Source of the DNA: Candidatus Eiseniibacteriota bacterium
GTDB lineage: Bacteria; Eisenbacteria; RBG-16-71-46; CAVPCR01; CBDCWB01
Direction: 5' to 3'
Assembly (NCBI GenBank): GCA_965223205.1
Contig: OZ244990.1
Span: 2,864,170-2,928,169 of the forward strand
Length of the DNA stretch: 64,000 nt
Both the position numbers and the translations under genes were made by a program. The notes below the pieces were generated by a model that ran no database searches, was not told the origin of the DNA, and worked only from the letters and a program-made list of their open reading frames with translations. Below, one piece after another: positions 1-64,000 of this stretch. How positions within the stretch are numbered: the stretch's first letter is position 1; each line of letters opens with the position of its first letter.

Positions 1-714
1 GAGGAGCAAACCTTGACGATTGCCCGCCGCATCAAGGAGGCGGGCGCTGATCTGCTGCGGGGCGGTGCCTTCAAGCCGCGCACCTCCCCCTACAGCTTCC
101 AGGGCTTGGGCCAGGAGGGGCTGGAGATCTTGGCACGCGCCCGCGAGGAAACCGGCCTGCCGGTGGTCACCGAAGCGGTGGACGAGCGCTCCTGCGACTT
201 GGTCGAAGAGTTCGCCGACATGATCCAGCTTGGCGCCCGCAACATGCAGAATTTCTCGCTCTTGAAGCGCGCCGGTCGCGCGCAAAAGCCGGTGCTCCTA
301 AAGCGCGGCATGTCGGCAACCCTCGACGAATTCTTGATGTCGGCGGAGTACATCGTGGCCGAGGGAAATCCGCGGGTGGTCCTGTGTGAGCGCGGTGTTA
401 GGACCTTTGCCAACCACACCCGGAACACCCTGGATCTATCGATTGTCCCGGCTGTTAAGCGGGTTAGCCACTTGCCGATCATTGTGGACCCTAGCCACGG
501 CACCGGGCGGCGCGACAAGGTGATGCCTTTGGCGCGAGCCGGGTTGGCCGTGGGGGCCGACGGCGTCATGATCGAGGTGCACCACGATCCTGAGCGCGCC
601 CTTTCGGATGGCCCGCAGGCGCTTTACCCACCCCAGTTCGCCGAACTGATGCACGAACTCGGGCGTTTGGCTCCGGTGGTGCGCCGGGTGATGTCGGGAG
701 CGACGCCCACGTAG
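1..714 (+). CDS. 3-deoxy-7-phosphoheptulonate (DAHP) synthase, type I-beta; 5' end lies outside the window
   Basis: Frame is open from base 1 (no upstream stop). Translation carries [14 protein letters not shown] and [11 protein letters not shown] motifs plus the [15 protein letters not shown] segment typical of AroA(G)-type DAHP synthases rather than KdsA. Confidence 0.8.
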
Positions 715-742
715 GAGGGGAGCGGCGGTCGCCGCCGCAACG

Positions 743-1969
743 ATGTTTCGACGCAAGTCATTTTGGATCGTGGTGGGGGCGCTGGTGCTGGCGGCGCTAG
801 TCGCCGTCAATCTGGCGCGCGACTTTACGAAGGGCACCGAGGTTGAGCTGGAGACCGTCGAGCGCCGACCTCTGCGCTCGATGGTAACCGCCTCAGGCAT
901 CCTCGAAGCGCACCTCAAGGTGGATGTCAGCGCCAACACCCAGGGGAAGGTGGTGGATCTGAAGGTCGCCGAGGGCGACCGGGTCCGGCTGGGCGATGTC
1001 CTCTTAGTGATCGATCCGGTGCCCTACCGGGGCCAGGTCGAAGAGATTCGCGCCGCCATTCGCCGGGCGCGCGCCGAGTTGGCCGGCGCCGACGCCAGCC
1101 TGGCCGAAGCCCAGGACAACGCCGCCCGTGAGGAGCAACTCGCCGAGCGCGGCGTTACCACCAAGCGCGCCCTCGATGCGGCGCGCCGCGAAGTGGTGCG
1201 GGCCGAGGCGGCGGTGGCCTCTCACCAAGCCGAGATTCGCCGTCAAGAAGTAGCGCTGGAGACCGCGAAGCACAACTTGGACCAGGTAACCGTGTCGGCT
1301 GAAATCGACGGGGTGGTGACCCGCTTGAACGTCGAGGAAGGCGAGAACGTGGTGACCGGCACCATGAACAACCCAGGCACCGTGCTCTTGACCATCGCCG
1401 ATTTGTCGCGCATGGAGGTCGAGCTCGAGGTCGACGAGACCGACGTCGTGCACCTGGCGCTCGGGCTCGACGCCGAGGTCCGGATCGACGCCTTTCCGGA
1501 CACGGTGTTCGCCGGCCGCGTCACCGAGATCGGCCACGCGCCCGTCCGTCGCGGGCGCGCTGGTGAAAGCTCGGCCGACTTCGAGGTCGTTGTCGAGTTG
1601 GCCGAAGTGCACCCGGGACTCCGACCGGGACTCTCGGCCGCGGCCGATGTCGTCACCGCCGAGCGCGACTCGGCCCTGGCCGTGTCGATCGGCGCCCTGG
1701 TGTACCGCGATCCGGCCCGCGAAGCGGCGCGCTTCGCGAGCGGCGCCGGCGATGAGGAGGAGGCCGCAGGCACCGCGGACGAGGAGTACGGCGTCTATGT
1801 CGTCGCCGGCGGCCGCGCTCGCTTCCAGCCGGTTCGCTTGGGGATCACCGGCGAGCGCCACTTCGAAGTGCTCGACGGTCTCGGGACGGGCGACGAGGTG
1901 ATCGTCGGCCCCTTCGCCGCCCTCCGCACCCTGGCGGCCGCGGACCCGGTGCGGGTGAAACACGAGTGA
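743..1969 (+). CDS. Efflux transporter periplasmic adaptor subunit (HlyD/MacA-like membrane fusion protein)
   Basis: N-terminal membrane anchor (FWIVVGALVLAALVAV), long coiled-coil region rich in A/E/R, then beta-barrel-like C-terminal part. Sits immediately upstream of two FtsX permease genes. Confidence 0.8.
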   Translation: MFRRKSFWIVVGALVLAALVAVNLARDFTKGTEVELETVERRPLRSMVTASGILEAHLKVDVSANTQGKVVDLKVAEGDRVRLGDVLLVIDPVPYRGQVEEIRAAIRRARAELAGADASLAEAQDNAAREEQLAERGVTTKRALDAARREVVRAEAAVASHQAEIRRQEVALETAKHNLDQVTVSAEIDGVVTRLNVEEGENVVTGTMNNPGTVLLTIADLSRMEVELEVDETDVVHLALGLDAEVRIDAFPDTVFAGRVTEIGHAPVRRGRAGESSADFEVVVELAEVHPGLRPGLSAAADVVTAERDSALAVSIGALVYRDPAREAARFASGAGDEEEAAGTADEEYGVYVVAGGRARFQPVRLGITGERHFEVLDGLGTGDEVIVGPFAALRTLAAADPVRVKHE

Positions 1970-3195
1970 CGAGCTCTGACGCCGTCAGGCTGGCCGTCGA
2001 TTCCCTGGCGCGCCACAAGTTGCGCTCGGCCCTCACGATGTTGGGGAACGTCGTCGGGGTGACCTCGGTGATCGCTGTTGCCTCCTTGATGGGCGGTATG
2101 GACCGCTACGTCGAGGGCGTCATCGCCGGCGAGGGGTCGAACGTCGTCACCGTCGAGCGCTTCAATCCGATGGCGGCCCTGTCCGACCCGGAGGAGTTTC
2201 TGAAATCGCTCCGGAACCCACGCCTGACTTTGGCGGACTACCGGCACTTGAAGGGCTGGATCGGCGCCGCTGACGACGTCGCCGCTCGGGCGCGGGGCCA
2301 AGGCAAAGTAGCTTTTGGCGACAAGCATCTAGACGGCGTCGTCATCGAAGGTTGGACGGCCAACGTCGACCGCGTGCAAGATTTGGAGCTCGGGTTCGGC
2401 CGGTCGTTCACCGTCGCCGAGGTGGAACGCGCCGCGCCAGTCTGCGTCGTCGGCGCCGATCTGGTCGACGAGCTCTTCGGCACCGCCGGCCGCGCCGACG
2501 GCGCCACAGTTCGGATCGGTACCAAGCACGTTCGCATCGTCGGTGGCTTGGAGGATCGCGCCGGACTTCCCGGCCAATCTCCCAACTTGCGCGTCCTGGT
2601 ACCCCTCTCGGTCTTTCCCAAAATCTTGGGAACGCGCGGCTCGGTGTCGTTGCCGATTCGCGCCGGCACGCCGAGCAGGGTGCCCGCCCTGGTCGAAGAA
2701 GCGCAAGCCGCCATGCGCATCAAGCACCGCCTGCGGCCCGACCAGGCCGACGACTTCTTTGTCGGGACCTCCGAGATGTGGCTGGACCTCTGGGGCAAGA
2801 TCTCGCGGTCAATCGCCGGTGCGGTCTTGGGCATGGTCTCGGTGGCGCTCGTGGTCGGGGGCATTGTCATCATGAACACGATGCTCGTCTCGGTGACCGA
2901 GCGGACCCGCGAGGTTGGGCTCAAGAAGGCCTTGGGGGCGCGGGGCTCGGATATCACCGCCCAGTTTCTTCTGGAAGCGGTGGTCTTGTCGGTGGCCGGT
3001 GGGGCGTTGGGGATTCTCCTGGGTTACGCCATCGCTGGGGCGGTCGCTCGCTTTTCGCCCTTGCCGTACGCCATCGAGTTGTGGGCGGTGGTCCTGGCCG
3101 TCTTGGTGACGGTGACGGTCGGCTTGGTGTTCGGCGCCTACCCAGCCCGGCGTGCAGCCGGGTTGAGCCCAGTCGAGGCCCTGCGCAATGAGTGA
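1966..3195 (+). CDS. ABC transporter permease, FtsX/MacB-like (no fused ATPase domain)
   Basis: About 409 aa with N-terminal TM helix, large periplasmic domain and C-terminal multi-TM FtsX-like region. 4-nt overlap with the upstream adaptor gene. Confidence 0.8.
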   Translation: MTSSDAVRLAVDSLARHKLRSALTMLGNVVGVTSVIAVASLMGGMDRYVEGVIAGEGSNVVTVERFNPMAALSDPEEFLKSLRNPRLTLADYRHLKGWIGAADDVAARARGQGKVAFGDKHLDGVVIEGWTANVDRVQDLELGFGRSFTVAEVERAAPVCVVGADLVDELFGTAGRADGATVRIGTKHVRIVGGLEDRAGLPGQSPNLRVLVPLSVFPKILGTRGSVSLPIRAGTPSRVPALVEEAQAAMRIKHRLRPDQADDFFVGTSEMWLDLWGKISRSIAGAVLGMVSVALVVGGIVIMNTMLVSVTERTREVGLKKALGARGSDITAQFLLEAVVLSVAGGALGILLGYAIAGAVARFSPLPYAIELWAVVLAVLVTVTVGLVFGAYPARRAAGLSPVEALRNE

Positions 3196-4432
3196 GCGCT
3201 GGCTTTTGGCCAAGGAAAACTTCCGCCTGGCGCTTGACGTGATGCGTAGCCACCCACTCCGCTCCGCCCTGGTGGTATTGGGGGTGGCGATTGGAGTGGC
3301 GACGCTGATGACCATGGTGACGCTTTTGAACGGTGTCGGTGCCGCCATCAAGCGCGACATGGCGTCGATGGACTCGGCCGTGGTCTACGTCGCTAAATTT
3401 GACTTTCTAGGCGGGCACACCGATGAGTCGGTCTTTGCGCGGCCCGACATCACGCCGCGCCACGTCGAAGACCTGGCGCGCCAGTGCCCGGCGGTGGGCA
3501 TCGCCGACTACTACATCGAGCCCTCGGGCTTCGACACCGTCCCCGCTCACCACGCCGGCCACAAGACCCGACCCCTGTGGGTCTTGGGGGGTGGCGAGCG
3601 CTTTCACCACTTCTATACCGTGGCCATCGAGGAAGGCCGGGCGCTCGGTGCGATCGATATCGCCCGCAGCCGGCGTGCCTGCGTTTTAGGGTTCGCTCCC
3701 GCCCAGGAGCTTTTCCCCGAGGTGGATCCGATCGGCAAGCGCATTCGCCTGGGCGCTCAGGAGTACGAGGTGGTCGGCGTCTACAGCGAGCGCCAGTCCT
3801 TGGCCGGTGATTTGAATGAGAACTACGCCGTCCTGCCCTACACCACCTTCTTCAAAGACTGGAAATCCGAGACCAGCATGGGCTACGGCATGTTGTCGCC
3901 GGCCCCCGGTTACACGACCGCCGATGTCGAACGCCAAGTGCATTCGACGATGCGCCGGCTCCGCCGCCTGCGTCCCGGTGAGGCGGATAACTTCTCGGTG
4001 ATCTCGGCCGACGCCGTCGAGCGCTTTATCCAGCGCATCACCGGGCCAATCGCTTTACTGTTAGTAGTAATCTCGTCGATTGGGCTCATGGTGGGTGGGA
4101 TCGGGGTCATGAACATCATGCTGGTGTCGGTGACCGAGCGCACCGCGGAGATTGGTTTGCGCTTGGCTCTGGGGGCGAGACGACAGACGGTCCTCGGGCA
4201 AATCATGACCGAGGCGGTCACCTTGACCGGTCTGGGTGGTGTTCTGGGCGTCGCCGCAGGTGCAGTCATTGCGTTTGCCATCAGCCGCCTGACCGGGCTC
4301 CCGGCTGCCTTGTCGGTGCCGCTGGTCGTGGGGGCGGTCCTCTTCTCGATGGCGATCGGCGTCGTCTTTGGCATGGCGCCCGCCCGCCGCGCCGCCTACC
4401 TGGACCCGATTGCCGCCCTGAGGCACGAGTAG
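3188..4432 (+). CDS. ABC transporter permease, FtsX/MacB-like (paralog of the previous gene)
   Basis: Same architecture as 1966..3195; C-terminal MNIMLVSVTERTAEIGLRLALGAR motif is shared with the upstream permease (MNTMLVSVTERTREVGLKKALGAR). Overlaps the upstream permease by 8 nt. Confidence 0.8.
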   Translation: MSERWLLAKENFRLALDVMRSHPLRSALVVLGVAIGVATLMTMVTLLNGVGAAIKRDMASMDSAVVYVAKFDFLGGHTDESVFARPDITPRHVEDLARQCPAVGIADYYIEPSGFDTVPAHHAGHKTRPLWVLGGGERFHHFYTVAIEEGRALGAIDIARSRRACVLGFAPAQELFPEVDPIGKRIRLGAQEYEVVGVYSERQSLAGDLNENYAVLPYTTFFKDWKSETSMGYGMLSPAPGYTTADVERQVHSTMRRLRRLRPGEADNFSVISADAVERFIQRITGPIALLLVVISSIGLMVGGIGVMNIMLVSVTERTAEIGLRLALGARRQTVLGQIMTEAVTLTGLGGVLGVAAGAVIAFAISRLTGLPAALSVPLVVGAVLFSMAIGVVFGMAPARRAAYLDPIAALRHE

Positions 4433-4480
4433 GGTGCGCCAAGCTGAGCCAGCAGGGCTGGGCCGTACCCAAGCCAGCCG

Positions 4481-5053
4481 ATGCCCTCGCCCGTAGCCCA
4501 CAGCCTGGCCGCCTTGGCCCTGGCCGAAGCGGTGCGGCGCCGCCCGCTCCGGCGCTCCTGGGGCTTGGTCTTGGCTTTCGCCGGTGCTGCGGTCGCCGCC
4601 GATCTGGACTTTTTGCCTGGGCTCATCGCCGGAAACGCCGATCGCTTTCACCATGGCCCTACCCACAGTCTCGGTGCTGCAATCATGTTTGGCGTCTTAG
4701 TTTGGGGCGTGTTGCGGTGGCGGCGCCTCGCCAATGCTGGTTGGTGGGCGGGGTGGATGACCGCCGCCTACGCCACCCACGTTGTTCTCGACACGGCCTG
4801 CCACGACACCCGCGACCCCGCCGGTGTGCCCCTGGCCTGGCCGTGGTCAGGCCACTACGTGGCGACACCGTTTGAGCTGTTCATGGATATCCGCCGCGAT
4901 CGAGACACCTGGCGCTTTTGGGGAAGCCTCTTTCAGTGGCACAATCTACGCGCGGTCGGCTGGGAGGCTGCCCTAATGTCTTTGGTTTTCGGCCTCGTCT
5001 GGTTGGGACGCCGCGGCGCCGGTTCGCTGAGCGCCGTTTGGAGGAGAACGTAG
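4481..5053 (+). CDS. Membrane-bound metal-dependent hydrolase-like protein (YdjM/DUF457-like)
   Basis: 190-aa hydrophobic protein with conserved His/Asp in predicted membrane segments (DLDFLPG, HHGPTHS). Family assignment is by pattern only. Confidence 0.55.
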   Translation: MPSPVAHSLAALALAEAVRRRPLRRSWGLVLAFAGAAVAADLDFLPGLIAGNADRFHHGPTHSLGAAIMFGVLVWGVLRWRRLANAGWWAGWMTAAYATHVVLDTACHDTRDPAGVPLAWPWSGHYVATPFELFMDIRRDRDTWRFWGSLFQWHNLRAVGWEAALMSLVFGLVWLGRRGAGSLSAVWRRT

Positions 5054-6253
5054 GTGCCACGCCATCTGGCCCTCATGGATGTGACACCCGCCAAGCGCGG
5101 GTCTTTTGAGAACTACGCCGTCGAACTCGCGGCGCGGCTGGAACGGGCTGGCTGGGAGTCGGTCTTGGCGTTTTGGGGGCCGCCACCTGCATGGTTGCGC
5201 GAGGCGCTCGAGGCACACGGTGCCGAGGTGCGCATCCTCACCGACGAACCCGAGTTTGGCGGTCGCCGCGACTGGCCGGAGAGCTTTGGGCGCGATCGGC
5301 GGCTCGCCCAAGTGGCCTGGCGCTACGCCCGCCAAGCGCCACCCGATGTCGTCCACCTCCACTTCTGCGTGGTCTTCTCGCCGCTCCCCTGGGTCTTGCG
5401 CCTGGCGGGGGCGCGGCACATTGTTTTCACTGAGCACATCTCATTGCCGATGGCCGAACGGCATGGGCTTCGGAGTCTGGCGGCGCGGATCAGAAATGGT
5501 GCGTGCATGCGCGCCATGGATCGCGCCTTGGCCGTCTCCGGGTACGTCAAGGAGCGCTTGGTTCGCTCGGATTTCCTGCCCGCCGACAAGGTCGAAGTAC
5601 TCTACAACGGCATCGACTTGCGCCGTTTTCGCGCCGTGCAAAGCGACCCCGCCGCCGTGCGCCGGGGGTTGGGCATCCCGCCGGCGGCGCCGCTCATCCT
5701 TTCGATCGGTCAGCTCATTGAGTTCAAGGGGATGCACGTGTTGATCGATGCCTTGGCCCGCATGGAGGATGCTGGTGTGCACGCGCTTATTGTCGGTGAG
5801 GGGCCTGAAGACGACCGCCTAGCCCGCGACATCGAACACCGGGGACTCGCCAACCGCGTCCAACTTCTCGGCCGCCGGGACGACATTGCCGAGTTGTTGC
5901 ACGCCGCCGACCTCTTCGTCCTGCCATCGGTCTGGAACGAGGCGCTCGGTTACGTCATCGTCGAAGCCATGGCCAGCGGTAAGGCAGTGGTCGCCACCCG
6001 CGTCGGCGGCATCCCCGAGGTTGTCGAGGACGGGGTGACCGGCGTTCTGGTGGAACCGGGGAACGCCGCCCTCCTGGCCCTAGCCGCCGAGAGCCTGCTC
6101 CGAGACCCCGAGCGCTTGGGGCGGCTGGGCGCGCACGGTCGCCAAGTGGCTGAATCCACCTTCGCCCTCGAGGCGGCGATCGAGCGCACTATGGCCATCT
6201 ATCACGAGTTGGCCGGCGGGCCTGAGTTGGAAGTCGCCCGCCGTGCCGGCTAG
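5054..6253 (+). CDS. Glycosyltransferase family 4 (GT-B fold)
   Basis: C-terminal EALGYVIVEAMASGKAVVATRVGGIPEVVEDGVTGVLVEP motif typical of GT4/GT1 retaining glycosyltransferases. GTG start directly after the upstream stop. Confidence 0.8.
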   Translation: MPRHLALMDVTPAKRGSFENYAVELAARLERAGWESVLAFWGPPPAWLREALEAHGAEVRILTDEPEFGGRRDWPESFGRDRRLAQVAWRYARQAPPDVVHLHFCVVFSPLPWVLRLAGARHIVFTEHISLPMAERHGLRSLAARIRNGACMRAMDRALAVSGYVKERLVRSDFLPADKVEVLYNGIDLRRFRAVQSDPAAVRRGLGIPPAAPLILSIGQLIEFKGMHVLIDALARMEDAGVHALIVGEGPEDDRLARDIEHRGLANRVQLLGRRDDIAELLHAADLFVLPSVWNEALGYVIVEAMASGKAVVATRVGGIPEVVEDGVTGVLVEPGNAALLALAAESLLRDPERLGRLGAHGRQVAESTFALEAAIERTMAIYHELAGGPELEVARRAG

Positions 6254-6275
6254 GGTTGGGTGGCGCCGAGCGCCG

Positions 6276-7652
6276 TCAGGGTGCGCTAGCCACCTGGGTT
6301 TGAGCCTGCCCTTCGAGGCGCTCCAAACGCTCCGCCAACGCCAGACACGTCGCTTGGAGTACGGCGATCTCGGCGTTCTTTTCGGCGCGTAGCTCTTTGA
6401 GCGCTTCGATCAACACCGGGCCGAGCTTCGAGTAGTCCATCCCCACCGCATCGGCGCCGTTCTCTTCGTAGCTGACGATTTCAGGAAGGATCTCCCCGGT
6501 TTCCTCGGCGATCATGCCGAGGTCCGGCTGGCCGCCGTGCTCGGCGTCCCAATCGAAGGTAACGCCCCTGAGCGCCAAGACTTTGTCGAGCGCGTCCTCG
6601 ATCGGTGTGATGTTGTGCTTCCAGCGCCTCGACGACGCCGCGCCGTAGTTCACCCCCACTCCATCGGCGTAGAAGTCGAAGCCCGTGGAGGTACTAGCCC
6701 GCCCGCGGACGCCCACTGGCGAACCCGAATTGCTCGTTGCCCAGCCGACGACGCCGGTGCCGGTGGGGCTCGAGGTCTTGCCCGTGACGCCGGTGCCGGC
6801 GCCCGATCCTTCGTGGTGGGCGATCAGTCCAAGCCCCTGCGGCGCGTAGGACTCGGCTTGAATGCCCGTACTGTCCTCGGAACGGGCGTAAATGGCGAGG
6901 CCCCCGGCGGAATTTTCGAACCGGGCTGCACGTGGCCGATCCGACCTCACGTCGAGCTGCGAGAGCAGGTCCGGTGACATCGTGCCAATCCCGACCGACT
7001 GCTGGTTGGTGACCGTCAGCGCGACTCCCTCATTGAAGAGGTGCCAGTCCTTGGTAGAACCGTCGTAGTAGTGCCAGGCGTTGGTCTCGCCCCCGGTCGA
7101 GTAGCCGTAGAACGGCGACGCGTTTTGCCCCAGGGTACTCATGTACATGCCGGCGTAGCCCGAGGTGGTGGTGGAGTGCACGCCAAAGCGTTCCGAGCCG
7201 ATCGAGTAGTCGCGGCCGATGCCGAGGAAATCACCGTCGTCGTTGACAAAGATTCCGCGCGTTGCGGCCGAGTAGGGGGTGGGCGAGACCTGTTGGCGTG
7301 GGTCCACTGCCGTCCAAAAGCTGGTCGAGGAGCGCACCAAGATTCTAAGCCAGCGCTCCTCACCAAGCGCAAAAGCATCGGTCCCGAAATCAAGCGTCAC
7401 GGTGAATCGGCCGTCTTGTACGTGCACTCCTAACAGCTCGACGTCAGCAGCGACGGGCAAGCCGCCGGTGGCTCCAGCGTAGAGGCTGAAATGAAAGTCA
7501 TACGCCCCGTTCGCCAGGGTGCCGCTATCTTTGAGTTCACCCTGATAGGTGAAGGCTGCATCGTTCTGGCCCAAAGCAAGGCTCTCGGTGCTCACCAGCA
7601 TGATGATGGCGAGAGCTGCCCGGGAGCCGAAACATCGGTCTAGGCGTGTCAT
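6276..7652 (-). CDS. Secreted glycine-rich protein with C-terminal intramolecular-chaperone (peptidase S74 / endosialidase-chaperone-like) domain; tail-fibre-like
   Basis: Signal peptide; N-terminal TFTYQGEL..DG..YDF module; Gly-rich repeats; C-terminal SSRRWKHNITPIE...LALRGVTFDWD...GMIAEE...PEIV...DYSKL.PVLIEALKEL followed by a coiled coil. This is the layout of the self-cleaving chaperone domain of phage tail fibres and tailspikes. Confidence 0.75.
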   Translation of the reverse strand: MTRLDRCFGSRAALAIIMLVSTESLALGQNDAAFTYQGELKDSGTLANGAYDFHFSLYAGATGGLPVAADVELLGVHVQDGRFTVTLDFGTDAFALGEERWLRILVRSSTSFWTAVDPRQQVSPTPYSAATRGIFVNDDGDFLGIGRDYSIGSERFGVHSTTTSGYAGMYMSTLGQNASPFYGYSTGGETNAWHYYDGSTKDWHLFNEGVALTVTNQQSVGIGTMSPDLLSQLDVRSDRPRAARFENSAGGLAIYARSEDSTGIQAESYAPQGLGLIAHHEGSGAGTGVTGKTSSPTGTGVVGWATSNSGSPVGVRGRASTSTGFDFYADGVGVNYGAASSRRWKHNITPIEDALDKVLALRGVTFDWDAEHGGQPDLGMIAEETGEILPEIVSYEENGADAVGMDYSKLGPVLIEALKELRAEKNAEIAVLQATCLALAERLERLEGQAQTQVASAP

Positions 7653-7663
7653 AGCTGGGTCTC

Positions 7664-9046
7664 CTACTGTTCTGGCGCGTACGCCGCCAGCTTGCCCTGG
7701 AGGGCGGCGACCTGCGCGTCCCTCGCGGCCTCAAGTGCGCTCAACTGCTGAGCCATGCGTTCGTTTTGGGCGATGAGGGCCTTGACTGCCTCGACCAAGA
7801 GCGGCGTCAATCGGGAGTAATCCATGCCAATTGCGTCGACGCCGTTCTCTTCATAGGCAACGATTTCGGGCAGCACTTCGCCGGTTTCCTCGGCAATCAT
7901 GCCGATGTCGTGGTGACCGCCGTGTTCTTCGTCCCAGTCAAAGGTGACGCCGCGCAGCGCCAGAACCTTCTCGAGCGGCTCCTCGATGGGCTCGACGTTC
8001 CGCTTCCAGCGCCTGGACGAAGTCGAGCCGTAGTCGGTGCCCGCTCCACTGGCAAAAAAGTCGTAGCCCGCTGGACTGACGCAGATCCCTTTCACTCCGA
8101 CCGGCGAGCCGGTTTGAGCGCGGGCCCGACCGAGCACGCCCGTCCCGGTGGCGCTGAACGCGTCCCCAAAGACCCCATGGCTACCTCCCGCGGTCGAGGT
8201 GGAGAGCGCCACCCCCCATACTCCCTTGCCCCCGGACGCGTGGCTTTCCCCGACCACGCCAAAGCCCACGCCGGAGCTGTTGGTGGCTTCGCCGAAGATG
8301 CCCTTGCCACCGAGGGTCGCGTTGGAGACCACCATGGCGTACTCGGTTCCCGAGCTGGGCAGGTGGAATGGGTAGCTGGGGCTAGAGGTCCTGACCCCGA
8401 CGAACCCGCCGTCGGTCACCGTTAGATGGGTCCCCGAGTTGTAGAGATGCCATTTGCTGGTTGTCCCATCGAAGTAGTGATAGGCGTCGACGTCTGCGCC
8501 GGCGGCGTAGCCGTAGAAGGGCCTGGCGCCTTGGCCGGTGGTGCTCGCATACATGCCGCCGAAGCCGTTCGCAACGTCCGAGTGGATGCCGAAGCGTTCA
8601 GCGCCGGTGATCGGATCAGTTCTGCCGATCCCGACGAAGGTGTTCAAAGCGTTGACCGACAAGCCGCGCGTGGCGACCGAGTAGGGTGCGCGGGTGATCG
8701 GCTGGCGCGGGCTGAGGGTGGTGAAGCCCCCGACGCCAGCCGGATAGCGCACCCTGATTTCAAGCCAGCGGTCGCTACCCGGAAACGCCGCCGGGCCAAA
8801 GTCGACGGACACGGTGAAGCGGCCGTCTTGGACCGGGACGTTCGAGTTGGAGTCGGCGCCCAGGTTGTTGCCGCCGGCCGCCGCGTCATAGAGCACCAGC
8901 TCCACGTCACACAGCCCGTCGGCTGGCGTGCCGGTGTCGGTCAGCTCGCCCTGGTAGGTAAAGGTTGTCTCGTTGCCGTGGGCGCTCCAGGCGCCGAGGC
9001 CCAGCCACAGCACTGTCGTTAGAATTTGGCGTTTCATGGTCTGCAC
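7664..9046 (-). CDS. Paralog of 6276..7652: secreted glycine-rich protein with C-terminal intramolecular-chaperone (S74-like) domain
   Basis: Same N-terminal module (TFTYQGELTDTGTPADG), Gly-rich centre and C-terminal SSRRWKRNVEPIE...LALRGVTFDWD...GMIAEETGEVLPEIV...DYSRLTPLLVEAVKAL domain. 11-nt spacing to its tandem partner. Confidence 0.75.
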   Translation of the reverse strand: MQTMKRQILTTVLWLGLGAWSAHGNETTFTYQGELTDTGTPADGLCDVELVLYDAAAGGNNLGADSNSNVPVQDGRFTVSVDFGPAAFPGSDRWLEIRVRYPAGVGGFTTLSPRQPITRAPYSVATRGLSVNALNTFVGIGRTDPITGAERFGIHSDVANGFGGMYASTTGQGARPFYGYAAGADVDAYHYFDGTTSKWHLYNSGTHLTVTDGGFVGVRTSSPSYPFHLPSSGTEYAMVVSNATLGGKGIFGEATNSSGVGFGVVGESHASGGKGVWGVALSTSTAGGSHGVFGDAFSATGTGVLGRARAQTGSPVGVKGICVSPAGYDFFASGAGTDYGSTSSRRWKRNVEPIEEPLEKVLALRGVTFDWDEEHGGHHDIGMIAEETGEVLPEIVAYEENGVDAIGMDYSRLTPLLVEAVKALIAQNERMAQQLSALEAARDAQVAALQGKLAAYAPEQ

Positions 9047-9217
9047 CTCGCAATCCAGTTGGGTAAAGGGTGGGCCCTTCTACGACTGGAGCCGCAAACC
9101 CATCTGGAAACCCGCCAGGCATGCGGCGAAGAGCCCTAACATCCGCGATGACCGGTAGTTGGATCGGAAGGGCGAGCTAGTCGGAGCGGACGGGCGGTGC
9201 GCCGCCGGAATCCGGAC

Positions 9218-9246
9218 TTGCGGGCCGGCCCCGAACGGCGTAGACT
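9218..9246 (+). promoter_or_regulatory. Candidate sigma70-type promoter of the pyr operon (-35 TTGCGG, 17-nt spacer, -10 TAGACT)
   Basis: Hexamers by eye at 9218-9223 and 9241-9246, positioned upstream of the PyrR-binding motif and leader terminator. Confidence 0.3.
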
Positions 9247-9265
9247 GGCGGCGAACGTGCTGGAG

Positions 9266-9297
9266 CCTTTTAACCCGGTCCCGTGAGACCGGCAAGG
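9266..9297 (+). promoter_or_regulatory. PyrR-binding RNA motif (anti-antiterminator loop) in the pyr leader
   Basis: GGUCCCGUGAGACCGGCAAGG fits the conserved PyrR site pattern G-UCC-N-G-N-GAG-...-AAGG (compare B. subtilis GUCCAGAGAGGCUGAGAAGG). Lies 45 nt upstream of an intrinsic terminator and about 105 nt upstream of pyrR. Confidence 0.5.
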
Positions 9298-9340
9298 GTT
9301 CGTTTCAATGAATCGACATCACCCAGAGTTCGACGCCTGA

Positions 9341-9371
9341 CTTCACCCCGCGCGGGGAGAAGTTTTTTTTT
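9341..9371 (+). terminator. Intrinsic terminator / attenuator of the pyr leader
   Basis: CTTCaCCCC-gcgc-GGGGaGAAG hairpin followed directly by a run of 9 T (9363-9371), 30 nt upstream of the pyrR ATG. Confidence 0.6.
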
Positions 9372-9400
9372 GCCCAGACTGGGTGTGGATGGAGCTACGT

Positions 9401-9964
9401 ATGTCTTCAACGAGCGACAAGGTCGAGCGTCGCGTCATTATGGGCCCCCAGGAGATACGCCGGGCCTTGACCCGCATAGCCCACGAGATCGTCGAGCGCA
9501 ACCGCGGTACCGAAGGGCTTGGGTTGATCGGCGTCGAGCGCCGCGGTGTGCCTTTGGCCCGCCGGGTCGCCGAGCTGATCCAGGAGTTCGAGTCCACCGA
9601 GGTGCCGGTGGGCAACTTGGACATCACCCTCTACCGGGACGACTTGGCAACCATCGGCCCACAGCCGATCGTGCGGGCCACCGCCATCCCCTTCGATATC
9701 ACCGATCGGGTGCTGGTCTTGGTCGACGACGTGCTCTACACCGGCCGCACCGTCAGGGCGGCGCTCGATTCGATCATCGACTTTGGGAGGCCCAAGGTCA
9801 TTCAGCTGGCGGTCTTGGTCGACCGCGGGCACCGCGAGCTGCCGGTGCGGGCCGACTACGTCGGCAAGAATCTGCCGACGTCGTTGAATGAGATTGTCGA
9901 CGTGCGTCTCACCGAGCAGGACGGCGAGGAGCTGGTCGCCATCCGCAAACGCCAGAGCGTATGA
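9401..9964 (+). CDS. pyrR: Bifunctional pyrimidine operon regulator / uracil phosphoribosyltransferase PyrR
   Basis: [42 protein letters not shown] (PRPP-binding) and [22 protein letters not shown] motifs. Start placed at the ATG for MSSTSDK; an in-frame ATG at 9389 and GTG at 9383 are alternatives. Confidence 0.9.
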
Positions 9965-11013
9965 AGGGTCGTCGCGACCTCCTCGGCCTCTGCGACTTGG
10001 AGCGCGCCGAGATCGTCCATCTCCTCGACTCCACGCGGCGCTTTCTGGCGGTCTTGGAGCGTGCGGTTCCCAAGGTGCCTACCCTCCGCGGTCAGACAGT
10101 GGTCAATCTGTTCTACGAACCCTCGACCCGCACGCGCGTGTCGTTTGAGCTCGCCGAGAAGCGGCTGTCGGCCGACACCGTCAACTTCTCGGCCTCGGGA
10201 TCGAGCGTCTCGAAAGGCGAGACGCTTCTGGACACCGCCCAGAACATCATGGCCATGCAGATCGACATCCTGGTGGTGCGCCACTCGGCCCCCGGGGTCG
10301 CGGCTTTCTTGGCGCGCCACCTGGATTGCGCGGTGGTCAACGCCGGCGACGGTGCCCACGAGCACCCCACCCAGGCGCTCTTGGACCTCTACACCATGCG
10401 CGAGCACAAGGGGCAGGTCGACGGCTTGAAAGTGGCGATCGTCGGCGACGTCGAGCACAGCCGCGTGGCGCGTTCCAACATCTGGGGCCTGGCCAAGCTG
10501 GGTGCTGAAGTGGTGGTCTGCGGGCCGCCCACCCTGGTGCCGCCGGCGCTTGAGACTTTAGGGTGTCGGGTCACCCACGAGATGGACGACGCCGTGTCCG
10601 GCGCCGACGTCTTGATGGCGCTGCGGCTGCAGCGCGAGCGGCAACAGGCTGGGCGGTTGCCCAGCGTTCGCGAGTATGCCCGCCTCTACGGGATCGACGC
10701 CGCCCGTGTTGGGCAGGCGGCGCCCGATTGCCTGGTGATGCACCCCGGCCCGATGAACCGCGGCGTCGAGATCACCACTGACGTCGCCGACGGCGCCCAG
10801 TCGGTCATCCTCGAGCAAGTGCGAAACGGCGTCGCCCTGCGCATGGCCGTTCTCTACTGGGCGAGCGGCCTGGATCGCTCCCCCGAGGGCGACGAGGGCG
10901 AGGCGCCCGCGGGCGCCTCAGAGACGCGAGAGGACGAAGCGCCGAGTTACTCGCCCGCAGACCGCGCCGGTGCGCGCGCAGTCACGTCGCCGAGAAAGGA
11001 GACGCATGTCTAG
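9961..11013 (+). CDS. pyrB: Aspartate carbamoyltransferase catalytic subunit
   Basis: STRTR carbamoyl-phosphate-binding motif ([11 protein letters not shown]) and HPGP motif (MHPGPMNRG). ATGA start/stop overlap with pyrR. About 40-aa acidic C-terminal tail. Confidence 0.92.
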
Positions 11014-12301
11014 CGCTGAGCGGTTGTGGATTTGTGGCGCCACCCTCTTCGATGGCCGGGGTGTCGATCAGGTCGCGGACGTCTTCATCGAAGACGGCCG
11101 GATCGCCGGGATCGGCGCCGCCGACGGCGATGCCCAGCGCCTGGACGCCCGGGGCGGCCTGCTTGTCCCCGGCCTCTGTGATGTGCACGTGCACTTTCGA
11201 GAGCCTGGCCAGGAGTACAAAGAGACCGTGGCTTCGGGCGCACGGGCGGCGGCGCGCGGCGGCATGACCGACGTGGCCTGCATGCCCAACACCCAACCAC
11301 CCATCGACCAGCTGGCGATTGTCCGACTCATCCAAGAACGCGCCGCCCGAGCCGGCGCCGCCCGCGTCCATCCGATCGCCTGCGTCACCGCCGGCCAGGC
11401 GGGCGCCGAACTCACCGAGATGGCCGAGCTGGCCGAGGCTGGGGTGGTTGCCTTCTCGGACGACGGTCTGCCGGTGGCCTCCGCCGAAATCATGCGGCGT
11501 GCCCTCGAATACAGCCGCATGCTGGGGCTACCGATCATCGACCACTGCGAAGAGCCGGCTCTGGCTAAGGGCGGCGTCATGCACGAAGGCGTTGTCTCCA
11601 CCCAGCTCGGGCTGCGCGGCATGCCCGCCGCTGCCGAAGAAATCATGGTGGCGCGCGACTTGCGGTTGGCCGAGCTGACCGGCGGGCACATTCACTTGGC
11701 GCACATGTCCACCGCCGGCTCGGTGGCGCTCATTCGAGATGCCAAGGGTCGAGGCGTGCGGGTGACTGCCGAGGTCACCCCGCATCACCTGGTGCTGACC
11801 GACGAAGCGGTGCGTTCCTACGACCCAGTCACCAAGGTGAACCCGCCGCTCAGGACCGACGCCGACGTCCGGGCGCTCCGCGCCGCCCTGGCCGACGGCA
11901 CCATCGACTTGGTGGCTTCCGACCACGCACCCCACGCGGTCACCGAGAAAGAGCAGGAGTTCGACCTCGCGCCGTTCGGGATGATCGGCGTCGAGACGCT
12001 GTTACCGATTGTCTGGACTGAACTCGTGGTGCCCGGCGCCATCACCCGGGAGCGCGCCATCGAAGTGATGAGCCATGCCCCGCGCCGGTTGATCGGGCTC
12101 GAGGAGGTCACCTTTGCGGTCGGACGGGCGGCGGATCTGACCCTCTTGGATCCCAAGGAAACCTGGGCCGTGGATCCGCGCCAGTTGGTTTCGGCGTCCC
12201 GCAATTGCCCGTTCGCCGGCCATCCGGTCGTCGGGCGGGTCGCCGGTACTTGGGTGGCGGGGCGTCAAGTGTGGGCTGAGACCCGGGCGGAGGCGATATG
12301 A
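11006..12301 (+). CDS. pyrC: Dihydroorotase (type I, about 430 aa)
   Basis: DVHVHFREPG metal-binding motif; AAGGAG ribosome-binding site 5-10 nt upstream of the ATG at 11006. The ORF-track start at 10970 is an in-frame N-terminal extension. Confidence 0.9.
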   Translation: MSSAERLWICGATLFDGRGVDQVADVFIEDGRIAGIGAADGDAQRLDARGGLLVPGLCDVHVHFREPGQEYKETVASGARAAARGGMTDVACMPNTQPPIDQLAIVRLIQERAARAGAARVHPIACVTAGQAGAELTEMAELAEAGVVAFSDDGLPVASAEIMRRALEYSRMLGLPIIDHCEEPALAKGGVMHEGVVSTQLGLRGMPAAAEEIMVARDLRLAELTGGHIHLAHMSTAGSVALIRDAKGRGVRVTAEVTPHHLVLTDEAVRSYDPVTKVNPPLRTDADVRALRAALADGTIDLVASDHAPHAVTEKEQEFDLAPFGMIGVETLLPIVWTELVVPGAITRERAIEVMSHAPRRLIGLEEVTFAVGRAADLTLLDPKETWAVDPRQLVSASRNCPFAGHPVVGRVAGTWVAGRQVWAETRAEAI

Positions 12302-13493
12302 AGCGGCTCGAAAGGGCTCGGTTAGTGTTGGAGGACGGTCGCGTCTTTAGGGGCACGCGCGTCACCGGCTCTGGGATGGTGACCGGCGAGGTGGTGTTCA
12401 ATACTGCCATGACCGGTTACCAGGAGGTCTTGTCCGACCCTTCCTACGCCGGCCAGATCGTCGTCTTGACCCAACCGCAAATTGGCAACACCGGGGTGAA
12501 CGCCGTCGATATGGAAGCGGTCCAACCGCTCTGCCGGGGTGTGGTGGTGCGCCGCATGTCGGGGCGTCCGTCCAGTTACCGGGCGACCATGACGTTGCCC
12601 GAGTGGTTGTTCCACCACGGCGTCGCCTGCATCGAAGGCGTCGACACCCGGGCGGTCACCCACCACCTGCGCCGTCAAGGCGCCCTGCGCGGGGCGATGG
12701 AGATGGCCGCCGGGCGCTCGGATTCGGCGGAGGCGTTGGAACGAGCGCAGCGCGAGCCCTTGATGGCTGGCAGCGACTGGGCGATGCGGGTGGCGCACGC
12801 TGAGCCCCGGTGTTTCTCTGGAACCGGCGCCGACAAACACTGGTCGCCCCTGCGGCCTGCGGCACCGGTAGTCCCGGGGGACCCCGAGCCGGTGGCACTT
12901 GCGGCGCGGTGTCCATTTCCCATCCCCGGCGTGCCGCGGGTGGTGGTGGTCGACTTCGGGGTCAAAGACGGCGTGCCGGAGGGGTTGGTGCGCGCCGGCG
13001 CCCAGGTCTTGGTGGTGCCGCCGACGACCGATGCCAGCGCCATTGCCGCCACCGGCGCCGACGGCGTCGTCTTGTCGAACGGCCCCGGTGACCCGGCGGC
13101 GGTCCTTGGGGGTGATGCGCTGGCGCGATCTCTCCTCGGTCGCCTGCCCGTGCTCGGCATCTGCTTGGGCCACCAGTTGATGGCGCGCGCCCTGGGGCTT
13201 TGCACCTTCAAGCTGCCGTTCGGACACCACGGCGCCAACCACCCGGTGCAGGCGCTCAACACCGGTCGGGTTTGGGTGACCTCGCAAAACCACGGGTTTG
13301 CGGTGGCACCGCCGGCGGCCGGGCAGCCAGCGATCGAAGTGACCCACGTGAGTTTGGTGGATGGAACGGTCGAAGGGTTCAGAGTCCCCGACCTCCGCGC
13401 CTTCGCCGTGCAGTTTCACCCCGAAGCATCGCCTGGTCCGCACGATGCTTTCGGTGTCCTCGATGGATTCGTTACGTCCCTGAACGAGGTGCC

Positions 13494-16715
<3,222 letters not shown>

Positions 16716-16718
16716 CGC

Positions 16719-18473
16719 GTGTCGGTTCGCCTTCCCCGACATCAAGCCCCGCTCCGACGACTGCCCAGCGCCTGGTGGGTGCTCGTCCTCATGATCTTGA
16801 TCGAGGGTTGTGGCGCCTACTACAACACCTTCTACCACGCCAAGAAGCGTTACCAGGAGGCAGAGGTGCTGCAACGCGCCCAGGGCGAGCGCAACCCGAC
16901 GCCGCAGATCCTTGGGATGTACCAGGAAGCCATCGACAAGAGTCAGAAAGTCATCGAAGACTTTCCCGATTCCAAGTGGGTGGACGACGCGCGCTACCTG
17001 ATGGGCAGGGCACAGTTGGGCCGCCAGGAATACGAGGCGGCGCTGGCGACGTTTCAGCGCTTGATTGCCAGCCATCCCGAGTCCAAGTTGATTCCAGAAG
17101 CACGCTTAGGCATCGGCATGTGCCACGTCGGGACCGGCGACTACGTGCGCGCTGACCAAGTCCTCGAGGACCTCTTGCAGTCCAATCGGAAGTTTGACCG
17201 GCGCGACGAGGTCTACTTGGAACTCGCCAAGTCGGCAGCGTTGCGGCGCGACCACCAGGCCGCCGCCGAGCGCTTCACGCGGCTGTTGGAACGTTCGCCC
17301 GAGCGCCGCGTCTCGATCGACGCCCTCCGGCACCGGGGCGATGCGTACCGCGCGCTGGGTGACCACCAGGCGGCGCTGGCGGACTTCTTGGCCGTCGAAG
17401 AGGCTATTTCCGAACCCGAACTGCGCTACGAGGTCGGTCTCGATATCGGTCAGGCACTCGAAGAGTTGGGGCGCTTCGACGAAGCGTTGGCCCGCTATCA
17501 GGCGCTGGAGCGTGAGATGGCCACCGCGCGTCACCTGCCCCGCACCTTGCTCTCGACCGCACGGGTCACCAATCGGTTGGGCGACCACGCGCGCGCCGTC
17601 GAACTCTACGAGTCGATCGTCGAAAAGTACCCCGGCGGCGCCGACGCCGCTCAGGCGCAATTCCAGCTGGGTAACACCTACGAGGTGTACCTGCACGACA
17701 ATGCCAAAGCCATCGAGGCCTACAGCCAGGTGCGCGCGGTGAACGCCAGCTCCGACTTTGTCGACCTGGCGGAGAGTCGCCAGGCCGACCTGGAGCGCCT
17801 TGGGGCGTTGGCTGAAGAGGTGACTTCGGGGAGTGGTGACGCCCAGGCCGAAGCGGCCTATCAGCTGGCCGAGGTCAAGCTCTTCCGCCTCAATAAACCC
17901 GCCGAAGCCATCGAGGATTTTGCTTCGCTGGAGTCAGACTTCCCGCTGAGCCGTTTCGCCCCCAAGGCGGCCTACGCCATCGGCTACACCCACGAGTCCG
18001 AGTTGGGCGACTCGGTGGCCGCCCACGCTGCCTACCAGCGGGTCTACGAGCGCTATCCCCAGACCGAGTACGGACTCCGCGCGGGTGTCTGGGTGGGTGC
18101 CCTAGACCGCGACTCGTTGAACATCTGGCTCGGCGCCATCGAAATGGAGCGGACCCGGCGGGACTCGTTGGCGCGTGCCCGCGCCTTCGCCGATAGCTTG
18201 ACGCGGGCCGACTCGCTCTGGGCGGCGGGGGGCGATACGACGGCGACCGAGGCGGCACCGGCCGATTCGCTGCGCGCTGCTGGAGCTGATACCGTGGTGG
18301 CCGCGGCCGATTCGCTTGCGGCCCATGCACTGGAGCGGAGTCCCATGGACCCAGAAGAGCGCAGCCGCCGCCTCGTGGCCCACGAACGCATGCGCGACTC
18401 CTTGATGGCCATCGCCCGCGCCCGTCGCGAGTCCCTGGACACGCGGCAGCGCCGGTTGATCGACGAGCGATGA
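16719..18473 (+). CDS. Tetratricopeptide-repeat protein, probable lipoprotein (BamD-like TPR fold) with ADSL-repeat C-terminal region
   Basis: Signal-like N-terminus ending ...LVLMILIEGC; multiple TPR-like helical hairpins; low-complexity C-terminus with four ADSL repeats. Lies inside the pyr operon: 3 nt after the carB stop, and its stop overlaps the pyrK ATG. Confidence 0.75.
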   Translation: MSVRLPRHQAPLRRLPSAWWVLVLMILIEGCGAYYNTFYHAKKRYQEAEVLQRAQGERNPTPQILGMYQEAIDKSQKVIEDFPDSKWVDDARYLMGRAQLGRQEYEAALATFQRLIASHPESKLIPEARLGIGMCHVGTGDYVRADQVLEDLLQSNRKFDRRDEVYLELAKSAALRRDHQAAAERFTRLLERSPERRVSIDALRHRGDAYRALGDHQAALADFLAVEEAISEPELRYEVGLDIGQALEELGRFDEALARYQALEREMATARHLPRTLLSTARVTNRLGDHARAVELYESIVEKYPGGADAAQAQFQLGNTYEVYLHDNAKAIEAYSQVRAVNASSDFVDLAESRQADLERLGALAEEVTSGSGDAQAEAAYQLAEVKLFRLNKPAEAIEDFASLESDFPLSRFAPKAAYAIGYTHESELGDSVAAHAAYQRVYERYPQTEYGLRAGVWVGALDRDSLNIWLGAIEMERTRRDSLARARAFADSLTRADSLWAAGGDTTATEAAPADSLRAAGADTVVAAADSLAAHALERSPMDPEERSRRLVAHERMRDSLMAIARARRESLDTRQRRLIDER

Positions 18474-19309
18474 CCCGCCCGCCCCTCGCCCAGCGGCCGG
18501 CATGGGTTCAGGGAGTGGTCCCGGTGGCTCCCGATTCGTACGTGGCGACTTTGGCGATGGCCGCCGATTTTCCACCGACGGTGCCCGGGCAGTTCGTGCA
18601 TTTGCGCCTCGGCGAGGATCCACTCTTGCGCCGGCCCTTGAGTCTTTTGTCCGACCGGGTAGACGGTGGTACCCGACTTTTGGAAGTGATGTTTGCGGTC
18701 GTCGGGCGCGGGACGCGCGCCATGGCTGTCTGGCAACCGGGCGACGAGGTTGACGTCCTCGGTCCCTGCGGCAACGGTTTCGCCCTGCCCACCAGCGGGC
18801 GTTGTGTGTTGGTGGCCGGTGGCCGGGGAGTGGTGCCGCTCTACCGCGTGGTCCAGTGGTTGGCGGCGGGGGAGGCCTTGGGACCCGAGATCCACTTCAT
18901 TTACGGCGCGCGTACCGCCCCCCTCGTCTGGGGGCTGGAGCGGTTGGGCGCCATCGATGTGGCGGTAGCAACCGACGACGGGAGCTTGGGTCACCATGGC
19001 ACCGCCGTGGATCTCCTCGAGCGCGCTCTGGACCCAACGGCGGCCACCGCCGTTTTGAGCTGCGGCCCCGAGCCCTTCTTGGCGGCCGTCGCCCAAATGG
19101 CCCGGCGGGCCGGTGTCGAGGCGCAGGTGTCGCTCGAAAACCGCATGGGCTGCGCCGCGGGGTTGTGCCGCGGGTGTGTGATTCCGCGCCGGTTGCGTGC
19201 CCACACCCCCTGGCCCGCCGACGGCAACGCGGCGTTCGGTACGGTCTGTCGCGAGGGGCCGGTCTTTTGGGGAAACGATGTCGAGTGGCGGGCGTTGCCG
19301 GTCCCATGA
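18470..19309 (+). CDS. pyrK: Dihydroorotate dehydrogenase electron-transfer subunit
   Basis: FAD-binding RPLSL motif (LRRPLSLLSD), NAD-binding GGRGVVPL, and C-terminal 2Fe-2S cysteine cluster CAAGLCRGC. ATGA overlaps on both sides. Confidence 0.85.
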   Translation: MTRPPLAQRPAWVQGVVPVAPDSYVATLAMAADFPPTVPGQFVHLRLGEDPLLRRPLSLLSDRVDGGTRLLEVMFAVVGRGTRAMAVWQPGDEVDVLGPCGNGFALPTSGRCVLVAGGRGVVPLYRVVQWLAAGEALGPEIHFIYGARTAPLVWGLERLGAIDVAVATDDGSLGHHGTAVDLLERALDPTAATAVLSCGPEPFLAAVAQMARRAGVEAQVSLENRMGCAAGLCRGCVIPRRLRAHTPWPADGNAAFGTVCREGPVFWGNDVEWRALPVP

Positions 19310-20250
19310 GCGCTCTGGATCTCAAAGTGCGCCTTGGGCGCTTGGAGTTGCAAAACCCCATCCTCCTGGCGTCGGGGACCTGCGGCTACGGTGCCGACAT
19401 CGCTGGGTTGGTGGACCTGGGGGCGATCGGTGGCCTGGTGACCAAGACGGTGACCCCCCAACCGCGCACCGGCAATCCGCCGCCCAGAATCGCCGAGGTG
19501 ACCGGCGGCATGCTCAACTCGATCGGCCTCGAAAACGTTGGCGTCGACGCCTTCCTGCGCGACAAGGCGCCGTCCTTCGTCGATCTGGGGACCCAAATCA
19601 TTGTCTCGGTGGGTGGCCACACCGCTGGGGACTATCGGGACGTGGTCGGCGCCCTAGAAGACGCTGATGCGGTCGCCGGCTACGAACTCAATTTGTCCTG
19701 CCCCAACGTCTCGGGTGGGCTCGACTTTTCGACCGACCCGAGTGCCTGCGGGCGGCTGGTGGGTGCTGTGCGTCGCCAGACCGAGCGATCGCTGTGGGTC
19801 AAGCTCACCCCCAACGTCGGAGCGATGGCGCCGATCGCTCAGGCGGCAGCCGACGCCGGTGCCGACGCGGTGGCGCTGGTCAACACTTACCTGGGGATGG
19901 CTATCGACGTCGAGCGCCGGCGTGCCCAACTGGCCACCGTCGTGGGAGGTTTGTCCGGCCCGGCCATCCGGCCGTTGGCTCTCGCCCGGGTTTTTGAGGT
20001 GAGCCGCGCGGTCGGCGTACCGGTGGTCGGGATCGGTGGCATCGCCAGCGCCCAGCACGTCGCCGAGTTCCTGCTGGCTGGCGCCACCGCCGTCCAGGTC
20101 GGCACTCATAACTTTGTGGATCCTCAAGCGCCGGGGCGCTGGGCCCAGGAGCTGGCCGCCTACCTGAACGTGCAGGGTTTGGCGCGAGCGGCCGACCTCC
20201 GGCACGCCTTCCAGGGCTGTCCGGCCCGAGAAGAGGCGGGCCATGCCTGA
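19306..20250 (+). CDS. pyrD: Dihydroorotate dehydrogenase catalytic subunit (class 1B)
   Basis: LQNPILLASGTCGYG, ELNLSCPNV (catalytic Cys) and GIGGIASAQHVAEFLLAGATAVQVGT motifs. The ORF-track start at 18802 is an in-frame extension through pyrK. Confidence 0.9.
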   Translation: MSALDLKVRLGRLELQNPILLASGTCGYGADIAGLVDLGAIGGLVTKTVTPQPRTGNPPPRIAEVTGGMLNSIGLENVGVDAFLRDKAPSFVDLGTQIIVSVGGHTAGDYRDVVGALEDADAVAGYELNLSCPNVSGGLDFSTDPSACGRLVGAVRRQTERSLWVKLTPNVGAMAPIAQAAADAGADAVALVNTYLGMAIDVERRRAQLATVVGGLSGPAIRPLALARVFEVSRAVGVPVVGIGGIASAQHVAEFLLAGATAVQVGTHNFVDPQAPGRWAQELAAYLNVQGLARAADLRHAFQGCPAREEAGHA

Positions 20251-20902
20251 ACGCAGCGGCCGCGAGCGGCTGATCGTTGCCCTGGACTTCTCCGAGCTGA
20301 CCGACGCACTCGAGCTGGTGGATCTGTTGGGTCAGCAGATCTCCTTCTATAAGGTGGGACTGACCCTGTTTGCGTCGGCTGGGCGGCTGGCCGTCGACGC
20401 TCTGGCGGCGCGCCAAAAACACGTGTTTCTCGACATGAAGCTCCACGACATTCCCGCCCAGGTGGCAGGCGCGGTCGGCGCCATCGGCAGGATGGGGGTG
20501 CGGTTGGCGACGGTGCACACGGCGGGGGGCCTGGCCATGCTGGAAGCAGCGGCAGGGGCTGCGCCGCCGTCCCTCCGCCTCTTGGGGGTGACCGTCCTCA
20601 CCAGCCAACCCGCCAGGCCGGAGGTGGTATTGGAGCGAGCCCAGCTGGCGGCCGCGGCTGGGCTGCCTGGGGTCGTCGCCTCTGCCCGGGAAGCCGGCCG
20701 TTTGCGTACCCTCCTCGGATCTGAGACGCTGATCGTGACGCCGGGGATTCGCCTCAAGGGCGACGATCGAGACGATCAAGAGCGCGTGGCGACGCCGGCG
20801 GACGCACGAGACGCCGACTTCCTGGTCGTGGGGCGACCGGTCACCCAGGCTCAAGACCCGCGTCAGGCGGTCGAGGCCTTGAGCGCCGGTCTCCTTCCTT
20901 GA
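20243..20902 (+). CDS. pyrF: Orotidine-5'-phosphate decarboxylase
   Basis: LIVALDF...FYKVG...LDMKLHDIP motifs of OMP decarboxylase; 8-nt overlap with pyrD. Confidence 0.85.
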   Translation: MPERSGRERLIVALDFSELTDALELVDLLGQQISFYKVGLTLFASAGRLAVDALAARQKHVFLDMKLHDIPAQVAGAVGAIGRMGVRLATVHTAGGLAMLEAAAGAAPPSLRLLGVTVLTSQPARPEVVLERAQLAAAAGLPGVVASAREAGRLRTLLGSETLIVTPGIRLKGDDRDDQERVATPADARDADFLVVGRPVTQAQDPRQAVEALSAGLLP

Positions 20903-20946
20903 ATGGGGCAGTGCCATCGCCTGCCCTCACGATGGAACAGCTTTTG

Positions 20947-20971
20947 ACCGATCCTCCCGACGGGGATCGGT
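20947..20971 (+). terminator. Candidate terminator hairpin downstream of pyrF (8-bp stem ACCGATCC/GGATCGGT)
   Basis: Inverted repeat 45 nt after the pyrF stop, followed by a pyrimidine-rich CTCTTTCC. A second hairpin (GGGCAG/CTGCCC, 20906-20926) precedes it. No clean U-tract. Confidence 0.3.
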
Positions 20972-21055
20972 GACCCTCTTTCCGTGCGCAGGCGAGCCGC
21001 AACAGGCGCGTCGGACCAGGACAGGTCCGGCTGCGACCGATCGAAAGGACGAGTG

Positions 21056-22402
21056 ATGTACCGGATTTCAGTCATTGGTACGGGCTACGTGGGCCTGGTG
21101 ACCGGGGCCAGCCTCGCCGACTTCGGCAACGACGTTATCTGCGTCGACAAGATCCCCGAAAAGATCCAGAGCCTCAAGCGACTGGAGATCCCGTTTTACG
21201 AGCCGGGGCTGCGCGAGCTGGTGGCGCGGAACGTCGAAGAAGGACGGCTGCATTTCTCGACCGACCTAGCCGCTGCAGTTGCTGAGACGCCGGTCATCTT
21301 CACGGCAGTCGGCACGCCCATGGGTGATGACGGCCGGGCTGATTTGACCGCGGTCTTCGAAGTGGCGCGCGAAGTGGCGCGGGCCATGCAAGGCTACCGG
21401 CTGATCGTCCAAAAGAGTACCGTGCCGGTCGGCACCGGCCGCAAGATCAAGGAGCTCGTCACCGAGAACTTGACCGGTGACCACCCGTTCGACGTCGCTT
21501 CCAACCCCGAGTTCCTGCGGGAAGGCTCCGCGGTGCAGGATTTCACCCATCCCAATCGGGTGGTGATAGGGACGTGGACGGAGCGCGCCGAAAAGCTCAT
21601 CTCCGATATCTACAAGCCCCTCTACTTGCTCGAAGCGCCGATGGTGAAGACGACGGTCGAAACCGCTGAGCTGATCAAGTACGCCGCCAACGCCTTTTTG
21701 GCGACCAAGATCTCGTTCATCAATGAGATTGCCAACCTCTGCGAGGCGCTGGGTGCCGACGTGCGCGAGGTGGCGCACGCCATGGGGTTGGACAATCGCA
21801 TTGGCAACAAGTTCCTACATGCTGGCCCCGGCTACGGCGGTTCGTGTTTTCCGAAGGACACCCGGGCGCTGGCTCACTTTGCCAGCGAGGTGGGCGAGAC
21901 CATGCGCATTGTCGATGCCGTGATCGAGGTCAACGAGCGTCAGATCGAGCGCATGGTTGCCAAGGTGGCCAAGACCTTGGGTGACTTGGACGGCAAGACG
22001 ATTGGCGTCTTGGGGTTGTCGTTCAAACCCAAGACCGACGACATCCGCGACGCGCCGTCGCTGCGCATCATTCGCGGCTTGGTCGAGCAGGGCGCCCAGG
22101 TGCGTGCCTACGATCCGGTGGCCATTCCGCGCGCCGCCGACGAGCTTCCGGACATCGAATACTGCGCCGGCGCCTACGAAACCTGCGACGGGGCGGATGG
22201 AGTCATTGTCGTCACCGAGTGGAATGAATTCAGGCGCCTGGACCTGGAGCGGATCAAGAGCTTGCTCAAGACCCCGGTTTTCTTCGACTTGAAGAACATC
22301 TACTCGCCCACCGAGGTGGCGGCCAAGGGCTTGCGCTACGTCGGCGTTGGGCGCCGGTTCAACGAGAACAACGCCAATCCGGCTTTGGCTTCGACTCGCT
22401 AG
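21056..22402 (+). CDS. ugd: UDP-glucose 6-dehydrogenase
   Basis: N-terminal Rossmann VIGTGYVGLV, catalytic GGSCFPKD motif, and C-terminal UDP-binding domain. ATG at 21056 is preceded by AAAGGA. Confidence 0.9.
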   Translation: MYRISVIGTGYVGLVTGASLADFGNDVICVDKIPEKIQSLKRLEIPFYEPGLRELVARNVEEGRLHFSTDLAAAVAETPVIFTAVGTPMGDDGRADLTAVFEVAREVARAMQGYRLIVQKSTVPVGTGRKIKELVTENLTGDHPFDVASNPEFLREGSAVQDFTHPNRVVIGTWTERAEKLISDIYKPLYLLEAPMVKTTVETAELIKYAANAFLATKISFINEIANLCEALGADVREVAHAMGLDNRIGNKFLHAGPGYGGSCFPKDTRALAHFASEVGETMRIVDAVIEVNERQIERMVAKVAKTLGDLDGKTIGVLGLSFKPKTDDIRDAPSLRIIRGLVEQGAQVRAYDPVAIPRAADELPDIEYCAGAYETCDGADGVIVVTEWNEFRRLDLERIKSLLKTPVFFDLKNIYSPTEVAAKGLRYVGVGRRFNENNANPALASTR

Positions 22403-22411
22403 GAGGGAACC

Positions 22412-23431
22412 TTGGGCGCATTCCTCGACGATGCCAAGCTGCTGGTGACCGGCGGCGCCGGCTTCATCGGTTCAAACTTTGTTCGCCACATCCTTGGCCA
22501 CCATGGCCGGGCGCGCGTCGTGGTTCTGGATGCTCTGACCTACGCCGGCAACATGGATAACCTGGCGGGCTTGGATGCTGAACGCCTGGAGTTTGTGCAC
22601 GGCAACATCTGCGATTTCGACGCGGTTCGCGCCGCCATGCGCGGCTGTAGCGCCGTGGTCAACTTCGCGGCCGAAACCCACGTTGACCGCTCGATTCAGG
22701 ACCCTGGCGGCTTCGTGCAGACCGACGTCTACGGCAGCTTCGTGCTCTTGGAGGTGGCCAAGGAATGTGGCGTCCAGCGGTTCGTGCAAATATCGACCGA
22801 CGAGGTCTACGGCGAGATTCTGGGCGACCCAGTCAAAGAGGATGCGCCCTTGATGCCCCGGAACCCTTACTCGGCGAGCAAGTCGGGGGCCGATCGACTG
22901 GCCTACTCGTACTTTACAACCTACGACTTACCCGTCACGATTACGCGCTGCAGCAACAACTACGGGCCCTACCAGCACGTCGAGAAGCTGTGGCCCTTGT
23001 TTGTGACCAACGCGCTCGAGGACAAACCGCTGCCGGTGTATGGCACCGGGCGCAATCTGCGCGACTGGATCTATGTCGAGGACCACTGTGAAGCCCTGCG
23101 GATGATCCTGAACGCCGATGGCGTGGCTGGCGAGGTGTTCAACATCGGCGCTTCCAACGAGCACTCCAGCCTCGAGATCGGTAAGCTCATCCTGGCGACG
23201 CTGGGCAAGCCGGAGACCCTAATCCAGCACGTGGACGATCGCCCGGGTCACGACCGGCGCTACGCTCTGGATTCCAGCAAGATCACCGCTCAGCTGGGCT
23301 GGATGCCCAACGTTGACTTCAGAGCCGGGGCGGAGCGCACGATCCGCTGGTACTCGGACAACCGCGCGTGGTGGGAGAAGTTGAAGGGTGGGGAATTCAA
23401 GGAGTACTACGAAAAGGCGTACCGCCTGTAG
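22412..23431 (+). CDS. rfbB: dTDP-glucose 4,6-dehydratase
   Basis: TGGAGFIGSNF, HVDRSI, ISTDEVYG, PYSASKSGAD (YxxxK) and RCSNNYGPYQH motifs. TTG start preceded by AGGAGGG. Confidence 0.9.
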   Translation: MGAFLDDAKLLVTGGAGFIGSNFVRHILGHHGRARVVVLDALTYAGNMDNLAGLDAERLEFVHGNICDFDAVRAAMRGCSAVVNFAAETHVDRSIQDPGGFVQTDVYGSFVLLEVAKECGVQRFVQISTDEVYGEILGDPVKEDAPLMPRNPYSASKSGADRLAYSYFTTYDLPVTITRCSNNYGPYQHVEKLWPLFVTNALEDKPLPVYGTGRNLRDWIYVEDHCEALRMILNADGVAGEVFNIGASNEHSSLEIGKLILATLGKPETLIQHVDDRPGHDRRYALDSSKITAQLGWMPNVDFRAGAERTIRWYSDNRAWWEKLKGGEFKEYYEKAYRL

Positions 23432-25001
23432 CGCCTGCAGCGGATTGGCCGCCATGGTGATCGCCGGGGTTTGGAGCCTCGGCGTTTTGCCCGCCGGCCT
23501 GGCTTCACCGGGGGATTGGCGAGGGGACGGCAGAGCCCTGGAGTTACCCCGTGACGTCCGCGAGGCACGCACCTCGGACGCCAGCCCGGACGCCGAAGCC
23601 AATACCTTGGGTCAGCCGGTGGATCCCGCCACCTACCAGGTGGGACCCGGCGACCTCTTGCGCCTGGCGGTAGGCGGCGGCGACCTCGAACCCTACAACC
23701 TGTGGGTGGACGCCGAAGGCGGCTTGGCGTTGCCCGACGGCAGCCGCGTGGATTTGGCCGGGTTGACCTTGACCGAGGCCCGGGCGGCCGTTGCCAAGGC
23801 CTTGGCGCGCGAGTACCGCCGCGTGCAGTTCGACTTGGGCTTAGTCCGCCCCCGCCGCTTCAAGGTCCACGTCGGTGGCGCAGTCGCCCGCCCGGGCAGC
23901 TACCTGGCCAGCCCTTTGACGTTGACCAGCGAGGTGTTGGAGCGGGCCGGCGGCGTACTCGAGGACGGCTCTCAGCGGCGCGTGCGGTTGGTCGGTACGG
24001 ACGGCAGTGAGCGCTACGCTGACTTGGTGGGATTCGCCTTTCTCGCCGACCGGGAGCGCAACCCCGCAGTGCGCGCCGACGACCTCATCCAGGTGCCGGT
24101 CGCCGTCGACTTCGTGGCGGTCTGGGGAGGGGTGGCGCGCCCGGGGCGCTATGAACTTCGAGACGGCGAAACCATCGGCGACCTTGTTGCCTTGGCTGGT
24201 GGGTTGCTGCCCGAGGCCGACGCCACCCGAATCGAGTGGCGGCACGCCGAAGCAGGACGCTTCGGCGCCCCCGGCGTGGTCGCGTTGAGTGCCACCGATT
24301 CCCAGACCTTGGCAGTTGGCGATGCGCTGGTAGTTCCAACGTTCTACGACCGCGGGCGGCTAGCAGCTACCGTCGAAGTCGAAGGCGAGGTGCCAAGTCC
24401 TGGGGTCTATCCGATCCAGCCGGGGGTCGACCGCGCCCGCCAGTTGCTCGAGTGGGCGGGGGGCTTCACCGAGGCAGCGAACGTTCGGGGGGTTCGACTC
24501 CTGCGGGCGCCCGAGGAACTTCAGGCGGTGGACGCCGAAGACGAGGCGTTGCCGATCGCTGGCGAGGCTGCCCGTTTGGCCCGCCGCCGCGGCCGCCAAC
24601 CCGTGGAGGTGGAATGGTCAGAATCCGGTGGTGCCAATCCAACCTTGGCCGATGGCGACTTGCTGGTCGTCCCGCGCCTGAGTGGCAGGGTTTGGGTGGG
24701 CGGCCGGGTCAAACAACCGGGCTGGGTGGCCTACCAACCGGGGCTGGCGGTGAAGGCGGCCATCCAAGCCGCCGGCGGCTTCGATCGGGGCGCCCACCGC
24801 GGTGGCCTGTTGTTGAGTCCGGTCGGGACCACGGGACACCTGGTGAGCGCTGATTCGGAGCGCCTGTTGATCGACGGGGATCGGCTCTGGGTGCCCGAGA
24901 AGGCACCGATTGGCGGGTGGCAAGTGTTTCGGGACGTCGTCTCCGTCGCTGCGCAGCTGGCGACCATCGCCATTATCGTCGACCAGGTGCGCCGTAACTG
25001 A
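23388..25001 (+). CDS. Polysaccharide biosynthesis/export protein (Wza-like, SLBB-type beta-grasp domains)
   Basis: Signal peptide; repeated 'PG.Y.L..G.T..D....AGG' soluble-ligand-binding beta-grasp modules of outer-membrane polysaccharide export proteins. GTG start at 23388 overlaps rfbB; an in-frame ATG at 23454 is an alternative. Confidence 0.7.
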   Translation: MGNSRSTTKRRTACSACSGLAAMVIAGVWSLGVLPAGLASPGDWRGDGRALELPRDVREARTSDASPDAEANTLGQPVDPATYQVGPGDLLRLAVGGGDLEPYNLWVDAEGGLALPDGSRVDLAGLTLTEARAAVAKALAREYRRVQFDLGLVRPRRFKVHVGGAVARPGSYLASPLTLTSEVLERAGGVLEDGSQRRVRLVGTDGSERYADLVGFAFLADRERNPAVRADDLIQVPVAVDFVAVWGGVARPGRYELRDGETIGDLVALAGGLLPEADATRIEWRHAEAGRFGAPGVVALSATDSQTLAVGDALVVPTFYDRGRLAATVEVEGEVPSPGVYPIQPGVDRARQLLEWAGGFTEAANVRGVRLLRAPEELQAVDAEDEALPIAGEAARLARRRGRQPVEVEWSESGGANPTLADGDLLVVPRLSGRVWVGGRVKQPGWVAYQPGLAVKAAIQAAGGFDRGAHRGGLLLSPVGTTGHLVSADSERLLIDGDRLWVPEKAPIGGWQVFRDVVSVAAQLATIAIIVDQVRRN

Positions 25002-25239
25002 CAGCCGTGCTGGGGGATTTCACCCGGTGCGGCACCGGCGAACCCGCGGCTGGGGGCTGGCCTTGGCTGAGATCCGGGATCTGCCGATGACCCCGAGAGC
25101 ATTCAGGGAGATGAACGACCGGCCGCGCTGTACGACAGAAGGTCGTCGGCGCCCCAGCCGGCCCCGCGCCGTTCGGCCAAGTTGTCGTACCGGGCGCACT
25201 TACGGGACTGCTTCGGGCGTGGAGTGGGGCACACAAGGC

Positions 25240-25268
25240 TTGACACTGTATCGGCCTTACCGTATCGT
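25240..25268 (+). promoter_or_regulatory. Candidate promoter (-35 TTGACA, 17-nt spacer, -10 TATCGT) in the 390-bp gap upstream of the epimerase gene
   Basis: Perfect -35 hexamer and a weak -10 in an otherwise GC-rich intergenic region that becomes AT-richer toward the gene. Confidence 0.25.
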
Positions 25269-25391
25269 ACTCGCCATTCGCCCGGTTTTAAGCTGCAAGT
25301 TGTTGTTATTCTTAGAGTTGGCTGATGCACAGCGAGGGAATCGGGTTGTGGAGTGCCGGTGTGATCAGAGGCAGCTCGGGGAGGATCGAGC

Positions 25392-26426
25392 TTGATGCGT
25401 GACTTGGTGACGGGAGGCGCGGGGTTCATCGGCTCCCACCTCGTCGAGGCTTTGCTCAACAAGGGTGACGAGGTCCTGGTCATTGACGACCTATCCACCG
25501 GCAGCCTCAGGAATCTGCGGCATCTGTCTGGGCACCCGCGGCTGATCTTTCTGGAAGATTCAGTCCTCAACCGGCCGGTGGTCGAACGCCTGGTATCCCA
25601 GGTGGACCGCGTCTTTCATCTGGCGGCGGCGGTTGGCGTGCAGTATGTCGTCGAAAATCCGCTCGAGGCACTGCGGACCAACATCCACGGCGCTGAGTAT
25701 GTCCTCGAGGCAGCCAAGCGCGACCAGAAGCCGGTCGTTATGTTCTCGACCTCCGAGGTCTATGGCAAGTCAGACGACGTGCCGTTTCGGGAAGATTCCG
25801 ACCGCGTCATGGGCTCGACCGCCATCTCCCGTTGGGGTTACGCCAGCTCGAAGGCGGTCGACGAATTCCTGGCGCTGGCCTATCATCGGGCTCACGAGTT
25901 ACCGGTTGTCATTGTGCGGTGCTTCAACACGTGTGGGCCGCGCCAATCGGGGCGCTATGGAATGGTCGTACCACGCTTCGTGCAGAACGCCATCCAAAAC
26001 CGTCCCATCCAGGTCTACGGCACTGGCGACCAAACCCGGTGCTTCTCGTTCGTCGGTGATGTGGTGCGCGGCGTCGTCTTGTTGGCCGACACTGATGCTG
26101 CCTACGGTGAAGTTTTCAACATCGGCACGGACGAAGAAGTGTCGATTCGAACGCTGGCAGAACGGGTGAAAGCACGGGTGGGTTCGTCCTCACCGATCGT
26201 CTCGATGCCCTACGAAGAGGTCTACGGGACGAGCTTCGAAGACATGCAGCGGCGCGTGCCGGACCTCAACAAGATTCGCCGGTTCGTCGGCTACCAACCC
26301 GAGGTCAGGCTGGACGAACTCCTCGAGATGACCATCGAATCGGTGCGGGCGGAACTCGCCGAAGGCGAGAGCACGCCACCCACCGATCGCCTGCTGTCGA
26401 GCGCCGTGCCGCCGGCTAGCTCCTAG
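25392..26426 (+). CDS. NAD-dependent epimerase/dehydratase (UDP-glucuronate decarboxylase / ArnA-C-terminal-like short-chain dehydrogenase)
   Basis: VTGGAGFIGSHLV Rossmann motif, STSEVYG, YASSKAVDE (YxxxK) and RCFNTCGPRQ motifs. Co-located with ugd. Confidence 0.85.
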   Translation: MMRDLVTGGAGFIGSHLVEALLNKGDEVLVIDDLSTGSLRNLRHLSGHPRLIFLEDSVLNRPVVERLVSQVDRVFHLAAAVGVQYVVENPLEALRTNIHGAEYVLEAAKRDQKPVVMFSTSEVYGKSDDVPFREDSDRVMGSTAISRWGYASSKAVDEFLALAYHRAHELPVVIVRCFNTCGPRQSGRYGMVVPRFVQNAIQNRPIQVYGTGDQTRCFSFVGDVVRGVVLLADTDAAYGEVFNIGTDEEVSIRTLAERVKARVGSSSPIVSMPYEEVYGTSFEDMQRRVPDLNKIRRFVGYQPEVRLDELLEMTIESVRAELAEGESTPPTDRLLSSAVPPASS

Positions 26427-26435
26427 TTCTCCTGC

Positions 26436-27407
26436 ATGCACAGTGGTGTCGTGGCGTTTGCCATTGCCTTGGCAACCGTCGCCGTTGCCACGCCTGGCGT
26501 TCGCCGCCTTGCCATCCGCCTGAACCTGGTGGACCAACCCTCCGCCCGCCGCTTCCACCAAGCCGCCGTGCCGCTGGCTGGCGGCGTGGCCATCCTCCTG
26601 GGATGGTGGTTGGGGGCGGGTTGGGTCCACCGGCAAATAGCCGTCCCCGAGTTTCAACCCTTCTGGATAGGTAGTCTTGGGGCACTGCTTCTCGGGTTGG
26701 TCGACGACGCGCGCGGCTTGCCGCCGCTGGTCAAGCTGGCTGGACAGGTGGCGCTGGCGGTGTTTCTGGTCGGTGCCGTCGGCCCCAATGGCTTGGGCTG
26801 GGCCGTCGTCGCCGGCGTTTGGGTGGTGGGGCTCATGAACGCATGCAACTTCCTGGACAACATGGACGGCATCTTGGCTGGTAGCTCGTGCCTGTCGGCT
26901 CTGGCCTTTTGGGTAGTTCTGGCGCCAGCGCCGGTCGCCGCACTGGCGGCAGCGACGACCGGCGCGTGTTTGGGCTTTTTGTTCTTCAACTTCGCACCGG
27001 CGCGCGTGTTCATGGGTGATGCCGGTTCACTGGCACTGGGTTACCTGCTGGGTGGGCTGTCGCTGTTGATAGCTACCCGGGCACCGGCGGGGCCGGCATG
27101 GGTGGCGGTCGCCCTGGCGCTTTGCTACCCATTGTTCGACCTGATCTTTGTCACCTGGACCCGGATCCGCGACGGTCGCAAGTTCTACCTGGGGGGGCGC
27201 GACCACACCTCCCACCGGCTGAACTCCCTGGTTGCGAGCCCGCACCGCACGGCGCTGGGGGTCTACGCCCTCGCCGCGGCGGGAGCGATGGCGGCGGTCG
27301 TGGTCGACGGGTCGTCGTCGCCGACTGTGGCAATTGTCTTGGCTGTCGCCGCGACACTGATGCTGGCGTGGGTGGGCGTCAGGTTGGCGCGCGTGCCCAT
27401 CCGTTAG
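26436..27407 (+). CDS. Undecaprenyl-phosphate sugar-1-phosphate transferase (MraY/WecA family, GT4 polyprenyl-phosphate transferase)
   Basis: About 10 TM segments and the NACNFLDNMDGILAG signature (NxxNxxDGxDGL) of the MraY/WecA family. Confidence 0.8.
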   Translation: MHSGVVAFAIALATVAVATPGVRRLAIRLNLVDQPSARRFHQAAVPLAGGVAILLGWWLGAGWVHRQIAVPEFQPFWIGSLGALLLGLVDDARGLPPLVKLAGQVALAVFLVGAVGPNGLGWAVVAGVWVVGLMNACNFLDNMDGILAGSSCLSALAFWVVLAPAPVAALAAATTGACLGFLFFNFAPARVFMGDAGSLALGYLLGGLSLLIATRAPAGPAWVAVALALCYPLFDLIFVTWTRIRDGRKFYLGGRDHTSHRLNSLVASPHRTALGVYALAAAGAMAAVVVDGSSSPTVAIVLAVAATLMLAWVGVRLARVPIR

Positions 27408-27508
27408 GCCGCTTGTGTTGAGCGCTCGGCGCTCCACGTGGTAGGATTCCACCTCACTCTACACTGCCAATCCCGCCTCCTTGACAACGCCCAGCCCCGC
27501 GGACAGGT

Positions 27509-28696
27509 ATGTCCCTACGACCTGAGCCTATCCCGAGCCGCGCTCATGTGGTCGCCCCAGATGTGAAGGCGGCCGAGCCGGTGTTTGCCGACTACTGCTA
27601 TGGCGTTGCTCGGCGCGCGCGGCGGATTCTGGCGATGGCGGCGCTCGCCGGCGTGGCAGCGGCCGTCTTTGCGTTGTTGCACCCCAGTTGGTATGCCGCG
27701 CGTTGCACCTTCCTGCCATCCCGGGGCGAAAGCCGTGGGCCGAACGTCACCATGTTGTTGAATCGGGTGCTGGGTGGCGGTGCCGGCCTGACTGACGCCG
27801 TCCAAGCGGGTGACCTCACCGTCGTCATCATGCGCAGCGAGTATGTGCGCCAGCAACTAGTCGAAGAGTTCGACCTGGTCGAGCGCTACGAGGCCAAAAC
27901 GGCGCGCGGCGCCGCAGCCCAGCTCCTCGACCGCATGCGCTTCTTCGTCGGCCAAGAGGGCCTGGTGACGGTCTGGGTCGAAGACCGTGATCCAGAACTA
28001 GCTGCCCAGTTGGCCAACCGCACGGTCGCACTGTTGGATCGTTTCAACGCCGAGCGGCGCATGACCGATGGGCGGCGTACGCGGTTGTTTGTGGAGCGCG
28101 AGCTGGCCAAGGTGTCGGCCAACCTGGCGGCAGCCGAAGACTCGTTGCAGACCTATGTGGCGGCGGCCAAGAGCGTGCCGATGGCCTTCGACTCTGAGGC
28201 GATGGCGGCGCAGAGCCTGCTCATCAGCCGCAGGATGGAGCTGGAGATTCAACTCGACATGGAGCGCGAGGTGAAGTCCGATCGCGCCGAGTCGGTGCGC
28301 CTCCTGCAGTCCGAGCTCGACAAGATCAACGAGGCGCTCGGTGAATTGCCAGAAGTGAGTCTCGAGTACGCCAGGCTGCTGCGCGAGGTCAGCGTTCAAG
28401 AGAATCTCTACGAACTTTTGCGGGCCAACTACGAAGAGGCCAAGGTCCGCGAAGCCGAGGACACCCAGTCGATTAGTGTGGTCGACCAGGCCCAGCCGCC
28501 TACCGTGCGCTCCCGACCGCGCCGTAAGCTAATGGTGGCATCGGCTGCCGGAGCCGCCGGGTTTCTCGCTTTGCTGTGGGCGTTGATTGCCACCTACTTC
28601 GAGCTGCTGCCGCCGGGGAGTCGCCACCAGCGCCTGTTCGCCGCCACAGGTCACGAGTTGCGTCGCCTGCTGCGTTGGCCGAGGCGGGCCGACTGA
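27509..28696 (+). CDS. Polysaccharide co-polymerase (Wzz/GumC-like chain-length determinant)
   Basis: Two TM helices (MAALAGVAAAVFALL and AAGAAGFLALLWALIATYF) flanking a long coiled-coil periplasmic region. Stop overlaps the serS ATG. Confidence 0.65.
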   Translation: MSLRPEPIPSRAHVVAPDVKAAEPVFADYCYGVARRARRILAMAALAGVAAAVFALLHPSWYAARCTFLPSRGESRGPNVTMLLNRVLGGGAGLTDAVQAGDLTVVIMRSEYVRQQLVEEFDLVERYEAKTARGAAAQLLDRMRFFVGQEGLVTVWVEDRDPELAAQLANRTVALLDRFNAERRMTDGRRTRLFVERELAKVSANLAAAEDSLQTYVAAAKSVPMAFDSEAMAAQSLLISRRMELEIQLDMEREVKSDRAESVRLLQSELDKINEALGELPEVSLEYARLLREVSVQENLYELLRANYEEAKVREAEDTQSISVVDQAQPPTVRSRPRRKLMVASAAGAAGFLALLWALIATYFELLPPGSRHQRLFAATGHELRRLLRWPRRAD

Positions 28697-29994
28697 TGCT
28701 CGACCTGCGGGCTTTGCGAGCCGACCCCGATGGCTGGCGCGGTGATCTGGAGCGCAAGGGCGGGCGAGACGCGGCCGAGCGCTTGGATCGGATTCTTAGC
28801 GCCGATGAACGGCGCCGGCAGCTCTTGGTCGAAGTCGAGGCGTTGAAGCGCCAGCGAAACGAGACCTCCAAAGAAATTGGTCGCCGGCGCGCTCTGGGCG
28901 ACGGCGCCGCGCCAGAGATGGCGGCGATGAAGGAAGTGGCAGCGTCGATCAAGGCGCTCGATCAAGAACTCAAAGGTGTCGAACTCGAGGTCCAGGACGA
29001 ACTGGCCTGGTTGCCCAACCGCCCCCACCCGGAGGTGCCGGATGGGACCGACGACAGCGCCAACGTCGTGTGCTCGACGAAGGGCGCGCCCCCGAAGTTT
29101 GACTTCGAGCCGCGCAATCACCTGGAGCTGGGGGCAACCCTCGACATGTTCGACTTCGAGGCGGCGGCGGCCCTGTCGGGGGCTGGCTTTGCCGTTTTTC
29201 GAGGCGCCGGGGCGCGCCTGGTGCGCGGGCTCATTCAGTGGATGATCGATCTCCACGTCGGCCAGCACGGTTACACCGAGGTGTGGACGCCGGCGGTCGT
29301 GCGCGAACACGCCTTGTTTGGCACCGGGCAACTGCCCAAGCTCAAAGAGGACATGTACGAGCTGAGCCGCGACGAGGGGTTCTTGATCCCCACCGCTGAG
29401 GTGACCATCACCGGCCTGGCGGCCGATCGGACCTATCCTGAGGCTGATCTGACCACCAAGCTGGTGGGCTACACGCCGTGTTTCCGCCGCGAGGCCGGTG
29501 CTGCCGGCCGCCTAACGCGCGGGCTCCTGCGACTTCACCAGTTCGACAAGGTGGAGCTGGTGCGGATCGCTCACCCCGAGCGTTCCTGGGACGACCACGC
29601 CGAACTGTTGGGCGAGGTCGCCGCTGTGTTGGATCAGCTGGGCTTGCACTACCGCACGACCGAGTTGTGCACGGGCGACTTGAGCTTTGCTGCGGCTCGT
29701 TGTTTCGACCTGGAGGTCTGGGCGCCGGGCGAGAGGCGTTGGCTCGAGGTGTCCTCCTGCTCGAACTATCTCGACTTTCAGGCGCGGCGTTTGGGCACCC
29801 GTATGGCTCCAGCCGATGGCGGCAAGTCGGTCCTCGCCCATACCCTGAACGCCTCGGGGCTGGCCTTGCCCCGTCTGATCGTCGCCCTCTTGGAGACCTA
29901 TCAAACAGCGAGTGGCGCGGTGACCTTGCCCGAAGTGTTGCGCCCCTACATGGCCGGGCTGGACCAACTCCAACCACGCGTCGGCGCCGTCTGA
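28696..29994 (+). CDS. serS: Seryl-tRNA synthetase
   Basis: N-terminal coiled-coil arm (MLDLRALRADPD...), class II aaRS motifs (GYTPCFRREAG; TTELCTGDLSFAAARCFDLEVWAP). The ORF-track start at 28576 is an in-frame extension. Confidence 0.92.
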   Translation: MLDLRALRADPDGWRGDLERKGGRDAAERLDRILSADERRRQLLVEVEALKRQRNETSKEIGRRRALGDGAAPEMAAMKEVAASIKALDQELKGVELEVQDELAWLPNRPHPEVPDGTDDSANVVCSTKGAPPKFDFEPRNHLELGATLDMFDFEAAAALSGAGFAVFRGAGARLVRGLIQWMIDLHVGQHGYTEVWTPAVVREHALFGTGQLPKLKEDMYELSRDEGFLIPTAEVTITGLAADRTYPEADLTTKLVGYTPCFRREAGAAGRLTRGLLRLHQFDKVELVRIAHPERSWDDHAELLGEVAAVLDQLGLHYRTTELCTGDLSFAAARCFDLEVWAPGERRWLEVSSCSNYLDFQARRLGTRMAPADGGKSVLAHTLNASGLALPRLIVALLETYQTASGAVTLPEVLRPYMAGLDQLQPRVGAV

Positions 29995-30003
29995 GACTGA
30001 CGG

Positions 30004-31275
30004 ATGGCGTCGCCGTCCACGACCGCCCAGCACGCGACGCCGCCCTGGCTGCGCGGCTACGTATTCGTCGGTGCCGGGCTCCTGGTTGCCGGCTTGTTTC
30101 TCTACACCCATAACGTGGCGCTGCGGCTCGAGCGGCAGGCAAGAACTTCGACGCGGGTGCTAGCCGACTTCTTCGCCACCGTCACCCTGCAGGCGATTGA
30201 GTCAGAGCCGGTGCACCGCGTGTTCCGTGACGTGCTGGATCGGGTGGATTTTCCGGTGGTGGTGACCGATGCCGAGGGCCGCCCCATCGCCTGGCGGCGG
30301 GTCGACGTCGACCCCAACGCTGTCTCGGTCCAAGAGCAGATGGCCTTCGACCCCACGAGCCCGCCGGTCGACGGACCGCTGGCCGAGTTGCACGGGGTGA
30401 TTCAGGCAATGGACAGCGAGAACCCGCCGGTGCCGATGATCCACCCGCAGTTGCAACGCAAGATGGGCGAGGTGCACTTCGGGGAGTCGCGCCTGGTGCG
30501 GGAACTGCGGTGGGTGCCGGTGGTGGAACTGTTCGCCTTTTTTCTTTTCATTGCTCTGGGCTACTTGGGCTTCCGCAGCGCCCGCGTCGCCGAGCAACGT
30601 TACATCTGGGTGGGCATGGCCAAGGAGACCGCTCACCAGTTGGGGACGCCGACCTCCTCGCTGCTCGGCTGGCTCGAGATGCTCCGCTTGCGCGGCGACA
30701 GTGGCGCCGCCGCTGGAACCGTCAGCCTGGAACGGCGGTTCTTCGAGGAGACCGTCGCCGAAATGTCCTCGGACATCGACCGGTTGGGCAAGGTGGCGGC
30801 GCGCTTTTCACAAGTCGGATCGACGCCGCAAAAGAAACTTCAACCGCTAACGCCAGTCGTCGAAGCAACAGTGCGGTACGTTCGCCGCCGGGCCGGCGCC
30901 GGCACCGAGATTCGGGAGCGCTATGCTCAATCACCGCCGGTCGCAATCAACGCCCAACTCATCGAGTGGGTGATCGAAAACGTTCTAAAAAACGCGCTGG
31001 ACGCCAGCTCTGGCGGCGGCCAGATTCTCGTCGAGGTGTTCCCGCACTTGGACGGGGAGGCAATCGAAGTCGACATCTCTGATCAGGGGGCTGGCATGGA
31101 CGCCGCCCAGCAGCGCCGGGCCTTCGCCCCGGGTTTCTCCACCAAACAGCGCGGCTGGGGACTCGGGCTGTCGCTTGCGAAGCGCATCATCGAGGAATAT
31201 CATGGCGGGCGCATTTGGATAAAGCGCAGCCGCTTGGGGGAAGGCACGACTATCGCCATGTCGTTGCCTTGCTAG
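30004..31275 (+). CDS. Membrane sensor histidine kinase (PorY-like)
   Basis: Two TM helices around a periplasmic segment, H-box AHQLGTPTSSLLGWLEML, HATPase_c G-boxes (DQGAGMD; GWGLGLSLAKRIIEEYHG). Confidence 0.85.
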   Translation: MASPSTTAQHATPPWLRGYVFVGAGLLVAGLFLYTHNVALRLERQARTSTRVLADFFATVTLQAIESEPVHRVFRDVLDRVDFPVVVTDAEGRPIAWRRVDVDPNAVSVQEQMAFDPTSPPVDGPLAELHGVIQAMDSENPPVPMIHPQLQRKMGEVHFGESRLVRELRWVPVVELFAFFLFIALGYLGFRSARVAEQRYIWVGMAKETAHQLGTPTSSLLGWLEMLRLRGDSGAAAGTVSLERRFFEETVAEMSSDIDRLGKVAARFSQVGSTPQKKLQPLTPVVEATVRYVRRRAGAGTEIRERYAQSPPVAINAQLIEWVIENVLKNALDASSGGGQILVEVFPHLDGEAIEVDISDQGAGMDAAQQRRAFAPGFSTKQRGWGLGLSLAKRIIEEYHGGRIWIKRSRLGEGTTIAMSLPC

Positions 31276-31287
31276 GACGGAGCCAAC

Positions 31288-32850
31288 ATGTCTGATGCAC
31301 GCGCGGTCCTCTGGGCCGACGATGAAATCGATCACCTCAGGCCCCACATTCTCTTCTTGGAGGAGCGGGGCATCCAAGTAACACCGGTCACCAACGGCGA
31401 GGACGCGGTGTCTATGTTCCATCAGCGGCGCTACGACGCCGTGCTGCTCGATGAGATGATGCCGGGCATGGGCGGCTTGGACACGCTCGAAGCCATCAAG
31501 GCCGTGAATCCTGATGTGCCGGTGGTGTTGATTACCAAGAGCGAGGAAGAGTCGCTCATGAACGACGCCATCGGCCGGCGCATCTCTGACTACCTCACCA
31601 AGCCGGTGAATCCCAGCCAGGTGTTTCTGGCGATCAAGCGGCTCCTGGAAGGCGTGGCGATCCAACAAGGGCACCTCACGCGGGACTTCGTGCAGGAATT
31701 CGCGCGGCTCCAGGCCACCGATACCGCCGCCCTCGATGCCAATGGCTGGATCGAGCTGTACGTCAAGATGACCGGTTGGGACTTGCGGCTCGAGGAAATG
31801 CGCGACGCCGGGCTAGACCAGTCGTACGCCGACCTCAAGAAGCAGTTGAACCATGTCTTCTGTCGCTACTACGAGACTCACTATCGCGATTGGATGGCGG
31901 CCAGCGGCGACCGGCCGGTGTTTTCGCCCGAGATCGTTTCAAAGTACGTGCAGCCGCATCTCTCTGCCGGCAAGCGGGTCTATCTGGTGGTGGTCGACTG
32001 CATGCGGCTGGATCAGTGGATGGCAGTGCAGCCGCTGCTGGCGCCCCTGTTCGATGTGACCAACGACTACTACTTCTCGATTGTTCCCAGTGCGACGCCG
32101 TACGCCAGAAACGCCATTTTCTCCGGCCTCTATCCGCTGGGCCTCTACCGCGACTACCCCGACTACTGGCAGGAGCGTCTGGTGGGCGAGGGGTCTAAGA
32201 ACCGATTTGAGGCCGAGCTGTTGAGCCTGCAACTCGAGCGCCTGGGGAACAAACCCCTGAGCCAGAAGTACGTCAAGATCTACAGCATGGAGGACGGTCA
32301 GGCCCTCGGCCGCCAGATCGAGAGCTTTCGGTCACTGGACGTGGTCGCCTTGGTGTTCAACTTTGTGGACATCTTTGCCCACGGGCGCAGTGAATCAGAA
32401 ATTCTGCGCGAGTTGGCCCCGGACGAGGCGGCGCTCCGCTCGGTAATGACCTCGTGGTTTGCGCACTCCACACTCCTCGAGGTGTTGCGCTCGATCGCCA
32501 GGCAACCCGACGCCGTGCTGGTCCTGACCACCGACCACGGCGCTACGATCGGCATGCGGTCGTCGCTGGTCTACGGCGACCGCACCACCTCCACCAACGT
32601 TCGCTACAAGTATGGCGACAATTTGAAGTGCGACGACAAGCAAGCGGTTCACGTCAACTCGCCCGAGGAGTTCAACCTGCCGGCAGATACGCTCAACAAG
32701 AACTACTTGCTCGCCAAAGAGGACTACTACTTCGTCTATCCCACGAACTACCACGACTACGAACGGCAGTACCGCGGTAGCATCCAGCACGGCGGCATCT
32801 CTTTGGAGGAGTTGGTGCTGCCCTGCGCCACGTTGGTGCCGCGCGCGTGA
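31288..32850 (+). CDS. Response regulator with CheY-like receiver fused to a PglZ (alkaline-phosphatase-superfamily) effector domain; PorX-like
   Basis: Receiver motifs (VLWADDE...VLLDEMMPGMGG...LTKP) followed by about 400 aa with PglZ hallmarks (VVVDCMRLDQW, PSATPYARNAIFSG, TTDHG). 12 nt downstream of the kinase gene. Confidence 0.8.
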   Translation: MSDARAVLWADDEIDHLRPHILFLEERGIQVTPVTNGEDAVSMFHQRRYDAVLLDEMMPGMGGLDTLEAIKAVNPDVPVVLITKSEEESLMNDAIGRRISDYLTKPVNPSQVFLAIKRLLEGVAIQQGHLTRDFVQEFARLQATDTAALDANGWIELYVKMTGWDLRLEEMRDAGLDQSYADLKKQLNHVFCRYYETHYRDWMAASGDRPVFSPEIVSKYVQPHLSAGKRVYLVVVDCMRLDQWMAVQPLLAPLFDVTNDYYFSIVPSATPYARNAIFSGLYPLGLYRDYPDYWQERLVGEGSKNRFEAELLSLQLERLGNKPLSQKYVKIYSMEDGQALGRQIESFRSLDVVALVFNFVDIFAHGRSESEILRELAPDEAALRSVMTSWFAHSTLLEVLRSIARQPDAVLVLTTDHGATIGMRSSLVYGDRTTSTNVRYKYGDNLKCDDKQAVHVNSPEEFNLPADTLNKNYLLAKEDYYFVYPTNYHDYERQYRGSIQHGGISLEELVLPCATLVPRA

Positions 32851-33353
32851 CCCGCACACGGCTCTGGGCGGGGCAAACGCACAGCGAGGCCGAGACCGAG
32901 GCGGCTGGCCGGCGTCTAGGTGAGCGGCTCGAGTCGCCGTGCGTATGGGTCTTGGAAGGCGATCTTGGCAGTGGTAAGAGCGTCTTGGCGCGCGGCGTGT
33001 TGCGCGGTCTCGGGGTCACCGGTGCTGTGCGCAGCCCGACGTTTACCTTGGCGATCCCATACGAGGCTCGCCTCGATGCCGTCCACATTGACCTCTACCG
33101 CCTGGAGTCGGTCGCCGCCATCCGCGCCGCCGGCCTCGATGAGTGGATGGACGGCCGCCAGGTGGCGCTCATCGAGTGGGGTGAGCGGGCGTTGCCCCTC
33201 GTGACACCGGAGGCCCTCTACACGCGTTTTGAGCATCAGGGCGGTGACGCCCGGCAGCTCGAGTTCGGAGTGCTGGGCGAAGCGGCAGCGCCCTGGCACC
33301 ACGCGCTAGGCGAAGCGATGGCGGGGATCGACGGTCGTGGTCTTAGGAATTGA
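32847..33353 (+). CDS. tsaE: tRNA threonylcarbamoyladenosine (t6A) biosynthesis ATPase TsaE
   Basis: P-loop GDLGSGKS, RSPTFTL and IDLYRL...IEWGE motifs of YjeE/TsaE. Confidence 0.85.
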   Translation: MTRTRLWAGQTHSEAETEAAGRRLGERLESPCVWVLEGDLGSGKSVLARGVLRGLGVTGAVRSPTFTLAIPYEARLDAVHIDLYRLESVAAIRAAGLDEWMDGRQVALIEWGERALPLVTPEALYTRFEHQGGDARQLEFGVLGEAAAPWHHALGEAMAGIDGRGLRN

Positions 33354-34053
33354 CACCTCTACCAGTCAGCTGGCACTCGGCCTCGTCCGAGACGGCGAGG
33401 TGGTTGCCGAGTGGCTGGTGATGGACGGGCTCAGGCACTGCGAGCGCCTGCAGAGCGGCGTTGCTACCCTGCTGGCTGACCTGGGGGCGGACGTCGGGGC
33501 ACTCACCGGAGTCGCGGTCGGCCAGGGACCGGGCTCGTTTACCGGCTTGAGGATCGGTGTGGCCGCCGCCCAGGGCTTGGCAACGGGGCGAGGGGTGCCG
33601 ATCGTTGGAGTGTCTTCGCTTGAGGCGTTAGCCCATCCGTGGCGGCGAACGCCGGGGAGTGTCGTCGCTTGCCTTGACGCGCGCCGGGGTGAGGTTTACG
33701 TTTGCGTGTATCATGCGTCGGAGTCGGGGCTTAGAGCGATTGGCCAGGAGCGGTTGGCAACGCCGGCGGATGGCCCGAGCCTCGTCGGCAGCGCCCCGCC
33801 GCCGGTGACGGTCATCGGCACCGGGGCGCCGCAGGTCGCCGCGGCCCTCGTTGAGAGCGGCATCGACGTCGTCGAACCCGGCGGGCCAGCTGATTATCCG
33901 CGCGGGGCGACGATCGCACAGCTGGGCGCCGGCCGTCTCGCGACTTCAACCCGAGGCCAAGCGCCCGTGGAACCCAACTATTGCCGGCCAAGCGATGCAG
34001 AAGGTCAGCCCAACGTGCCAACCGGTGTCGATCCGCCCCATGGCGGTCGATGA
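33337..34053 (+). CDS. tsaB: tRNA t6A biosynthesis protein TsaB (inactive Kae1/TsaD paralog)
   Basis: LGIDTSTS N-terminus and GPGSFTGLRIG motif; overlaps tsaE by 17 nt. Confidence 0.85.
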   Translation: MVLGIDTSTSQLALGLVRDGEVVAEWLVMDGLRHCERLQSGVATLLADLGADVGALTGVAVGQGPGSFTGLRIGVAAAQGLATGRGVPIVGVSSLEALAHPWRRTPGSVVACLDARRGEVYVCVYHASESGLRAIGQERLATPADGPSLVGSAPPPVTVIGTGAPQVAAALVESGIDVVEPGGPADYPRGATIAQLGAGRLATSTRGQAPVEPNYCRPSDAEGQPNVPTGVDPPHGGR

Positions 34054-34465
34054 TCTGCCGGGCGTGGTCGACCTCGAGGCCCGGGCCTTCCCTCAACCGT
34101 GGTCGCGCAAGTTCTTTGAAGCCGAACTGGCACGGCAGCACCCGCCAGGCTGGGTGTGGGTGGCAACGGCCGCCAGGGGTGGTCTGGCCGGCTACTTGGT
34201 GGCTTGGCTGATGGTGGACGAAGTGCACCTAGGGAACTTGGCGGTCGAGGAGGGTTGCCGCCGTCAAGGCGTGGCGGCCACGTTGCTCGGGTGCCTGGAG
34301 CGCGCTGCCCTGGAGCGGCGGGCAGCGGCGATCACCTTGGAGGTGCGCACGACCAACCGCGCGGCCCTTTGCCTCTACGCCCGCCATCGGTTTCGGCCGA
34401 TCGGCGTGCGGCGCGGCTACTATGGAGTGGGACGCGACGCGGTGGTCATGCTGCGCGAGCTTTGA
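34040..34465 (+). CDS. rimI: Ribosomal-protein-alanine N-acetyltransferase (GNAT)
   Basis: GNAT motif A (QGVAATLL...AAITLEVRTTNRAALCLYARHRF); conserved tsaE-tsaB-rimI gene order. Start at ATG for MAVDDLPG. Confidence 0.8.
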   Translation: MAVDDLPGVVDLEARAFPQPWSRKFFEAELARQHPPGWVWVATAARGGLAGYLVAWLMVDEVHLGNLAVEEGCRRQGVAATLLGCLERAALERRAAAITLEVRTTNRAALCLYARHRFRPIGVRRGYYGVGRDAVVMLREL

Positions 34466-34474
34466 GAGAGTCCG

Positions 34475-35467
34475 ATGTCCTGGTTCAAGAAAAAGCCCAA
34501 CTTCGGTTTTAGCATTCGCAAGCGAGAAGCCCCGGACGGGCTTTGGCTCAAGTGTGAAAACTGCAGCGAGATGCTCTACGCCCGCGAGCTGGAGCGGGCC
34601 TTGCGCGTCTGCGACAAGTGTGGCCACCACTTCAAGATCCGCTGCACCGACTATGTGACTCTCCTGGCCGACCCCGATTCCTTTGCAGAAATGTTCGCCG
34701 GGGTGGTCGCGGTCGATCCACTCAACTTTCGTGATTCCAAGCGTTACACCGATCGCCTGAAGGACTACCGTAAGCGAACCCAGCTCGAGGAGTCGGTGCT
34801 AACCGGTGCCGCCCAGCTCGCTGGGCACAGAATTGGGCTAGGCGTGATGGACTTCGCTTTCATGGGCGGCACGCTGGGCTCGGCTACCGGCGAGCGCTTG
34901 AAGCGGCTGATCGATTGGTGCACAGAGGCCCCTTGCCCCCTGGTCTTGGTGTCGACCTCGGGCGGGGCCCGCATGCAAGAGGGCATCCTGTCGCTCATGC
35001 AAATGGCCAAGACGTCCGTCGCCCTGGCGCACCTGCGTGCCGCCCGCCAGCCATTCATTTCGATTCTCTTGAATCCGACCACGGCCGGGGTGGCGGCGAG
35101 CTACGCCAGCCTTGGGGACGTCATCATCGCCGAGCCGCGGGCCCAGATTGGCTTTGCTGGACCGCGGGTGATTCAGCAGACCATCAACCAGGACTTGCCC
35201 GAGGGTTTTCAAACCGCTGAATTCGTGCTGGAACACGGCATGATCGACATGATTGTACCCCGCTCCGAAATGCGCGACACCGTCGGCAGAGTGCTGGACA
35301 TGCTCCTGGTGCCTCAACGGACGATCGAACTCGAAACCGCGGCGGTCAACGGCGACCGGCCGCCAGCCGATGCCGCCGGGACCGACGTCGCCGCCGGCGA
35401 CTCCACCGAGCCGGCGCCGTTGGGTGATGGTGAGGTGCCCCAAGCGGAGTCATCCACCCCTGAATGA
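34475..35467 (+). CDS. accD: Acetyl-CoA carboxylase carboxyltransferase beta subunit
   Basis: N-terminal zinc ribbon (CENCSEMLY...CDKCGHH) and carboxyltransferase motifs (MDFAFMGGTLGSATGE). Confidence 0.9.
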   Translation: MSWFKKKPNFGFSIRKREAPDGLWLKCENCSEMLYARELERALRVCDKCGHHFKIRCTDYVTLLADPDSFAEMFAGVVAVDPLNFRDSKRYTDRLKDYRKRTQLEESVLTGAAQLAGHRIGLGVMDFAFMGGTLGSATGERLKRLIDWCTEAPCPLVLVSTSGGARMQEGILSLMQMAKTSVALAHLRAARQPFISILLNPTTAGVAASYASLGDVIIAEPRAQIGFAGPRVIQQTINQDLPEGFQTAEFVLEHGMIDMIVPRSEMRDTVGRVLDMLLVPQRTIELETAAVNGDRPPADAAGTDVAAGDSTEPAPLGDGEVPQAESSTPE

Positions 35468-36741
35468 CCGCTGGTCGCCGCTACCTGGAAGCGCTCATGA
35501 CCAGCGAGCGCAGTGGGTTGAAGTTGGGATTGAGCCGCTTTCGGCGCGTTCTCCGAGACCTCGACCACCCCGAGCGGCGGTTCCGCACGCTGATCGTCGG
35601 CGGCACCAACGGCAAGGGGTCAGTCGCCGCCATGTTGGCGTGCATGATGAGAGCGGCTGGCTACCGGACCGGACTGTTGACCAGCCCGCATCTGTTGGGC
35701 TACCGGGAACGGATTCGCGTCGACGGTCGGGCGATCAGCCGCGCCCAAGTAGACCGCGACATGGATTATCTGTTGCCCTACGTCCAGCGTCACGGCGCTT
35801 CCTTCTTTGAGACGATGACGGGCTTGGCATTCGTGCACTTTGCTGCCGAAGGCGTCCAGGCGGCGGTGCTCGAGGTGGGGCTGGGGGGGCGCCTCGACGC
35901 TACGAACGTCACCCGGCCGCTGGTCGCGACCGTCGTCTCGGTCGGCATGGACCACACGAGGATTTTGGGATCGACGGTGGCGTCGATCGCCCGCGAAAAG
36001 GTGGCCATCGCCCGGTCCGGCCGGCCGCTGGTAGTCGGTGCCCGCGGCGTGGCCGGCGTCGAACTCGAGCGCTTGGGCCGGGCGCGCGGCGCGCGCGTCG
36101 AGCGGCTCGGCCAGGACGCCCATTTTCGCCTGACCCAGGCCGAGCCTCGACGGCTGCGCGTTGAACTCGATCGCCAGGGTCGCCGCTATGGCGCTTGGCT
36201 GAGCATGGCTGGCCGCCACCAGGGCCGCAACGCTGCCACCGCGATGTTGGCGGCGGCGGCGGCCCACGATTCCGGGCTCCCCCAACCCGAGATCGGCCGA
36301 GGGCTCGACCAGGTGGTCTGGCCGGGCCGCCTGCAGTGGATCGACTCGACCCCCCCCGTTCTCCTGGACAGTGCGCACAACGCCGCCGGGAGTCGGGTGT
36401 TGGCCGACTACCTGGCCGAATTCTTGGCTGATCGACGCATTCTTTGCGTTCTCGGTCTCTTGGCTCGGAAGCGGCTCAGGAGTTTTCTGGCGCCGCTCTT
36501 GCCGCACATCGCCGAGTGGATCGTGACCGAGCCCGCCGGCGACCGCGCCCATCCTCGTGCCGACATCGCCCGGGCACTGCCGGCCGAGGCCCGCCAGACG
36601 GACACGCCGAGCGTTGCGACGGCGTTGGAGTTGGCCCAGTGTCACGCCGGCCCGCGGGATGTCGTTTTGGTGGCAGGATCGCTCCGGGTGGTCGCCGAGG
36701 CGCTCAGGGCGCTCGGCCGGCGCCGCTTCGAGCTGATCTAG
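35464..36741 (+). CDS. folC: Bifunctional folylpolyglutamate synthase / dihydrofolate synthase
   Basis: Mur-ligase-type P-loop (VGGTNGKGSV) and EVGLGGRLDATNV motif; classic accD-folC adjacency with 4-nt overlap. Confidence 0.85.
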   Translation: MTAGRRYLEALMTSERSGLKLGLSRFRRVLRDLDHPERRFRTLIVGGTNGKGSVAAMLACMMRAAGYRTGLLTSPHLLGYRERIRVDGRAISRAQVDRDMDYLLPYVQRHGASFFETMTGLAFVHFAAEGVQAAVLEVGLGGRLDATNVTRPLVATVVSVGMDHTRILGSTVASIAREKVAIARSGRPLVVGARGVAGVELERLGRARGARVERLGQDAHFRLTQAEPRRLRVELDRQGRRYGAWLSMAGRHQGRNAATAMLAAAAAHDSGLPQPEIGRGLDQVVWPGRLQWIDSTPPVLLDSAHNAAGSRVLADYLAEFLADRRILCVLGLLARKRLRSFLAPLLPHIAEWIVTEPAGDRAHPRADIARALPAEARQTDTPSVATALELAQCHAGPRDVVLVAGSLRVVAEALRALGRRRFELI

Positions 36742-36769
36742 CCGGCACCCATCGGGTAGGCTGCGCGGT

Positions 36770-37744
36770 ATGGCAGAGGCTTTGGCAGTCGGCATCGATC
36801 TGGGGGGGACCCGCACCAAGCTGGCCTTGGTTGGCGCCGAGAGCGGCGTGCGCGCTCAGGGGGTCGCCGACACCCGAGTCGGGGCGGGTGCAACCACCAT
36901 CGTCGCTGGAGCGCTGGCTGCGGCGCGCCAGCTCATCGACCAGGCTGGAGTCGAGCCGCAGAGTGTGGCCGCTGTCGGCGTTGGGGTCGCCGGCTTGTTG
37001 GACTCCACCACGGGCGTGGTTGCCACGGCTCCCAACTTGGCCGACTTTGTCGGGTTGTCGATCACCGATTGTGTAGCGGTGGGGTTGGACGACGCGCTCG
37101 GCGTCCAGCGACCGATTATCGCCGACAATGACGCGACGGCTGCCGCTTTCGCTGAAGCGCGAATGGGGGCTGGGGTTGGGGCGGCGCTTCTGGTCGGCGT
37201 CACGCTCGGCACCGGCGTCGGTGGCGGGCTCGTGGTTGGGGGACAACCGCTGCGCGGTGCCCGCGGCATGGCCGGCGAGATCGGCCACATGGAACTCGTC
37301 CCCGGCGGCCGGGCGTGCGGGTGCGGGCGGCGCGGCTGCTTGGAGCCCTACGTCAACGCCCAGGCACTGACCGCCGGAGCGCTGGAGTTGGGCGAGCCAG
37401 CCGTGCGCGCGCGCTTTGGGGCGGCGGGACCCTCGGCCCGCGCCGTCGGTGAAGCGGCGGCAGTTGGAGAACCCTGGGCCACTACCGTGTTGAGTCAAGT
37501 GGGCGAGCGGTTGGGTCAGGGATTGGCGCGCGCCGTCTGCCTTTTGAACCCGGATCGCATTGTGGTGGGGGGCGGCGTCGCTCTAGCGGGGGCCCCACTG
37601 TTCGATGCCGCCCGACGGACCTTGGCGGCGGGCACCTTCGAGCCCCTGGCAACGCATGTGCAACTCGTGAGTGCCAAGCTATTGGATTCGGCCGGCGCGA
37701 TTGGCGCCGCATTGTTGGCGTTGGAGCACTCGTGCGCTGGCTGA
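36770..37744 (+). CDS. ROK-family sugar kinase (glucokinase / N-acetylglucosamine kinase-like)
   Basis: DLGGT ATP-binding motif and ROK zinc signature CGCGRRGCLE. Confidence 0.8.
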   Translation: MAEALAVGIDLGGTRTKLALVGAESGVRAQGVADTRVGAGATTIVAGALAAARQLIDQAGVEPQSVAAVGVGVAGLLDSTTGVVATAPNLADFVGLSITDCVAVGLDDALGVQRPIIADNDATAAAFAEARMGAGVGAALLVGVTLGTGVGGGLVVGGQPLRGARGMAGEIGHMELVPGGRACGCGRRGCLEPYVNAQALTAGALELGEPAVRARFGAAGPSARAVGEAAAVGEPWATTVLSQVGERLGQGLARAVCLLNPDRIVVGGGVALAGAPLFDAARRTLAAGTFEPLATHVQLVSAKLLDSAGAIGAALLALEHSCAG

Positions 37745-40700
37745 CCGCCCTGGTGGTGGCGGTGGTGATGTGGATGGCTCCGCATCCCAGCTGGAGCCAG
37801 GCGGCCGAGCCCTCCCGGGAATTCGACGGACCGACCCAGGTCGACGGCGACAAGCTTGAGCAGGTGCAAGAGGACGGGCGGCCCATCCTCTTGGTCAAGA
37901 GTGTGCGCCTGCGCCAGGGCACGACGGCGGTGACCGGTAAGGTCGGGCGTTTTGACCGACTCAACCAGTGGCTGACCATCGACGGAGATGTGCGGATTGT
38001 CGAGGGCGCCACGACCATCCGCGGCGAGCGCGCCACCTACGACCTGCGCACGCGACAGGCCACCGTCACCGGCGACGTGGAAATCGAGGAGGCCGGAGTC
38101 ACCGTTCAAGCGCCGCGCGCCCGCTACGACCGGGATACGGCGATCACCCGCCTGGGGGGTGGGGTTCGCGTCGAAGGGCTCGAGGGCGGCCGCCAGGTGG
38201 ACGCCGACAGCCTAGTGTTCGAGTCAACCACTGGCCGGGTCGAGGCCTACGGTGACGTAGTTATCGAGGACCCTGACGAGCAGGCCCTGGTGCGCGGTCA
38301 AAGGGCGGTTTATGAACGCGGCTCGGGCGACTTGGACGTTACCGACCGCGCCAGCATGCAGCTCTCCCAGCGGGGTCAACCGGTGTTGGTGACCGCCGAT
38401 AGCCTCTGCTTTCTGCGGCAATCAGACGTTGTCGAAGCGCGCGGCGGCGTGCGCGTGCAGCAGGGGTTGACCGAGGCGTATGCTGGCTTCGCTCGCTTTG
38501 AAGAGCGTCAAGAGCGGGCCTTCTTGACCGATTCGCCCCTCGCCCTGAGTTCCACCGGAGTGGTGCGCGGCGACACATTGCACCTCCGCATGCGCCAGGA
38601 TGCCATCGAGCAGGTGATCGCCGTCGGTGACGCTCGGGCCATCTATGAATCGGCAAAGCCGGCCGCTGGGGATGCGCCGCCGTCGCGCGACGTCATGCGT
38701 TTGGTTGGGGATACCCTATGGCTGCGGGTGGTCGACGGTGAGGCCGACGAAGTGCGCGCTGTCGGCCAGGCCGAGACCGTCTATGAGCCCACCGGCGCCG
38801 GTGGCGCCCGCCTGAATCGCGCCCGCGGGGAGCGTATCCGCTTGCTCCTGGATCGCGGCGAACCGTATCAGGCGATTGTCGAGGGGGATGCCACCGGTAC
38901 CTACTATTTCGCGGCGGCCGCCGACACGGCCGACAGTCTGGTCAGCGGTGTGCCCGGAGTCGTCGATTCGGTCACCGCGTTAGGGTCTCCAGCTCGGTTG
39001 GGTGGTACCAGGGATCAGTTTCTTGGGGCGGCAGCCGTTCCAGACTCGTCGGTCGAAGAAGTGCAGTACTCGGCGCGGCGCATGACCTACCTGGCCGAAC
39101 GCGGCGAGCTACGGCTCGAAGAGGAGGCGGTGGTCGAGTATCAGGCGTCGACCTTGCGCGCCGGCCAGATCCGTTTCCAGGCCGAGGAGCGGCTCTTGGT
39201 GGCGACCGAAAGTCCCGAACTGACCGAAGGCGCAGACGTCATCGATGGCGATCTGATGACCTACGATCTGGACACGCGGGTCGGCCAGGTGCACACCGGC
39301 GTCACCGAATTCGAGCGCGGCATCTACCGCGGCGCCAAGCTGGAACGCAGCCCCGACAACGTCTTCTACGTCGAGGACGGGGCCTACACCACGTGCGACT
39401 TGGATGAGCCGCACTACCACTTTGCCAGCCGCCAGATGAAGCTGTACCTGGGTGACAAGGCCGTCGCCAAGCCGCTGGTCCTGCATGCCGGCCGCGTCCC
39501 GATTTTGGCCCTGCCGTTCTACATGTTTCCCATCAACAAGGGCCGCCAGTCCGGCCTCTTAGTGCCGCGCATCGAGTTCGGGGTCTCGGACAGAACGGGA
39601 CGTTTCGTCCGTAATGCCGGGTACTATTGGGTGATCAACGACTACGCCGACCTCGAAGCCTTCGCTGACCTCAATGAGCATTCGCCGTTCTTCGTGGCCA
39701 ACAGCCGGTTTCGCTACCACGTCCGCTACATGATGCGCGGCGAGATATCCGCCAGCTCCAGCTTTGGCGAGGCCAACCGCGACTGGGATGTCGAGGGCGA
39801 TTGGCGGACCTTAGAGGGGTTGCCGCGCTTCAGTGCCAACATCGACTTCTTGTCGCGGCGTTCCTTCCGCCAGGACGCTCAGAGCCTGCTCGAGTCCAAC
39901 CGCCTGGACACCGAGCTGCGCACCAACCTCACCTACGAAAAGGCCTTCGAATCGGGCACCAGCCTGACGGTCTCCAGCGAGCGCGTGCAGCGCCTGCAGG
40001 ATGCTTCCGGGGCGACCCTGGCCGGCTCCGGGGTGGTGACCGGGGTGGCGCCGTCGGTGGCCCTGTCGTTTGCGCCCCGGACCCTCGGCGGGCCACCCGA
40101 CGCCAAGGGGCGCGGTGGTCGCTGGCCATGGCTAGCCTCGACGAGCTACAGCTTCCGCGCCGCCGCTCGCAACACCTATGACAGTCGCCGACCGGACTCG
40201 CGGTACCTGCGGACGGCCGATGGCTCCGCGAGCTTGAGCGACGCGCGTGCGCTCGGCTACCTGCGCCTGGTGCCGTCCGTGGGCGCCAGCGCCACGTACG
40301 TGGAGCGTACCGAGTCGCTGGTCGATGGAATCCAAGTGCCGGGTATCGGGCACGTCGTGACCGGCGGGGTCACCTACGGTTTGCAGCTCAGAACCGAGGT
40401 GTTTGGTCGCTGGCGGCCGCGGCTTGGGCCCTACCACGGTTTCCGCCACGTCATCACCCCGTCGGCCGGCTTTTCTCACACGCGGCCCTTTGACTCGCGA
40501 CGCGACCTCCTAGTGGAACCCGAGCCGTTCTCGTCTCTGTCGCTACGCCTGGGCAATCGCCTCGAGACTCGGCTTGGGGAACCGGGAGAGTTCCGCGTGC
40601 ATCGCGACTTTCTCACCTTCAACCTCACGACTAGCTACGATGTCGATGGCCGCTCCGCCCGTCGGTTTTCGGACATCAATCTAAGCGGCCGCTTCGTCCC

Positions 40701-41232
40701 TTGGACCGGTGTTCCGGGTATGAACTTTTCTCTGCGCTACGACCCCTATGAGCGCCGGAACGAGCAGTACTCCACCGATCTGCGCTTTGAGTTCACCAGG
40801 CGGCCAAAAACCACCGACTCGGAGGCCCCGGTGCTCGACTCCGAGGCCCCGGTGCTCGACTCCGAGGAGCCCGAAGAAGAAGTCGAACCTGTCGCGCAAG
40901 CTGTGTTCCCATCGCGATTTACGCTGAGTGGTTCGTTCAGCTTCGCGGGCGGAGGTGGTAGCGCCAAACATCTGCAGACCACCTCGACCATGCGCTTCAA
41001 CCTGACTCCGAAGTGGAACCTGTACTACTCAGTGACCATTGACCCACTCGAACGCTCCATCGTATCGCAGCGCTACAACATCGTCCGTGACTTGCATTGT
41101 TGGGAGGCGCGGTTTAGCCGCGCCTTTTCCGGCAACCGCTGGGAGTATTCGTTCCGGATCGCGGCGCGCGATCTACCCGACTTGTTCTACGAAAAGACCT
41201 CGGGAGTGACCCGTCAATCCAGCTTGTTCTAG
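37732..41232 (+). CDS. lptD: LPS-assembly protein LptD (OstA family), unusually large (1166 aa)
   Basis: Signal peptide, extended N-terminal region of repeated OstA/LptA-like beta-jellyroll segments, then beta-barrel region with LptD-like segment ILALPFYMFPINKGRQSGLLVPRIEFG. Assignment by motif resemblance. Confidence 0.75.
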   Translation: MRWLTALVVAVVMWMAPHPSWSQAAEPSREFDGPTQVDGDKLEQVQEDGRPILLVKSVRLRQGTTAVTGKVGRFDRLNQWLTIDGDVRIVEGATTIRGERATYDLRTRQATVTGDVEIEEAGVTVQAPRARYDRDTAITRLGGGVRVEGLEGGRQVDADSLVFESTTGRVEAYGDVVIEDPDEQALVRGQRAVYERGSGDLDVTDRASMQLSQRGQPVLVTADSLCFLRQSDVVEARGGVRVQQGLTEAYAGFARFEERQERAFLTDSPLALSSTGVVRGDTLHLRMRQDAIEQVIAVGDARAIYESAKPAAGDAPPSRDVMRLVGDTLWLRVVDGEADEVRAVGQAETVYEPTGAGGARLNRARGERIRLLLDRGEPYQAIVEGDATGTYYFAAAADTADSLVSGVPGVVDSVTALGSPARLGGTRDQFLGAAAVPDSSVEEVQYSARRMTYLAERGELRLEEEAVVEYQASTLRAGQIRFQAEERLLVATESPELTEGADVIDGDLMTYDLDTRVGQVHTGVTEFERGIYRGAKLERSPDNVFYVEDGAYTTCDLDEPHYHFASRQMKLYLGDKAVAKPLVLHAGRVPILALPFYMFPINKGRQSGLLVPRIEFGVSDRTGRFVRNAGYYWVINDYADLEAFADLNEHSPFFVANSRFRYHVRYMMRGEISASSSFGEANRDWDVEGDWRTLEGLPRFSANIDFLSRRSFRQDAQSLLESNRLDTELRTNLTYEKAFESGTSLTVSSERVQRLQDASGATLAGSGVVTGVAPSVALSFAPRTLGGPPDAKGRGGRWPWLASTSYSFRAAARNTYDSRRPDSRYLRTADGSASLSDARALGYLRLVPSVGASATYVERTESLVDGIQVPGIGHVVTGGVTYGLQLRTEVFGRWRPRLGPYHGFRHVITPSAGFSHTRPFDSRRDLLVEPEPFSSLSLRLGNRLETRLGEPGEFRVHRDFLTFNLTTSYDVDGRSARRFSDINLSGRFVPWTGVPGMNFSLRYDPYERRNEQYSTDLRFEFTRRPKTTDSEAPVLDSEAPVLDSEEPEEEVEPVAQAVFPSRFTLSGSFSFAGGGGSAKHLQTTSTMRFNLTPKWNLYYSVTIDPLERSIVSQRYNIVRDLHCWEARFSRAFSGNRWEYSFRIAARDLPDLFYEKTSGVTRQSSLF
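40816..40870 (+). repeat. In-frame 21-bp tandem direct repeat (2.6 copies) inside lptD encoding (DSEAPVL)x2-DSEE
   Basis: gactcggaggccccggtgctc / gactccgaggccccggtgctc / gactccgaggagc read directly from the sequence. Confidence 0.8.
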
Positions 41233-41337
41233 GGTCGCGGTTGGACTTTTGCGTAGTTTCTCGGTGCGTTTCAAGCGTCAGAGTGCGATGACGCCGTGTC
41301 ATCGCGATGATCTCGTACGAAGCGTGCGCTTTTGTTG

Positions 41338-41366
41338 TTGACACGCGCCCGATCGATTCAATAGCC
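41338..41366 (+). promoter_or_regulatory. Candidate promoter for the HU gene (-35 TTGACA at 41338-41343; weak -10 around 41361-41367)
   Basis: Perfect -35 hexamer in an AT-richer gap; strong AAAGGAGGTGA ribosome-binding site at 41387-41397 before the ATG at 41402. Confidence 0.3.
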
Positions 41367-41401
41367 TGCCCCCGTTCCTTCGCCGAAAGGAGGTGAACGG
41401 C

Positions 41402-41704
41402 ATGAACAAGACTGAATTGACAGCGGCTCTCGCCGACAAGGTTGGTCTCACGTTGAAAGACGCGAAGCTAACTGTCGACGCCATGTTCTCGACTGAACCC
41501 CGTGAAGGCATCATTGCTTCCGAGCTCGCGGCGGGCAGGAAAGTGACTGTCACTGGGTTTGGGACATTCGAGACGCGCAAGCGCAAGGCTCGTGAAGGTC
41601 GCAATCCGCAGACCGGGGAACCGATCAAGATTGCGGCGGCGCGCTATCCGGCCTTCCATCCAGGCAAGGCTTTGAAGGATCGCGTCAAGAAGAAGCGGCG
41701 CTAG
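41402..41704 (+). CDS. HU-family nucleoid-associated DNA-binding protein
   Basis: MNKTELTAALADKVGLT...GFGTFETRKRKAREGRNPQTGEPIKIAA...F.PGKALKD, the canonical HU/IHF fold signature; C-terminal lysine-rich tail. Confidence 0.9.
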   Translation: MNKTELTAALADKVGLTLKDAKLTVDAMFSTEPREGIIASELAAGRKVTVTGFGTFETRKRKAREGRNPQTGEPIKIAAARYPAFHPGKALKDRVKKKRR

Positions 41705-41728
41705 CCGACCTCGATTCTCGAGGACCCA

Positions 41729-41762
41729 GGGGTGCTCCGTAGTTGGGGCACCCCGCTTTTTT
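41729..41762 (+). terminator. Intrinsic terminator downstream of the HU gene
   Basis: GGGGTGC...GCACCCC hairpin (41729-41754) followed by GC and TTTTTT (41757-41762). Confidence 0.6.
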
Positions 41763-41940
41763 GTGGGGCAAAACCCTCCCCTGCGGGGGGCCGTCCTCGA
41801 GCTTTGGCGCGCTTTTGACCCTTCGCTGCCCGGCCAGCGGCTACCATGGTGCTCGAACTTGTAGGGTGGCAGCGTCTACCCTAAGCCGATATAGTTGCCC
41901 GGGTTCCACGATTGACCTTAATGGGTGCTGAGGAGTGAGC

Positions 41941-42081
41941 ATGTTGAAGTGGTTGAGCGCCATTGCCCTGGTGGCGTCCCTCGGAATGCAGGGGGACGCC
42001 CGCGCCGAACGCTCGGAGGAAGTCGAGCTGCTGATCATCAGTTCCGCCTCCAATCGCGGCGAAGTCGATCCCTGCGGGTGA
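41941..42081 (+). other. Signal-peptide-encoding 5' segment, in frame with the downstream cytochrome ORF and terminated by a single in-frame TGA (42079-42081)
   Basis: GGAG 5 nt upstream of the ATG at 41941. Encodes MLKWLSAIALVASLGMQGDARA|ERSEEVELLIISSASNRGEVDPCG then TGA. Same frame as 42145..43293, with no other stop in between. Confidence 0.5.
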
Positions 42082-42144
42082 AAAAAGTCCCAGAAGGGGG
42101 GGCTAGCCCGGCGGGCTTGCCTAGTCGACTCAGTCAGAACACAT

Positions 42145-43293
42145 GTGGATGACCAACTCCTGCTCGTAGACGGCGGCGACTACACCCATCCCAACATGAC
42201 CAAGGACGACCGCTTGAACTGGTTTGTCCTGGAGGCCATGGGGCGGATGGGCTACGACGCCATGACCTTGGGCGAGCTCGAGTTGTACCGCGGTGCCGAG
42301 TACGTCGAACGCATTCTTGCCGAGAGTCAGGTACCGGTGGCCTTGGCCAACGTTTTCTTCGCTGACACCGGCGAGCGGGTAGGTGCCGAGACGGTCGTCG
42401 TCGACAAGAGCGGCGTCAAGATCGGCATTCTCGGCCTCATGGGTCAGGACTTTGGTGAGGGCGTTGCCAAGTTTGAGGGGCTCGGTTTCCGCATCGACGA
42501 TCCGTTCGAAGTGGCTGCCAAAGTGGTGCCCGAACTCAGCTCCCAGGTCGACGTGGTAGTTGTCCTGTCCCATGCACCCTCGGCTGACACCTTCCAGCTG
42601 CCCAAGCAGGTGAACGGCATCGACCTTCTGGTTTTCGGGCACTACCCGGGCACCGTGGCCGCGACGCAGGTCGACGGTGCTGTGACCATCCGCTCGGGCC
42701 AGCGCGGCCAGCACATCGCCGAGACCCGCGTGGTGATCAACCCGGAAAACGAAGTGGTGACATACGAGGGCAAGGCGACAGCGTTGCTTATCGATACTTT
42801 CTGCGAGGACCCGACCCTGGCAGAGGAGCTCACCTCGCTCAAAGACGATGTCGAGGCCGACCAGCGCAAGTCGCAGCTTGAGGAGGAGATTCGCAGCCAG
42901 TCCTCCAAGTTGGTCTTGGGCCAGGACCACTTCATGGGCGATGCCAAGTGCTCCCGCTGCCACGCCGACATTTACAGCCATTGGCAGGAAACACCGCACG
43001 CCCGCGCCTTTCAGACGCTGGTCGACGATCAGGCGGCTGAGAACTCCGAGTGCCTCAAGTGCCACGTCACCGGTTTTCAGCTAGCCGGGGGCTTTCAGGG
43101 AGTGGGTGCCGACGCGGATATGCGCAACGTCCAGTGCGAGGCGTGTCACGACATGGGTACCCGCCACAACATGATCGACGCCAAGCCGGTGGGCGAAGTC
43201 GCCTGCCTGGGGTGTCACGACCAGGAGAACAGCCCGGCGTTCGACTTCGAGTCCTACTGGGCTGAGATCGCCCACCCCAAACCAAGCGATTAG
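42145..43293 (+). CDS. Calcineurin-like/5'-nucleotidase-like (degenerate metallophosphatase) domain fused to a C-terminal tetrahaem c-type cytochrome; ORF as given. The biological gene probably begins at 41941 if the TGA is read through.
   Basis: Four CxxCH haem-binding motifs (CSRCH, CLKCH, CEACH, CLGCH) in the last 120 aa; N-terminal LLLVDGGDY...GELELYRG resembles metallophosphatase motifs II/III. The GTG start at 42145 has no ribosome-binding site and no signal peptide. Confidence 0.7.
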   Translation: MDDQLLLVDGGDYTHPNMTKDDRLNWFVLEAMGRMGYDAMTLGELELYRGAEYVERILAESQVPVALANVFFADTGERVGAETVVVDKSGVKIGILGLMGQDFGEGVAKFEGLGFRIDDPFEVAAKVVPELSSQVDVVVVLSHAPSADTFQLPKQVNGIDLLVFGHYPGTVAATQVDGAVTIRSGQRGQHIAETRVVINPENEVVTYEGKATALLIDTFCEDPTLAEELTSLKDDVEADQRKSQLEEEIRSQSSKLVLGQDHFMGDAKCSRCHADIYSHWQETPHARAFQTLVDDQAAENSECLKCHVTGFQLAGGFQGVGADADMRNVQCEACHDMGTRHNMIDAKPVGEVACLGCHDQENSPAFDFESYWAEIAHPKPSD

Positions 43294-43325
43294 CCTCGCC
43301 CGGACGGCCGGCTTGGAGTAAAGTG

Positions 43326-43356
43326 GATGCCCCGCAGGCGCTGGCTGCGGGGCATC
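43326..43356 (+). promoter_or_regulatory. Perfect 12-bp inverted repeat with 7-nt spacer (GATGCCCCGCAG-gcgctgg-CTGCGGGGCATC) upstream of the cystathionine beta-synthase gene
   Basis: Read directly from the sequence; lies between the cytochrome stop (43293) and the CBS start (43382). No U-tract follows. Confidence 0.5.
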
Positions 43357-43381
43357 AGCTGTATCAAAGCGTGGAGGCAAC

Positions 43382-44761
43382 ATGTCGGATCGCTCCAAGG
43401 TTCGCTACGCCGAGAACATTGTCGACACTATCGGCAACACGCCTCTGGTCCGTCTCAACGCCGTCGCCCGCGGCGTGCGGCCGCTGGTGCTCGCCAAGGT
43501 GGAGTCGTTCAACCCCGGCGGCAGCGTCAAAGACCGCATCGGCTACCACATTGTCGACGCTGCTGAGAGGGAGGGATTGCTCGAGGCTGGTGGTACCATC
43601 GTCGAAGCAACCTCGGGCAACACCGGCTGCGGGCTGGCGATGGTGGCGGCGACCCGCGGCTACCGGGCGATCTTCACGATGCCCGACAAGATGAGCCAGG
43701 AGAAGATCAATCTCTTGAAAGCCTACGGCGCCGACGTGCACGTGGCGCCGACGGCGGTGGCTCCCGACCACCCCGACAGCTACTACGAAGTCGCCAAGCG
43801 CTTGGCTCGTGAGATCCCCGGCGCCTTTCTGGCCAACCAGTACTTCAATCCCGCCAATCCCCGGTCGCACGTCGTGACCACCGGGCCCGAGCTGTGGGAG
43901 CAGACCGGCGGTGAACTCGACGTGTTTGTGGCTGGCATGGGCACTGGCGGCACCATCTCCGGCGTCGGTCAGTACTTGAAGGAGCGCAAGCCCTCGGTGA
44001 GCGTGGTGGGTGCCGACCCCGACGGTTCGATCCTCTGCCATTACTTCGAGACCGGCCAGATGATCGAGGCGCGCACCTACAAGACCGAAGGCGTCGGGGA
44101 GGACATCATCCCCGGCACTACCAACTTCGACGTGATCGACCGAGTGGTGACGGTTACCGACAAGGAAGCTCTGAACATGGCGCGCCGCGTGTCGCGCGAG
44201 GATGGGATCCTGATCGGTGGGTCTGGCGGCATGGCGGTGGTGGCGGCGCTGAAAATCGCCGCCGAGTTGGACGAGTCTAAGATCATCGTTGTCTTGTTGC
44301 CCGACACCGGCGAGCGCTATCTCTCCAAGGTGCACTCGGACGAGTGGATGCGCGACAACTGCTTGTTGGATGTGCATGACGTCAGCGTTCAAGACGTCCT
44401 GGGGGGCAAGCCGGAGTCGGTCCCCGGTCTCCTCAAGGTGGCCAAAGACGACCCGGTGCGGGCGGCCTTGGACTTGGTGCGCAACTACAACGTCTCACAG
44501 TTGCCGGTGATGGATGGCGAGCGGGTGGTAGGTTGCGTCGAAGAGACGCAGCTCATGTCTCGCGTCCTCGAGAACGCCGGTGCCTTGGATGAACCGGTGT
44601 CCAGCGTCATGTCTGCGCCCCTACCGGTCATCGAGGCGGGGAGTTCGGTGGTGGAGGCCCTGCAGTTTTTGGCCGATCGGAACGCCGTCCTAGTGCGCGA
44701 AAACGGCGGTGCCTGTGGCATTCTGACCCGCTTCGATCTCATCGAGTACGTCACCTCGTAG
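43382..44761 (+). CDS. Cystathionine beta-synthase (PLP-dependent cysteine synthase fold plus tandem CBS-pair regulatory domains)
   Basis: GNTPLVRL, PLP-lysine motif FNPGGSVKDR, SGNTG, then a C-terminal Bateman (CBS-pair) module. Confidence 0.9.
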   Translation: MSDRSKVRYAENIVDTIGNTPLVRLNAVARGVRPLVLAKVESFNPGGSVKDRIGYHIVDAAEREGLLEAGGTIVEATSGNTGCGLAMVAATRGYRAIFTMPDKMSQEKINLLKAYGADVHVAPTAVAPDHPDSYYEVAKRLAREIPGAFLANQYFNPANPRSHVVTTGPELWEQTGGELDVFVAGMGTGGTISGVGQYLKERKPSVSVVGADPDGSILCHYFETGQMIEARTYKTEGVGEDIIPGTTNFDVIDRVVTVTDKEALNMARRVSREDGILIGGSGGMAVVAALKIAAELDESKIIVVLLPDTGERYLSKVHSDEWMRDNCLLDVHDVSVQDVLGGKPESVPGLLKVAKDDPVRAALDLVRNYNVSQLPVMDGERVVGCVEETQLMSRVLENAGALDEPVSSVMSAPLPVIEAGSSVVEALQFLADRNAVLVRENGGACGILTRFDLIEYVTS

Positions 44762-44765
44762 GCCC

Positions 44766-45932
44766 ATGTCGCGTTCGCCGAGGACGGGGGGGCTGGCGAC
44801 CCGGGCGGTGCACGCTGGCCAGGTGCCCGACCCGACCACCGGCGCCGTGGTGCCACCGATCTACCAAACGTCGACCTATGCCCAGCCGCGTTTGGGGGAG
44901 CACCAGGGCTACCAGTACGCCCGCGGCGCCAACCCCACTCGCACCTCCCTTGAGGAGGCGCTGGCTGCACTCGAGGGCGCTTCCGGGGCGCTGGCGTTTG
45001 CCTCAGGGATGGCGGCAGTCGACGCCACGGTGGCGCCCTTGTCGGCCGGCGCGCACCTCGTTGCCTCCGCCGACATGTACGGCGGAACCTACCGCCTGTT
45101 CGAATCCTTGCTCGGTCAGCGGGGCGTCGCAGTGACCTACGCCGACACCACCGAGGTCGCGGCGGTGGAGGCGGCGCTGAGGCCAGAGACCGAACTCTTG
45201 TTTGTGGAGACGCCCTCCAATCCGCTCATGCGGGTGTCCGATTTGGCGGCGCTGGCCTCCCTTGCCAAGGCGCGGCGGCTGCGCACGGTGTGTGACAACA
45301 CGTTTTTGACCCCCTACCTCCAGAACCCGCTGGCCCTGGGGTTCGACGCGGTGGTGCACTCGACCACCAAGTACCTGAATGGTCACTCGGATGCGGTGGG
45401 CGGCGCGGTGGTGTCGAGTGATGAGGCGTGGTTGGGTGTCCTGGCAGCCTACCGCAACACCGCCGGCGCGGTCCCGGGACCCTTTGACTGCTGGCTGGTG
45501 GCGCGCGGCATCAAGACCCTGCCGGTGCGGATGGAGCGACACACCGAGAACGCCAGCCACCTCGCCCGCGTGTTGGAAGACGACTCGCGCGTCGCCCAGG
45601 TCTACTATCCCGGTCTGCCCGCCCATCCACACCACGCCCGCAGTGCTCGCCAGGCGCGCGGCGCCGGCGGCATGCTGGCCGTCGAATTGGGGAGTGAGGC
45701 GAGCGCCAAGCGATTCATGGAGGCGGCGCGCGTTCTGACCCTGGCGGAAAGCCTGGGCGGTGTTGAAAGCCTCATGTGCTATCCGCGCAGCATGACCCAC
45801 GGCTTCCTCACCGAGTCACGTCGCCTCGAGTTGGGCATCACGCCCGGTTTGGTGCGATTGTCGGTCGGGATCGAAGACGCCGAGGACTTGGTTCTCGACG
45901 TCAAAGAGGCGCTGGCAGAGGCTTTCGCTTGA
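44766..45932 (+). CDS. Cystathionine gamma-lyase / gamma-synthase family PLP enzyme
   Basis: Cys/Met-metabolism PLP-enzyme motifs (YARGANPT, FASGMAA, PLP-lysine region VVHSTTKYLNGHSD). 4 nt downstream of the CBS gene. Confidence 0.85.
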   Translation: MSRSPRTGGLATRAVHAGQVPDPTTGAVVPPIYQTSTYAQPRLGEHQGYQYARGANPTRTSLEEALAALEGASGALAFASGMAAVDATVAPLSAGAHLVASADMYGGTYRLFESLLGQRGVAVTYADTTEVAAVEAALRPETELLFVETPSNPLMRVSDLAALASLAKARRLRTVCDNTFLTPYLQNPLALGFDAVVHSTTKYLNGHSDAVGGAVVSSDEAWLGVLAAYRNTAGAVPGPFDCWLVARGIKTLPVRMERHTENASHLARVLEDDSRVAQVYYPGLPAHPHHARSARQARGAGGMLAVELGSEASAKRFMEAARVLTLAESLGGVESLMCYPRSMTHGFLTESRRLELGITPGLVRLSVGIEDAEDLVLDVKEALAEAFA

Positions 45933-46051
45933 CCATGGGCCATCCACTGCTACACTGCCGCCACTTCCGTCTCGTGCCCCGCCCCCGCGGCCCCTTTTCG
46001 CCTCACCGTGCGGCGCTTCTAGCGCGCGCGGCGCGTAGGTTGGGCTGATAC

Positions 46052-47755
46052 GTGCACGTCTGGGTCATCCAAACAGACCGCCGCCTTGGTCTCCTGGTGG
46101 CTCTACTCATCGCTGCGACCTTCTCTGCGGCGTGTCGCGTCAAGCCGCCGGCCGATCCCGTCCAAGCACCCAGCCGGCTCCACGGCGGCGTCTTTCGCTA
46201 CGCCGAGAGTTCCGACCTGCCGGCCCTGGATCCGGTGCGCTGCGACGACACGGCGTCCACCCATGCTGCGACGCAGCTCTACGAGGGCCTGGTAGCGCTG
46301 GGTGACGACCTCCAGCCCGAGCCGGCTTTGGCTGAGCGCTGGACGGTCTCGGCGGATGGCTTGGAGTGGCGTTTTCAGCTGCGCACCGACGCCTTCTATC
46401 ACGATGACCCGTGCTTTGCCGGCGGCCGCGGCCGGGCGCTGACCGCGGCCGATGTGAAGCTTAACTTCGAGCGCCTGTGCGATCCCGAGTCGGGGAGCAC
46501 CGGCTACTGGATTTTTGCCGGCAAGATCGCCGGTGCCGACGCCTTTCATCAGGGGCGAGCACCAGGAGTCCGTGGCTTCTCGGCGCCGAGTCCCGACGTT
46601 TTCGTCGTGCGACTCACCCGCCCATACGCGCCGCTCCTCCGACTGATGGCGATGCCCTATGCGCTGGTTGTCGCCCCCGAAGCGATCCAGCGCTACGGTG
46701 AGCGCCTGGATCGCCACCCGGTCGGCACCGGTCCGTTTCGGCTGGCCGCCTGGGCCGCGGGCGAAGGGCTGGAGATGGTACGTCACCCGCGCTACTGGGG
46801 AAGGGATGCCGACGGGCGCCAGCTGCCCTACCTGGATGGCGTTCAGGTCATTTTTGAGCCGGACGCAGCCCGCCAGGTGGCGCTTTTCGAGCGCGGCGCG
46901 TTGGAGCAACTCTATCCCATCCCGAGCGACTACTTCGCGGAGTTGGTAGTGCCCGAGGGCGGCGTTCGCACGGGAGTTGGCAACTTTGTGATTCAGTCGG
47001 CCCCCGAGTTGGACGTCCAGTATTACGGGATGCGCATGGACGCGCCGCCGTTTCAAGGAAACCGGGCGCTACGCCAGGCATTGAACTACGCGGTCGATCG
47101 CCGGGCGTTGGTGGACGAGGTGCTGCGCCGCGGCACTCCGGCGCACCACGGTGTGCTGCCGCCGGGCTTGCCCGGCTTCAACCCGGCGCTCGAGGGCTAC
47201 CGCTACGACCCGGAGCTGGCCCGCTCGCTGTTGACCGCGGCCGGCTACCCGGACGGACGAGGCCTTTCCGAGATGACGCTCGAAGTCAACGCCGGGGGCA
47301 CGGCCACCGTCGAGGTTGCCGAGGCGGTGGCCGCGCAGCTCGGGCGACTGGGCCTCCGCGTGCGCGTCGAAGCCCGGCCTTGGCCGGAGCACCTGCGGCG
47401 GGTCGAGGAAGGCGAAGCACCGTTGTTCCGCATGGCGTGGTTGGCCGACTACCCCGATCCCGAGAACTTCTTGGCGTTGTTTTACAGCGCTCACTGGGCA
47501 CCCCGTGGCCCTAACACCACCCACTACGCCAACCCTGCCTTCGACCGCCTGTTCGAGCAGGCGCTCTCCACGGCGGATACGGCGGCGCGCGATGCGCTCT
47601 ACCACCAAGCCGAGGCGCTGGTGGTCGAGGACGCGCCCTGGATTTTTCTCTTCCACGCCGAAAGCTACAGGCTCATCCAACCCTGGGTGCGGGGCTACCC
47701 CATCAACCCGCTCGACTACCGGGTTCTCAAGCGGGTTCGGCTTGCGCAGCCTTAG
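46052..47755 (+). CDS. ABC transporter substrate-binding protein, family 5 (Opp/Dpp-like), lipoprotein
   Basis: Lipoprotein-type signal (LIAATFSAAC) and SBP_bac_5-type motifs (HPVGTGPFRLAAW...RHPRYWG). No cognate permease or ATPase genes in the window. Confidence 0.8.
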   Translation: MHVWVIQTDRRLGLLVALLIAATFSAACRVKPPADPVQAPSRLHGGVFRYAESSDLPALDPVRCDDTASTHAATQLYEGLVALGDDLQPEPALAERWTVSADGLEWRFQLRTDAFYHDDPCFAGGRGRALTAADVKLNFERLCDPESGSTGYWIFAGKIAGADAFHQGRAPGVRGFSAPSPDVFVVRLTRPYAPLLRLMAMPYALVVAPEAIQRYGERLDRHPVGTGPFRLAAWAAGEGLEMVRHPRYWGRDADGRQLPYLDGVQVIFEPDAARQVALFERGALEQLYPIPSDYFAELVVPEGGVRTGVGNFVIQSAPELDVQYYGMRMDAPPFQGNRALRQALNYAVDRRALVDEVLRRGTPAHHGVLPPGLPGFNPALEGYRYDPELARSLLTAAGYPDGRGLSEMTLEVNAGGTATVEVAEAVAAQLGRLGLRVRVEARPWPEHLRRVEEGEAPLFRMAWLADYPDPENFLALFYSAHWAPRGPNTTHYANPAFDRLFEQALSTADTAARDALYHQAEALVVEDAPWIFLFHAESYRLIQPWVRGYPINPLDYRVLKRVRLAQP

Positions 47756-49340
47756 ATTCCCGGTTGTCGCCAGCGCGTTGTTCTTGCTCCTGGGCTTGCC
47801 GTTCTGGGAGTACCGCACGGACGACACCTACATCTTCCTGCGCTACGCCCAGAACTGGGCGGCCGGACTGGGGCCGGCGTTCAACCCGGGGGAGCCGACC
47901 TACGGGTTTTCCAGCCCGCTGTGGTTGGCCGCATTGACCGGTGCCGAGCGCCTCGGGATCGGCGGGCTGACCGCTGCCAAGGTCTTGGCGGTCGCTTGTG
48001 GGGTGGCTTCGGTCTGGGGCTTTTGGTGGTGGGCGCGGGCGTGGCTCCCGGCCAGCGCCGCCGGTTGGGTCACTTGTGCCTGGGCGGCGAACGGTTGGTT
48101 GGTGCGCTGGAGTGCGGCGGGGATGGAAACCGCCCTGATCTTGGCGTGGACGGTGTGGTGCTTGGCGCTCGACGCCCGGGCGTGGCAGCGCCGGGAGGTG
48201 AGTTGGGGGGCGGCGGTGTGCGCGGGCGCTGCCGCGTTGACGCGGCCGGAAGGAGCAATTCTCGCCGCCGTATTGTGCGTTGCCACCGTCTGGCGCGCCG
48301 GTTGGCGCCACGCCCTCGCCCAGGGTGTCATCGTCTCGCTCCTCGTCGTCCCTTGGCTCCTCTATGCGCAGTTCACCTTCGGCGGCTTCCTGCCGATTAC
48401 CGGCGCCGCCAAAGGGACGGTCGGTGTGGCGTGGGGGATCGACCCGCTCCGGGATGTGGCGCGGGCGGTGGCGGCGACCAGCTGTCTTGAAGTTCTATTG
48501 GCCGGCCTCGGCATCGGCTTGGCCCTGGGTGCTGACCGGCGTCCGCCCGGCTGGGGGACGGCGCTCGGTTGGCTCGGTGGTTTGATCCTCTTCTACAGCC
48601 TCACCGGCTTTGACGTCCTGTCGCGCTACGCCCTGCCGATCGTGCCCGTGGTCGTTGTTGCCGGCTTCTGGGAATTGGAGCGCTTGCCGGGTCGCTGGGC
48701 GCCGGGCGTTCTTCTCGCCTTGATGACCGTGTGGTGGGCGTGGGTCGGGGCGCAGGCCGAACTCAGCCCTAGGGTTTGGGGGATAGCGGCGGTGGCCACG
48801 GCAGCCGTGGTGGTGGGACTTCACCACCGGCTGTGGCCCAGGCGATTGGCACTCGCGGCGGCGCTCGTGGTCTTGGGGAATGCCGGTCTTTTGGCCAACG
48901 TCGTCTACCCGCACACCCACGCCTTCTCGCGCGGGGTGATCGACTGCTTCCAGGGGCTCGGTACGTGGTTCGCCGAACACACCGAGCCGGACGCCCAGGT
49001 GGCGATCGCTGATATCGGTGCTTTTGGCTACTATTCGAACCGCCGGGTCGTCGACATGGCGGGTCTCATTACCCCCCAGATGATTCCTTTGGTGGACGCC
49101 TACCCGATCGAGGACATCGCCCGCGGTCTCCTGTTCGAGGGTTTTGCCAGGCCGGCTTACTTGGTGGACCGGGCCGACCAACCGGAGCGGCTCCTGAACC
49201 ACCCGTCGGGGGCGTTCCAACCGTTCGACGGCTCGCCCTGCGCCATTCGGGGACTCGGCGTGCGCTCGCCTGCCACCATTTTCTACACCGCGTATCGGCT
49301 AGACTGGCCCCGCTTCGAGCGCTGGCGCGGCGGGCACTGA
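47742..49340 (+). CDS. Polytopic integral membrane protein, putative GT-C-type glycosyltransferase (ArnT/PMT-like); function uncertain
   Basis: About 12 predicted TM helices with a conserved-looking first loop (RTDDTYIFLRYAQNWAAGLGPAFNPGEPTYGFSSPLW). Start set at the first TTG after the upstream stop; TTG at 47778 is an alternative. The ORF-track start at 47316 is an in-frame extension. Confidence 0.6.
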   Translation: MRSLRFPVVASALFLLLGLPFWEYRTDDTYIFLRYAQNWAAGLGPAFNPGEPTYGFSSPLWLAALTGAERLGIGGLTAAKVLAVACGVASVWGFWWWARAWLPASAAGWVTCAWAANGWLVRWSAAGMETALILAWTVWCLALDARAWQRREVSWGAAVCAGAAALTRPEGAILAAVLCVATVWRAGWRHALAQGVIVSLLVVPWLLYAQFTFGGFLPITGAAKGTVGVAWGIDPLRDVARAVAATSCLEVLLAGLGIGLALGADRRPPGWGTALGWLGGLILFYSLTGFDVLSRYALPIVPVVVVAGFWELERLPGRWAPGVLLALMTVWWAWVGAQAELSPRVWGIAAVATAAVVVGLHHRLWPRRLALAAALVVLGNAGLLANVVYPHTHAFSRGVIDCFQGLGTWFAEHTEPDAQVAIADIGAFGYYSNRRVVDMAGLITPQMIPLVDAYPIEDIARGLLFEGFARPAYLVDRADQPERLLNHPSGAFQPFDGSPCAIRGLGVRSPATIFYTAYRLDWPRFERWRGGH

Positions 49341-49883
49341 ATGGACTGGTCGGCGCTTTTCTCGGGAGCCGGAACCACCCTCGGGTGGGTATGCTTCTAT
49401 CTGGGGCTGGTCGTCGGGCTCCTCTGTATTCCGCTCGGGCTGGGTGGCACCTTCATCATCTTGGCGGACGCTTTGATCTTGGCGCTGGTGACCGAGTTCC
49501 GGACGGTCGGGATCGGTTCCCTGGTGGCCATGGCGGCCCTGGCGGTGCTGGGTGAGGTGATCGAATCGTTCCTGGGGGTGGTGACCGCCCAGCGCTTTGG
49601 TGCTTCGCGGTGGGCGATGTTTGGAACCTTTGCCGGCGGCATCGCCGGCGCCGTCTGGGGAGCACCTTTTGTGCCGGTGGTAGGGAGTTTGTTGGGCGCC
49701 TTCGTCGGCGCCTTCGCTGGTGCCTTTTTGGCGGAAATCTTGTACCGGCGCCACCTAGGTGCGAGTCTGCGGGCAGGGTGGGGCGCGTTTCTCGGGCGAC
49801 TTCTGTCGACCGTCATCAAGTTTCAACTGGGCTTGGTCATGATATGGATTGTCATCTTCGACTTGCGCGGGTGGCGCTCTTGA
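49341..49883 (+). CDS. DUF456-family small membrane protein
   Basis: 180-aa Gly/Ala-rich protein with four TM helices; ATG abuts the upstream stop codon. Confidence 0.7.
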   Translation: MDWSALFSGAGTTLGWVCFYLGLVVGLLCIPLGLGGTFIILADALILALVTEFRTVGIGSLVAMAALAVLGEVIESFLGVVTAQRFGASRWAMFGTFAGGIAGAVWGAPFVPVVGSLLGAFVGAFAGAFLAEILYRRHLGASLRAGWGAFLGRLLSTVIKFQLGLVMIWIVIFDLRGWRS

Positions 49884-50578
49884 CGCTCTGTGCCATCGCG
49901 CCGGCGGCGGCCGGCGGCTCCGAGGGCGCCCACCAGACTGCGGCGCGGCGGGCGATGGTTGAGCAAACGATTGTGGCACGGGGCGTTGCTGACAGCTTGG
50001 TGCTCGAGGCGCTGCGCCGAGTCCCCCGGCACCGGTTTGTGCCGCGCTCTCACCGCCACCTGGCGTACACCGATCACGCCCTGCCGATTGGGGACGGCCA
50101 GACCATCTCGCAGCCCTACATCGTCGCTTTGATGACCGAACTGCTCGAACTCAGGCCCGGCGATCGGGTGTTGGAGGTGGGCACCGGGTCGGGCTACCAA
50201 GCGGCGGTCTTGGCCGAGATCACTTCAGAGGTCTACTCGATCGAGATCATCGCCGAGTTGGCCGAGGGTGCTGCCCGGCGCTTGGCGGCGCTCGGCTACG
50301 ACACCGTCAACGTGCGGGCCGGCGACGGCTACCGGGGTTGGCCGGAGGCGGCGCCCTTTGACCGTATCATTCTGACCGCCGCCCCCGTCCACTTGCCGAT
50401 TCCCTTGGTCGACCAACTCCGGGTCGGCGGCATTTTGGTGGCACCCTTGGGGGAAGAGCGGCAGGTGCTCATGCGCTACCGGAAGGACGCCACGGGCGCG
50501 CTGGTCGAGGAAGCGGTGACGCGCGTGCGGTTCGTCCCGATGACCGGCGAAGCGGAGATCGACCCCAATGCGCCCTAG
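49844..50578 (+). CDS. pcm: Protein-L-isoaspartate O-methyltransferase, possibly with N-terminal signal peptide
   Basis: SAM-binding motif LEVGTGSGYQAAVLA, GDG motif and TISQP motif. Start at ATG 49844 yields the signal-like MDCHLRLARVALLTLCAIAPAAA; the ATG at 49955 (MVEQ...) is the cytoplasmic-form alternative. Confidence 0.85.
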   Translation: MDCHLRLARVALLTLCAIAPAAAGGSEGAHQTAARRAMVEQTIVARGVADSLVLEALRRVPRHRFVPRSHRHLAYTDHALPIGDGQTISQPYIVALMTELLELRPGDRVLEVGTGSGYQAAVLAEITSEVYSIEIIAELAEGAARRLAALGYDTVNVRAGDGYRGWPEAAPFDRIILTAAPVHLPIPLVDQLRVGGILVAPLGEERQVLMRYRKDATGALVEEAVTRVRFVPMTGEAEIDPNAP

Positions 50579-50623
50579 CTCGGGTGCAGGTGTCGGGGGT
50601 CTAGGAGGCCGGGGGAGAGGCGT

Positions 50624-51811
50624 GTGAGACGATCGCCTGCCAAGCGGTTGGGCTGGTGTGGTGCGGTGCTGGTGCTCTTCCCTCTCCTTGGGAACGTGCG
50701 ACCGGCGGCCGGGTTGCCGCTGTACGCTGTCCGCGAGCGGCTCTCGTGCAGCAGTTGCCACGTCGATCCCTCAGGGGGCGGGCCACGCAACGCCTACGGC
50801 TTTGACTACATGCTGGCGCGCCACGCCACCACTCCCGAGTTCAAGTGGCCCGAGTTGCCGGAGGCGCAGCCAGAGCTGGCGCCCGGACTCGCCGCCGGCG
50901 CCGACCTCCGGGCGATTTACGACGCCCGCAACGCCCGACACGTGGAGGGTTTCCCGGATCAAGCTTCGTCCTTCGTCCGCATGCAGAGCGCGCTCTACCT
51001 GACCTATGCGCCGCTCGAACCATTGGTCTTGGCTTTGAACGCCGACATCGACCAGGGACGTCTGGGTGGGCCCGAGTGGTTTGCCATGGGGCATCAACCC
51101 GACGGCCCACTCTATGTAAAGTTCGGTGCGTTCCGAGTTCCTTACGGCCTGAGGATGGACGACCACACCCTTTGGGTGCGCAACGATTGGGTGACCCACA
51201 CCCTCGCACCCCGCCGGTTCGAGCTGTTGGGACGCGGCGGCGATCCGCGTTTGCCCGACGTCGGCATCGAGCTGGGCGCTCAGCGCCGTCGCGCCTTTGC
51301 CCAACTGGCGCTCACCAACGGCGCCACCGGTGCTCTCGATATTGCCGACCGCAACTTGGCGGTCACCGCCCGCGCCGGTGGCGCTTTGCGCGACCTCTGG
51401 GGGGGAGTGACCACCCACCTCGACACCGACGGCGAGCCGGGCGCCGCCGGCGCCGTCCAAGTACGGCGCTACGGCGTCTTCGGTGGTGTCCGTGCCCACG
51501 GGCGCTGGGTCTTCCTGGGCGAGGCGTCGCTCGGCGAAGATCGGCCCCTCGGGACGCATACGATCCAACGGCTTATCGCTTCTTGGGCCGAAGCCGATTT
51601 TCTCTGGTCGCGCGGAGCGCGCGCCCGCTTCCGCTACGACTACGTCAACTCCGACCGTGACCTGGAGTTTGCCGCAGCCGAGCGCTACACGGCCGAAGTC
51701 GATTGGACGCCGACGCCGTTCACGACCCTGCGTTGGAGCTATCGGTTCACTTCCAGCGAGTTCGGACCGGATCTCGACGAGTTCGTGTTCCTGGGTCACT
51801 TCCACTTCTAG
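50624..51811 (+). CDS. Putative outer-membrane beta-barrel protein with an N-terminal CxxCH motif
   Basis: Signal peptide, CSSCH 12 residues into the predicted mature protein, alternating amphipathic strands, C-terminal ...LGHFHF (terminal aromatic typical of outer-membrane barrels). GTG start with GGAGG upstream. Confidence 0.65.
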   Translation: MRRSPAKRLGWCGAVLVLFPLLGNVRPAAGLPLYAVRERLSCSSCHVDPSGGGPRNAYGFDYMLARHATTPEFKWPELPEAQPELAPGLAAGADLRAIYDARNARHVEGFPDQASSFVRMQSALYLTYAPLEPLVLALNADIDQGRLGGPEWFAMGHQPDGPLYVKFGAFRVPYGLRMDDHTLWVRNDWVTHTLAPRRFELLGRGGDPRLPDVGIELGAQRRRAFAQLALTNGATGALDIADRNLAVTARAGGALRDLWGGVTTHLDTDGEPGAAGAVQVRRYGVFGGVRAHGRWVFLGEASLGEDRPLGTHTIQRLIASWAEADFLWSRGARARFRYDYVNSDRDLEFAAAERYTAEVDWTPTPFTTLRWSYRFTSSEFGPDLDEFVFLGHFHF

Positions 51812-53821
<2,010 letters not shown>

Positions 53822-53944
53822 TAGCGTCGCGCCGGCGCTGAAACCGAGAGGTGCGCCCCGGTGTTGATGTGCAGACAGGGCAGCCCCAGCCCCGCCGCTG
53901 ACGTTCCCGCCCCGGCCCAGTGAGAGAGGAGCAGAAGAACACCT

Positions 53945-54619
53945 ATGTCTGACCTCGGCGTCTTTTCGATCATTCACTCGTCGGGATGGTTCGCCAAGTT
54001 GGTGTTGCTTGTCCTCCTGGGTTTCTCCCTGGTGTCGTTGACCATCGCTATCGACCGCTGGCGTTACTTCAGGCGCGCCCAAGGCCACATGGCCCACTTC
54101 AAGCGCATCTTTCGCGGCGAGAGCTTGGTCAACCTGTCGTCGGTGGTCGACGAACTGCACGAGGGTCCCATGTCACGCCTGGCCGGTGCCGGCATGGATG
54201 AATACGAGTTGACCTTCGGCAGCGCCCCACAGGCCAACCAGGACGTGCGCCAGGCCGGCTTGGACAACGTCCGCCGGGCGCTGGTGACCGCCGCGGGCGA
54301 AGAGCTAGCCCGCGCCGAAGAGCGCCTGGGCGTGTTGGCGACCAGCGGGTCGGTAAGCCCGTTTTTTGGGTTGTTGGGGACGGTGTGGGGTGTGATGACC
54401 TCTTTTGTGGCAATGGGGATGCAGACTTCGGCTAGTCTGGCGGTGGTTGCCCCCGGCATCGCCGAGGCGTTGATCACCACCATCGCCGGGTTGGCGGTCG
54501 CCATTCCGTCGGTCATCTTCTACAACTACTTCCAGAGTCGCGTGCGCTGGTTGGATGGCGAACTCGAAGCTTTTTCGGGAGACCTGGTCAACGCCTTCAG
54601 CCGCGAGTTGTGGCGCTGA
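53945..54619 (+). CDS. tolQ: Tol-Pal system protein TolQ (MotA/TolQ/ExbB proton channel)
   Basis: Three TM helices and the conserved C-terminal GLLGTVWGVM...APGIAEALITTIAGLAVAIP segment. Confidence 0.85.
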   Translation: MSDLGVFSIIHSSGWFAKLVLLVLLGFSLVSLTIAIDRWRYFRRAQGHMAHFKRIFRGESLVNLSSVVDELHEGPMSRLAGAGMDEYELTFGSAPQANQDVRQAGLDNVRRALVTAAGEELARAEERLGVLATSGSVSPFFGLLGTVWGVMTSFVAMGMQTSASLAVVAPGIAEALITTIAGLAVAIPSVIFYNYFQSRVRWLDGELEAFSGDLVNAFSRELWR

Positions 54620-55038
54620 TGGCGCGCCCCTCCGCCAGGCCGATGGCCGACATCAACGTCACCTCCCTGGTCGACGTGAGCTTGGTGCTGCTCATCATCT
54701 TCATGATTACCGCGCCTTTCATTCAGGCTGGCGTCGAGGTTGAGTTGCCAGAGACTACCGACACCGGTGTCGACGTCCGCGAGGGGTTAGTGTTGTCGGT
54801 GGGTGCCGATCGCACGGTCTACCTGGGTGATGATCCCGTCCCACTCGACAATCTGGCCAGCGAGTTGGCCAGGCGCTACGACGAGCAGGCTGGGCGCACC
54901 CTCTACATGCGGGCGGACCAGGGTGTGCCGTACGGCTTCGTGGTGCAGGTGATGGCGCTGGCCAAGAGCGCCGGTTTTGTGCACCTGGGATTGGTTACCC
55001 AACCCGATCAACAGGGGCTGTTTGGGGCGAGTGACTGA
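54619..55038 (+). CDS. tolR: Tol-Pal system protein TolR (ExbD/TolR family)
   Basis: DINVTSLVDVSLVLLIIFMITAPF signature; ATG overlaps the tolQ TGA. The ORF-track GTG at 54610 is an upstream alternative. Confidence 0.85.
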   Translation: MARPSARPMADINVTSLVDVSLVLLIIFMITAPFIQAGVEVELPETTDTGVDVREGLVLSVGADRTVYLGDDPVPLDNLASELARRYDEQAGRTLYMRADQGVPYGFVVQVMALAKSAGFVHLGLVTQPDQQGLFGASD

Positions 55039-55039
55039 C

Positions 55040-55843
55040 ATGGCGGGCGCTACTTGGCCTCGCCCGTTGCGAGAGCCGTGGGTGCCCTCCTTTGGGCTGT
55101 CGGTTCTCTGCCACGCGCTCGCCCTGGCGTTCGTGTGGTGGATGGCAGCGATTCGCTTGGGACCGAGCGAACGCCCCACCATCTACCGTGTGGAGTTGGT
55201 GGAATTGGATGCCTTTGAACCCCCGGTGACGCCGCCGGCCGGGGTCGACGAGCCGATCGAGACGCCTGCCCCGCCGCCGGCTGCAGCCCCGCCCGAGCCA
55301 GTGGCCGAACCGACCCCAACTCCACTGGAACCACCGCCCCTCGAAGGACGCCGGCGTTCGCCGTCGGCCCGTCGCCCCGAAGCTCCGGCGCCGGCAGCAG
55401 CCGCCCAACCGCTGGCCGTCTCCGAGCCGACCGAAGTCGCACCCCCGCCGGCCGCACCGGCGGTGTCTGAAACACCTGTCCCACCCGTGGAGCCGCCGGC
55501 CGCGACTATCACCGCCGAGGCGCCGGCTGGCGCCTCGACCCAGGATGTTCCCGAGTCGCCGCTCTTTACGGAGTACGCCTACTATCGCGTGGCGATGCGC
55601 AACAAGATTGCGGCGGCTTGGTCGCCGCCGCCTGCCGGCGCCGAGATGGTGTGTTCGGTCCGATTTCGCATTGTCCGCTCGGGGCACCTGACCGGCGCTC
55701 AGTTGGCGACCTCCTCGGGGTTGCCCTGGTTTGACCAGACGGCGCTCCGCGCCGTGGCCCAGGCCAGCCCGTTGCCACCTTTGCCCGCCGACTTTCCAGA
55801 CGACCAGGTGGGTGTGCTTTTCCACTTCATCTTCAAACCATGA
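55040..55843 (+). CDS. TolA-like / TonB-family energy transducer (TM anchor, proline-rich spacer, TonB_C domain)
   Basis: N-terminal anchor, about 100-aa Pro/Ala/Glu-rich linker, C-terminal YAYYRVAMRNKIAAAW...VRFRIVRSGHL domain. Located between tolR and tolB. Confidence 0.7.
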   Translation: MAGATWPRPLREPWVPSFGLSVLCHALALAFVWWMAAIRLGPSERPTIYRVELVELDAFEPPVTPPAGVDEPIETPAPPPAAAPPEPVAEPTPTPLEPPPLEGRRRSPSARRPEAPAPAAAAQPLAVSEPTEVAPPPAAPAVSETPVPPVEPPAATITAEAPAGASTQDVPESPLFTEYAYYRVAMRNKIAAAWSPPPAGAEMVCSVRFRIVRSGHLTGAQLATSSGLPWFDQTALRAVAQASPLPPLPADFPDDQVGVLFHFIFKP

Positions 55844-57132
55844 CCGGCGCCCGGTGGTTGGTGATCGTCGTCGCGGTGGCTTGGGCTGCGCCGCTTGCTT
55901 GGGCGATCGATTGGGAGGAGCGCATCGAGCGCGACCAAGCGGCGCGGATTCCATTGTGGGTTGATCGCTTCCTGTGGGTGGGCCCGCCGACTCTCGAATA
56001 CCAGTCGGCGCAGGGCGAGCGGACGTTGCTCAGCGACTTGGAGCTGTCCGGCCACTTTCGGGTGGTCGGCCCCCTGGCGGCCGACCTGGCCGGTGACGGT
56101 CCTGTCGCCCGCTCTAAGAGCGACATCCTGGCGACCGTCGAGGGCCGCTTGGAGGAAGTGGCCGGCGCCTTGCAGTTCACCGGCGGGCTCTCAGCCTTTC
56201 CCTCAGGCAAGCGTATCGCCGAGTGGAGCGCTCCGGTGCCGGCCGGGCAGGTGCGCCAAGTCATGCACGCGTTCGCCGACGAGGTGGTGTTTCATCTAAC
56301 CGGGGAGCGCGGCATTGCCCAGACGCAGTTGGCTTGCGTGTGTGGCGAGCGCCGCCGGCGCGAAGTCCACGTGTTCGACTATGACGGTCGCAACCCGCGG
56401 GCGGTGACCGCCGGGGATGGCACCGCCCTCTCCCCAGCCTGGTCGCCGGTCGAGCCGCTCATTGCCTTTACGTCATTTAGACGTGGTGAGGCCGATCTCT
56501 ACGCCGTCCACGCCGACAGCGGCCAGATCTTCGGTGTGAGCCACCACCCGGGTTTGGATTCCGCCCCGGCCTGGTCGCCCGACGGGCGGCGACTGGCGGC
56601 CACTTTGTCGATGGGAGAGGGCAACCCGGACATCTATCTTTTGGCCCGGGATGGCAAGGTCCAAAAGCGCCTGACGTTCCACCCGGGCATCGACGCCTCC
56701 CCATCGTTTGCGCCCTCGGGGCGGCGCCTGGTGTTCATGTCGGATCGGGACGGCACCCCACAGCTGTTCACGATGGATACCGACGGACTCGACGTCCGCC
56801 GCATCCCTTTGTCCGAGAACTACGCCGATTCACCCTCGTGGTCGCCGCGCGGCGACTTGATCGCCTACGCCGGCATGGTGAACGGCCATTTCGATATTTT
56901 CGTGGCGGCCCCCGATGGCGCCGGCGCCCTACGATTGACCGAGGGTTCGGGCTCCAACGAGAACCCGCGCTTCGCCCCCGACGGCCGCCACATTGTCTTC
57001 AGCTCGAACCGCTCAGGGGGCTGGCGGGTTTACATCATGCAGGTCGACGGCACCGCCCAGACTGCGGTGTCGCCTGACGACGTCGAGTGTTTCTACCCGA
57101 CCTGGTCGCCCTACCCAGAGCGCCGCGAGTAG
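55840..57132 (+). CDS. tolB: Tol-Pal system beta-propeller protein TolB
   Basis: Signal peptide, then repeated WD40-like/TolB blades (PAWSPDGRRLA, PSFAPSGRRLVFMSDRDG, PRFAPDGRHIVFSSNRSG). Confidence 0.88.
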   Translation: MTGARWLVIVVAVAWAAPLAWAIDWEERIERDQAARIPLWVDRFLWVGPPTLEYQSAQGERTLLSDLELSGHFRVVGPLAADLAGDGPVARSKSDILATVEGRLEEVAGALQFTGGLSAFPSGKRIAEWSAPVPAGQVRQVMHAFADEVVFHLTGERGIAQTQLACVCGERRRREVHVFDYDGRNPRAVTAGDGTALSPAWSPVEPLIAFTSFRRGEADLYAVHADSGQIFGVSHHPGLDSAPAWSPDGRRLAATLSMGEGNPDIYLLARDGKVQKRLTFHPGIDASPSFAPSGRRLVFMSDRDGTPQLFTMDTDGLDVRRIPLSENYADSPSWSPRGDLIAYAGMVNGHFDIFVAAPDGAGALRLTEGSGSNENPRFAPDGRHIVFSSNRSGGWRVYIMQVDGTAQTAVSPDDVECFYPTWSPYPERRE

Positions 57133-57256
57133 GAGTGTGGAGTGCCAACATCACGCGTGCCCCGCGCCCGGGCTTGACACGGAGCGGAAGCCTGCTCATG
57201 CTTCGAGCCACTCAGGGCGATGCGTCTTTGTGCGAACCCAAACGGGGAGTAAGTGG

Positions 57257-57838
57257 ATGACTTTGCCTGCGCTTGCCAGCCGCGCCGTCCTTTGGATGGC
57301 CTGTTTGATCTGCTTGGTTGGTTGTTCGAAGAAGGAACAGCAACTCACCGACGTCGGCGATCCGACGCCGCCGCCCCAAGCTTCCAACGAGAGTGACTGG
57401 CCCCCGCCACCACCGGCCGCTGGCACCGGCGCCAACACTGGTTGGTCGGACGGCGATACGGGAACGCCAGCCACCGGCTTTGGGGAAACCACCCCCGAGT
57501 TCGAGGTGACCAGCCTCGCTGATGTCCACTTTGAATTTGATCGCTACGCTCTCGATAGCGGCGCCCGGACAACCCTCGCCGACAACGCCCGGATGCTCGA
57601 AAGCTACCCAGAGGTGGCGGTGGTGGTCGAGGGCCACTGCGACGAGCGGGGGAGCATTGAGTACAACTTGGCACTTGGCGAGAAACGCGCTCAAGTGGTG
57701 CGCGACTATTTGGTCCGCTACGGCATTGAGGCCGATCGCATCGATACCGTCAGCTTCGGCGAAGAGCGCCCGCTCGACCCCCGCGGCACCGAGGAGGCGT
57801 GGGCGGCCAACCGCCGCGCCCACTTCCGGGCGCGCTAG
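57257..57838 (+). CDS. pal: Peptidoglycan-associated lipoprotein Pal (OmpA-like domain)
   Basis: Lipobox LVGC, Pro-rich linker, OmpA-C motifs (FEFDRYAL...VVVEGHCDERGSIEYNLALGEKRA). The ORF-track start at 56993 is an in-frame extension. Confidence 0.88.
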   Translation: MTLPALASRAVLWMACLICLVGCSKKEQQLTDVGDPTPPPQASNESDWPPPPPAAGTGANTGWSDGDTGTPATGFGETTPEFEVTSLADVHFEFDRYALDSGARTTLADNARMLESYPEVAVVVEGHCDERGSIEYNLALGEKRAQVVRDYLVRYGIEADRIDTVSFGEERPLDPRGTEEAWAANRRAHFRAR

Positions 57839-57839
57839 C

Positions 57840-58583
57840 TTGGTCGCTCGGCGCGCCGTGGTGCTGGCGCTCGGCGGCCTCCTCTGGTCCGGCTGTGCGG
57901 TGATGCAGATGCCGGAGCAGCTGGCCGAAACCCAAGACCAGGTCACCGCCCTCGAGGCGCGGATCGCTGCGCTGGCCGCCCAAGTCGATGAGCTCCGCCA
58001 GGCCGAGCGCTTGGGACAGCGGGGCGTGCGCGAGGCGCGCGCTGACCTGAGCGCCCAGCTCGACGAGATTGAGCGCCATCTCGCCGCTGTCGCCGAGTTG
58101 CAGCGCGACTCCCGGAGCCGCCTGGATCGCCTGCAGGCCCGCGCCGCCGAGCCGGAGCGCATCCATGTGGCGACGCGGCCCGACACTGTCCTGATCCCCA
58201 CCATTCTGGGCGAGCAGCTCTATGATGCGGCGCTCTCCAACGCATTGCAGGAGCGCTACCCCCTGGCCATCCAGGAGTTTTCGGACTACCTGGAGCGCTT
58301 TCCACAGGGCGAGCTGGCCGATGATTGCCAGTATTACATTGGCGACTGCTACGACGCCCAACACAGCTTCGAGGCGGCCGCCCGCGCCTACCTCAAGTTG
58401 GTAAAGGACTTTCCAGCCAGTGACCGAGTCCCGCAGGCGCTCTACAAGGCGGGCGCCGCCCTGGCGGAGCTGGGGCGCGTCGACGAGGCCCAGCGCACCC
58501 TCGAACGGGTCGTGGACGAGTACCCGTTTACCGACGAGGCGATCCGGGCCCGCGACGCATTGCGCCGGCTCCATACCCGCTGA
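57840..58583 (+). CDS. cpoB: Tol-Pal system protein CpoB/YbgF (coiled coil plus TPR)
   Basis: Lipoprotein-like signal (LWSGC), N-terminal coiled coil, C-terminal TPR repeats. TTG start 1 nt after the pal stop. Confidence 0.75.
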   Translation: MVARRAVVLALGGLLWSGCAVMQMPEQLAETQDQVTALEARIAALAAQVDELRQAERLGQRGVREARADLSAQLDEIERHLAAVAELQRDSRSRLDRLQARAAEPERIHVATRPDTVLIPTILGEQLYDAALSNALQERYPLAIQEFSDYLERFPQGELADDCQYYIGDCYDAQHSFEAAARAYLKLVKDFPASDRVPQALYKAGAALAELGRVDEAQRTLERVVDEYPFTDEAIRARDALRRLHTR

Positions 58584-58851
58584 CCAGTCTCAAAGCGGGA
58601 CACGCTGGCGGCGGCGGTGAGTTGCACCGCGCCACCACTCCTGCAAGATGCGTGCTCGGACGCTACGTCTGAACATCGTTCCCGCTTGCATCTGCCTCAG
58701 TAACATCGCGTTGTGCCATTGACTACAAGTGGCACATTACTTGCCGAACGCTCTCCCGGACTGCCAAAGGCAGCCTCGGGCAATGGCGTCCGCTGGTGCG
58801 CGACGCCTGCCAACTCACATCAGATGACTTGAGCACCAGGGGGAAAACTGC

Positions 58852-59322
58852 ATGAACACGCAAGGAAGAAGTTGGGGGTTGGCTGGCGTTGTGGTGGCCG
58901 CTGCTCTAGCGGTCGTGGGTTGTGGAGAGGACGAGGCTGGACCCGGGACGCCCGATCAGGCGGCGCCGTCGCGCCCCAGCGGCCTGGTGGCGAGCGGGTT
59001 GGCGACGACGCCGGGCGCCGCGGCCGCCGTGACTCTGAACTGGACGGCCAATGCCGAGAGCGACGTTGCCACCTATCAGGTCTACTTCTCGACGACACCA
59101 GCAAACGAGACCTCGTACGAACTCCTCGGGACGGTCCCCGCCACCGTCCAGACCTACCAGGATGCACGGGCCCTGGGCAGCGCCTATGCTTACAAGGTGA
59201 CGGCGATGGATACGGCCGAGAACGAGAGTGAGCGTTCGGACGCGGCAATCGTCGAGCTGCCCAATTGGCCCACTGGCGGCACCAAAGTCTCCACCTCAGA
59301 CTGGCGGGATGAGGACTTTTAG
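58852..59322 (+). CDS. Small lipoprotein with a fibronectin type III-like domain
   Basis: Lipobox AVVGC, then an FN3-like module (VTLNWTANAESDVATYQVY...YAYKVTAMDTAENESERS). Confidence 0.6.
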   Translation: MNTQGRSWGLAGVVVAAALAVVGCGEDEAGPGTPDQAAPSRPSGLVASGLATTPGAAAAVTLNWTANAESDVATYQVYFSTTPANETSYELLGTVPATVQTYQDARALGSAYAYKVTAMDTAENESERSDAAIVELPNWPTGGTKVSTSDWRDEDF

Positions 59323-60022
59323 CCCAACACCCTCGCCGCCTTGCGGCCGGATGTGCACAATGGGTAAAAAGAGGGGCCGTCGCTCCATTTGAGGATTGGA
59401 GGACAGCCCCTGCTTGAGGAGGGCTCCGCACGAGCGGGGCCCTAAGGCCGACGGCAGTGGGCTCGGTACACTGCTCGCCAGCGAAGCAGCACGAGGGGGG
59501 ATCCTGACCACGTCGCCCACCATCGCGGTCAACTGAGTATTTTCAGTGGGGTTCCCCCCTCGCTACATCTGTGCTCCAGAACACACTCCGCCATTCGCCC
59601 TAGTGGGCCACTCCGCAAAGTCTTCTTGCGGGCGGACGCGCACCAGGCGCGCCACGGGTGCCAACAACCTGGCGCTAACCGTCGGCTAGCGCTGGGGCGT
59701 TGGGTAGCTGGTTCTGTTGCTCGTTAGCCAGTTGGGAATACGCTGATCCGGGCGGCCGGTGACGGGAGTTCACTTGGGGGGCGCTGGGCGCCGGAACGTG
59801 CGGTGTAGCCAGATCGTGGTTGGATTCTCCTGGTGTCCACGCGAGCGCGGGCGCCGCTCGAGCTGACACCCTCATTTTATAGCACGGACTCGGCGCTCGG
59901 GCAACGCGGTTTTAGAAGTGGGTCCTTCCGGCCTGGGTGGCCGGCCCCAACCCCTGGCCCCTGACTTGCAACTCCGGTGGTAGGCGGCCACTAGGGGCCG
60001 CCGCGGCGGGGAGCTGCCTACT

Positions 60023-61564
60023 GTGTTGACGCGCGTGGCGTCGGCGGCGACGCTTGGGGTTCAGGGCTTTGTCGTGCAGGTGGAGGTTCACGCTGGCCGC
60101 GGCCTGCCGGCCTACCACGTCGTCGGCCTGCCAGACGCGGCGGTACGCGAAAGTCGCGAACGGATCACGGCAGCGCTCGACGCTTGTGGCCGCCGGCTGC
60201 CGCCCTCAAGACTGACCGTTAACTTAGCCCCGGCTGGGATCAAGAAGGCGGGCCCGGCGTTTGACTTGCCCATTGCCCTGGGTTTGATTGTGGCTACCTG
60301 CCAGGGGCGCCGCTGCCGCCTGGATGGACTCGGGGTGGTCGGCGAGCTGTCGTTGGACGGGCGCATCCAGCCGCTACGCGGCGCCTTGGCGTTGGCCATC
60401 GCCCTGCGCGACGCCGGCATCCACCACATCATCGTTCCCGCCGCCAACGCCAGCGAAGTGGCGATGGCTGCCGGTTTGCAAGTGCATCCCGTCGATCACC
60501 TGAGCGAGGTGCTCCAGTGGCTAGCCGGCGGTGGGCGGGTGGCGGCGTTGCCGGGTTATGCCGACGGGCCGCCGGCCCATCGGGAGCCAAGACCGGTACC
60601 TAGCTGGGCGACGATCCGCGGCCAACTCCACGCCAAGCGTGCCCTGGAGGTGGCCGCGGCTGGTGGGCATCACCTCATCATGATCGGGCCACCCGGCTCG
60701 GGAAAAACCAGCCTGGCGCGACAACTGCCTGGCCTCTTGCCCTGCCTCGACGACGAGGAGGCTCTGGACGTCACGCAGATTGCCTCGGTGGTCGGCCAAA
60801 ACGGCGGACAACCGGTCAGGCAGCGGCCGTTTCGCGCCCCCCATCACACCATCTCGACGGCGGGGATGGTCGGCGGCGGCCAGCCGGTGCGTCCGGGCGA
60901 GATCACCTTGGCGCACCGCGGCGTCTTGTTCCTGGACGAGTTGCCTGAGTTCAGGCGGGTGACGCTCGAGGCTCTCAGGCAACCGCTCGAGACGGGCGAG
61001 TTGCACCTGGTCCGGGCGCAATACACCGTCCGGCTGCCCTGCCAGTTCCAACTGGTTGGAGCGCTCAACCCCTGTCCGTGCGGTTGGCTGGGTGACCTCG
61101 AGCAACGCTGCGCGTGTACGCCGACGGCAGTGCGCCAATATCGCGCCCGGCTCTCCGGGCCGCTGCTCGATCGGATCGACCTGCACGTCGAGGTTGCCCG
61201 GGTGGCACCAGAGTTGTTGTTTAAGTCGGCGGCGCCGGGCGCTGAAGTGGCCGCAGAAGACGTCCGTGTGCGCCTCGAGAAGGCCCGCGCGCGGTCCATT
61301 TCGCGGTTCGCGGGTCGATCGTGCCGCTCCAACGCCGAGCTCACCGCGACCGAGGTTCTCGGCCTATGCCGGTTGGACGACGCCAGCGTCAAGCTGATCC
61401 ACGGCGCGGTCCGGCGACACGGCCTGACCGCGCGCGCTACCACCAGCATTGTCAAGGTGGCGCGGACCATCGCCGACTTGGACGGCGCCGCGCGCATCGC
61501 CCGCCAGCACGTTGCCGAGGCGATTTCCTACCGCGCCCTGGATAGACGGCTCGAGCTGGACTAG
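60023..61564 (+). CDS. YifB/ComM-family Mg-chelatase-like AAA+ ATPase
   Basis: N-terminal Lon-protease-like domain, Walker A (GPPGSGKT), Walker B (VLFLDELPEF), and C-terminal Mg-chelatase subunit ChlI-like segment. Confidence 0.88.
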   Translation: MLTRVASAATLGVQGFVVQVEVHAGRGLPAYHVVGLPDAAVRESRERITAALDACGRRLPPSRLTVNLAPAGIKKAGPAFDLPIALGLIVATCQGRRCRLDGLGVVGELSLDGRIQPLRGALALAIALRDAGIHHIIVPAANASEVAMAAGLQVHPVDHLSEVLQWLAGGGRVAALPGYADGPPAHREPRPVPSWATIRGQLHAKRALEVAAAGGHHLIMIGPPGSGKTSLARQLPGLLPCLDDEEALDVTQIASVVGQNGGQPVRQRPFRAPHHTISTAGMVGGGQPVRPGEITLAHRGVLFLDELPEFRRVTLEALRQPLETGELHLVRAQYTVRLPCQFQLVGALNPCPCGWLGDLEQRCACTPTAVRQYRARLSGPLLDRIDLHVEVARVAPELLFKSAAPGAEVAAEDVRVRLEKARARSISRFAGRSCRSNAELTATEVLGLCRLDDASVKLIHGAVRRHGLTARATTSIVKVARTIADLDGAARIARQHVAEAISYRALDRRLELD

Positions 61565-62802
61565 GCGATGTCCAGTCGCTCGCGCTCGGTGGTGCGGTGC
61601 AAGTACTCCACCATGCGCCGGTAAGCGGCGGTGACCGCCCGCCCGCGCCGTTCCATTACCACCTGCATGGTCGCCAGGCAGTCGGGCAGGCGATAGGTCT
61701 TGCATTCGGGGGGTAAACCCCAGCTGAACGACGGCACCCAAGGGGCGCGCACCAGGCCGCCGCCGAAGACGTTGGCCGCCACCCCAACCACGGCCCCGGT
61801 GTTGAGCAACGTACCGATGCCAGTCTTGGTGTGGTCACCGATCACGGCCCCGACTTTCGCGCTGCCGGTATCGACCAGCTGACCAGCGTTCCACATCTTC
61901 ACCGATCCATAGTTGTTCTTGAGGTCGGAGTTGGTGGTCAGCGCCCCCAGGTTGACCCACTCGCCCAGATAGGCGTGGCCGATGAAGCCCTCGTGGTATT
62001 TGTTCGTGTATCCCAAGAAGATCGACTCTTCGACCTCGCCACCGACGCGGCAATGGGGCCCCAGCGTAGTGCCGCCGCGGATCTTCCCGCCGACTAACTG
62101 GGTGGCGTGGCCGATGGCCGCTGGACCTTCGACGCGGGTGTGTGGGCGCAGCACCGCTTCTGACCCCAGGATGATCGGGCCGTTGCGACTGTCCAAGCAG
62201 ACTCCCGGATCGATCTGCGCGTTGCCGGCGGTGGTCACCGCGTTGCCCAGGACGTCAACGCCGCGCAAGGCGACCAGCTTGGGCAGGGGTGGAAAGAGCT
62301 CGGCGACATCGCGCGCCAGCCACTCGCCGTTTTGGTGGATCAATTCCCAGGGGTAGGTGACCAGCGCCTCACGCGCCTCGAAGCGGCGGGTGGGCGGCAG
62401 CATGGCCGGATCGACCAGGTAGTCGTTGTCGGCGGCCGACTCCAGGAGTTGGCGGCTGCCCCGGGTGTCGAGCACACAGGCGACGAGCTGGTCCTGGTCC
62501 CAGAGGCTGGCTGGTGCAGAGCGCAGCCGGCCCGGCAGTTTGAGTGCTCCCGCCCGCGCGTTCACCCACAAGCACTCGCCGGGGGGCAAACGACGTGGGT
62601 TGACCGTACGCCCCAGCTGAGCCCGCCAGACCGCGGCCAAGTGGGGGCGCATGGTCAAGACCGCCGGTTGACCGACCGTGCGCTCGGTGCGCTCCCGAAA
62701 CGGCATGGTTCCGCAGAACAGCTCGCCCATCGGCCGGGTGTGGCTGAGTGGCAGGAAGCGCTCGGCACCGGCGTCTTCGAACACCACCAAGTGGACTGGC
62801 AT
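61561..62802 (-). CDS. Nucleotidyltransferase-like protein with C-terminal left-handed beta-helix (hexapeptide-repeat) domain; putative sugar-1-phosphate nucleotidyltransferase or acyltransferase
   Basis: C-terminal hexapeptide repeats; N-terminal region resembles an NTP-transferase fold but with a degenerate G-x-G-x-R motif (VVFEDAGAERFLPL). Only - strand gene between 9.4 and 62.8 kb. Confidence 0.7.
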   Translation of the reverse strand: MPVHLVVFEDAGAERFLPLSHTRPMGELFCGTMPFRERTERTVGQPAVLTMRPHLAAVWRAQLGRTVNPRRLPPGECLWVNARAGALKLPGRLRSAPASLWDQDQLVACVLDTRGSRQLLESAADNDYLVDPAMLPPTRRFEAREALVTYPWELIHQNGEWLARDVAELFPPLPKLVALRGVDVLGNAVTTAGNAQIDPGVCLDSRNGPIILGSEAVLRPHTRVEGPAAIGHATQLVGGKIRGGTTLGPHCRVGGEVEESIFLGYTNKYHEGFIGHAYLGEWVNLGALTTNSDLKNNYGSVKMWNAGQLVDTGSAKVGAVIGDHTKTGIGTLLNTGAVVGVAANVFGGGLVRAPWVPSFSWGLPPECKTYRLPDCLATMQVVMERRGRAVTAAYRRMVEYLHRTTERERLDIA

Positions 62803-62969
62803 GGGCTCTCCTGGTCGGTGCTAGGGACGGCGCAGTGTAACACCAAGGGCGCCGCCCAAAATTTTGCTGCGCCAGAATCTTGCGCTACGATCTACGGGTA
62901 TGGACGGTCGTGGCGGCCTTGCTCATCGTGGTGAGCGCCCCGCCGTCTCCCATCCGACGAGGAGTATTC

Positions 62970-63719
62970 ATGCAAGTGCGACGTTTCGAGATCGCTGTAA
63001 CTTTGTGCGCGCTCTTGGCCTGGAGCGCGTTGGCGTTGGCCGGCGACGAGTCCGCCACCCGCGCCGAGGCCAGCCAGGACGCTCCGCCCGCCGGCGCGGC
63101 GCGCAGTGCAGATCCGCGCGAGCAGCTCATCCAGGGGCTCGAGGCCGAGCTAGCTGAGGACCCGAAAAATGCCGAACTGCACTACAAACTCGGCAATGCC
63201 AACTTGGACGCCGGCTACAACCGCGTGGCTCTCGATCACTTTGACGAAGCCTTGAGCCTCGACTCCAGCATGTCGCGCGCCTGGGTCAACAAAGGCGTGG
63301 TGCTCAAGGAGTTGAACCGCCACGAAGAGGCAATCGCGGCGTTTGAGAAGGCGTTGGAACTCGACCCCGAGGACCCCTTGGCGCACGTCAATCTGGGTGA
63401 CGAGTACCTGCTCCAGAAACGCTATGGGGAAGCGGTCGATGCCTACCGGCAAGCCCTGAAGATTGATCCCAAGTGCGCGCCAGCCTACTACTCGTTGGCC
63501 ATTTCTTTCGCTGAGACCGGCATGTACCGCGATGCTGCGCGCACCTGGAAGAAGTGCGCCGAAGTCGCCGAGGCATCGCAGGGCGCCGACTCGGACACCT
63601 ACAAGCGCGCTACCGAGAACGCCAAGCTGATGGAGCAAATCGTCGCCGACGCCGAAGAGCAGCTCAAGGAGCGCCAGGATCTGGCGGACGAGTTGAAGGC
63701 CAAAGAAGACGCCGAGTAG
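62970..63719 (+). CDS. Secreted TPR-repeat protein
   Basis: GAGGAG ribosome-binding site 5 nt before the ATG at 62970; signal peptide MQVRRFEIAVTLCALLAWSALALA; at least four TPR motifs; acidic coiled-coil C-terminus. The ORF-track TTG at 62880 is an upstream extension. Confidence 0.75.
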   Translation: MQVRRFEIAVTLCALLAWSALALAGDESATRAEASQDAPPAGAARSADPREQLIQGLEAELAEDPKNAELHYKLGNANLDAGYNRVALDHFDEALSLDSSMSRAWVNKGVVLKELNRHEEAIAAFEKALELDPEDPLAHVNLGDEYLLQKRYGEAVDAYRQALKIDPKCAPAYYSLAISFAETGMYRDAARTWKKCAEVAEASQGADSDTYKRATENAKLMEQIVADAEEQLKERQDLADELKAKEDAE

Positions 63720-63722
63720 CGC

Positions 63723-64000
63723 TTACTCGGTGTCCAGCTTCCAGATGATGCCGGCCGTGACCCCGAAAGCGTCGTGGGTAGCAGGGTCGCCCATGTTGAA
63801 TTCGGGCAGCGAATCGATGACCAGCGCGTAACGGAGCGCCGCGTCGAAGTCGAAACGCGATTGGGGACGCGCCATCAGGACGCCGGCCCGCACTTCGGCC
63901 ATGGGGAAGAGCGTGGTGATGTCGTCGTACTCGAAGAAACTGGCGTCTAAGTCTTCAAAGTCGGCGGCAATGAGCGCTACCCCACCGGAGCCGCCGACGT
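63723..64000 (-). CDS. 3' end of a - strand gene running off the right edge of the window (hypothetical protein ending ...AGIIWKLDTE)
   Basis: Open frame on the - strand across 63726-64000 with GC-rich third positions, terminated by TAA (reverse complement of 63723-63725). No start in the window, so it is absent from the ORF track. Weak evidence. Confidence 0.35.
   Translation of the reverse strand, partial: VGGSGGVALIAADFEDLDASFFEYDDITTLFPMAEVRAGVLMARPQSRFDFDAALRYALVIDSLPEFNMGDPATHDAFGVTAGIIWKLDTE

Follow-up and report, generated by a model that had tools for sequence, protein, structure and literature searches.

The fused cytochrome-porins called Cyc2 are said to fall into clusters 1-3 of McAllister 2020 and Keffer 2021, which reportedly include Acidithiobacillus ferrooxidans Cyc2, Mariprofundus ferrooxydans Cyc2PV-1 and Leptospirillum Cyt572. 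Cyc2 is the Fe(II) oxidase of Acidithiobacillus, Mariprofundus, Gallionellaceae and Leptospirillum, and is described as a protein of ~400 aa that is made with a signal peptide, carries a single CxxCH ~12 residues past the cleavage site and has a 16-strand barrel resembling OprP/OprO (Keffer et al. 2021, PMC8406198). Its haem site has been haem-stained experimentally, and the sequence (A)XPXFAR[Q/K][T/Y] upstream of CXXCH has been called unique to Cyc2 and used as an inclusion filter, alongside PXL four residues downstream of CXXCH and either a Cyc2 BLAST match at E<=1e-5 or the FeGenie HMMs (PMC8406198). The Acidithiobacillus gene lies in a cyc2-cyc1-...-rus operon (PMC10654088). FeGenie has reported "Cyc2 homologs" in Eisenbacteria, Gemmatimonadota and Acidobacteriota MAGs (PMC9769843), and Cyc2 with the canonical motif also turned up in Gemmatimonadetes MAGs in our own degenerate-pattern DNA scan, so the concept of a fused cytochrome-porin is not new for these phyla.

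Other outer-membrane barrels differ from Cyc2 in plan. OprP and OprO (PDB 2O4V, 4RJX) have no N-terminal cytochrome segment. MtrB, PioB and MtoB serve extracellular electron transfer, and some carry an N-terminal CxxC; they have ~26 strands, able to sheath a decahaem cytochrome, and their genes adjoin that of the periplasmic decahaem partner (MtrA, PioA or MtoA).

The gene and its CxxCH-bearing segment

P0001 is encoded in the window, by which we mean the whole 64-kb stretch of Candidatus Eiseniibacteriota DNA that was analysed. The open reading frame encodes 395 aa plus a stop, starts with GTG and has GGAG 6-11 nt 5′ of the start. Its features are as follows.

50624..51811, + strand: complete gene, very probably encoding a fused monohaem cytochrome-porin (sequence, gene neighbourhood)
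50624..50713, + strand: predicted signal peptide, residues 1-30 (sequence, family AxA statistics, step in AF2 pLDDT)
50714..50887, + strand: mini-cytochrome segment, residues 31-88 (most conserved block, alignment to the Cyc2 cytochrome, pLDDT 88-95)
50747..50761, + strand: CSSCH (C42, C45, H46), predicted covalent haem c site and proximal His ligand (all 175 full-length homologues)
50762..50788, + strand: family pocket motif x-[DN]-P-x-G-G-G-x-R, residues 47-55 (158-member alignment; 0/115 Cyc2)
50888..51808, + strand: 16-strand beta-barrel porin domain, residues 89-395 (AF2 model)
51125..51181, + strand: G-x-F-R-x-P-Y-G-L-R-M-D-D-H-T...R block, residues 168-186 (family alignment, strand map)
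51797..51808, + strand: C-terminal H-F-H-F, a terminal aromatic beta-signal with His392 at -4 (family alignment)

The N-terminus, MRRSPAKRLGWCGAVLVLFPLLGNVRPAAG followed across the predicted cleavage site by LPLYAVRERLSCSSCH, shows the three regions of a Sec signal: a basic n-region (RRSPAKR, with four K/R within residues 1-12), a hydrophobic core and a small-x-small site that places cleavage between AAG and L. This site is kept across the family, where the inferred -1 position is A, G, S or T in 149/151 members and -3 is A in 93/151, and AF2 pLDDT steps from below 50 over residues 1-30 to ~90 from residue 31. The signal peptide proposed in the sequence-only reading, which is also part of the Cyc2 definition, is thus borne out, and so is its claim that CSSCH begins twelve residues past the cleavage site: if the signal is cut after G30, Cys42 becomes mature residue 12. 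The length of 395 aa lies above the Cyc2 threshold of at least 365 aa.

CSSCH (residues 42-46) is the sole CxxCH of P0001, close to the N-terminus as in Cyc2, and contains the only two Cys of the mature chain. Could such a motif have arisen by accident in an ordinary porin, as the sequence-only reading had allowed? Single motifs do arise by chance in large proteomes, and any CxxCH appeared in 75 of 200,000 composition-preserving shuffles of P0001, a chance expectation of 3.75e-4. C42, C45 and H46 are, against this, invariant in 36/36 close homologues and in 158/158 and 127/127 divergent homologues (mean column identity 20%). CxxCH occurs in 175 of 184 fetched proteins, and the nine without it are apparently N-terminally truncated fragments. 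With the motif in 175/175 full-length homologues, at 23-58% identity and within the most conserved block of the family, chance is refuted, its probability being negligible; the CxxCH is more than an accident, and the Cys/His conservation that had been asked about is present.

This block reads A-x-P-[RLY]-[FY]-[AS]-x-R-x-G-x-x-CxxCH-x-[DN]-P-x-G-G-G-x-R across the family. In P0001 the mini-cytochrome segment comprises an LPLYAVRER helix, CSSCH, a VDPSGGGPRN pocket and a second helix (57-64). Pocket conservation is high (n=158: G51 and R55 100%, G53 97%, G52 92%, P49 85%), and a strict GGG-x-R pattern matches 130/158 family members vs 0/115 Cyc2. We note that a representative search also returned four dihaem variants (P0065, P0066, P0107, P0137), in which a first CxxCH follows P-x-F-A-x-R and a second stands ~25 residues on, before the NPxGGGxR pocket; two of the four are ~510 aa long and carry low-complexity inserts.

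A CxxCH may also hold Zn, Cu or Fe, or form a redox-active disulfide like the CxxC of MtrB-type barrels. Haem in P0001 is so far predicted from sequence, and no c-type maturation system was seen within the 64-kb window. A non-haem role nevertheless appears very improbable: the His directly after the second Cys is invariant, the flanks of the motif align to the haem-stained site of Cyc2 (PMC8406198), the P0001 barrel is not MtrB-like, and the window holds another c-type cytochrome, so that maturation machinery is expected in the genome. The haem-binding porin suggested by the sequence-only reading is judged right, with haem attachment predicted from the Cyc2-like architecture and the invariant CxxCH.

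Barrel fold and relationship to Cyc2

AF2 models of P0001 give a 16-strand barrel both with a 36-sequence alignment (pLDDT 74) and with 127 diverse sequences (residues 89-394, pLDDT 86.9, pTM 0.84), in agreement with the C-terminal 16-strand OprO/OprP-like porin of Cyc2. In the deep-alignment model the segment 31-88 has pLDDT 88-95, so its placement relative to the barrel is confident. P0001 ends in ...GHFHF, as had been read from the DNA, and the C-terminal residue is F or Y in 124/158 family members; together with the modelled barrel this points to an outer-membrane beta-barrel, and the soluble periplasmic alternative fails. P0001 is 15% identical to OprP/OprO and, unlike them, carries the N-terminal cytochrome segment; it gave no Pfam Porin_O_P match at E up to 10. 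The earlier analogy with the CxxC-bearing MtrB-type barrels does not survive: the P0001 barrel has 16 strands rather than ~26, and its gene adjoins those for PCMT and LigA instead of a decahaem cytochrome gene.

Two further conserved elements lie in the barrel. The block at residues 168-186 spans the end of strand 5 and the beginning of the long strand 5-6 loop, where classical 16-strand porins have their constriction loop L3, and is strongly conserved (n=158: G168 100%, G175 99%, R186 94%, D180 85%, H181 75%); its DDH is a candidate metal site in the lumen or haem contact. At the C-terminus, H392 is conserved in 91% of the family, with His at -4 in 144/158 members vs 0/93 Cyc2, and faces the lumen by strand alternation relative to the terminal aromatic. 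His392 is therefore a candidate distal haem ligand, and conservation would add M120 (75%) and H181 (75%) to the possible distal-ligand or metal-site residues.

For comparison with Cyc2 we scanned named genomes with a degenerate DNA pattern of the published signature, which yielded at least 115 ORFs from sources including Sideroxydans, Gallionella, Ferriphaselus sp. R-1, Mariprofundus micogutta ET2, Ghiorsea, Chlorobium sp. N1 and Nitrospira. The set is biased by construction towards FAR[QK][TY]/PxL forms of clusters 1 and 2, cluster 3 (the Acidithiobacillus type) being absent. An HMM built from 89 bona fide Cyc2 sequences served as a surrogate for the FeGenie HMMs.

The N-termini of this set read A-[VIL]-P-A-F-A-R-Q-T-G-M-A-C-S-A-C-H-F-Q-H-F-P-x-L-N-x-F-G-R. 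Upstream of the haem site the family keeps A-x-P-x-[FY]-A-..-T-G in register with Cyc2 (C-10 P, C-8 F/Y, C-7 A, C-4 T, C-3 G), and it shares with Cyc2 a signal peptide with a conserved motif beginning at the mature N-terminus, one CxxCH ~12 residues in, a length of ~365-450 aa, a 16-strand OprP/OprO-like barrel and, in some lineages, cupredoxin and c4-type cytochrome genes alongside. The differences are equally consistent. The family Arg is displaced by one position (FA-x-R vs FAR): literal PxFAR[QK][TY], which was selected for in the Cyc2 set, occurs in 0/158 members, P0001 reading G-L-P-L-Y-A-V-R-E-R, whereas the related form P-x-[FYLIMW]-[AGSTP]-x-[RKQE] occurs in 138/158. After CxxCH the sequences are entirely unlike, with x-[DN]-P-x-GGG-x-R in place of Cyc2 xxxx-PxL; PxL at +4, likewise selected for in the Cyc2 set, is present in 0/158 members, and P0001 reads CSSCH-VDPSGGGPRN. 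The GLRxDDH loop is conserved in the family and has no equivalent conservation in Cyc2.

Profile methods connect the two groups. The family HMM detects 86/89 bona fide Cyc2 sequences (best 42.7 bits, median 25), and the Cyc2 HMM detects 102/158 family members (best 35 bits, median 13.5) against a maximum of 6.8 bits for shuffled family sequences. Full-length hhalign of the family with the 89 Cyc2 gives a probability of 97.9% (E 6e-13) over 346 co-linear columns. The barrels alone reach 54.8% (E 1e-4), so homology of the porin half is not established independently of the haem segment. P0001 by itself scores 3.4 bits on the surrogate Cyc2 HMM, its best BLASTP match to any Cyc2 has E 0.005 in a 60-kb database, and 24/158 family members reach E 1e-5 against Cyc2 in that same database. 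As judged by these alignments, the two groups are genuinely but distantly related; most of the signal comes from the cytochrome segment, and single-sequence methods do not see it. Because both Cyc2 sequence signatures fail, P0001 is not filed as Cyc2; by the same comparisons, made mainly against clusters 1 and 2, it is placed in a distinct sister family with the predicted architecture of Cyc2.

This family appears to be undescribed, with invariant motifs of its own, no curated model and no functional name. P0001 matched no family in Pfam or NCBIfam at E up to 10, Porin_O_P and Cytochrom_C included; a PDB sequence search returned no relative with P0001 and nothing significant with the family profile, tblastn of plasmids gave no match, and we found no description of the family in the literature searched. 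A word-indexed search of 5.8 billion proteins recovered 36 relatives, all "hypothetical", and a profile search of that collection with a word prefilter gave 32 matches, adding taxa and no functional names. Exhaustive phmmer of 1.84 billion cluster representatives (50% identity) found 593 at E<=1e-3 and 204 at E<=1e-10. Every named copy is a "hypothetical protein", and there is no solved relative. The family spreads over Nitrospirota, Ignavibacteria, Gammaproteobacteria, Acidobacteriota, Eiseniibacteriota and Poribacteria, and the closest named homologue of P0001 comes from a Candidatus Eiseniibacteriota MAG. Most of the hosts with a name belong to groups presumed to be heterotrophic (Eiseniibacteriota, Terriglobales, Poribacteria) and are not known to oxidise iron. 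One member, P0042, is labelled Candidatus Limnocylindrales; if this is the Chloroflexota group, usually regarded as monoderm, a barrel in its host suggests mis-binning or a diderm envelope.

Gene neighbourhoods in the window and in relatives

The P0001 gene shares its strand with pcm (PCMT), which ends 45 bp before it, and with ligA, which starts 9 bp after it. Neither gap holds a site resembling a promoter or a convincing terminator, and transcription together with these housekeeping genes is probable. Other window genes are of similar character: MacAB-like efflux, pyrimidine synthesis, exopolysaccharide export, SerRS, AccD, LptD and a Tol-Pal-like cluster. No redox partner gene was found near the P0001 gene in the window, where this copy stands alone between pcm and ligA. 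P0008 and the LigA P0200 are each on a 4,368-bp ENA contig, and P0005 and the LigA P0204 are each on a 16,154-bp JGI contig; if the matching contigs are taken as the same, this suggests that the adjacency to ligA is kept in relatives 44-51% identical, which looks like inherited synteny rather than a functional link. The window LigA itself (51821-53821) has no match above 58% identity among 5.8 billion proteins, which places the host genome in a poorly sampled lineage.

The sequence-only reading had pointed to a multihaem cytochrome gene 8 kb upstream. That gene is present (42145..43293, + strand; four CxxCH; Pfam Cytochrome_C554, E 4e-15), 7.3-8.5 kb upstream of P0001, but a link between the two is unsupported and was rejected, since unrelated genes intervene and the arrangement is not conserved in homologue loci. 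Read from its first start, the cytochrome ORF lacks a signal peptide. One is encoded in the same frame by a 48-codon ORF (41935-42081), which ends ...EVDPCG at an in-frame TGA (42079-42081), downstream of which the frame continues ...KKSQKGGLARRA...VDDQLLLVDGGDY. The TGA could be selenocysteine (PCG-U), with read-through giving a secreted ~452-aa protein with a tetrahaem C-terminal domain; it could just as well mark a pseudogene or an error in the sequence. There is a hairpin 21 nt past the UGA, with a fold z-score of only -0.49.

Two further window loci drew our attention. Tandem ~460-aa paralogues at 6276-7652 and 7664-9046 (both - strand) both have a Peptidase_S74 (endosialidase chaperone) domain at the C-terminus and lie in a region that otherwise holds housekeeping genes, and a 674-aa ORF without a Pfam match at 47316-49340 (+ strand) overlaps the 3′ end of an SBP_bac_5 gene (46052-47755) by ~440 nt.

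At seven of 11 homologue loci examined, no cytochrome gene adjoins the family gene. Three distant members, at loci L131, L132 and L127, lie in redox operons with overlapping ORFs. In L131 (Nitrospirota MAG GCA_016180645.1) the order is Cupredoxin_1, a dihaem cytochrome c, a 141-aa lipoprotein and the family gene (6001-7116). A 497-aa Cyc2-type paralogue (IPAFARREKMPCHRCHDSWPRLNKFG...WEFAF; 7647-9140), which the Cyc2 HMM scores at 53 bits and the family HMM at 39, follows ~530 bp downstream, so both types co-occur in one locus. At L132 the family gene stands between genes for a blue-copper protein and a dihaem cytochrome c; after the latter come a NapC/NirT-type protein (five CxxCH) and another protein with seven such motifs. 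In L127 (Gammaproteobacteria MAG; 24 contigs that carry this family protein were read) a lipoprotein gene with one CxxCH overlaps the family gene by 4 bp. The same logic of arrangement is seen in the Acidithiobacillus cyc2-cyc1-...-rus operon. These operons tie the family, not directly the window copy, to periplasmic electron carriers.

At L130 a 289-aa secreted protein without a Pfam match (5123-5992), carrying CxxxCH (CVEGCH), is encoded 8 bp upstream of the family gene (6001-7101) and may be an unconventional haem or metal partner. L125 (Poribacteria MAG) and L126 have a ferritin gene two genes upstream of the family gene, and an epimerase-COX3 fusion with a COX4_pro gene ~4-5 kb upstream; this iron/oxidase association is weak and may be shared synteny of two related genomes.

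The setting of the window copy, with its probable co-transcription with housekeeping genes near LptD and Tol-Pal-like envelope genes, and the absence of redox partners at most loci would fit a haem that is no electron relay, acting as a structural plug, as a redox or gas sensor that gates a diffusion porin, or as part of a haem or iron uptake channel. Against such roles stand the remote homology to a proven oxidoreductase, Cyc2, the cupredoxin/cytochrome operons in three independent lineages, and the lack of a TonB-box, plug domain or uptake-system neighbours, and we regard them as quite improbable.

Proposed function and significance

Overall, the best explanation, which we favour with reasonable though far from full confidence, is that P0001 is an outer-membrane fused cytochrome-porin of a Cyc2 sister family that works in a Cyc2-like way. 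The fused architecture itself is very probable, and a role as electron conduit is rather likely. In the proposed scheme, P0001 would be exported by Sec and cleaved at about G30/L31, and would receive a single haem c on C42 and C45 with H46 as proximal ligand. The 58-residue haem segment would then pack against or inside the periplasmic mouth of the 16-strand OprP-like barrel (89-395). Because this segment is too short for a free-standing cytochrome fold, the barrel probably contributes residues from its periplasmic mouth that complete the haem pocket, as has been suggested for Cyc2. A small dissolved redox-active species, most probably Fe2+, could enter the narrow pore and give one electron to the haem, which would reduce a periplasmic carrier; in relatives this carrier may be the cupredoxin or c4-type dihaem cytochrome. 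Fe(II) as the substrate of P0001 is a default by analogy with Cyc2, which we hold tentatively and at less than even confidence.

The segment after CxxCH, without PxL, is such that axial ligation, redox potential and hence substrate could differ from those of Cyc2. The same fused architecture might then do another job: oxidation of another dissolved species such as Mn(II), a substrate already suggested for Cyc2 homologues (PMC9040806), export of electrons to outside acceptors such as Fe(III) or humics, or non-energetic Fe(II)/ROS detoxification in heterotrophs. A distinct haem pocket, possibly bis-His via H392, would set a different potential. The pocket unlike that of Cyc2, the family-specific His at -4, the DDH loop and hosts that are mostly not known iron oxidisers are consistent with this alternative, and the L131 family gene beside a Cyc2-type paralogue suggests non-redundant roles. 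On balance we consider it unlikely, though well short of negligible, as there is no positive sign of any one alternative substrate, Fe(II)-oxidising systems use partners of the same types (cupredoxin, c4-type cytochrome), and a ferritin gene lies near the family gene in two loci.

A broader reading, somewhat doubtful at present, is that the family forms a second, hitherto unrecognised lineage of fused cytochrome-porins, widespread in presumed heterotrophic phyla and overlooked by the Cyc2 motif and BLAST criteria, in which the haem is differently ligated (for example bis-His via His392) or the DDH loop forms a metal site, and in which potential, substrate or direction is unlike that of Cyc2. 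If so, the side-by-side pair in L131 would represent a division of labour between two outer-membrane redox gates.

Whether or not that broader reading holds, P0001, a "hypothetical protein" of the window, gains from its predicted architecture a confident functional class, and the invariant residues specific to its family offer a set of mutants for learning how a one-haem porin tunes substrate and potential. Cyc2 is the main genetic marker for inferring microbial iron oxidation from genomes and metagenomes. The P0001 family lacks both sequence signatures of Cyc2, and motif and BLAST filters would probably miss P0001. The family is large, shares the predicted fused design and has Cyc2-like partners in some lineages, which suggests an under-count of single-haem electron gates in the outer membrane.

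What the first reader, a model, noticed from the sequence alone, without database searches (positions are those of the whole stretch)
59323..60022. 700-bp non-coding gap in an otherwise tightly packed region
Almost all genes here are separated by fewer than 50 bp or overlap, but 59323-60022 contains no convincing ORF (only short, low-complexity frames). It has several GC-rich inverted repeats and an AT-rich patch (CATTTTATAGCA at 59871-59882). I found no recognisable tmRNA, RNase P or SRP RNA signature by eye. A partial CCGGAAGGA match on the - strand lacks the flanking SRP consensus.
Basis: seen in the sequence. Interest (0 to 1): 0.4.

Follow-up and report, generated by a model that had tools for sequence, protein, structure and literature searches.

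The report
Candidate minus-strand structured RNA gene
The 700-bp "empty" stretch is really non-coding and most likely holds a roughly 500-base, strongly folded RNA gene of unknown function on the opposite strand, but this rests on one sequence from a poorly sampled bacterial lineage and is unconfirmed.

Summary
The gap 59323-60022 is real. It is the longest stretch of the 64-kb window with no coding signal in any frame. No gap ORF has gene-like codon usage, and the six-frame translations hit no Pfam family. No known RNA family matches: Rfam gives nothing at gathering thresholds or in permissive scans, and ARAGORN finds no tRNA or tmRNA.

The gap is still organised, on the minus strand:
It lies 17 nt after a -35 box (TTGCCC, 59904-59899).
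- About 500 nt downstream on the same strand is a textbook intrinsic terminator: stem 59411-59372 (-28 kcal/mol), then UCUUUUUA.
- The 3' 340 nt between them (59700-59362) folds far better than shuffles on the minus strand (z = -6.4, sharply defined ensemble). The plus strand is weaker (z = -4.1, ordinary ensemble). Twelve of the 13 other intergenic segments tested show no such signal; 58584-58851 reaches only z about -3.

Best reading, confidence about 0.5: an orphan non-coding RNA gene of about 504 nt, convergent with the Tol-Pal-like operon and divergent from comM.

Conservation could not be tested. ComM relatives are at most 53% identical, and the neighbouring 156-aa protein has no homologue. 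Function is unknown. Interest is moderate to low until transcription or covariation is shown.

The parts
59366..59869 (-). Candidate non-coding RNA transcript of about 504 nt. The predicted start is about 59869 and the predicted 3' end about 59366.
   Evidence: Bounded by the promoter-like site and the terminator. The full-length fold gives z = -4.09 with 100 shuffles. No ORF shows SD support or coding codon usage.
59876..59904 (-). Sigma-70-type promoter: -35 TTGCCC (59904-59899), 17-nt spacer, TG-extended -10 TGcTATAAA (59884-59876).
   Evidence: It matches 9/12 positions plus the TG extension. It is the only promoter-like site in 59300-60060 on either strand, even at 8/12. Only 9 such sites occur in the whole window on both strands, and 4 of them are intergenic. 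The consensus tool missed it because the last -10 base is A.
59834..59868 (-). Predicted 5'-terminal stem-loop of the transcript.
   Evidence: Present in both the MFE and the centroid fold of the full-length RNA.
59701..59833 (-). C/A-rich segment with little structure. It contains three CCAAC motifs and a CAACAGAACCAGC stretch. The least-paired part is 59749-59702.
   Evidence: z is about 0 for windows in this segment. Mean pairing probability is 0.41 over 59749-59702. The composition skew is shown.
59420..59700 (-). Structured core of five stem-loop domains: SL1 59700-59664, SL2 59661-59583, SL3 (branched) 59577-59483, SL4 59482-59447, SL5 59443-59420.
   Evidence: The 59700-59362 minus-strand fold gives -176.1 kcal/mol against shuffles at -142.4 +/- 5.2, so z = -6.44. 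Ensemble diversity is 34 against 83 +/- 23 for shuffles, with 0 of 60 as low.
59365..59411 (-). Intrinsic (Rho-independent) terminator. The stem is AGGGGCUGUCCUCCA / UGGAG-C-GACGGCCCCU (59411-59372) with a 9-nt loop, followed by U-tract UCUUUUUA (59372-59365).
   Evidence: The hairpin folds at -28.0 kcal/mol. It was found in the T-run scan.
59323..59364 (+). Short 3' untranslated tail of the 156-aa lipoprotein gene, upstream of the shared hairpin.
   Evidence: Read directly from the sequence. No plus-strand hairpin-plus-T-run occurs anywhere in the gap.
59905..60022 (+). comM upstream region. It holds a near-palindrome GGCGGCCACT/AGGGGCCGCC (59983-60002) and the SD GGGGAG (60008-60013), which ends 9 nt before the GTG start.
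   Evidence: No sigma-70-like promoter for comM was found, and the segment shows no excess structure.

Best explanation
The gap carries an independent minus-strand gene for a non-coding RNA of about 504 nt.

Proposed sequence of events:
1. RNA polymerase with a sigma-70-type factor starts at about 59869. The promoter is TTGCCC-17 nt-TGcTATAAA.
2. It transcribes a 5' hairpin and then a C/A-rich, largely single-stranded segment of about 130 nt.
3. It then transcribes a well-defined core of about 280 nt made of five stem-loop domains.
4. It stops at a GC-rich hairpin followed by UCUUUUUA at 59411-59365.

That hairpin sits 50 nt past the stop codon of the convergent Tol-Pal-like operon. It also keeps the RNA from running antisense into that operon. 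The remaining ~120 nt on the right is the comM upstream region, which is divergent from the RNA's promoter.

Shown computationally: absence of coding signal, the promoter-like and terminator elements, and the strand-biased excess folding.

Inferred only: that the elements are used, that the RNA accumulates, and what it does. My guess at mechanism is a regulatory or protein-binding RNA. The stable multi-hairpin 3' body would act as scaffold and stabiliser. The exposed C/A-rich 5' stretch would be the interaction surface for G-rich ribosome-binding sites or for an RNA chaperone.
For: Non-coding status. The gap is the longest stretch of the window without coding signal. ORF log-likelihood ratios (LLR) are below the gene range. 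No SD motif precedes any minus-strand ORF of 20 aa or more inside the transcript. There is no Pfam hit in six frames.

Promoter. This is the only promoter-like site in the gap, at 9/12 plus the TG extension. Window-wide there are only 9 such sites in 128 kb of strand. Four are intergenic, and the other three intergenic ones lie at sensible distances upstream of genes (25240, 41866, 45929). The HU gene has a TTGACA -35 box at 41339. So sigma-70-type signals appear to be used in this organism.

Terminator. The hairpin folds at -28 kcal/mol and directly abuts UCUUUUUA on the minus strand. Among the 50 T-rich octamers listed, by my inspection only this one and the HU gene terminator (41728-41762) have the textbook form. 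It lies on the same strand as the promoter and about 500 nt downstream of it.

Structure. z = -6.44 on the minus strand against -4.11 on the plus strand for 59362-59700. The 150-nt windows reach z = -5.5 on the minus strand, against a background of mean -0.16, sd 1.07 and minimum -4.18 over 294 windows. Twelve of the 13 other intergenic segments give |z| < 1.5; 58584-58851 gives z about -3 on both strands. Minus-strand ensemble diversity is 34 against 83 +/- 23 for shuffles, with 0 of 60 as low. The plus strand gives 68, with 20 of 60 shuffles as low.

Uniqueness. No second copy exists in the window, so it is not a dispersed repeat at this scale.
Against: - All evidence is in silico and from one sequence. 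No homologue was found, so there is no covariation and no conservation.
- No expression data are available.
- The -35 box matches only 4/6, and the -10 box ends in A rather than T.
- Hairpins fold on both strands, so part of the z-score is strand-neutral. The plus strand still reaches -4.1.
- The 5' third of the proposed RNA shows no excess structure. The true start could therefore lie elsewhere.
- No match to any of 4227 Rfam families.
- Target prediction against the window's translation-initiation regions singled out nothing.
Confidence: 0.5

Rival explanations
1. This is an operon-boundary spacer with cis elements only. On this reading the hairpins are a bidirectional terminator and 3'-end-stabilising structures of the plus-strand Tol-Pal-like transcript. 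The right half is the comM promoter and leader. The minus-strand 'promoter' is a chance match, or a weak antisense promoter without a dedicated product.
For: - The gap lies exactly between two same-strand transcription units.
- The plus strand also folds better than shuffles, with z = -4.1.
- The neighbouring intra-operon spacer 58584-58851 is also moderately structured, with z about -3 on both strands.
- No homologue or known RNA family supports a gene.
Against: - Roughly 380 nt containing six hairpins is far more than a terminator needs.
- The plus-strand reading of the terminal hairpin has no U-tract, and the gap has no plus-strand terminator at all.
- The plus-strand ensemble is as diffuse as its shuffles.
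- Structure, promoter and terminator all favour the minus strand.
- No plus-strand promoter for comM is detectable.
Confidence: 0.25
2. This is a decayed remnant of a gene or of a small mobile element, such as a MITE- or REP-like cluster of palindromes, with no present function.
For: - An 18-nt, 83% complementary inverted repeat brackets 59425-59866 (I1).
- There is a weak chance-level resemblance to the REP-derived naRNA4 model, at E = 2.3.
- The source appears to be a long single-contig assembly, where indel errors can break genes.
Against: - No residual similarity to any Pfam family in six frames.
- No codon periodicity.
- No second copy in the 64-kb window or in 83 fetched loci, by blastn and nhmmer.
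- By my estimate about 0.3 inverted repeats of that quality are expected by chance in 700 nt at this GC content.
- A decayed remnant does not explain a correctly ordered promoter and terminator on one strand.
Confidence: 0.1
3. The minus-strand unit, or the plus strand, encodes one or more small proteins that composition-based methods miss.
For: Short ORFs exist on both strands, including a 66-aa ATG ORF at 59875-59675 (-) and 21- to 38-aa ORFs inside the predicted transcript.
Against: - The 66-aa ORF's ATG lies inside or against the -10 box, so upstream of the predicted start.
- None of the ORFs of 20 aa or more inside the transcript has an SD motif, although genes in this window commonly do.
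- Codon-usage scores all lie below the 5th percentile of real genes.
- The ORFs run through the strongest helices.
- No Pfam hits.
Confidence: 0.07
4. This is a highly divergent member of a known housekeeping or large RNA family (6S, RNase P, SRP, tmRNA, OLE, ROOL, GOLLD, raiA or HEARO) that the covariance models fail to recognise in this deep lineage.
For: - The organism is phylogenetically isolated: ComM relatives are at most 53% identical and CarB relatives at most 68%.
- Short motif resemblances exist. ACAGAACCAGCUAC on the minus strand resembles the RNase P ACAGAACCCGGCUUA, and GGCCGGAAGGA resembles the SRP loop.
Against: - No Rfam hit even at E<=10 with relaxed filters on a 521-nt query. 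ARAGORN is negative.
- The RNase P-like and SRP-like motifs sit in the wrong places. There is no GGAAAGUCC partner on the same strand, and the SRP-like motif lies upstream of the promoter.
- The fold is a string of separate hairpins. It is not a 6S rod or a P1-P4 core.
Confidence: 0.03

Closest known systems
Free-standing bacterial intergenic sRNA genes with their own sigma-70 promoter and Rho-independent terminator. The long ones are the nearest by size, for example E. coli CsrB (~370 nt) and Pseudomonas CrcZ (~400 nt); these examples are from my own knowledge.
   Same: It sits in an intergenic region. It has its own promoter-like and terminator elements on one strand, no ORF, a multi-hairpin body, and a terminal hairpin followed by a U-tract. 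It is orientated independently of its neighbours.
   Different: There is no sequence or covariance-model similarity. GGA motifs occur at roughly the frequency expected from base composition (my estimate), so there is no CsrB-like signature. There is only one short CA/ARN-like stretch, unlike the repeated CA motifs of CrcZ. At about 504 nt it is longer than most sRNAs. It is unverified and has no homologues.
Large structured bacterial ncRNAs of unknown or recently found function that are represented in Rfam, such as OLE, ROOL, GOLLD, raiA and HEARO.
   Same: The size class is several hundred nucleotides. The predicted fold is unusually stable and well defined. It lies in a long intergenic region of an otherwise compact genome.
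   Different: None of these families matches. Those classes were defined by covariation across many genomes, and here there is a single sequence. The characteristic gene neighbourhoods are absent, for example an IscB or TnpB gene next to HEARO.
Bidirectional intrinsic terminators between convergent transcription units.
   Same: One GC-rich hairpin (59372-59411) lies between the end of the plus-strand operon and the end of the proposed minus-strand RNA. It has an A-tract on its plus-strand upstream side.
   Different: Only the minus-strand side has a proper U-tract. The plus-strand side reads UGCUUGAG, so termination of the Tol-Pal-like operon at this hairpin is doubtful.

Membership tests
Any Rfam 15 family (4227 models) | Covariance-model score at or above the family's gathering threshold | tested here: not met
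   There are 0 hits in the whole window at gathering thresholds. The permissive scans gave only chance-level hits with E>=0.1 to unrelated families: snoRNAs, an IRES, naRNA4 and lncRNA fragments.
tmRNA / tRNA | tRNA-like domain plus a tag reading frame, or a cloverleaf | tested here: not met
   ARAGORN found 0 genes in the window.
SRP RNA (4.5S or large) | Domain IV hairpin with a GGAA-type loop and conserved symmetric and asymmetric loops | tested here: not met
   There is no Rfam SRP hit at E<=10. The CCGGAAGGA motif at 59931-59923 (-) lacks the 3' AGCAGCC side and lies outside the predicted transcript.
RNase P RNA | P4 helix formed by GGAAAGUCC and ACAGAAnnnGGCUUA on one strand, plus the conserved core | tested here: not met
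   There is no Rfam hit. The two partial motif look-alikes lie on opposite strands.
6S RNA | A rod of about 180 nt with a large central bubble, matching the Rfam 6S models | tested here: not met
   There is no Rfam hit. The predicted fold is a series of separate hairpins.
Sigma-70-type promoter | -35 TTGACA-like and -10 TATAAT-like hexamers 16-19 nt apart | tested here: met
   TTGCCC-17-TATAAA matches 9/12 and has a TG extension at 59904-59876 (-). This is a sequence match only; use of the promoter was not shown.
Intrinsic (Rho-independent) terminator | GC-rich hairpin immediately followed by a U-tract on the transcribed strand | tested here: met
   A 15-bp stem with one bulge and a 9-nt loop folds at -28.0 kcal/mol and is followed by UCUUUUUA on the minus strand.
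Protein-coding gene or pseudogene | ORF with host-like codon usage and a ribosome-binding site, or residual similarity to protein families | tested here: not met
   Codon scores per codon (log-likelihood ratio, LLR) are -0.44 to +0.02, against 0.31 +/- 0.14 for genes. No SD motif was found. There is no Pfam hit in six frames.
Dispersed repeat (REP/BIME, MITE) | Multiple similar copies in intergenic regions of the same genome | tested here: inconclusive
   No second copy occurs in the 64-kb window. The other 4.5 Mb of the genome could not be searched.
Conserved structured ncRNA (in the general sense) | Homologues in other genomes with compensatory base changes | not testable with these tools
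   No sufficiently close relative is retrievable. ComM relatives are at most 53% identical. The 156-aa neighbour has no homologue. The genome scan was saturated by conserved ComM motifs. The metagenome 20-mer scan gave only 2 chance hits, on contigs of 33% and 39% GC.

The most novel reading that the evidence does not exclude
The interval encodes the founding member of a new class of large (~0.5 kb), highly structured non-coding RNA. The class would be confined to a deep, essentially unsampled bacterial lineage. On CarB similarity that lineage lies nearest to unnamed long-contig genomes and then to proteins labelled Candidatus Eisenbacteria. Its function, whether scaffold, ribonucleoprotein or ribozyme-like, would go beyond ordinary base-pairing sRNAs.
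Probability: 0.12. Interest if true: 0.6.

Novelty: new member of a known kind. Interest (0 to 1): 0.33.

Why it matters
If it is transcribed, this would be an unannotated RNA gene of unusual length and predicted fold stability. It would come from a bacterial lineage for which essentially nothing is known about RNA-based regulation. Large, strongly structured bacterial RNAs are rare, and several have turned out to have unexpected biochemical roles. In practice the finding gives exact coordinates, a strand and a secondary-structure model. These can be tested by a Northern blot or by metatranscriptome mapping. They can also be turned into a covariance model to search the full genome and its relatives. 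If it is not transcribed, the region is an ordinary, though long, operon-boundary spacer.

Tried and rejected
Known RNA families.
- Rfam at gathering thresholds on the whole window and permissive scans on two sub-ranges gave nothing meaningful.
- ARAGORN found nothing.
- The built-in promoter/terminator consensus scan found nothing. Both elements fall just outside its rules: the terminator loop is 9 nt and the last -10 base is A.

Search for relatives.
- The genome-contig scan with ComM was saturated by universally conserved motifs. It returned only loci at 43-51% identity, none syntenic.
- Exact look-ups of the window's ComM in the contig index failed.
- P0002, nominally the best ComM relative, is an internally duplicated assembly artefact at 47-49% identity in a different gene context.
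- The 156-aa neighbour has no homologue among 5.8 billion proteins.
- CarB places the organism apart. The best relatives are 64-68% identical and unnamed, followed by a plateau at about 60% that includes sequences labelled Eisenbacteria.
- The metagenome scan with a 20-mer from SL3 returned two low-GC chance matches.

Similarity searches of the gap itself.
- blastn and nhmmer against the window and 83 fetched loci found nothing.

Target prediction.
- Duplex energies against 32 translation-initiation regions of the window did not discriminate in this GC-rich background.

Ideas rejected.
- A possible 5'/3' closing helix (I1) was rejected as evidence. By my estimate about 0.3 such repeats are expected by chance.
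- A CsrB-like GGA signature was rejected. By my estimate the count is roughly what base composition predicts.
- oriC, attachment-site, riboswitch and ribozyme readings were rejected. There are no Rfam hits, no tRNA and no AT-rich unwinding region.

One script timed out with no result. One Pfam call failed because the translations contained stop codons and was redone.

Full report
**1. The observation**

The interval 59323-60022 lies between two plus-strand genes.
- Upstream is a 156-aa FN3-like lipoprotein ORF (58852-59322). It is the last gene of a cluster with a TolB-like beta-propeller protein and a TPR protein.
- Downstream is comM/yifB (60023-61564), which carries the Mg_chelatase, ChlI and Mg_chelatase_C domains.

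Exactly these two products, from a 4.58-Mb contig, are in the public protein collection. The deposited annotation therefore leaves the same gap.

Several tests show the gap is non-coding.
- A six-frame codon-usage scan trained on 22 genes of the window shows 59251-60090 as the longest stretch without coding signal. The runners-up are 540, 495, 465 and 450 nt.
- Every ORF in the gap scores below the 5th percentile of real-gene chunks.
- None of the minus-strand ORFs of 20 aa or more inside the predicted transcript has a Shine-Dalgarno motif, although genes in this window commonly do.
- None of the six translated frames hits a Pfam family at E<=1.

The gap is real. 'Otherwise tightly packed' is only roughly true, since spacers of about 250-390 bp also occur. 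The other apparent large gap, 41232-42082, actually contains an HU gene.

**2. Known RNAs**

- Rfam 15 at gathering thresholds finds nothing in the whole 64 kb.
- Permissive scans of 59100-60250 and of 59355-59875 give only chance-level hits to unrelated families.
- ARAGORN finds no tRNA or tmRNA.
It lies upstream of the promoter described in section 3.

**3. What the sequence does contain**

The signals all point to the minus strand.

(a) Promoter.
- Read on the minus strand it is TGcTATAAA, a TG-extended -10 box. It lies 17 nt downstream of TTGCCC (59904-59899).
- It is the only promoter-like site in the gap on either strand, even at a relaxed 8/12 threshold.
- Only nine such sites occur in the whole window on both strands. 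Four are intergenic, and the other three intergenic ones sit at sensible distances upstream of genes.
- The HU gene also has a TTGACA -35 box.
- The organism therefore appears to use sigma-70-type signals.

(b) Terminator.
- About 500 nt downstream on the same strand lies a 15-bp GC-rich hairpin with one bulge and a 9-nt loop. It folds at -28.0 kcal/mol and directly abuts UCUUUUUA (59411-59365).
- Among the 50 T-rich octamers in the window, by my inspection only this one and the HU gene terminator (41728-41762) have the textbook form.
- The built-in consensus scan missed both the promoter and the terminator, because each falls just outside its rules.

(c) Structure.
- In 150-nt windows the left part of the gap reaches z = -5.5 on the minus strand. 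The window-wide background has mean -0.16, sd 1.07 and minimum -4.18 over 294 windows.
- For 59700-59362 the minus strand gives z = -6.44 and the plus strand -4.11, each with 100 shuffles.
- The minus-strand ensemble is sharply defined, with diversity 34 against 83 +/- 23 for shuffles and 0 of 60 shuffles as low. The plus-strand ensemble is ordinary, at 68 with 20 of 60 shuffles as low.
- Of 13 other intergenic segments, 12 show no excess folding. The neighbouring spacer 58584-58851 reaches z about -3.
- The right part of the gap (59701-60022) is not unusually structured.

(d) Predicted fold.
- SL1: 59700-59664.
- SL2: a long irregular hairpin, 59661-59583.
- SL3: a branched domain closed by CGAGGGGGGA/UCCCCCCUCG, 59577-59483.
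- SL4: 59482-59447.
- SL5: 59443-59420.
- The terminator hairpin follows.
- The 5' third of the predicted transcript has a terminal hairpin (59868-59834). It is followed by a C/A-rich stretch whose least-paired part is 59749-59702.

**4. Interpretation**

The simplest reading is a free-standing minus-strand gene for a non-coding RNA of about 504 nt (59869 to 59366). It is convergent with the Tol-Pal-like operon and divergent from comM. The remaining ~120 nt is the comM upstream region. That region holds a near-palindrome at 59983-60002 and an SD at 60008-60013, but no recognisable comM promoter.

I put this reading at about 0.5. The rivals are:
- a purely cis-acting operon-boundary spacer (0.25);
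- a decayed gene or mobile-element remnant (0.10);
- small protein gene(s) (0.07);
- an unrecognisably divergent known RNA (0.03).

Function is inferred only. I guess at a regulatory or protein-binding RNA that uses the exposed C/A-rich 5' stretch, with the hairpin array as a stable body. Duplex predictions against the window's translation-initiation regions did not single out a target.

**5. Why conservation could not be tested**

- The organism is isolated in the databases. ComM relatives are at most 53% identical.
- The nominal best hit, P0002, is a duplicated artefact in a different gene context.
- The 156-aa neighbour has no homologue.
- CarB has a few unnamed relatives at 64-68% identity. 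Below them is a plateau at about 60% that includes sequences labelled Candidatus Eisenbacteria.
- The metagenome scan gave two chance matches on low-GC contigs.
- blastn and nhmmer of the gap against everything fetched found nothing.

**6. Verdict**

- The interpretation, an uncharacterised non-coding element that is not one of the housekeeping RNAs, is partly supported. It is sharpened into a specific, testable gene model on the opposite strand.
- It would be a new member of a known kind: an orphan bacterial ncRNA gene with a standard promoter and terminator.
- It is notable mainly for its size and predicted fold stability.
- Without expression or covariation data the interest is moderate to low.

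Noticed in passing
window 41941-43293 (+), TGA at 42079-42081: A gene for a signal-peptide-bearing protein is interrupted by one in-frame TGA (…SNRGEVDPCG[TGA]KKSQKGGLARR…). The protein has a weak metallophosphoesterase match and a multihaem cytochrome c554-like domain. A GC-rich hairpin begins about 20 nt after the TGA. This could be a selenocysteine codon or an assembly error. The hairpin's folding z-score is not significant.
   Followed up: partly
window 41339-41762 (+): The apparent second large gap contains an HU (Bac_DNA_binding, E = 1.6e-29) gene at 41402-41704. Its GC3 is lower than the window average. It has a GGAGG SD, a TTGACA -35 box at 41339 and a textbook terminator, GGGGUGCUCCGUAGUUGGGGCACCCC-GCUUUUUU, at 41728-41762. 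It served here as a positive control for promoter and terminator signals.
   Followed up: yes
window 58584-58851: The 268-bp spacer between the TPR gene and the 156-aa lipoprotein gene also folds better than shuffles on both strands, with z = -3.0 (plus) and -3.5 (minus). It has no Rfam match. This may be an intra-operon processing or stability element.
   Followed up: partly
window ~9300-9370 (+), upstream of pyrR (9401-9964): A small GC hairpin, CCCCGCGCGGGG, is followed by AGAAGUUUUUU just upstream of the pyrR-pyrB-pyrC-carA-carB cluster. It looks like a transcription attenuator of the pyr operon leader, yet no Rfam PyrR element was called at the gathering threshold.
   Followed up: no
whole window; proteins P0001, P0121, P0122: The source organism is phylogenetically isolated. 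ComM relatives are at most 53% identical. The 156-aa FN3-like lipoprotein has no homologue among 5.8 billion proteins. CarB's best relatives are 64-68% identical and come from a handful of unnamed long contigs, ahead of a plateau at about 60% that includes sequences labelled Candidatus Eisenbacteria.
   Followed up: partly
locus L081 (P0002, GCA_029782595.1 contig JARCCX010004644.1): The 627-aa ComM homologue P0002 contains an internal tandem duplication of about 120 residues of the AAA+ core. Residues ~225-346 of the query align twice. This inflated its bit score and is probably an assembly or gene-call artefact.
   Followed up: yes
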